Below, one piece after another: positions 1 to 30,206 of a stretch of DNA of 30,206 bases. The stretch spans positions 1 through 30,206 of the forward strand of contig JAWXCN010000275.1 of NCBI GenBank assembly GCA_034408725.1. The letters run 5' to 3'. Numbering within the stretch: position 1 is the first letter of the stretch; every line of letters starts with the position of its first letter. This DNA is from Candidatus Hydrogenedentota bacterium (GTDB taxonomy: Bacteria; Hydrogenedentota; Hydrogenedentia; Hydrogenedentales; SLHB01). The notes beneath the pieces are model-generated. The model had not been told where the DNA came from and searched no databases. It saw nothing but the letters and a program-made list of their open reading frames with translations. A program made the translations under genes and the position numbers.

Positions 1-2
1 GC

Positions 3-446
3 CCGCGTAAACGCGACAAGGAGATTGCGCGCCAGTCGCTGGAAAAGGTTGGGATGCTGGACTACGCCGATCGCCAAATCAGCCAACTTTCGGGCGGCCA
101 GCAACAGCGCGTGTTCTTGGCGCGCGCTTTGGCGCAGCAGACGCGCGTGTACCTCATGGACGAACCCTTTGCCGGGGTCGATGCGTCCACGGAAAAAGCC
201 ATTGTGGTGTTGTTGCGCGACCTTCGCGAACAAGGATGCACGGTGGCCGTTGTTCACCACGATTTGCAATCCGTCCCCGAGTATTTCGACACCGTGATGC
301 TGTTAAATTTGCGGCTGGTGGCGTTTGGCCCCGTGGAGACGACGTTTACCTCGGAGAATCTGAACAAAACCTATGGCGGCCGTCTCAGCCTGCTTACCGA
401 GGTGGGTGAACGCTTGAGGAAGAGCGAATGGAGTGCGCGGCGTTGA
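3..446 (+). CDS. troB: Mn/Zn/Fe ABC transporter ATP-binding subunit (TroB/MntB-like), 5' truncated by window edge
   Basis: Frame open from nt 3; ABC signature LSGGQQQRVFLARAL, Walker B YLMDEPFAGVD, H-loop VVHHDL; upstream of two ABC-3 permeases. Confidence 0.9.
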   Translation, partial: PRKRDKEIARQSLEKVGMLDYADRQISQLSGGQQQRVFLARALAQQTRVYLMDEPFAGVDASTEKAIVVLLRDLREQGCTVAVVHHDLQSVPEYFDTVMLLNLRLVAFGPVETTFTSENLNKTYGGRLSLLTEVGERLRKSEWSARR

Positions 447-1798
447 ACCCGCCCGCCGTACTTATATCGGTCTCCGCGTCGCTTGCGCCGTGGCTGGAAT
501 TTTTCACGTTTCGCGATATTAACCTCCGGCTGATTCTCGCTGGATGCGTGCTGCTGGGAATCTCCGCGGGCGTGTTGGGTTGTTTCGCATTTTTGCGCAA
601 ACGCTCATTGCTGGGCGACGCGCTTGCGCATTCCGCGCTGCCAGGTGTCTGCGCCGCATTCATGCTGACGGGTACGAAGGACCCTGTAATTATCTTGATT
701 GGAGCGACAGTCTCGTGCTGGGTTGGCGCAATCAGCATTGACCTGATTACCAAACATACGCGCGTAAAAGAAGAGAGCGCGCTGGGCATGGTCTTGTCGG
801 TGTTCTTTGGCGCGGGAATTCTCATGCTCACGCACATCCAGCGTAGCGGCAACGCTTCACAAGCCGGACTCGACAAATTTTTATTCGGGCAGGCGTCGTC
901 AATGCTGGACCGGGATGTCTGGACCCTGGCGATCGTGGGGACTATCATGCTTTGCGCCGTAGCCCTAGCGTACAAAGAGTTCAAATTAATTTCGTTCGAC
1001 GCGGAATTCGGAACGGCCCTTGGCTTGCCTACGCGCATGCTGGAAATCGCATTGTCCACGCTGATTGTGCTCGCCGTTGCCATTGGGTTGCAGGCCGTTG
1101 GCGTGGTGCTCATGGCGGCGATGCTTGTCACGCCTGCCGCCGCCGCGCGCTACTGGACTGATCATCTTGGAAATATGCTTTTGCTTTCAGGGTTCTTCGG
1201 CGCAATCAGCGGCGCAATTGGCACGTATATCAGCTATCTCGGGCCGCGGATGCCGACGGGCCCGTGGATGGTCGTCGCGGTGACGATTGTATTTCTGATG
1301 TCGCTGTTGGTCGCTCCCAAACGCGGGATCATCGCACGTGTTCTATTGTTGCGGCGCATTCGCAGGAAGACCGCGGAAGAAAACATTCTGCGGACCCTTT
1401 ATGTAACCGGTGAAAAAGAACAGCGGATGGATGCGCCATCCTCCGTTGCGGAGCTTCAGCAATTTCGCACGATGAACCCCTGGATTCTCGATCGTACGTT
1501 GGACCGGCTAATGGACCGCGGCCTGGTGAATGAAACCAGGGAGGGGTTTTTCGCGCTGACGTCCGACGGAATTGCGCGCGGCGCGCGGTTGACCCGTCTG
1601 CACCGGTTATGGGAGCTGTACCTCACGCGGAAGCTGGAACTGGCACCGGATCACGTCCACGACGACGCCGAAGAGATTGAGCACATCATCACACCGGAAC
1701 TCGAGGCGCTGCTGGTCGCGGCGCTTGACGATCCGGCCGTCGATCCGCATGCGAAAAAGATTCCGCCGGCAATGGACCGGGAATCGGCAATATCATGA
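428..1798 (+). CDS. troC: Metal ABC transporter permease (ABC-3/TroC) fused to a C-terminal DtxR/MntR-like metal-dependent repressor domain
   Basis: LRKRSLLGDALAHSALPG and LFGQ ABC-3 motifs, multiple TM segments; C-terminus has a winged-HTH-like stretch then HRLWELYL...HVHDDAEEIEH of DtxR family; exact start uncertain. Confidence 0.9.
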   Translation: MECAALNPPAVLISVSASLAPWLEFFTFRDINLRLILAGCVLLGISAGVLGCFAFLRKRSLLGDALAHSALPGVCAAFMLTGTKDPVIILIGATVSCWVGAISIDLITKHTRVKEESALGMVLSVFFGAGILMLTHIQRSGNASQAGLDKFLFGQASSMLDRDVWTLAIVGTIMLCAVALAYKEFKLISFDAEFGTALGLPTRMLEIALSTLIVLAVAIGLQAVGVVLMAAMLVTPAAAARYWTDHLGNMLLLSGFFGAISGAIGTYISYLGPRMPTGPWMVVAVTIVFLMSLLVAPKRGIIARVLLLRRIRRKTAEENILRTLYVTGEKEQRMDAPSSVAELQQFRTMNPWILDRTLDRLMDRGLVNETREGFFALTSDGIARGARLTRLHRLWELYLTRKLELAPDHVHDDAEEIEHIITPELEALLVAALDDPAVDPHAKKIPPAMDRESAIS

Positions 1799-2694
1799 GT
1801 CACGCGGTCTGGATCATGTTGGTGGGATCGCTCGCGGCAACTGCATGCGCGCTTGTTGGATGTTTTCTTGTGTTGCGCAAGCAGGCAATGATGGGGGATG
1901 CGATCAGCCATTCGGTGTTGCCGGGGATCGTGCTTGCATTTTTAATTACAGAAAGCCGCGCTCCGATTCCAATGCTTATCGGCGCAGGCTCGTTCGGTCT
2001 GCTTACGGCGTTCCTGACAGGCGCGCTTGAGCGGTATGGCAGGCTGCAACCCGATGCCTCTATCGGTGTCACGTTCACCTGGCTGTTTGCGGTTGGCGTC
2101 ATTATGGTATCCGCATTCACCGGTCAAGTTGACCTCGACGCGGAATGCGTGCTGTATGGTGAAATTGCCGCGTCTCCATGGGACATTTGGCTTGTTGGAG
2201 ATCGTAGCATGGGGCCGCGCGCGGTCTGGATACTCGGAGCGATCACGATCGCGAATTTGGCGTTTGTGACTTTCGGCTTCAAGCACCTGAAACTGTGTTC
2301 ATTCGACCCTGCGCTCGCGAGCGCCGTCGGGATGAATGTCAGCCTTTGGCATTATCTGCTGATGGGCTTTGTGTCTTTGACAACGGTTGGCGCGTTCGAA
2401 AGTGTTGGCGCAATCCTGGTGGTGGCGATGTTGATCGTGCCGGCCAACACGGCTTACCTTCTGACGGACCGGTTGTGGAGGATGATTGTACTGTCCGTGG
2501 TATTCGGCGTAGCGAGTGCCATCGGAGGATACTGGCTGGCGGCAACTATTGACGGATCGATTGCCGGCGCGATGGCGGTCATGAGCGGGGCCTATTTTCT
2601 GATCGTAATGTTTATCTCCCCAAAACATGGCGTCATTGCCGGGTATATAGCGCGGCGGCACCCGTTTGCGGCGGCGGACGCCGTTGTTGAGTAG
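1795..2694 (+). CDS. troD: Metal ABC transporter permease (ABC-3/TroD)
   Basis: LRKQAMMGDAISHSVLPG, VLYGEI, VGAILVVAMLIVP; ATGA overlap with upstream stop. Confidence 0.9.
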   Translation: MSHAVWIMLVGSLAATACALVGCFLVLRKQAMMGDAISHSVLPGIVLAFLITESRAPIPMLIGAGSFGLLTAFLTGALERYGRLQPDASIGVTFTWLFAVGVIMVSAFTGQVDLDAECVLYGEIAASPWDIWLVGDRSMGPRAVWILGAITIANLAFVTFGFKHLKLCSFDPALASAVGMNVSLWHYLLMGFVSLTTVGAFESVGAILVVAMLIVPANTAYLLTDRLWRMIVLSVVFGVASAIGGYWLAATIDGSIAGAMAVMSGAYFLIVMFISPKHGVIAGYIARRHPFAAADAVVE

Positions 2695-2702
2695 TCCCGC
2701 GC

Positions 2703-2731
2703 TTGACACCTGAATCCCCTCCCCTCATAAT
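2703..2731 (+). promoter_or_regulatory. Sigma70-type promoter for the protease operon
   Basis: TTGACA (2703-2708) - 17 nt - CATAAT (2726-2731), about 110 nt upstream of ATG 2840. Confidence 0.7.
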
Positions 2732-2839
2732 CCGGCGATGGCGCATTAGCCGACTCAATCCAGACTGCCAATGGTGTTTGCCGGTCTGCGAGGCGCCCAG
2801 GCGCTACCCTGCTTGTAATGACCACACGAGGTACCGTAC

Positions 2840-4876
2840 ATGAAGCCCTTCGCCGTCCGTTTCTTTGTTTCCGTTGTGTTTATCAGCATGGCGTGCGGCG
2901 CCCAGGAAGTGCCAGAATCCGTGCGCTCCGCGGTGGATGTTGCGATCGCGAAAGTTAAGCCCGCGTTGGTGCGGATCGGTGTCGTCTGGACCGAATACAG
3001 CGAAGGACGCGAACAAAAATTCGAGGCTACTGGCAGTGGCACGATTATTACGGGCGAAGGACACGTGGTGACGAATCATCACGTGGCAGGCCATGCGACC
3101 CGCATCTTCTGCACGCTGTCCACACGCGAGATTATCGAAGCCGATCTGGTGGGCACCGATCCGCAAACCGATATTGCGGTGATTAGGCTCAAGTCTGAAG
3201 GCGGCCGGATATTTCCCACGGCGGAATTTGGCGATTCCAACAGCATGCGCGTTGGGGACCATGTGCTGGCAATGGGAAGTCCCATGTCGCTCTCGCAAAG
3301 CGTGACACTTGGCATTATCAGCAACGCCGAGATGGTCATGCCCGCGCGCCGTTTCGGGTCGTTCACACTTGATGGCGAAGATGTCGGCTCACTGGTGCGA
3401 TGGATTGGGCATGACGCACCGATCTACGGCGGAAATTCCGGTGGTCCCCTGGTCAACCTGCAGGGCCAGATAGTCGGTGTAAACGAAATCAATGTCGGGC
3501 TCGGTGGGGCAATCCCGGGTAATATGGCCCGCGACATTTCCAAGCAGCTCATTGCGAGCGGAAAAGTGGAAAGGGCGTGGCTCGGCCTGAATTTACAGCC
3601 CCAACTGAAATCCAATGCGGGCAAGGGCGGCGTGCTCGTGCGCAACACGATACTCGGTTCACCGGCGCATACTTCGGGCTTTCAGCCTGGCGATTTGCTG
3701 TTGCGCCTTGCGGGGCAAGAGATAAACGTACGGTTTGAAGAGCAAATGCCACTCCTGAATGCGAAAGTGGCGGGGTTGACGGTAGGTCAGGCTGTTGACG
3801 CGATCATTGTGCGCGAAGGCAAAGAACAGACTCTCTCGGTGACGCCGGGCCGCTATGAGGAAGTCGAACCCCGCCAGAATGAAATAAAAGAGTGGGGGAT
3901 GACGGTGCGTAACGTCTCGTTCGTTAACGCGCGGGAAATGAAGCGCGAAGGCACGGACGGTGTGCTTGTCACGTCAGTGCGATCGGGTGGCCCAACCGGA
4001 GAAGCGAAGCCGGACATCCGCGGACGCGACGTGATAGTGAGCGTGAACGGCGAACCCATCAAGGATGTCGCCGCGCTTAAGGAATTTACGGCAAAACTTC
4101 TGGACGGCGACAAGGAACAGGTCTCTGTTCTGGTTGAGTTTGAGCGCAAAGTCGCGCGCTATGTAACGGTCGTTGACGTGGGAATCAACGAGCCACCCGA
4201 TCCCGGCAAGGACGTCGAGAAAGCCTGGCTGGCCCTCGACACGCAAGTCATTACGCGCGACATGGCCACGCAACTTGGTAATGATGAGTTGCGCGGGTTC
4301 CGCGTGATTCAGGTTTACCCTGGCACGACGGCGGAAGCCGCCGGGTTTAAGGTGGGTGATTTGATCTACGCGGTGGACGGCGAACCCCTCGAAGCCGCGG
4401 CGCCGGAAGATTACGAAGAGCTCTCGGCGCTGGTACGCCAATACAAGATCGGATCAACGGCCGAGTTCTCGATTCTCCGCGGAGAGGAGAAGTCGGCGGT
4501 TTCGGTCGAGCTAACGGCGTCCCCCCGATTGGCGCGTGAAATGAAGGAGTACGAAGACGTCGAGTTCGAGTTTACAGTGCGGAACCTCACATTCCTTGAC
4601 AAGGTGAAAGAGAAATGGCCGGAAGATAAAACGGGTGCGCTTGTCACAAAGCTCGAACGCGGCGGATGGGCCGATATCGGAGAGCTGGACGTAAATGATC
4701 TCATCGTTAAGATCGGTTCAACGCCGATTACGAGTAGCGAGGATGTTGAGAAAAAGATGACCGAGTTGAAAGAGTCGAAGGCGAAGACCGCCGTGTTTCT
4801 TGTAGAACGCGGCATCTATAGCGCGTTTCTCGAAATTGAACCCAAGTGGGACACCGCGTCCGCTGGAAAGGAATAA
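2840..4876 (+). CDS. Exported DegP/HtrA-family trypsin-like serine protease with four PDZ domains
   Basis: Signal-peptide-like N-terminus; triad motifs TNHHVA (His), TDIAV (Asp), GNSGGPL (Ser); four PDZ-like units (GFQPGDLL, IRGRDVI, GFKVGDLI, LDVNDLI); GAGG RBS. Confidence 0.9.
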   Translation: MKPFAVRFFVSVVFISMACGAQEVPESVRSAVDVAIAKVKPALVRIGVVWTEYSEGREQKFEATGSGTIITGEGHVVTNHHVAGHATRIFCTLSTREIIEADLVGTDPQTDIAVIRLKSEGGRIFPTAEFGDSNSMRVGDHVLAMGSPMSLSQSVTLGIISNAEMVMPARRFGSFTLDGEDVGSLVRWIGHDAPIYGGNSGGPLVNLQGQIVGVNEINVGLGGAIPGNMARDISKQLIASGKVERAWLGLNLQPQLKSNAGKGGVLVRNTILGSPAHTSGFQPGDLLLRLAGQEINVRFEEQMPLLNAKVAGLTVGQAVDAIIVREGKEQTLSVTPGRYEEVEPRQNEIKEWGMTVRNVSFVNAREMKREGTDGVLVTSVRSGGPTGEAKPDIRGRDVIVSVNGEPIKDVAALKEFTAKLLDGDKEQVSVLVEFERKVARYVTVVDVGINEPPDPGKDVEKAWLALDTQVITRDMATQLGNDELRGFRVIQVYPGTTAEAAGFKVGDLIYAVDGEPLEAAAPEDYEELSALVRQYKIGSTAEFSILRGEEKSAVSVELTASPRLAREMKEYEDVEFEFTVRNLTFLDKVKEKWPEDKTGALVTKLERGGWADIGELDVNDLIVKIGSTPITSSEDVEKKMTELKESKAKTAVFLVERGIYSAFLEIEPKWDTASAGKE

Positions 4877-4879
4877 CTC

Positions 4880-5842
4880 ATGGCCCACCGTATTCTTTGC
4901 GTTGCGACTCTACTAGCCTTCGGTTTGAGCGCGGTCGCGCGCGCCGACGAGCTTGCAGACAAAGGGCGCGCCGTGCTTGAGAAAAGCAAAGCGAGCGTTG
5001 TTACGATACGCATCGTCGTCAAACAGCAGATATCGATGCCCCAGTTTGGCTCTCACGAGGAAGAAATTAAATCGGAAGCCACGGGCACGGTCATCGACCC
5101 GTCCGGGCTTACGGTGCTCTCGCTGAATGCGACCGATCCAACCGCGATGTTGGAAGACATGATGAGCGCGGGCGGCCGTGAGGGCTTCGAGATGAAGAGC
5201 ACGATTAGCGATCTGAAAATCCTGCAAGACGATGGCGCCGAAATTTCCGCGCAGATCGTATTGCGTGATCGCGATCTCGACCTGGCGTTTCTGCGGCCGG
5301 TCGAAGCGCCAAAGGAGCCTCTGCCGGCGTTGGACCTCGCCCAGGCCGTTGCGCCCGCGATGCTCGATCCTATCATCACCCTTAATCGTCTGGGCCGCGT
5401 GGCAAGCCGCGAATACGCGGTTTCCATCGAGCGGATCAACGCCGTTGTGACGCGGCCACGGACGTTTTACGTGATGGGCAATGATCCTTCGCAAACGAAT
5501 CTCGGCTCACCAGCATTGAATGTGGACGGATTGCCCATTGGCATCTGTGTCTTGCGGACGGTGCGCGGCGGCGATAGCGGCGGCAGCATGGGAATGTTCG
5601 GCGGGCAGGAAAATATGTTGGCAATCATCGTCCCTGCCGCGGACGTATTGGAAGTCGCCAAGCAGGCGCCGCAGGTCGGGGAAGAGGCCAAGGAAATTGG
5701 CGCCCCGCCCGCGGAAGAAAAGAAAGACGAAGAGGCCCCTTCCGACGAGCCAAAACCCGATGAGCCAGCGGCGGAAGAGAAGCCGGCGGAGGAATCTCCG
5801 GATGGCACGATCAAACTGAAAGCGGAAGACCCGGCAGCGTAA
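4880..5842 (+). CDS. Exported trypsin-like (S1C) protease homolog, probably inactive, with acidic Pro/Glu-rich tail
   Basis: Signal peptide ending ARA; ATGTVIDPSGL, DRDLDLAFLR and LGSPALNVDGLPIGI align with S1C blocks but His and Ser motifs are absent; AAGGA RBS; 3 nt after upstream stop. Confidence 0.75.
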   Translation: MAHRILCVATLLAFGLSAVARADELADKGRAVLEKSKASVVTIRIVVKQQISMPQFGSHEEEIKSEATGTVIDPSGLTVLSLNATDPTAMLEDMMSAGGREGFEMKSTISDLKILQDDGAEISAQIVLRDRDLDLAFLRPVEAPKEPLPALDLAQAVAPAMLDPIITLNRLGRVASREYAVSIERINAVVTRPRTFYVMGNDPSQTNLGSPALNVDGLPIGICVLRTVRGGDSGGSMGMFGGQENMLAIIVPAADVLEVAKQAPQVGEEAKEIGAPPAEEKKDEEAPSDEPKPDEPAAEEKPAEESPDGTIKLKAEDPAA

Positions 5843-5852
5843 ATCACCGCAC

Positions 5853-5906
5853 AAAAAACCGTCGTCCGCTACCGGGTTCAACACCTTGTAGCGGACGATT
5901 CATTTT
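5853..5906 (-). terminator. Intrinsic terminator between convergent genes (rpmB side; possibly bidirectional)
   Basis: 11-bp stem TCGTCCGCTAC (5862-5872)/GTAGCGGACGA (5888-5898), flanked by A6 on the left (U-tract on minus strand) and TTCATTTT on the right. Confidence 0.75.
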
Positions 5907-5945
5907 ATCGCTAACGCGCCGGATGGCGACGAGTACCAAAACAGT

Positions 5946-6209
5946 CTATGCGGATTTCTTGACCTTCGTGAGGCCTTTCGTCGCTTTCACAAACTTGCCG
6001 GCTTTGATGTAGCGGGCGCAAACGCGAATGGTTTTTACGGAGCCGTTTTCATCAATTACGCGAATTTTCTGGAGGTTGGGTTTCCAGCGGCGTTTGGTAA
6101 TGCCGGTGACGTTCTGGCCGATACCGCCAGAGCGCTTCGCCTTGCCGCGGCGCACGACGCGCATACCAGTTTGCGGGCGTTTGCCGCTGTAATCACAAAC
6201 ACGAGACAT
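5946..6209 (-). CDS. rpmB: 50S ribosomal protein L28
   Basis: MSRVCDYSGKRPQTG...TKRRWKPNLQ...IRVCARYIKAGK; AGGAG RBS upstream of ATG 6209 (the track's longer start at 6350 is unlikely). Confidence 0.96.
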   Translation of the reverse strand: MSRVCDYSGKRPQTGMRVVRRGKAKRSGGIGQNVTGITKRRWKPNLQKIRVIDENGSVKTIRVCARYIKAGKFVKATKGLTKVKKSA

Positions 6210-6336
6210 GTCATCACTCCTGTCATCCGTCACGGTGTCTGGAAACCACGTGACACGTTCGGGTATACTTTCAGAACGGAAGCGGGAAAGACTAGCATAT
6301 TCCCGGCCCCGGTTCAAGGAAGGCTTCAGCCTGTTC

Positions 6337-7149
6337 ATGCGATCCTCCATTACTCAAATTCTGCCTATTTGCGCGCTGTGCCTTGTGGTATTGGGTTGCC
6401 AGACGGCCGAACCGCGACAATCCATGTCGCCCGGCGTACCGGCTGGAGCGCCGAATGTCGCGGACATTATTGCGTCATTGCAAACGAATGACACCGCACT
6501 TAGCAATTTTCGCGCGGCGGGCACGTTGACCTTGGAATCACCTAAATTGAAATCCATCCAACGCTTCCCCTCCGGAATTGTCGCGTACCGGCGTCCAGCG
6601 GACCTGTACGTCGTCGGTAAGAATGCGCTCGGCGCAACCCTGTTCAAGTTGACAAGCCGCGACGCCGAATTTCTGATTGAGTTTCCGGCGGTATCGAACA
6701 CGGATGATCGCTATTATTACAGTTTCGAGGGCGAACAATTTGCCGATGTGCCATTCAGTGTATTGCCCGCGGACGTCGCCCGGGAAATGTTTATGCCCGT
6801 GGACTGGGATACGGTGACGCAAGATTCGGCGCGACTGACGGGTTACGACCCGCAGTCTGGTGAGGCGACAATAGAGATTGATTTATCGCATGGGCTTACG
6901 CGCAAACTGACGGTTCGTGGTGAGCCGTGGGTAATCGTGGGAAATGTGTTGCGCAATAGCGACGGTTCCCCACTCAGCGAAACCCGTTTGAGCGATTTTA
7001 CGGAAAACAATGGCGTGCGGTTTCCGGCGCGGTCAGAGGCGTGGTTTCCGATTGAGCGCACGCGCCTTTCATTTGATCTGCGCAATATCCGAATCAATAC
7101 GGAACTCGACGCAGCACTCTTCAACATTACATGGCGGCCAGGACAATGA
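6337..7149 (+). CDS. Putative lipoprotein, LolA/LolB-like beta-rich fold (DUF4292-like)
   Basis: MRSSITQILPICALCLVVLG-C lipobox; C-terminal NGVRFPAR...IRINTELDAALF pattern typical of LolA-like proteins; family call is tentative. Confidence 0.6.
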   Translation: MRSSITQILPICALCLVVLGCQTAEPRQSMSPGVPAGAPNVADIIASLQTNDTALSNFRAAGTLTLESPKLKSIQRFPSGIVAYRRPADLYVVGKNALGATLFKLTSRDAEFLIEFPAVSNTDDRYYYSFEGEQFADVPFSVLPADVAREMFMPVDWDTVTQDSARLTGYDPQSGEATIEIDLSHGLTRKLTVRGEPWVIVGNVLRNSDGSPLSETRLSDFTENNGVRFPARSEAWFPIERTRLSFDLRNIRINTELDAALFNITWRPGQ

Positions 7150-8183
7150 AAATAGCACTTAGCGAACTAATGCCCGCCGAGATTTCGGAACGGCTATCCT
7201 TAAAGCCATTTCAGGGCAAGCAAATATTCCGTTGGATTCACCAAAAGAAAGTCTTCGGATTTGACGAAATGTCGGACTTGTCAAAGGAGTTACGCGCGCG
7301 GCTCGATGAGACCTGCTTGGCGACGCAACTCGAACTGCTCCACATGTCGGCTTCACCGCGCGCCGCGGGCACAAAAAAGGCGTTGTTCCGGCTGGCGGAC
7401 GGTGAGACGGTCGAGTCTGTTTTGATCCGCGAAAAGGATCGCACCACGCTCTGTTTATCGACGCAAGTGGGGTGCGCCGTGAAATGCACCTTCTGCGCCA
7501 CGGGGCATTCTGGGTACACGCGCAATCTGAATGCGGGCGAAATAATCGAACAGGCCCTGCATCTTCTCAAAGATGAGAATCTGGAAGGGCGGACGCCCAA
7601 TATTGTCTACATGGGTATGGGCGAACCCTTCCGAAATTATAAAGCGACCGTTAAAAGTATCCGGCTGCTGATGTGCGCTGAAGGTCTGGGGATCGGCGCG
7701 CGCAGGATTACTGTGTCAACGGTGGGGGAAGTGGCGGGTATAGTCCAATTTGCCAATGAGGATTGGCAGGTACGTTTGAGCGTTTCATTGCACGCGGCGA
7801 ATGACGCCAAACGGTCCGAGCTTATTCCACTTAATCGAAAATACCCCATTGTGAAGTTGATGGACGCGATCCGCGATTACATGGAAAAAACGGGTAGGCA
7901 GGTTACTTTCGAATGGACCCTGCTAAACGGTGTGAACGATTCCATCGAAGACGCGAAGGAACTAGCCGCATTGGCGGCAAAGATTGAAGCGCACGTCAAT
8001 CTGATTCCTTACAATCCTGTGCAAGACTTGGGCTATGCGCCACCGCCGCGCGAACGCTGTGAGGCGTTTCGTGATGCGCTCGAGCGTGCCGGTGTATCGG
8101 CGACTTTGCGTAAAGAGAAAGGGCAGGACATTGACGCCGCGTGCGGCCAATTGAGACGTCACGTGCTTGCTTCGACGACCTGA
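7146..8183 (+). CDS. rlmN: 23S rRNA (adenine2503-C2)-methyltransferase, radical SAM
   Basis: CAVKCTFC (CxxxCxxC), MGMGEP, SLHA, NLIPYN, DIDAACGQL; ATGA overlap with upstream gene. Confidence 0.96.
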   Translation: MKIALSELMPAEISERLSLKPFQGKQIFRWIHQKKVFGFDEMSDLSKELRARLDETCLATQLELLHMSASPRAAGTKKALFRLADGETVESVLIREKDRTTLCLSTQVGCAVKCTFCATGHSGYTRNLNAGEIIEQALHLLKDENLEGRTPNIVYMGMGEPFRNYKATVKSIRLLMCAEGLGIGARRITVSTVGEVAGIVQFANEDWQVRLSVSLHAANDAKRSELIPLNRKYPIVKLMDAIRDYMEKTGRQVTFEWTLLNGVNDSIEDAKELAALAAKIEAHVNLIPYNPVQDLGYAPPPRERCEAFRDALERAGVSATLRKEKGQDIDAACGQLRRHVLASTT

Positions 8184-8891
8184 TCATTTTTCTGCCGTAG
8201 AGTTCATTTCCCGATCTACTTCTTCCTGCAACCCGCGCAAAGTTGATTCAATGATTGCGCGGTTACGTTCAATCGATTCCGAATCATCTTCCGCGGTCAC
8301 TGCAATAGGCGGCCCGTAAACGCAGACAATGCGCGAGAACGGCTTCGGAATGACCATGCGGTCCCACGATTTCAATCGCCAGCAACTGCTTGCGCCAAAC
8401 GCGGCAGGCACCACGGGCACGCCCGTTCTTGCGGCGAGGATGGCCACGCCTGGCTTGGATTCACGGCGGGGGCCGCGCGGGCCGTCGAGTGTAAGGCCGA
8501 TGGTGACACGCTGTTCGATGGCGGTTTGCAAACGGCGCAGCGCATCGTGACCGCCTCGACTGGACGAGCCTCGCACAGCATCAAGGCCAATGTATCGAAT
8601 GACGCGCGCGGCAAGTTCGCCGTCGTAGCTGTAGCTTGTGAGCGTATGATACCCGCGGTTTCGATAGCACCACGCGCCCAGTGGCAGCATTTCGTGCCAG
8701 ACCGCGAGCACGACGCAACCGAATCCCTGTTCCGCGCGCTCGTGATATTCAGGATTGCGCACGATGACAGTGCAGGTGTGCCCGATCACGCGCATTGCGA
8801 TCGCAATGAACAATGGAATGAAGAAAAGCGCGACCCGCTGGCGAAACGTAAAAGTGATGGGGTTGGAATAGTCGAGTTCCGGGTGGATCAC
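8184..8891 (-). CDS. DUF374 / lysophospholipid acyltransferase family protein (LpxJ-like)
   Basis: LAVWHE, TSYSYDGE, VRGSSSRGG, TLDGPRGP, KSWDRMVIPKPF; GTG 8891 overlaps panE stop (GTGA) with GGAG RBS. Confidence 0.88.
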   Translation of the reverse strand: MIHPELDYSNPITFTFRQRVALFFIPLFIAIAMRVIGHTCTVIVRNPEYHERAEQGFGCVVLAVWHEMLPLGAWCYRNRGYHTLTSYSYDGELAARVIRYIGLDAVRGSSSRGGHDALRRLQTAIEQRVTIGLTLDGPRGPRRESKPGVAILAARTGVPVVPAAFGASSCWRLKSWDRMVIPKPFSRIVCVYGPPIAVTAEDDSESIERNRAIIESTLRGLQEEVDREMNSTAEK

Positions 8892-9763
8892 CGGCGCTCC
8901 ATGCCTTTCAACAATTGCCATATTACGCGCGTGCGTGGCGTGGGAAGCGCTGACAACTGTGCCCGGCGCACGATCTCGCCGCTGATGGCGTCAATCTCCG
9001 TGGTGCGTCCCGCGCGAACGTCCTGCAACATGGAGGAGATATTCGTGGCGGTGTCCGCACACGTCTGCTCGGCGACTTCGACGACACTGGTTTCGAACCG
9101 GTAACCTTCAGTGGCGGCGACTTTGACCGCCTCGACGACAAGGTCTCGCATAAGCTGGCGCAGTTCGGGCACCTCGAGCATGATGCCGTTCGGCGCGTTC
9201 ACCAGTGCGGTGACGGGGTTTATGCCGGCGTTAACAGCAACTTTCTCCCAAATGACTTGTCCAGGCGATTCCGTCAATTCGATGGTGAATCCCGCATTCG
9301 CCAGGACTTTTGCCGTGGGGCCGGTGGGGCAGGAAGTCCACGCGCCGAATCGCGTTATGCCGGGCGCGGCATGGCGCACGCGCCCGTCTTCGAGTAGTGT
9401 GGCGGCCTCGGATGTTACACCGGCCATAAGATTCGCGCTTCCCACGAGCGAGCAAAGCGTCTCGACGTTGCCCAGGCCATTCTGTAGCGAAAGCACCGGC
9501 GTGCGGCTGTTCAAAGTCAGGTGAATGGTGGCATATGCCTTGACAAGCACCAACACGAGTTCCACGTTGTGTGGGACGGTCATCGAAAGTTTTGGCTTGG
9601 CAAAAATCATTCCGTCCGCCGTTTCCACTGAAATTCCTGATGCCGCCAGGCGCGCGGTCCGCTCCTGCTTATAATCGACCAATGTTATATCGTTACCGGC
9701 TTTTGCCAAGCGGGCGGCAAACAGACACCCCATGGCCCCCGGGCCAACGACGGCGATCTTCAT
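8888..9763 (-). CDS. panE: 2-dehydropantoate 2-reductase (ketopantoate reductase)
   Basis: MKIAVVGPGAMG Rossmann motif, VKAY, LQNGLG, WEKVAVNAGINP, SSMLQD...TEIDAISG. Confidence 0.93.
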   Translation of the reverse strand: MKIAVVGPGAMGCLFAARLAKAGNDITLVDYKQERTARLAASGISVETADGMIFAKPKLSMTVPHNVELVLVLVKAYATIHLTLNSRTPVLSLQNGLGNVETLCSLVGSANLMAGVTSEAATLLEDGRVRHAAPGITRFGAWTSCPTGPTAKVLANAGFTIELTESPGQVIWEKVAVNAGINPVTALVNAPNGIMLEVPELRQLMRDLVVEAVKVAATEGYRFETSVVEVAEQTCADTATNISSMLQDVRAGRTTEIDAISGEIVRRAQLSALPTPRTRVIWQLLKGMERR

Positions 9764-9783
9764 GCGATGGGTCCCTTCCGCTT

Positions 9784-10596
9784 CTAGAGTTCGCTGACGG
9801 CTTTGACGAAACACCCTTTGAAATCATTGATCCTGAGTAACTCGTCGCGCACTTGTGTCGCGGTTTCCTTAGTCTTGTACGAGCCGATGCATGCCTTGAC
9901 AACTCCGTCGTCCTTTGCGGGATATAACCGCACGGCGTAATCGCTCTTGGATTCGATCGAGTTCTTGAAGCGCTCGGCGTTTGCCTGGGTGTCAAACGAT
10001 CCCACCTGCACAGTGAATGGGCCGGAAACTTCGGGCTGGGCTGGCGACGCCGTTGGCGGTAACTGTGTTTTTATGTCTTCAACCGGTGAAACTGGCATCC
10101 CCGTATCAGACGTGGCCGCAGGCATAGGCTCTGCGGGAGTTTCTGTGGCCGTCACCGGAACAGGCGCTTTCTCGACGTCCGCTTCTTCTTTTCGCCGGGG
10201 AGGAGGGGCAGGAACAATCTGCGAGTTCGGCTCGCGCTGACTGACCTGCCGGGAAGCGGGCGCTGAAGCGCCTGTAGGTTCTCCTGGCATTATGACCGGA
10301 GCGGGGGAGATTTGTACGCCCTCGGTCACGACCGGCTGCTGGGACGTATCCCGGGATTGGCGGGACGCCTCTCGCTTGGCGGTTTTTTCAGCGCCGGGCA
10401 ATCGCTCAACCTGCGCGCCGTCCTCTGCGGGCTTGTCTTTCGCGCCTGGTTGATACCGGCCGATGAGAATTCCGATACCGATGCAAATAACCGCCGTGAA
10501 CAATAGGGCCACGACAGAGGAGAGCACTTGCTCGCCATTGGCTTTGCCGTCATTGTTTCCCGCGCGGGGCAGTCTCGGTTTATTGCTGTTCGCCAT
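9784..10596 (-). CDS. SPOR-domain protein (FtsN/DedD-like): N-terminal TM anchor, Pro/Ala-rich linker, C-terminal SPOR
   Basis: TM segment VLSSVVALLFTAVICIGIGILIG; low-complexity linker; FTVQVGSF...NAERF...IGSYKTKETA. Confidence 0.85.
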   Translation of the reverse strand: MANSNKPRLPRAGNNDGKANGEQVLSSVVALLFTAVICIGIGILIGRYQPGAKDKPAEDGAQVERLPGAEKTAKREASRQSRDTSQQPVVTEGVQISPAPVIMPGEPTGASAPASRQVSQREPNSQIVPAPPPRRKEEADVEKAPVPVTATETPAEPMPAATSDTGMPVSPVEDIKTQLPPTASPAQPEVSGPFTVQVGSFDTQANAERFKNSIESKSDYAVRLYPAKDDGVVKACIGSYKTKETATQVRDELLRINDFKGCFVKAVSEL

Positions 10597-11134
10597 GAGT
10601 CGTTTCCCCCGCGTCACCTTCGGACTGCTGTTGCACGGCCTCGAGCGCGTTTAATTCTTCCATCAATTTTACCCGGCCCGCTTCCAACTCTGCATAGGAC
10701 AGATGCGGGTCACGCGCTTCGGCCAAACGGTTGCCGATGCGGTCCATGAAGAGTGCGACGCGCGTTTCGCCATCCGCTCCTTCGGATTCCTTCATAAACC
10801 GAAACACTTTCTGACGGCGAAGGAGCTGCGCGGCAAGAAACGCTTTCGCGATTTCAATTCTGTCGTCCGATTCGGCGGCTTCATAAAAGAGCTGCCGTAG
10901 CGGCGACGATTTTTCCGGGGGCTGTTGCTGCGCGACGCTCGGATCGGTGTATTGCGTTTCCCAGACAGCAATGGAGCCGGAGGCCTGTGAATTTTCCCAG
11001 GTTGGTTTTGCGAAATCATGTCGCACCAATTGCTGTTGTTCTACGCGCATGACGGACACGACGGTTTCGCCGTGTTCGAATTGTTTTTCACTCGAGGCAC
11101 AATTACGCCCGGGTTTTCCGATACGAATTTCCAT
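10580..11134 (-). CDS. Conserved hypothetical protein (184 aa)
   Basis: Fills the gap in a co-directional minus-strand cluster; N-terminal CxxSxxxF..GE..RxDF..W and LAAQLLRRQK resemble, from recall, an uncharacterised family seen in PVC-type bacteria. Confidence 0.75.
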   Translation of the reverse strand: MEIRIGKPGRNCASSEKQFEHGETVVSVMRVEQQQLVRHDFAKPTWENSQASGSIAVWETQYTDPSVAQQQPPEKSSPLRQLFYEAAESDDRIEIAKAFLAAQLLRRQKVFRFMKESEGADGETRVALFMDRIGNRLAEARDPHLSYAELEAGRVKLMEELNALEAVQQQSEGDAGETTHGEQQ

Positions 11135-11147
11135 TAAGCCTTAATTC

Positions 11148-14100
11148 TCATTTCCCGGTTTGCGGTGGTTTCTTGGCTCCCACTATCCCACCACCAATTT
11201 TAAGCAGATCGAACAGGATTTTTCTAGGTGCATCAATTACCTGGAGCGCCTCGCGCGCCGTTTCGAGTGCGCCGCTGACAAGCGTCACGCGCACAGGAGG
11301 TGTCTCGGAGACCGTGCCGACGGGCTTAAACGTGGGCCCCGTGACGTTAAACGCCAGGTCAATATCCTGCTGCGCCAGCCGGTGGCCTTGCACGTTGAAA
11401 TTGTCTCGCATGAGCGGAATATTTTCCGCGGCATCTGGCGAGACGGCGACCTTGATGTTGTAATCCATGTCGCCATCAATAACGAACTCGCCGTTCGCGT
11501 TAAGGCGCATGGCGTCGGATTCGAGGATAATCGAGGGTGTGCGCACGATGTCGCCTTCAAACTCGACGGTCGATTCCAGGTGCGAAAATTTTAGTGATGG
11601 AGGCAATGCAGACACGTCCCCTTCAAGCTGGCGTTCGAATAACGCCATGAGATAGTCCGCGCTGAATTGTCCATTCGATGTATCAAACCGGCCTGATCCG
11701 GTCAAACTGCGTGGATCATCGCGATCCTGCTCGTATCGCACGTCGCCATTCAGATTACCAGTAAAAATCATCGGTTGCCGCAGGTGTTCCATGAAATAGG
11801 ACGAGGGAACATTCGTCCATTTTGCCGTCGTGACATAGGAGTTGTCGGCACGATTGCTGAGGTATGTCCCCTCAATATTTCCTTCATCGACTTTCGCGGT
11901 ATATTTTTCAATACCACTTTCGGCCCCGGTCTGAAACGCATTTCCTTTGAAGTCGCGGCCTTTCCATGGCGGTACTTCCAGGGCGTCGGCTTGCAAGATA
12001 TAGTTGTACGTGCGGTCTGACGGCGGATATTTTTTCAGGTCCCGCACCAGGGGCGCGAACCATTTGTCTCCCCGCAAAGGCGGGGTCTGCGCCTGTTTGG
12101 CGTGCAGGGTTATGGTCGAAACGGGTTTTTCTCCTTCGATCATTTCACCTGTCATCGCAAGGTCTTTGCAAACAATGGCGTTGTTCGCGCCCTCGGCGCG
12201 CGCGGAGATTTCGTCGACGGCCAATGCGAATTTCGCGGTCCATTCAACACCGGATTTTCCATCTACGCGCGTCCAATCATATTTACCGCTGTGCGCGGAG
12301 CCTCCGGAAATAACGTAGGGGAGAGGCAGGCATTTTCCGACCGATACAACGTCCAAGTGGTCTGATGTGGCGTTCAAGGTCCGGAGCTGCCATTTTTTCC
12401 CAGAGTGCCGCAAGTTGGCGGTTGCCAGTAATTTGGTGCCGGCGACGACGCCGTCGACTTCAAAGGTGGCTGATTTTTTTGGGGTGAACTCGCCTTTGAC
12501 GCGGGCGGCTGCGCCAATTCCGGCTGGCTTGAGGAAATACCAACGGTAACCGATTTCGGTTTGCGATGCGTCTACATCGCCTTCAAAACTGATTTTTCCG
12601 TTGTCGATTTTTCCCGTCGCGCGGACGCCCGTGGACCCCGAAAGCGCCGTGTTTCGAATCGACTGGGTAACTTTTATGTTTCCAATATCGGCAATCACGC
12701 CGGACGCGGAGACCTCTCCTTTTTTCGTTTCAACGTCGTACCAGCCGTTCGCAGCCAGGGTTTCATCATTCACCACTGCCGTTAGCGAGGCGACATTGAT
12801 GCGCTTGCCTTCAAGAAGGACAGTGCCCGCAATTCGGGTCGCTTCCAAATCCAAATCAGTTTTGCTCAGCGAGCCATCGAGAATATTGACGGTGCCCGTG
12901 GCGGTCTTGTCCTTCGAGTTCCAAGTGGTGTCGAGGCGGCCCAGTCGCACCGTGCCACCGGGAAAACGCTTATCCTTGGGTTTGAACGACACCTCAGCGC
13001 CCGATGTGGATGCGCGGACGTCAAACGCGGGGCTTTCCGCGGTGCCGGTAAGTTGGATTGCCACGTTTGCGTCCGGGTTTAGCGTGTAGTCTAACGTGCC
13101 GTACTGTTCTGCCCGATCCTGCAGGGCGAAATTGATGATGTCGTCGAGCGGCAATTGCGCGGAAGTCAGTTTGAGATCGAACGCGGGAGAGGGCGCGGAA
13201 AAGTCAATGGAACCCGTCACTACCCCTTGCAAGGTATCTGTCATGGCCTGCGCCATGCTGACTCGTATGATGCGTTCCGCGGGATCGTACGAAGCCTGCG
13301 CGACCACGTTTCCGGTCATGGGTTCGAGGAATTCGGGTTGGTCCCTCGCCAATAGGCCGTTGACAGGCGTTTCGAGTGACAGTGCAATGGTCCCGTCTTC
13401 TTTGCCCGCAATGCGCACACTTGGGCGAGCGGAGCCTTGAAGAATGAATCGGCGTGATGCCGGCAAAAAGGCATTTACGTCGTCTGCGGTCATGTATTGG
13501 ATATCCGCCCTGGCCTCAAAATCATTCAGGGAAATATAGCGGGCATTGGCCTTCACACGTTTTTCCGGGTCGCCGCCGTAGAGCGCTTCGAATGTTCCAG
13601 AGAGCGCGGGGGAATCGGTGAGTTTTGCGACGTCGAAGGAAACGTCAGTCAGGCTGACCGCGGTCTGCGCGGTGATGTCCTCGACGGTTAGCTTGCAGTC
13701 CGACCCCAGAATGCGGAAAGAAAATGGTGGGAGGGAGGCTGTCAATCCGTCCAGCGTTGGCAAGTTCGGGCTGGCCGTTACGTCCTTTGGATGACGGCGG
13801 ACTAAAAGCTCCGCGCCTTCCACCTGGATGCGGTCAACCAGCACCTGTCCGTATAACAACTCCGTGAGGTCTACATATATATAGGCCAACGGAAGTTTCA
13901 GATGGATTTCGGAACCGCCTTTTAGTTGGCGGGAAAGCTCCAGGCCTTCCGCGCGGAGACCACGAAGCCCGAACGCAGACAGCGAGTCGAACTGAATATC
14001 CGTCCCCGTGCGAGACTGGGCGGACTCAAGCAAGCGCCCACGAAGCCCTTCGAGTTTGTACTTTGCGAACAACGCTCCGCCGGTAATGGCGCCAGACAAC

Positions 14101-14216
14101 AAGAGCAACGCCACCAACCAGAACTGGGCGGACCTGCTTGACCGGACCCAGGTATCATGGATGTCACTCTGATTACTTATTGGGTGTGCCTGTCGTTTCC
14201 GGTGTCGTGGGTTCAT
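11148..14216 (-). CDS. Large AsmA/TamB-like envelope protein
   Basis: About 1020 aa; basic N-terminus then one TM segment, long amphipathic beta-rich body, C-terminal LTGSGRF...FEGDIV...VTGPTFKP typical of AsmA_2; start uncertain (ATG 14216 overlaps recA 3' end). Confidence 0.75.
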
Positions 14217-15240
14217 CGGCAGGGACAGTGCCCAACCAATCAAGCCCTTTGTTCTTCAGGACGGTTGCGCGGAGCTTGTCGCAAACTTCGGGATTATCCT
14301 TGAGATATTGACGCGTGTTTTCGCGCCCCTGTCCAAGGTTTTCACCGTTCATGGAAAACCACGCGCCACTCTTTAGAATGATTTTTTCTTCAACGGCCAG
14401 ATCGAGAATATCGCCTTCACGGGAAATGCCTTCATTAAAGAGGATATCAAATTCGGCTTGCCGGAAAGGCGGACCCAGCTTGTTCTTGACGACCTTGGCA
14501 CGGACACGGTTGCCAACGTCCTGTTCGCGTTCCTTAATCGTGGCGATGCGCCGGACATCAATCCGTATGCTTGCATAGAATTTGAGCGCGCGTCCGCCCG
14601 TAGTCGTTTCCGGGCTTCCAAACATCACGCCAATTTTGTCGCGAATCTGGTTGATGAAAATCACCAGTGTGCGGGAACGGCTAATGGACGCCGTCAGTTT
14701 GCGCAGCGCCTGGGACATCAGGCGCGCCTGCAAGCCCATGTGCGAATCGCCCATGTCGCCTTCAACTTCCGCTTTGGGCACCAGAGCGGCAACGGAGTCA
14801 ATGACGATGACTTCCACAGCGTTGCTGCGCACAAGGGTTTCGCAGATTTCCAGCGCTTGTTCCGCGGTGTCCGGCTGGGAGACCAGCAGGTTGTCAATAT
14901 CGACGCCAATCTTCGAGGCGAAAACCGGGTCGAGCGCGTGTTCAGCGTCGATGAAACAGGCGAGCCCACCTTGGCGCTGGGCAGTCGCGACCACGTGAAG
15001 CGCCAACGTCGTTTTTCCGGAGGACTCCGGTCCGAAAATCTCGACGACCCTGCCTGAGGGCAACCCGCCGACACCGGTTGCAATGTCTAGAGAGAGACTT
15101 CCCGTTGAGATGGCCCGGACCCGGCGTTCGAAGTGGTCATCTCCCAAACGTAGCAAGGTTCCCCGGCCAAACTGCTTTTCGAGTTGCGCGACTGCGATAT
15201 CGAGTGCTTTTACTTTTGCGTCGTCTTTTGCTGCGGCCAT
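14173..15240 (-). CDS. recA: Recombinase RecA
   Basis: GPESSGKTT Walker [43 protein letters not shown]; no intein visible; GGAG RBS. Confidence 0.99.
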
Positions 15241-15259
15241 TTGTTTTCTCCCACCTTGG

Positions 15260-15275
15260 CTGAATAGAAGTTCAG
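15260..15275. promoter_or_regulatory. Candidate LexA (SOS) operator upstream of recA
   Basis: Inverted repeat CTGAA-tagaag-TTCAG; on the minus strand GAAC-N4-ATTC, one mismatch from the GAAC-N4-GTTC box; about 20 nt upstream of the recA ATG; TTGACA at 15308-15313 (minus). Confidence 0.5.
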
Positions 15276-15608
15276 TATTTGCATAGCTTCGCATAGAATC
15301 GAGCCGCTGTCAAGAAGAAAACTGTGCGAGGCTTATGATAGCGATTATTTTATAGTTACGCAGGCGGTTTGTCCAAGAGAAAAAAGGATAGTGTCTATTC
15401 CGCCGGGTTTTCAGGATTGAATTTTTGGTGCTGATCCAAGTTATGCCAAATCGGATTTCGGCGCGATTTAGACGACGGTGGCAATGCGAGATTTTACGAA
15501 GCGTCCATTTTCGAATGGATGTGTTGGCAAGAATTGCTTTCATCAAAATAAGTAACGAATAATTAACTCCCTATCCGCCTCATGCTAAGACCCTGGCATC
15601 CCTGGCCG

Positions 15609-15637
15609 TTGACACCTCGAATGGAGGGTGTTAGAAT
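15609..15637 (+). promoter_or_regulatory. Sigma70 promoter of tRNA-Gly
   Basis: TTGACA (15609-15614) - 17 nt - TAGAAT (15632-15637) with extended -10 TG. Confidence 0.85.
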
Positions 15638-15654
15638 TTGGCTTCCCTCAGCGG

Positions 15655-15730
15655 GCGGGATTAACTCAGTTGGTAGAGTGCCAGCTTCCCAAGCTGGATG
15701 TCGCGGGTTCGACCCCCGTATCCCGCTCCA
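15655..15730 (+). tRNA. tRNA-Gly (anticodon CCC)
   Basis: 76-nt cloverleaf: acceptor GCGGGAT/ATCCCGC, D arm ACTC/GAGT, anticodon arm CCAGC-TTCCCAA-GCTGG, T arm GCGGG-TTCGACC-CCCGT, discriminator T and encoded CCA. Confidence 0.98.
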
Positions 15731-16078
15731 ATTTTCATTCCGGTTTCGAATTCAAAAACTGAACCCGCGACCCGGCTCCAGGCCACAATTTTCCAATAAG
15801 CCCATAGCAACGTCCCGAGGAAATACGTTGCAAGCTTGCGGGACCGCGTCGCGTAGGTTTCGGTTGCGAATAGTCCGCCCGGTTAAAATGGGATTAATCG
15901 GAACCACTGAAAATTTACAACATCCGATAAGTCTTCGCCGGCCTGTGCACGATATAATATGTTACAAGAAAATAGTTTATAGCGGGATACTCCGATTATG
16001 GGTTAGGTAATTATATGACAGATTCGGAGAGCTAAACGATAGCAACCCAGCGGGAATGCCGCTTCAGGAGCAGCCAAA

Positions 16079-16106
16079 AATGAACATAATAAATATTATC
16101 AGACGT
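16079..16106 (-). other. dif: dif-like XerC/XerD recombination site
   Basis: Minus strand ACGTCTGATAA-TATTTA-TTATGTTCATT: 11-6-11 layout with inner ATAA/TTAT symmetry; right arm matches 9/11 to E. coli XerD arm TTATGTTAAAT; intergenic and AT-rich. Confidence 0.8.
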
Positions 16107-16165
16107 TATGGGTGTAAGTGTGTTCGATGTTCCCTCCCGGTCTGAACCTCCTCTGGCCGCGCTTG

Positions 16166-16468
16166 TTAGGTTGACTCTTCGATGATTCTCGTCAAATCAT
16201 CTATTCTCATCGTAACGCCGCCAACGCGCTCCGCAAGTCTCTTCTGCACCGATGCCATTTCATCGCGCAGTTCGCGCGTGGCTTTGGCGTATTCGTATGC
16301 GGCCAGCAAGGCGAAGGCTTGCGTGTTAATTTTGGAACTGCTGGTTTCGAGGAGTTTCAAGCGCGAGTTGATTTCATCGGCGATGTCTTGTGTTTTTTCC
16401 GTGGACTCATACGCTGGGACACGCAGGGTCAAGCCTCCGAGGCTTACTTCGACCGTGGATATGCTCAT
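16166..16468 (-). CDS. zapA: Cell division protein ZapA
   Basis: 100 aa; N-terminal beta hairpin (VEVSLGGLTLRV), helix, ALLAAY motif, C-terminal coiled coil; typical position after pheT. Confidence 0.8.
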   Translation of the reverse strand: MSISTVEVSLGGLTLRVPAYESTEKTQDIADEINSRLKLLETSSSKINTQAFALLAAYEYAKATRELRDEMASVQKRLAERVGGVTMRIDDLTRIIEEST

Positions 16469-16800
16469 CGGCGAAGCTCCTTCTGAAGAGTTTTCAGATT
16501 CGACAAGAGATGCCGCATTGTGTGCCGCACCTTCTCGCGTTCTGCCTGGACCGTCTCCAGTTCCGAACTCATTTTTTCTGCTTCATCGCGGGCGTGTTGG
16601 AATGTCGTTGACTCTTTGCGCAGGCGCCACTGCTCTTGGCGGAGGGCTTCCCGCTCTTGCTCGATTGCTTGCTGTTCGTCAGTAACCATGCGGCGATTTT
16701 CCGCGATTCTGCCACGCCGGCCTTCGCTCGTATTCCAGGCGTTGGCGAGCCGTTTGATAGCGTCTTCGAGTTTGTCCAGCGCGTCCTCGATTTGTGGCAT
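16465..16800 (-). CDS. Coiled-coil protein, ZapB-like
   Basis: 111 aa, all heptad-rich helix; ends EREKVRHTMRHLLSNL; between pheT (TAATG overlap) and zapA (ATGA overlap). Confidence 0.7.
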   Translation of the reverse strand: MPQIEDALDKLEDAIKRLANAWNTSEGRRGRIAENRRMVTDEQQAIEQEREALRQEQWRLRKESTTFQHARDEAEKMSSELETVQAEREKVRHTMRHLLSNLKTLQKELRR

Positions 16801-19196
16801 TAGCGCAGCGTTGCGCCGCATTTCTCCTCGAGCGCTTTGAGAATGTGGCCCCATGCCTTTTGGGTATCCTTATCGGTCAGCGTGCGATCGTGGGACTGAA
16901 ACACGAGATTGAGTGCAACGCTCTTCTTGCCGGCGGGAACCTGTTTTCCGGCATATACATCGAAGAGGCGAACGTCTTGCAGAAACTTGCCCCCCGCCGC
17001 TTTCGCACATTCCACAATGGACTGTGCGGTGACGGCGCCGTCAACAAGTACCGCCAAGTCCCGCAGTGACGGCGGAAACGCTGACATTGGTGAAAACACT
17101 GTTGGCTCTGATTTTCTGCACAAAATCGAATCCAGTTGCACCTCGGCAACATATACGTCTTGCGCGATATCGAATCGTTCGAGAATCTCGGAGCGGACTT
17201 TTCCAAACCATGCCACTACAGTTTTATCGATGGTGACTGCTGCGGAATGTCCCTCTAAGAACACGTCTGAGCCAAATTTTGTAAAGGCAGGTTTCAGACG
17301 AACGGAGTCAAATATATTTTCCAGAATTCCCTTACAGTCATAAAAGTCTACTTGGGCGGATTCGCCTGCCCAGTGCTCGGATTGACATGTCCCGGACAGA
17401 ACTATACCCAACCGTGCTTGTTCAATTGGTAGTACATCATCCCCATTCGGTAAATAAATATGTCCCAGTTCGAACGCATTGACCCGCTTTGATCCTCGCC
17501 GGCAATTTAGGGATGCGGTGTTCAAAAGATTCGGGATTAAACTGGCCCGCATAGCGCTTGCATTTTCGCTGAGGGGGTTCTCGAGCATGACCATATTCTG
17601 GCTTTCACGGGTCAGACCTGCGCGGCGCATTTCTTCGGGAGAACTGAAAGTAAGGTTCATCAGTTCGGTGAGACCAAGAGACACCAGATAGCGGCGTAGC
17701 GCTCTGGTTTTCAATTCTTCTGGAGCGAAAACCGCCTCGGTTTTGCGGACACGCGGCACTGTCGCGGGGATTTCATCATAGCCGTAGAATCTCGCGATTT
17801 CCTCGATCAAGTCCACCTCACGGGTGGCGTCATGACGCCATCCCGGCACACGGACCGTACAACCGGTGCCGTCCGACTGGAGCGCCGTGAAGGCCAGACG
17901 CTCAAGGATTGATTTTTGGGTGTCGGAAGGGATCACTGCCCCGAGCAACCCATTTGTCCGCGCATAGCGCAGCGTAATCTCAATGGGAGGCGACGGAGCC
18001 GGATATAGATCGATCCTGCCCGGGGCGATGTCCGCGCCGCATATTTCATGGAGCAGTTGGGCAACGCGATCGCAGGAGTAGACCGCCATTTCGGGATCAG
18101 CCCCGCGCTGGAACCGTTGCGATGCTTCGGAGTTCATCGACAGGGCGCGCGCGGTCTGGCGGATGCTGGAGGGATTGAACCATGCGCTTTCGATCAGGAT
18201 TCGTGTGGTGCTCTCCCCCACTTCGCTTTCCAGCCCTCCCATGATACCGGCCACGGCAACAGGGGACGCGGCATCCGCGATCACCAGCATGTCGTCCTGA
18301 AGGGTGCGGACTTCTCCGTCGATCGTCTTGAGCGCTTCGCCAGAGCGCGCACGGCGCACGATGATTTTTTCGCCCGCGAGCTTATCCAGGTCGAAGGCGT
18401 GTAACGGATGCGCGGTTTCGAGCAGGACGTAATTGGTGATGTCCACGACGGGATTCACCAGGCGCTGTCCCGCTTGCAGAATTCGCCGCGCCATCCAGGG
18501 CGGTGTACTTGCAGGCTTGATACCGGTTGCGACACGGGCGACGTACCGTGAGCACAAATCGGGTGCATCGATTGTGATGGACGTCAGGTCTTCGACTGGC
18601 GCACCGTGTTCGACGATGGTTGATTCGGGTAATCGCAGCGGACGCCGGAAGTATGCCGATAGTTCCCGCGCAACGCCAATCATGCCTGCCCAATCGCCGC
18701 GGTTGGGCGTTACTTCTATTTCGAAAATGGCATCATCCAGGCCAAGTAGCGGAACGGCATCCGCGCCAACCGTGAAGTCCGGCGGTAGAATCATGAGGCC
18801 ATCATGGTCAGAACCCAGCCCCAATTCCTTTGACGAACACATCATGCCTTGTGACTCGATGCCCCGCATTTTACGGCGGCCGATTTCGAATCCTCCTGGC
18901 AATATCGCGCCAATCACGGCGGTCGGGACAATATCGCCCGGCTTCATGTTTGTTGCGCCGCATACGATTTGCAACGGCTCGCTGGCGCCAATGTCGGTCT
19001 TGCAGACGACAAGTTTGTCGGCATCCGGGTGCGGCGCGATGTCGAGGATTTTGCCGACAACGATATTCTTGACACCGGCGCCTGGACGCTCAACGCTCTC
19101 AATTTCAAGGCCGAGCATCGTCAACTGATGCGCGAGGTCATCCGCGCCGAGTTCGATATCGACGAATTCCTTTAGCCAGTTCAATGAAACCTTCAT
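16800..19196 (-). CDS. pheT: Phenylalanine--tRNA ligase beta subunit
   Basis: MKVSLNWLKEF, HPDADKL, CGATN, VTPNRGD, DLIEEIARFYGYD, C-terminal FDVYAG...KKSVA...DRTLTD. Confidence 0.99.
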   Translation of the reverse strand: MKVSLNWLKEFVDIELGADDLAHQLTMLGLEIESVERPGAGVKNIVVGKILDIAPHPDADKLVVCKTDIGASEPLQIVCGATNMKPGDIVPTAVIGAILPGGFEIGRRKMRGIESQGMMCSSKELGLGSDHDGLMILPPDFTVGADAVPLLGLDDAIFEIEVTPNRGDWAGMIGVARELSAYFRRPLRLPESTIVEHGAPVEDLTSITIDAPDLCSRYVARVATGIKPASTPPWMARRILQAGQRLVNPVVDITNYVLLETAHPLHAFDLDKLAGEKIIVRRARSGEALKTIDGEVRTLQDDMLVIADAASPVAVAGIMGGLESEVGESTTRILIESAWFNPSSIRQTARALSMNSEASQRFQRGADPEMAVYSCDRVAQLLHEICGADIAPGRIDLYPAPSPPIEITLRYARTNGLLGAVIPSDTQKSILERLAFTALQSDGTGCTVRVPGWRHDATREVDLIEEIARFYGYDEIPATVPRVRKTEAVFAPEELKTRALRRYLVSLGLTELMNLTFSSPEEMRRAGLTRESQNMVMLENPLSENASAMRASLIPNLLNTASLNCRRGSKRVNAFELGHIYLPNGDDVLPIEQARLGIVLSGTCQSEHWAGESAQVDFYDCKGILENIFDSVRLKPAFTKFGSDVFLEGHSAAVTIDKTVVAWFGKVRSEILERFDIAQDVYVAEVQLDSILCRKSEPTVFSPMSAFPPSLRDLAVLVDGAVTAQSIVECAKAAGGKFLQDVRLFDVYAGKQVPAGKKSVALNLVFQSHDRTLTDKDTQKAWGHILKALEEKCGATLR

Positions 19197-19199
19197 AAG

Positions 19200-20204
19200 T
19201 TAAAACTGCTCCAGGAAGCGGAGATCGCTCTCGTAGAAATAATGAATGCTGTTAATCTGATGGCGCGCCATGGCGATACGTTCGACGCCCATTCCGAATG
19301 CGAAACCGGTGTAGCGCTCATAGTCGTAGCCAGCGTATTCAAACACACGTGGATGGACCATGCCGCAGCCGCCGATCTCAAGCAGCCGCGTTTTGGACTG
19401 CCCATCCCGGTTTGAGGTCCACTCCACGTGAATTTCAGCCGACGGCTCGGTAAATGGAAAGAAATGCGGATTGAACCTTACTTTAACGCCGTCCCCCAGC
19501 AAGCGCTTGAGGAAATGCATGAGCGTGCCTTTGAGATCGGAAAAGCTCACACCTTCGTCAACCAGCAAACCTTCGATTTGATAGAACATTGGGCTGTGCG
19601 TGGAATCTGCATCGACGCGGTAGACGCGGCCCGGCGCCACGATTGCCACGGGCGGCTTCGTCCGTTCCATCACGCGCATTTGGACGGGCGATGTGTGGGT
19701 GCGCAACACAACGCCGGGCTTGACAAAAAAAGTGTCATGCGAATCGCGCGCAGGATGATCGCCGGGAGTATTCAGACTATCGAAATTATAATACTCCGTT
19801 TCGATTTCAGGTCCCGTGGCGATTTGGAAACCCAACTCTGCGAAGATTTCGATGATCTCATCCGTGATCTGCGAAACCAAATGCATGTGGCCGCGCGTGG
19901 CGCGCCGGCCCGGCAGCGTGAGATCAGGCGCGTTGCTCTCGCGGATCAATTCCTGTTCCACTTGTTTCAACGCGGGGATGCGTTCATCCAGGGCCGCAGT
20001 CAGTTGGACTTTCAATTCATTCGTAATGCGGCCCAGGACTGGGCGCTCGTCCGGCGGCGCTTCACTGACGTTTCGCAGTAAACCCGTTACCGCGCCTTTG
20101 CGGCCGAAATACTTGATCCGGAGGTCTTCGGCGTCGCGGAGTGTCGAGACCCCAGCGATTTCCGACAAGGCCTCGGTACGCAGTTTTTCGATTACGTCGA
20201 TCAT
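19200..20204 (-). CDS. pheS: Phenylalanine--tRNA ligase alpha subunit
   Basis: HPARDSHDTF, LRTHTSPVQ, PGRVYR, FPFTEPS, GFAFGMGVER. Confidence 0.99.
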   Translation of the reverse strand: MIDVIEKLRTEALSEIAGVSTLRDAEDLRIKYFGRKGAVTGLLRNVSEAPPDERPVLGRITNELKVQLTAALDERIPALKQVEQELIRESNAPDLTLPGRRATRGHMHLVSQITDEIIEIFAELGFQIATGPEIETEYYNFDSLNTPGDHPARDSHDTFFVKPGVVLRTHTSPVQMRVMERTKPPVAIVAPGRVYRVDADSTHSPMFYQIEGLLVDEGVSFSDLKGTLMHFLKRLLGDGVKVRFNPHFFPFTEPSAEIHVEWTSNRDGQSKTRLLEIGGCGMVHPRVFEYAGYDYERYTGFAFGMGVERIAMARHQINSIHYFYESDLRFLEQF

Positions 20205-20212
20205 GATCGTTG

Positions 20213-20878
20213 CTACATTCCTTCAAATAACGCTGTGCCGATGCGTACTTCGGTGGCCCCTTCTTCGATGGCCACCTCGAAATCATTTGACATCCCCATC
20301 GAGATCCGCGGCAGGCCGTACCGGTTGGCGAGTTCGCGCAATGCGGCAAATACTGGCCGGACATTTTCCGCATCATCATGAAATGGGGCCATCGTCATTA
20401 GCCCTTCCAGTTTCAGGTTGCTCATGGCATTTATCTGGTCGATGGCAGTTAGCAACGCTTCCTGTGAGAATCCGTGCTTGGAAACTTCACCCGAAACATT
20501 GACTTCCAAGAGGACGGGAAATGGTTGTTTGTCCCCAGGCGCGTGCCGGGCGAGTTCCACCGCGAGTTCGACCCTGTCCACGGAATCGATGACATCGAAC
20601 AAGGTGCAAACGGCTTTTGCCTTTCTGCGTTGGATGTTACCTATCATGTGCCACACGACACCTTCGCGCAACGATGCAATTTTGGATTCCCCGGATCGAA
20701 CCCGGTTTTCTCCGAAATGAGTAACCCCCATCGATTGCAGGAACTGGACTTCCTCCACCCCCACGCTCTTTGTGATCGCAATGAGCGTGACCTCCGCCGG
20801 GGACCGACCGGTCCGCTCACATGCCCCAGCGATACGGTCCTTAATGCGGCCCAGGTTTTCCGCAATCGCGGAATGCAT
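20213..20878 (-). CDS. yggS: YggS/PLPBP pyridoxal phosphate homeostasis protein
   Basis: LIAITK (PLP lysine), FGENRV, WHMIG, GLMTMAP, SMGMSNDFEVAIEEGATEVRIGTALF. Confidence 0.96.
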   Translation of the reverse strand: MHSAIAENLGRIKDRIAGACERTGRSPAEVTLIAITKSVGVEEVQFLQSMGVTHFGENRVRSGESKIASLREGVVWHMIGNIQRRKAKAVCTLFDVIDSVDRVELAVELARHAPGDKQPFPVLLEVNVSGEVSKHGFSQEALLTAIDQINAMSNLKLEGLMTMAPFHDDAENVRPVFAALRELANRYGLPRISMGMSNDFEVAIEEGATEVRIGTALFEGM

Positions 20879-20923
20879 TACCCGGACTCCTGACGGTTGA
20901 CTCCGCGCACGAATCGCGGTGGG

Positions 20924-20952
20924 ATCGTAAATAGGTCGGGGGGCGGTTTCAA
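20924..20952 (-). promoter_or_regulatory. Sigma70-type promoter for yggS-pheS-pheT-zapB-zapA
   Basis: Minus strand TTGAAA (20952-20947) - 17 nt - TACGAT (20929-20924), followed by GC-rich CCCACCGC. Confidence 0.6.
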
Positions 20953-20976
20953 GTCATCAATATCCGGAGCGCGGGG

Positions 20977-22833
20977 CTACGCGGGGTCGTAGGGGTTCAA
21001 TTTCGATGGTTTGGAAGGCTCAGTCGCCCGGAAGTCATACCACGTGTCCCCTGCTTTGACGATGAGATTGCCATCAAGCCGGGAGAAGACGCGGGCCAAT
21101 TCGGGATGCTCGTACTGGAGGATTATCGCTTCGTCACTGTCTTGTTGAATCGGCGTCAACGATTCCTTGCGGTAATCGTCCCGAATCCATGTACCCTCGA
21201 AAAACCGGTAGAGATGGCCAGCAATCGGCTGTGGCATGTGGCGCGTGTATTCGAGCTGGGCTTCATCCCGTTCGATGTACCGCAGTTCCGTAACGGCAAG
21301 TGGAAGGCCCGCCTCTTGCTTGTACTCGATCATGGTAGCGGTGGCAAAGTTCCAGAATTCGTTGCTCATCCATCGCCCTTGTTCGAGGGCGACCACGGCT
21401 TCATCGTAACGGTCTTGGGTCCGTAGCTCGGCGGCTTCGATACGCAATAGGCGAGAGGTGACATAGGTGTCTTCGTCGCTGCCGGTGGCGCCCGGAACAA
21501 CGAGTGTTTTCCAGTGCGCTTTCGCTTGTGTGGACAACTCGGTTTCGCGCGCGCGGGCCTCAGCGGCCTTTGCCTGCCAAGGTGCGGGGTCCTCTCCGCG
21601 CTGCTGGAGTTGTTCGGCCATTTCTTCGGCTTTTTCGGCTGACAATCCGGCGAGCATTGTGTCACGGTCCAGAATTTCGCCTTTCATCAGTTCGATGAAT
21701 CGGGGCGCGACGGCGTTTTCCGGTTGCCACTTCAGATAATCTTCCCAGCCCGCTTTCGATTCTTCGTACTGCTCGTTCAGACCCTGGATGCGATACAATT
21801 GGCGGCGAACCCAGCGATCGTGATCGAGCCGCGTGGCCTGTTCGAGATACTTGATTGCATTGACATGGTCGATGAGTTTTTCTTCGTAAATCGAATAGCC
21901 GAGATCAAAATACAGCCTGTAGTTTCGCGGATTCTTGCGAATTCCGTCTTTAAGAAAGTCCACGCCAAAGAAGTAATAATTTTCTCTTTCGCCTACCCAG
22001 TATTCATGAACGGGATCATACTCCCGTAACTCCCACGGGGTATCTTCCAGTGGCGCAGTCGCGTTGTAGGCCATGTGCCAGGAGCCAAGGAGAAAGGCGT
22101 CGATGAAAGTCGGATCGAGCGTAACGCAACTCTTCATCAGCGGGAGCATGCGCTGCATTTCTCCCTTGTGCCAAAACCGGTCAACCTCGAGCCACAGCAT
22201 GTTCGCGGCCATTTTCCGAAACCCGAAAAACATGTTCGCAAGACTGATATTGGTGCCACGTACCTGGTAAAGTCCGGCAATTCCCATTTGCGTGCCGAAT
22301 CCAGCTACCCGCCCCGCACGATGAGCGATGACAAGTTCCTTTCTTAGGTCGATCGTATCTTCGCTTTGTGCAAACGCCCAAAGGGCGCCATCGCGTTGGC
22401 GTTGTTCTTCAGTGTAAATTTCTTGCTGACCCGATCCAAGTCCTTCCTCATCAACCTCTTCACCATCCTCATCCAGCGCCAATGCGGACTCATCCGCATC
22501 TGTTATCGGCGCGGCAGTATACCGCACTATGCGCGGATATGGCTTACCTGTATTATCATAGTCATTTTCTCCGACATCCACGTCAGGAAGGACGCGGTCA
22601 GAAATTTCGACGAGCTTTGCGAAGAGTTCATCGTCCACGTAATTGGTGGGGTCTTCGCCGGGTGGGGGTTGCCCGGGATTTCCGAAGACACGCATCTGGG
22701 TGGACGCACTTTGGACCCAGCGGTAGAGGCGGTCACTTTCCTGCAACCGCTCGACGCGCCGGCCCTGCACGGAGCCAAGCGCCAAGGCAAGTACAACGAG
22801 TATGCCGAGGACGAGATTGGGAAACTGCTTCAC
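20977..22833 (-). CDS. Membrane-anchored TPR-like protein associated with ABC transporter (PilG/XapA-like core)
   Basis: N-terminal hydrophobic anchor; GFRKMAANMLWL...TLDPTFIDAFLLGSWHMAYN...FLKDGIRKNP...LYFDLG helical-repeat core; GTG start 5 nt after permease stop. Confidence 0.75.
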   Translation of the reverse strand: MKQFPNLVLGILVVLALALGSVQGRRVERLQESDRLYRWVQSASTQMRVFGNPGQPPPGEDPTNYVDDELFAKLVEISDRVLPDVDVGENDYDNTGKPYPRIVRYTAAPITDADESALALDEDGEEVDEEGLGSGQQEIYTEEQRQRDGALWAFAQSEDTIDLRKELVIAHRAGRVAGFGTQMGIAGLYQVRGTNISLANMFFGFRKMAANMLWLEVDRFWHKGEMQRMLPLMKSCVTLDPTFIDAFLLGSWHMAYNATAPLEDTPWELREYDPVHEYWVGERENYYFFGVDFLKDGIRKNPRNYRLYFDLGYSIYEEKLIDHVNAIKYLEQATRLDHDRWVRRQLYRIQGLNEQYEESKAGWEDYLKWQPENAVAPRFIELMKGEILDRDTMLAGLSAEKAEEMAEQLQQRGEDPAPWQAKAAEARARETELSTQAKAHWKTLVVPGATGSDEDTYVTSRLLRIEAAELRTQDRYDEAVVALEQGRWMSNEFWNFATATMIEYKQEAGLPLAVTELRYIERDEAQLEYTRHMPQPIAGHLYRFFEGTWIRDDYRKESLTPIQQDSDEAIILQYEHPELARVFSRLDGNLIVKAGDTWYDFRATEPSKPSKLNPYDPA

Positions 22834-22838
22834 GGCGA

Positions 22839-23660
22839 CTACAACTCCTTACGCCGGAAAATCCAATAAGACATCAAATACCCGGCGATCCCGTATGTCA
22901 GGGCATAGATCACCAATTCCGGGATCATGGCGTCGCGCGGCGCGTCATTTACCTGTAAGTAGAGAATTTGGTCTTTAAGATTGAAGTATTGCAGATTAGG
23001 AAGCACCTGCCACAGGCCGTATGCGGCCCTGCCAATTAGCCAATCCAGCGTATTTTCGGTTTGCCCGGCGCGATCGCTAACATCTTTCAGATATTCCGTC
23101 AGATTGCCGAGCACGTAGATAAACAGTCCGCCGATGGCCGGCAAAATAGAGGAAGTGGACGTACACGAGATTGCGAACGTGAACGCGGACACGATCAAAA
23201 ACTGGAAGTAAGTTAGAAGAATTGACCAGAGCAATAGGGTCGGCATGACCCTTTCCTTCAGATAGAGCGCGAAGAAGAACAAGCCGCCCATCAGTGCGAG
23301 GTTGATGATAATGATGAACTGTACTCCGAGGAACTTTCCGAGCAGGTACTGATACCTGCGGACCGGTTTCGAGAGCACGGTGTAGACGACTTTATTTTCC
23401 ACTTCCGGCGGCACGACGGATGCCGAAACGAAGATGGTAATCAGCATTCCGAAAATGGCAATTGCCGTCACGCAAATGTCTTTAATTAACTTGATGTCGA
23501 GTTCCGATTGGCCGGTCGTTTCGCTGGTCGTCGTCAGGAACGCGGTCATGAATTGGGAACCGAAAATGACCATGATGCTCAGGATCAGAATCCCGATGAG
23601 GATTTTCTTGCGGATACCTTCGCGAAAGGTGTATACCGCGATACTCCACACGCCGCCCAT
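22839..23660 (-). CDS. ABC-2 type transporter permease (PilI/NosY-like)
   Basis: IAVYTFREGIRKK, EVENKVVYTVLSKPVRRYQYLLGKFLG, about six TM segments, LPNL, C-terminal FRRKEL. Confidence 0.9.
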   Translation of the reverse strand: MGGVWSIAVYTFREGIRKKILIGILILSIMVIFGSQFMTAFLTTTSETTGQSELDIKLIKDICVTAIAIFGMLITIFVSASVVPPEVENKVVYTVLSKPVRRYQYLLGKFLGVQFIIIINLALMGGLFFFALYLKERVMPTLLLWSILLTYFQFLIVSAFTFAISCTSTSSILPAIGGLFIYVLGNLTEYLKDVSDRAGQTENTLDWLIGRAAYGLWQVLPNLQYFNLKDQILYLQVNDAPRDAMIPELVIYALTYGIAGYLMSYWIFRRKEL

Positions 23661-23662
23661 GA

Positions 23663-24613
23663 CTACTGCTTCCCTTCTTTCTTTGCCTTTGCATCGCCGA
23701 CGACGCGAACGAAGAGTTCTTCGAGGGTTTCCCGGCGCGGCGCGACGCTGACGACGGTGAGGTTGTGGGATTTTGCGATGTCGAGTGCGTCGTAGAGCGT
23801 TAAAGTTTGGGGGACGCGCAGGCGGGCCTTGCTGTCAATTTTGTCTTCCACGCCAAGGCCTTTGTCGGTGATTGCCTTGATCGAAGCGTCTGAAATGCCG
23901 CTCACATCGATGGACATATCACGGTCGGTTAATAGTTCGTTGATCGTGCCCATCGTTTGCAGCACACCCTCGAACAAAATGCCTACGCGATCGCTGATCA
24001 GTTCCACTTCGAGTAATTCATGGCTGGAAACTAGAAGTGATTTGCCCTGCGCGCGTAATTGCACCAGTAGATCGCGCATTTCTTTCCGGGCCACCGGATC
24101 GAGACCGGTCGTAGGTTCATCCAGAATGAGCACGGTCGGGTCACTGAGCAAAGCCTGCGCCAAACCGATGCGCTGGCGCATGCCTTTCGAGTAACCGCGA
24201 AGCAGGCGTTTACGCGCCCTCGTCATGCCAACGGTTTCGAGCGTTTCACTAATGCGGCGCTCGAGGTCTTTGCCGCGTAACCCGTAGAGTTGGCCATAGA
24301 ACCGGAGGATTTCCTCGCCTTTGAGAAAGTCGGGGTAATATGCCCCTTCGGGGAGATAACCTATTTTGCGTTTGATGCCGGGGGACGCGATGTCCTCGCT
24401 GCCCATGATTTTCATGGTTCCCGAAGTGGGGAAAATCAGTCCAAGGAGCATTTTGATTGTGGTGGTCTTGCCGGAACCGTTCGGCCCGAGGTATCCGAAG
24501 ATTTCGCGTTCCTGAACGGCGATGGTGAGGTCCTGAAGGGCGTGGACATCTTGCCCTTTGACGGCTCCCTCGTAGACTTTTGAAAGTTTGTTCGTCTCGA
24601 TAACTGCGGACAC
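23663..24613 (-). CDS. ABC transporter ATP-binding protein (PilH-like)
   Basis: GPNGSGKTT, YSKGMRQRIGLAQAL, LILDEPTTGLDP, SSH, TLEELF; GTG start with GAGG RBS. Confidence 0.95.
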   Translation of the reverse strand: MSAVIETNKLSKVYEGAVKGQDVHALQDLTIAVQEREIFGYLGPNGSGKTTTIKMLLGLIFPTSGTMKIMGSEDIASPGIKRKIGYLPEGAYYPDFLKGEEILRFYGQLYGLRGKDLERRISETLETVGMTRARKRLLRGYSKGMRQRIGLAQALLSDPTVLILDEPTTGLDPVARKEMRDLLVQLRAQGKSLLVSSHELLEVELISDRVGILFEGVLQTMGTINELLTDRDMSIDVSGISDASIKAITDKGLGVEDKIDSKARLRVPQTLTLYDALDIAKSHNLTVVSVAPRRETLEELFVRVVGDAKAKKEGKQ

Positions 24614-24709
24614 AGCACTACCTCGATACGTATTGACTCAGCGGCACAGCCCGATCAGGAATGGAGGTAAATCACCTTAGCAGCGTTAACCGCACCATTC
24701 AGGCTGCGC

Positions 24710-24738
24710 AGAATATCAAAAGCCAGAGAGAGTGTCAA
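24710..24738 (-). promoter_or_regulatory. Sigma70 promoter for the ABC/TPR operon
   Basis: Minus strand TTGACA (24738-24733) - 17 nt - TATTCT (24715-24710) with extended -10 TG. Confidence 0.75.
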
Positions 24739-24859
24739 CGAATTCACAGCATGGGCCGGTGAAATGAATTTGCGCGGGCGGATACGTACAATTTACGCGC
24801 GGGCTAGTGATTTCCAGGTTTGGCGGCCCGCGCGGTAATTGGAAGGAGTGCCTTGACCG

Positions 24860-26164
24860 GTGGCCCAGCTTGTTCTCGAATTTCTCGTCATCTTTGTCTT
24901 GATATTGTTCAATGGCGTATTTGCGATGTCCGAGTTGGCCATTGTGTCGGCACGAAAAGCCATCCTGCAAAAGCGCGCGAATTCCGGGGACGGCGGCGCG
25001 AAGGTCGCCCTCAAACTTGCTGAAGACCCCGGGGATTTTCTGGCTACGGTACAAGTGGGCATTACTTTTATCGGGGTCATCGCTGGCGCGTTAGGGGGTG
25101 CAACATTTTCCGAAGAGATCGCCAAACTCATGGAGGTTGTCCCTGGAATCGGTGATCACGCCGAGAATGCCGCGTTGTTTATCGTGGTGGCGTGCATCAC
25201 CTATCTGAGTCTGATCGTGGGTGAACTCGTGCCCAAGCGCATTGCCCTTCAACGTCCAGAGACGATTGCCTGTCTTGTATCGAGACCGGTCCGCGCGATT
25301 TCCATTGGCGCCAAGCCCTTTGTGCGCCTGATTGGATACAGCACAGACGCTTTGTTGTGGGTCCTGCGCATCCCGAAACACAAAGAACACGCGGTAACGG
25401 AAGAGGAAATCCGCTTTCTAATTGATCAAGGCGCCCGTACCGGCGTGATTAATACGCTCGAGCGTGAAATGGTAGAAAGCGTATTACGCCTCGACGACCG
25501 GCGCATCACTGCGGTGATGACGCCGCGTACCGCCCTGGCGTGGATTGACGTCGAAGCGGACAGGAGCAGTCTCCGGGAAACCATATCGAGCACGACCGAC
25601 ATTGACATTATCGTTTGTAATAGGTCGGTCGATCAGATCGCGGGGCTGGTGCGCATTCATGATCTGACGGCGCGCCTACTCGAAGGAGGGCCGATAAACT
25701 TGCGGGATATGCTTCGCGCGCCCAGCTATCTTCCGACAACAATGACGGCGCTTCAGGCGTTGCGCAAGGTGCGGGAGTCGAGCGAATCTACCGCGTTGGT
25801 TGTCGACGAGTTCGGTGGAGTCGAGGGCGCCGTATCCGCGGCAGACCTCATGGAAGCTGTTTTGGGAGATGTCTCGCTGGTCGAGGGAACCGGCGCCGAG
25901 GCGGTCGCGCGCGCCGACGGTTCGTGGTTGGTAGACGGCGCTTTGGTGCTGGATCGGTTGAAGGAATCGCTCCAGATTCCCGAAATGCCGGGAGAAAAAT
26001 CGGGTGATTTCGATACGGTCGCGGGGTACGCGCTCCTGCACTTTGGCCACATACCGGTCGCGGGCGATTCGTTCAAGGTTGCGGGTTGGCGTTTTGAAGT
26101 TGCGGACATGGACGACCGGCGCATCGACAAACTGATTATTTCGCGGGATGAGCCGGATTCGTAA
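24860..26164 (+). CDS. CNNM/HlyC-CorC family membrane protein (DUF21 + 2 CBS + CorC_HlyC), putative Mg/Co transport
   Basis: NGVFAMSELAIVSAR, FLATVQVGIT, GELVPKRIAL, VMTPR, VVDEFGGVEG, FDTVAGY, DRRIDK; AAGGAG RBS with GTG start. Confidence 0.94.
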   Translation: MAQLVLEFLVIFVLILFNGVFAMSELAIVSARKAILQKRANSGDGGAKVALKLAEDPGDFLATVQVGITFIGVIAGALGGATFSEEIAKLMEVVPGIGDHAENAALFIVVACITYLSLIVGELVPKRIALQRPETIACLVSRPVRAISIGAKPFVRLIGYSTDALLWVLRIPKHKEHAVTEEEIRFLIDQGARTGVINTLEREMVESVLRLDDRRITAVMTPRTALAWIDVEADRSSLRETISSTTDIDIIVCNRSVDQIAGLVRIHDLTARLLEGGPINLRDMLRAPSYLPTTMTALQALRKVRESSESTALVVDEFGGVEGAVSAADLMEAVLGDVSLVEGTGAEAVARADGSWLVDGALVLDRLKESLQIPEMPGEKSGDFDTVAGYALLHFGHIPVAGDSFKVAGWRFEVADMDDRRIDKLIISRDEPDS

Positions 26165-26338
26165 CGCCTCTGTCCTGGTTGCGGCGCTGGGCCATGTTCA
26201 GACGCACTAAAAAGTCTTATGGAGATCGCTCCGATGCGCCGCGCGTTCAGGCGGCGAAGCGCTACGGACGGCAATGCGTTCTGCGAATGAATTCCTGTGG
26301 GGACCGCCTCGCCGCCGAGCGATTATTGTCCCATTGCA

Positions 26339-26347
26339 TGATAGAAT
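26339..26347 (+). promoter_or_regulatory. Extended -10 promoter element upstream of the AI-2E gene
   Basis: TGaTAGAAT about 40 nt upstream of the start; no clear -35. Confidence 0.4.
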
Positions 26348-26384
26348 CCGGCACATTGTTTAACGCGGCGAGGAGATGGGCTTG

Positions 26385-27962
26385 ATGCTGCAACCTGTGT
26401 TTCAGAATCCGTGGGTGCGCGCCGTCGGAGCGTTGCTGGCCATCGCGGCCGTCATCATGTTGGCGTATATCCTTCGGCCGGTGCTGGTGCCCCTTTTTCT
26501 GGCGCTCACAGTGGCATACGTGTTGGACCCCGTTGTGGACTTCTTCGAGGCCAAACGAATTCCACGAATGCTGACCATACTTTGTTTGGGGGTCATCGCG
26601 AGCATCATCGCGCTTAGCATTCCGCTGGTGATCATACCTTCGGTCTATCAGCAGGCAACGGGCCTGATCGCGTCTGGCAAAGGGATGCCGCAATTCTCGT
26701 CGATCGATGTCAGCCGCGACGGGTTTCTATCGCGTGGAGAGCTGGCGATTACCGGCATCGCTATCGATGAGGCCGCGTTTTCTGCCAATGACGCGGACGC
26801 GGATAATGTTTTAAGCGCGGAAGAGGCCGCCCCGTTGTTAGGCCGGGATGGAGGACGTGGCGAGGCCTTGCTCGATTGGTTGTTGGACCGGCTCCCAGTG
26901 AACGCCATGGTGCGGATGTTGAATCTTGATAAAGCGAGAGACGCTGGCGCGCCCGCCGTACTTGCGCAACCGGAACAACCCATTGAAAGCGCCGCTCCGG
27001 CCGAAGAAGCGGCTGAGCCAAGTGCGCCTTCTGAAGCGACCGCGCCGGCTATGCCTGGCGAAGTGGAGACCGAATCGGAAACGGAACCGGAAGCCGCGCC
27101 GGAGATCGCTGCAACGCCAGTTCCAGAGGACGACATTGATGCGCGCGCGTTGTTGGCCGAATACATCGGAACCAACGTGCGCGATTTCGCGGTACAGTTT
27201 GCCAAGACACATGCTGGCAGTCTTGCATCGTTTGGACAACAGGCCGGCATGAACGTGTTCGGTTTTATCCGGTCGCTCGGACAGGCACTGCTGAACGTTG
27301 TATTGTTTCTGGCGAACTTCGCGTTGTTCGCAGTCGTGGCGGGCTATTTGCTCAAGGGTTTCGATCCACTGAAAGCGAATGCGAGGAAGCTCATTCCCCC
27401 CCGCTATGCGCCGAAAACGCTGGCCATCCTTGGGGACATTGACGATCAACTCCGGAGCTTTCTGCGCGGGCAAATGACCGTGTGCATGTGCCTCTCGTTG
27501 TTTTACACCATCGGGTTCTTGATTTTTGGCGTGCCTTTCGCAATACCGATTGGCGCATTCGCGCTGGTAGTCAGTTTCATTCCATTCGTCGGTGTTTTTG
27601 TGATTGCGGTTATCGCGATTCTATTGACGCTGCTTCAATATGGCATCGACTATCACATATTCGGGGTCATATTCTGGGTTATTTTGGCGCAGTTCCTCGA
27701 AGGGAATTTTCTGACACCGAAAATCGTGGGAGACAAGGTTGGCTTAAACCCGGTCTGGGTCATTTTGGCCATCATGGTCTTCGGCAACTTTTTGGGATTT
27801 TTGGGGCTGCTGTTGGCCGTGCCCATCGCGGCAGCGCTGAAAGTGCTAGTCGTGGAAGGAGTCGCGTACTACAAGGCGTCGCCGCTTTTTGAAGGTGTCG
27901 AACCCGAGGACGATTCCGAGCCGCCCGCCGATGCCGCGCCACGCCGCAAAAAGCGCCGGTAA
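26385..27962 (+). CDS. AI-2E (PerM/TqsA) family transporter with inserted EF-hand pair and acidic linker
   Basis: PLFLALTVAYVLDPVVD, FLRGQ, FIPFVG, QFLEGNFLTPKIVGDKVGLNP, GFLGLLLAVP; GAGGAG ends at 26375 so ATG 26385 (or TTG 26382) fits RBS spacing better than 26376. Confidence 0.92.
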   Translation: MLQPVFQNPWVRAVGALLAIAAVIMLAYILRPVLVPLFLALTVAYVLDPVVDFFEAKRIPRMLTILCLGVIASIIALSIPLVIIPSVYQQATGLIASGKGMPQFSSIDVSRDGFLSRGELAITGIAIDEAAFSANDADADNVLSAEEAAPLLGRDGGRGEALLDWLLDRLPVNAMVRMLNLDKARDAGAPAVLAQPEQPIESAAPAEEAAEPSAPSEATAPAMPGEVETESETEPEAAPEIAATPVPEDDIDARALLAEYIGTNVRDFAVQFAKTHAGSLASFGQQAGMNVFGFIRSLGQALLNVVLFLANFALFAVVAGYLLKGFDPLKANARKLIPPRYAPKTLAILGDIDDQLRSFLRGQMTVCMCLSLFYTIGFLIFGVPFAIPIGAFALVVSFIPFVGVFVIAVIAILLTLLQYGIDYHIFGVIFWVILAQFLEGNFLTPKIVGDKVGLNPVWVILAIMVFGNFLGFLGLLLAVPIAAALKVLVVEGVAYYKASPLFEGVEPEDDSEPPADAAPRRKKRR

Positions 27963-28780
27963 GCGGTGTCGCCTACACCGAAGAGCGCGTAAGATGCGGC
28001 GATGGGAAACAGTACGAGTGCGGGGTCGCGCCGTTGGGCGAGGTCGAACACGGCGATTGCCACAGCGCATACCACGAGGAACCGGAACCCAAGCCGGGGC
28101 GCAAGCAATAGACTTTTCATCTTGTTCTTCGGATATTCCACCGAGCTGACCATCAATATGGCGAGCGCGAACGTCGGCGGACCAAAGACCCAGAAGCTGG
28201 CTTTGAACCCGGTCGAGATGGTGAACAGCGCGAACGACGCGACGGTCGCGGCGGCGGCTGGGCTTGGCAATCCAATAAAGTATTCGCGCATCTCTGATTG
28301 AAAGACGTTGAAGCGCGCCAGACGCAACGCTGCGCAGATCGCGTAGATGATGGCGATAAACGCACCCGCGCGAACGACGTAGTTTTGCTCGCCGGGCAGG
28401 AACATCGTGTAGACCAGTACGGCGGGCGCAACGCCAAATGACACGACATCGCAGAGGCTATCGAGTTGTTTGCCGAACTCAGAGACGCTCTTTGTCATGC
28501 GCGCGACCGCGCCGTCAAGCGTATCCACTACCATTGCCGCGAGAATCAAATAGGCGGCCTTCTGGAAGTGTCCTGCCTGCGCGGCGGCATTTGCCGTTGA
28601 CATGCTTCCCTCAATCGCCGCAAATACACTCGCCAAACCGCAATAAAGATTAAGCGTCGTAATTCCGCTCGCGAGCACGTTGATCGGCCGCCGGCTGTTC
28701 ATGATTTGGCGCCGGCGCACATTGGCCATTTTCAGGCCTCGCCCGAGATTCGGGCGTTTTAGTGGTCGTTTGTCGGGCAT
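27869..28780 (-). CDS. pssA: CDP-diacylglycerol--serine O-phosphatidyltransferase
   Basis: CDP-alcohol phosphotransferase motif DTLDGAVARMTKSVSEFGKQLDSLCD, RLARFN, FIGLPSP; downstream of psd; start could be a later ATG. Confidence 0.93.
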   Translation of the reverse strand: MPDKRPLKRPNLGRGLKMANVRRRQIMNSRRPINVLASGITTLNLYCGLASVFAAIEGSMSTANAAAQAGHFQKAAYLILAAMVVDTLDGAVARMTKSVSEFGKQLDSLCDVVSFGVAPAVLVYTMFLPGEQNYVVRAGAFIAIIYAICAALRLARFNVFQSEMREYFIGLPSPAAAATVASFALFTISTGFKASFWVFGPPTFALAILMVSSVEYPKNKMKSLLLAPRLGFRFLVVCAVAIAVFDLAQRRDPALVLFPIAASYALFGVGDTAYRRFLRRGAASAGGSESSSGSTPSKSGDAL

Positions 28781-28792
28781 CGTGTTACTACT

Positions 28793-29449
28793 CTATTGAA
28801 AGCGAGCGACAACTGATTCGCCGCCTTTGACGATCTCTTTAAGTGTAACACATATTTCGGCGTCCATTGGCAGGTATAACTCGGTGCGGGAACCGAACTT
28901 AATCATGCCGAACTTCTCACCTTTGGCGAGAATCTCCCCCACTTCGGCCTTGCAGATGATGCGGCGCGCTATAAGGCCGGAAATTTGGCGAACCGTCATG
29001 GGGCCACTATCTGTCTGCATGCGAATCGTGTTGGCTTCGTTGAGGTCTGACGTATTTGAACCCATCGCGTTTAGAAATTTGCCCGGTTTGTAGGTAATTG
29101 ATTTGACTATGCCGTCGAATGGCGAGCGATTGATGTGAACGTTGAACACGGATAAAAAGACCGAGACACGTTTGCAGGGGCCGTCGTAGTGCGGTGTCGA
29201 GAGCATGTCTTCTATTCCAACGACTGTGCCATCGGCGGGTGAGACCACGGACTTCGGGTCGTTCGGAACGGCCCTGTTCGGGTCGCGGAAAAAGTACATA
29301 GTGAAAATCGCGAGGGCAAAGCAGACTGCACCCAACAGCATCAGGGACCAGTGAAGCATGCTACCGAACAGCATTAGACCGATTGCGGGAACAAGGAATG
29401 CCGCGATATGAAACAGGCCTTCATCGCGTGCCTTAAAAATGGCCTTCAC
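28793..29449 (-). CDS. psd: Phosphatidylserine decarboxylase proenzyme
   Basis: FFRDP, SPADG, FLSVFNVHINRSP, GLIARRI, KFGSRT autocleavage motif; GTG 29449 overlaps radC stop (GTGA), AAGGA RBS. Confidence 0.94.
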   Translation of the reverse strand: MKAIFKARDEGLFHIAAFLVPAIGLMLFGSMLHWSLMLLGAVCFALAIFTMYFFRDPNRAVPNDPKSVVSPADGTVVGIEDMLSTPHYDGPCKRVSVFLSVFNVHINRSPFDGIVKSITYKPGKFLNAMGSNTSDLNEANTIRMQTDSGPMTVRQISGLIARRIICKAEVGEILAKGEKFGMIKFGSRTELYLPMDAEICVTLKEIVKGGESVVARFQ

Positions 29450-30141
29450 ATCATATTCCTTTCTTTCAAACTCACGAATCGGCCATCGCCGAAGACGACG
29501 TGGTCGAGCAGCGCGATGCCGACTAACTCGCCGGATTCCACAAGGCGTTTCGTGAGGGCGATATCGGCGCGGCTGGGTTCGGGGTCGCCGCTGGGATGGT
29601 TGTGGCAAACGATGATCGAGACAGCGCCATCGCGCACTGCCTGGCGAAATACTTCGCGCGGCAACGCGACGGTTGCGTCGAGCCCGCCTTGTGACACGTC
29701 GTACATTTTAATTACTTCATTTTTCGCGTTCAGCAAGATCGCTTTGAATATTTCTACTTCGCAATCCTTGAAACGGGTCATGAGAAGTTTGGCGACGTCT
29801 TCCGCGCAGGAAATCTTGTCGCGTTGTTCGGAGCGGTGGTCAGCAAGCCGTTTGCCGAGTTCCAGCGCCGCTTTGATTTCGATGGCTTTGACTTCGCCGA
29901 GTCCTTTCACTTCCATGAGTTCCTCGATCGATGCTCTCGCAACGCCGCGCAGATTCTTGAATTTTGCGATAACACCCTCAGCGAGCGCGACCGCTCCAAC
30001 TTCACGCGTGCCGGAGCGAAACAGGACCGCGATGAGCTCGGCGTCTTTGAGGGCTTCGGGGCCAAGTTTGACGAGGCGTTCGCGCGGGCGTTCCTCCGGC
30101 GGGAGCTCGCGGACCGCGGTGGAGAAGTAGGGCTTTTCCAT
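29446..30141 (-). CDS. radC: RadC (UPF0758) JAB-domain protein
   Basis: ERPRERL...ELIAVLFRSG, HhH VKGLGEVKA, JAMM motif HNHPSGDPEPSRAD, LLDHVV; GAGGA RBS before ATG 30141. Confidence 0.95.
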   Translation of the reverse strand: MEKPYFSTAVRELPPEERPRERLVKLGPEALKDAELIAVLFRSGTREVGAVALAEGVIAKFKNLRGVARASIEELMEVKGLGEVKAIEIKAALELGKRLADHRSEQRDKISCAEDVAKLLMTRFKDCEVEIFKAILLNAKNEVIKMYDVSQGGLDATVALPREVFRQAVRDGAVSIIVCHNHPSGDPEPSRADIALTKRLVESGELVGIALLDHVVFGDGRFVSLKERNMM

Positions 30142-30206
30142 GCTGGATCGTTCCTCGCAGGTTTCTGATTTCCGAAGGAAAAAGACGTTACCGAGCCGCA
30201 CTCGAA

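Follow-up and report, generated by a model that had tools for sequence, protein, structure and literature searches.

An EF-hand pair inserted into an AI-2E family transporter of Candidatus Hydrogenedentota

In a stretch of 30,206 nucleotides from a Candidatus Hydrogenedentota genome, hereafter called the window, we found an AI-2E (PerM/TqsA-fold) transporter gene (26385..27962, + strand) whose product carries an inserted pair of EF-hands. An earlier note on this DNA had proposed such a protein from the letters alone, and its presence was confirmed by PF01594, by a structure model and by conservation in orthologues. Computation shows the fold, where the pair is inserted, that its ligands are conserved, that its carriers form one clade and that it matches a secreted module. 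We regard the protein as a real, selected domain architecture of narrow range that is apparently undescribed: the earlier note knew of no AI-2E member with EF-hands, and we found none in the literature searched (mostly open papers; Rettner and Saier 2010 might list such fusions), nor did the same literature yield any paper on EF-hand proteins of Hydrogenedentes.

Gene, fold and insertion site

The open reading frame spans 26376-27962 on the + strand, and residue numbers given here count from its ATG at 26376 (528 aa from there). The ATG at 26385 is the likely start codon as judged from the sequence, since it lies 9 nt after GAGGAG, which is a usable ribosome-binding spacing. It gives a protein of 525 aa, the approximate length proposed earlier, and the database entry P0002, likewise 525 aa, matches this start. 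The window protein matched PF01594 (AI-2E) with E 1.7e-50 and 172.5 bits versus a gathering cut-off of 34.3. A structure model built from a 119-sequence alignment (pLDDT 81, pTM 0.73) aligned to TqsA (7nb6) with Z 20.4 over 324 residues at an rmsd of 6.9, and Foldseek also matched it to the TqsA fold (E 7.5e-6); the H1-H4 scaffold, TMH5/6 and the two hairpins characteristic of this fold are all present in the model. A first model from 12 sequences (pLDDT 49.8) was confident in the EF lobe alone and was discarded together with a wide fold search based on it, which returned generic helix matches only. The window protein has Gly328 at a site occupied by Asp in 117 of 118 homologues. Matched by eye, this site (27357-27359) appears to be the motif A acid needed by UPF0118, and with Gly for Asp the window copy may be impaired or altered in function. 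The assembly record L124 has identical DNA over the gene (0/1587 differences) and is perhaps not an independent sample.

With regard to the layout of the protein, the N-terminal scaffold (H1, H2 and the membrane part of H3; 26385..26678, residues 4-101) comprises model helices 12-32, 34-59 and 64-101. It is followed on the + strand by the EF-hand pair lobe (26694..26840, residues 107-155, predicted to be periplasmic), a conserved amphipathic helix of the AI-2E arm (26865..26927, residues 164-184), an acidic Pro/Ala/Glu linker (26931..27137, residues 186-254) and H4 with the transport domain (TMH5, HP1, TMH6 and HP2; 27141..27893, residues 256-506). The linker is disordered in the model (pLDDT about 45), variable, and composed of 18 Ala, 14 Glu and 12 Pro among its 69 residues. 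An acidic linker had been noted earlier as continuing directly from the EF-hands, and it is indeed present; however, helix 164-184 divides it from the EF pair, which makes two inserts rather than one, and the linker measures about 70 aa rather than about 60 aa, in a segment that varies from 5 to 97 aa family-wide and from 16 to 97 aa inside the EF clade. The 21-residue helix between the two inserts is found in EF-less homologues too, and maps to approximately TqsA 108-126, the end of H3 and the start of H4.

The family profile aligned gap-free to TqsA 1-126 and placed the EF insertion at about TqsA 99-107, a part of H3 that the available text of PMC9475539 describes as hydrophilic and periplasmic. 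The membrane orientation of the lobe was carried over from TqsA. Moreover, the arm has 13 K/R versus 35 D/E, as compared with 8 versus 4 in loop 326-366, and this charge bias together with the secreted origin of the module (see below) argues for a lobe on the outside. According to the part of the PhoA fusion work on UPF0118 available to us, the N terminus is inside as in TqsA, whereas the C terminus is outside, unlike that of TqsA. By analogy with TqsA, the lobe would be located at the periplasmic tip of the H3-H4 arm.

The two 12-residue loops were found where they had first been seen, loop 1 at 26706..26741 (residues 111-122) and loop 2 at 26790..26825 (residues 139-150), the latter starting 28 residues after the former, and the Phe at -4 of each loop was confirmed as F107 and F135. 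Both loops have oxygen ligands at positions 1, 3, 5 and 12 and a hydrophobic residue at position 8, as in canonical EF loops of 12 residues, and loop 2 of the window protein has Asn6 and Ala13. Scans of the kind suggested in the earlier note gave a divided outcome. The window protein by itself fell below the Pfam cut-off (PF13202, 17.7 bits versus 25.9), which was passed by 5 of the 7 EF-clade orthologues scanned, and the PROSITE pattern PS00018 matched loop 1 but failed at position 13 of loop 2. When the genome was read in six frames, 18 of 45,855 ORFs, together 6.0 million aa, matched the pattern; because of this rarity, and because 11 orthologues carry a pair with the same spacing, the EF pair cannot reasonably be put down to chance. 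The expected helix-loop-helix fold was borne out by the model, in which pLDDT is 86-95 across residues 111-150, strands 117-119 and 145-147 form a short two-stranded sheet, and the helices of the lobe are short, at 4-8 residues. Calmodulin-type lobes match residues 103-156 with Z 6.1-7.2 and rmsd 2.1-3.0 over 51-59 residues; the Z values are modest, yet they agree with the sequence motifs. Structure matches of the lobe in the ESM Atlas were EF-hand clusters (TM 0.47-0.59), while the search of the Atlas by features gave no usable match for the insert, and P0012 led to plain AI-2E clusters only. A predicted lobe homodimer with four Ca2+ scored 0.01, which gives no answer either way. As judged by motifs and model, the EF loops very probably bind Ca2+.

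Conservation, distribution and origin of the EF-hand pair

To describe conservation we used 12 EF-bearing sequences and compared 18 EF consensus positions, named beforehand, with the 27 other lobe positions. Pairwise identity was 66% at the consensus positions versus 29% at the others (permutation p 3e-5), and 81% in the core. D1, G6 and E12 of loop 1 as well as D1 and E12 of loop 2 are invariant (12/12); D, N or S occupies positions 3 and 5 of loop 1 in 12/12, position 3 of loop 2 in 11/12 and position 5 in 12/12, i.e. 47 of 48 cases. Across four genomes, pN was 0.08-0.23 for 15 hand-picked ligand and structural codons, 0.10-0.19 for the core and 0.46-0.70 for the other lobe codons. Synonymous sites are saturated among these four genomes, which precludes dN/dS and also means that the conservation of the lobe is not a matter of recent shared ancestry. 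Despite this depth, no member of the EF clade was found without the lobe or the D1/E12 ligands. From these comparisons of sequence, selection on the lobe acts to preserve metal binding, and a conserved partner surface is hardly in evidence. The EF clade is set apart by eleven diagnostic core positions, namely N267, F271 and nine similar ones; F271 is present in 12/12 EF-clade sequences and 0/107 others. In the periplasmic H4 helix, N267 and F271 point to the same side, where they could provide a docking face. It should be underlined, though, that the stem branch of the EF clade, at 0.089 changes per site, is long enough for many diagnostic changes anyway, and helix 164-184 has no EF-specific change.

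The homologue search gave 578 matches, 120 of them listed and one of these the window's own protein; the named matches belong to Candidatus Hydrogenedentes/Hydrogenedentota. Among the matches listed (120 of 578), the EF pair occurs in 11 of the 119 other homologues, and the lobe is without counterpart in the sister proteins P0013 and P0015. The transporter gene was found in 99/135 phylum genomes at E 1e-20 or better. We examined 96 of these 99 (G005, G025 and G043 were left out), and as 4 had no insert region, 92 were informative. The EF pair is present in 4 of the 92, all in the genus of the window, and in 0/88 others. Within this one Candidatus Hydrogenedentota genus it is carried by 4/5 genomes (G000, G095, G096 and G098), and the fifth, G097, has the gene at the same locus without the lobe. 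A tree of 44 chosen rows, 7 of them EF-bearing, was built from core columns with inserts excluded, and grouped the EF proteins in one clade (100/97) with EF-less G097 and P0015 as sisters; a FastTree run with all 12 EF proteins gave the same clade (0.99). The EF-less sister lineage has a 15-residue loop in place of the lobe and is evidently viable.

Outside this clade, a scan of 263 proteins for the EF module added one transporter, P0139, in which one EF loop at the same site (residues 111-142) is intact and the second has decayed. P0139, a single sequence, belongs to a distant clade, and its grouping with the EF clade was rejected by the AU test (p-AU 0.007), so that, as far as the tree can tell, this site acquired an EF loop on at least two occasions. 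Relatives of the P0139 insert region were sought among 8000 scored candidates, where only P0139 itself was found. A profile search of 1.84 billion representatives was followed for the best 150 of 31,914 matches, in which the AI-2E proteins of other phyla are thinly sampled. The five loci from a metagenome scan were one identical to the window, two fragments, one EF-less homologue and one EF-only match.

The lobe profile also detected two more proteins of the same genome, each with five tandem EF pairs and apparently secreted, G000:C273 (L110 5869-6990, - strand) and G000:C183 (L111 4375-5958, - strand); their signal-peptide-like leaders were judged by eye. One of them has relatives in 99/135 phylum genomes, and some of these relatives are encoded by open frames of more than 1000 aa. 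In 13 such proteins, 60 of 60 EF pairs have the 28-residue spacing of the transporter lobe, and this secreted EF-pair module of the phylum is the probable source of the lobe. The lobe of P0011 scored on average 82 against the secreted modules versus 49 against the other transporter lobes and may be a fresh replacement; when 45 candidates were searched with its EF region, P0011 itself and P0122, a protein of tandem EF pairs, were the only matches. A separate origin of the P0011 lobe was considered, but the AU test is compatible with a single origin (p-AU 0.52).

Inserts of at least 40 aa occur at this site in 11 of 108 EF-less homologues, ten of them acidic and of low complexity and one (P0022 in G082) with four CxxC motifs; the site is permissive and takes up unrelated inserts. 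The insert of P0022 (L036 8483-8830) comprises about 85 residues, is zinc-ribbon-like and has a weak HypA match (E 1.6e-4). No convincing second copy of it was found in 135 genomes; a candidate in G119 (E 3.8e-4) was dismissed because it covers 22 residues at the query end only. A DxDxDG-type motif also occurs at this site in G119 (L063), and G079 (L030) has a weak EF-like loop after the conserved helix; either may be due to chance.

The chromosomal surroundings of the gene are conserved on one side. A pssA-like CDP-alcohol phosphatidyltransferase gene (27869..28780, - strand, assigned by Pfam) is convergent with the transporter gene, and pssA followed by psd and radC forms a conserved block across the phylum. 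Where 1 kb or more of downstream DNA is available (85 loci), pssA is the convergent next gene in 76; in 4 loci pssA has gone and radC is the neighbour. CozE is a member of the AI-2E family. A speculation on scramblase activity of CozE is found in the accessible part of PMC11237490; a lipid-handling role, considered from this and from the pssA adjacency, is unsupported here, the genes being convergent and pssA gone in 4 loci. Upstream, the variable neighbour in the window is a co-directional CNNM/CorC-family gene (24860..26164, + strand, assigned by Pfam). A promoter and terminator scan of the window stayed at background level. Elsewhere in the window, genes for an ABC ATPase, an ABC-2 permease and a 618-aa TPR-like protein (20977-24613, - strand) lie upstream of yggS-pheS-pheT as a block that many genomes of the phylum conserve. 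The 1031-aa protein encoded directly downstream of recA (11148-14243, - strand) matches AsmA/YhdP weakly and may be a bridge-like lipid transfer protein. A 184-aa ORF at 10580-11134 (- strand) has a weak Cas1 match (E 0.0085, below cut-off) that is probably spurious.

Proposed role of the lobe

The reading we prefer, to which we give about an even chance of being right, is that of a structural lobe, normally loaded with Ca2+, on a housekeeping transporter. The ancestor of one within-genus clade would have taken up one copy of the secreted EF-pair module of the phylum, and the module would have entered where the periplasmic H3-H4 arm of a chromosomal transporter with a conserved locus tolerates a break, close to the tip of the arm. 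If the protein forms a homopentamer, as analogy with TqsA, YdiK and Aq_740 suggests, five lobes would surround the periplasmic basin. Each lobe would bind two Ca2+ at micromolar affinity and usually be occupied, since Ca2+ in the periplasm follows or surpasses that of the medium and the affinity of EfhP, a periplasmic protein that exposes a hydrophobic surface on binding Ca2+, is given as 13.7 uM in the available text of PMC9132961. Bound Ca2+ would fold the lobe, join its two ends and keep the arm continuous and protease-resistant, so that selection would act on the ligands and leave the remainder of the lobe to drift. Transport itself, probably elevator-type export of a small molecule or lipid handling, would proceed without need of the lobe, and Ca2+, as a structural cofactor, would affect activity only under real Ca2+ starvation. 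Some points run counter to this structural reading: the ligands are as constrained as the core, which is expected of a regulatory role too; the diagnostic core positions, N267 and F271 among them, could be a docking surface; and the EF loops, gained at least twice at this site, may have been favoured there.

A true extracytoplasmic Ca2+ sensor that gates transport would agree with the repeated gain of EF loops at one site, and it would fit the available text of PMC9475539, where the H3-H4 loop of TqsA is a main protomer contact at the basin rim and where H4 lies between scaffold and transport domain. N267 and F271, being specific to the EF clade, and the precedents EfhP (PMC9132961) and APC1 (PMC5369052), as far as the accessible parts of these papers go, favour such a sensor as well. 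Against it stand the non-ligand lobe residues, only 29% identical and with no evident partner surface, the short lobe helices, the lack of EF-specific change in helix 164-184, and the fact that 88 of the 92 informative genomes have the gene without the lobe. Gating is thus weakened by the periplasmic position of the lobe, its drifting non-ligand residues, EF-less relatives at the same locus and unrelated inserts, and we consider a sensor rather doubtful. The same measure of doubt applies to its extended form, in which an AI-2E transporter would be gated by outside Ca2+ via five EF lobes at the basin rim and the arm tip would be an allosteric socket repeatedly filled with metal-binding modules, namely with an EF pair at least twice, possibly three times, and with a zinc-ribbon-like domain once. 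That the lobe is instead an idle, near-neutral passenger, its ligands kept only since an unfolded insert is harmful, seems improbable to us: the acidic low-complexity inserts, the four-CxxC insert and the half-decayed EF pair of P0139 at the same site agree with it, as do the loops of the window protein, which are the least canonical of the clade, and its departure from the family consensus at 10 sites versus 3-6 for the ten clade-mates listed, but lobe and D1/E12 were never lost in the clade, even though a 15-residue loop is viable in the sister lineage.

The earlier note had also seen in the upstream CNNM gene a hint of a divalent-cation module, which would make the transporter a carrier of divalent cations whose lobe captures them in partnership with the CNNM protein. 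In G000 the CNNM gene is co-directional and about 220 bp upstream with no terminator-like site between the two genes (window), and it is adjacent in G098. This accounts for 2 of the 4 EF-bearing genomes; in the other two, G095 and G096, the upstream slot is taken by a fatty-acid-hydroxylase gene and CNNM lies on other contigs. Of the 66 other loci with 1.8 kb or more of upstream DNA, a number that includes these two genomes, none has CNNM there. As the acidic residues needed for UPF0118 cation antiport are missing too, the module did not hold up and cation transport of this kind is very improbable. Zinc-ribbon-like domains are more typical of the cytoplasm, and the occurrence of one at the same site in P0022, together with the disagreement of published topologies on the C terminus, could speak for a cytoplasmic arm whose lobe reads cytosolic Ca2+ as a classical sensor. 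Both topology papers, however, put the N terminus inside, and charge bias and secreted origin point outside, which leaves very little probability for a cytoplasmic lobe.

AI-2E proteins are near-universal (13 of 14 control genomes had them), yet little is established about their substrates and driving force, and transport by TqsA could not be demonstrated in vitro according to the accessible part of Khera et al. The flexible arm was partly unresolved in YdiK; a natural metal-binding insert in this arm provides an on/off handle as well as a rigid marker for structural studies, and the arm tip a place for engineering sensor domains in. Should transport prove to be gated by Ca2+, the protein would be a rare example among bacteria of a secondary transporter that its own extracytoplasmic EF-hands regulate, and a bacterial counterpart to the Ca2+-regulated mitochondrial carriers. 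Otherwise, it still shows plainly how a housekeeping membrane protein has repeatedly captured domains from secreted repeat proteins.

Comparison with known transporters and EF-hand proteins

TqsA and YdiK (TC 2.A.86, PF01594; PDB 7nb6 and 7ot9) have the same core fold as the window protein (Z 20.4 and 10.5), and TqsA shares with it a conserved Arg (R64 = R61) and the Pro at the HP1 tip (P403 = P237). Compared with TqsA, the window protein has in addition an EF lobe of about 55 residues and the 70-residue linker in the periplasmic arm. The residues docked to AI-2 in TqsA differ (K200 to Q, N238 to F and E280 to T), and luxS was found in 0/54 genomes with this transporter, as compared with 5/14 controls in the same search; a TqsA-like function in AI-2 export is not supported on these grounds. 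The AI-2E fusions named in the available text of PMC9475539 have C-terminal ATP/GTP-binding, GAF or TPR-like domains, and none of those named there is an EF-hand.

The best NCBIfam match was CxpE (NF045801, E 2.9e-39), the chloramphenicol efflux permease ABUW_0982 of Acinetobacter baumannii, which one review (PMC8003822) links to efflux. With 135 bits versus a cut-off of 675 the window protein is no orthologue, and nothing here points to a role in drug efflux. The UPF0118 Na+(Li+)/H+ antiporters also have the AI-2E fold in common with the window protein. When their signature E179-R182-K215-Q217-D251-R292-R293-E296-K298-S307 was compared with motifs matched by eye, the basic residue and Gln of motif B were found to be kept (R364 and Q366), whereas the signature residues of motifs A, C and D are missing: E179 corresponds to G328 (D in orthologues), D251 to S400, R292/R293 to G443/N444 and E296 to T447. 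Membership of this antiporter group was rejected.

With regard to the EF-hands, the secreted tandem EF-pair proteins (G000:C273, G000:C183 and P0122) have the same 28-residue spacing and consensus, but they are soluble arrays of 3-11 pairs, whereas the transporter has a single pair inside a membrane protein. EfhP of Pseudomonas aeruginosa and lanmodulin are likewise bacterial extracytoplasmic EF-hand proteins, but stand-alone ones, and the lanmodulin hallmarks Pro2 and Asp9 of the loop, as given in the available text of PMC10949232, were each found in 0 of 24 loops of the 12 EF-bearing sequences. [quoted passage not shown] According to PMC5369052, a locking-pin helix gates APC1 from the side of the intermembrane space. 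SLC25A24 differs from the window protein in its unrelated carrier fold, in having four EF-hands as an N-terminal domain, and in that its gating has been demonstrated.
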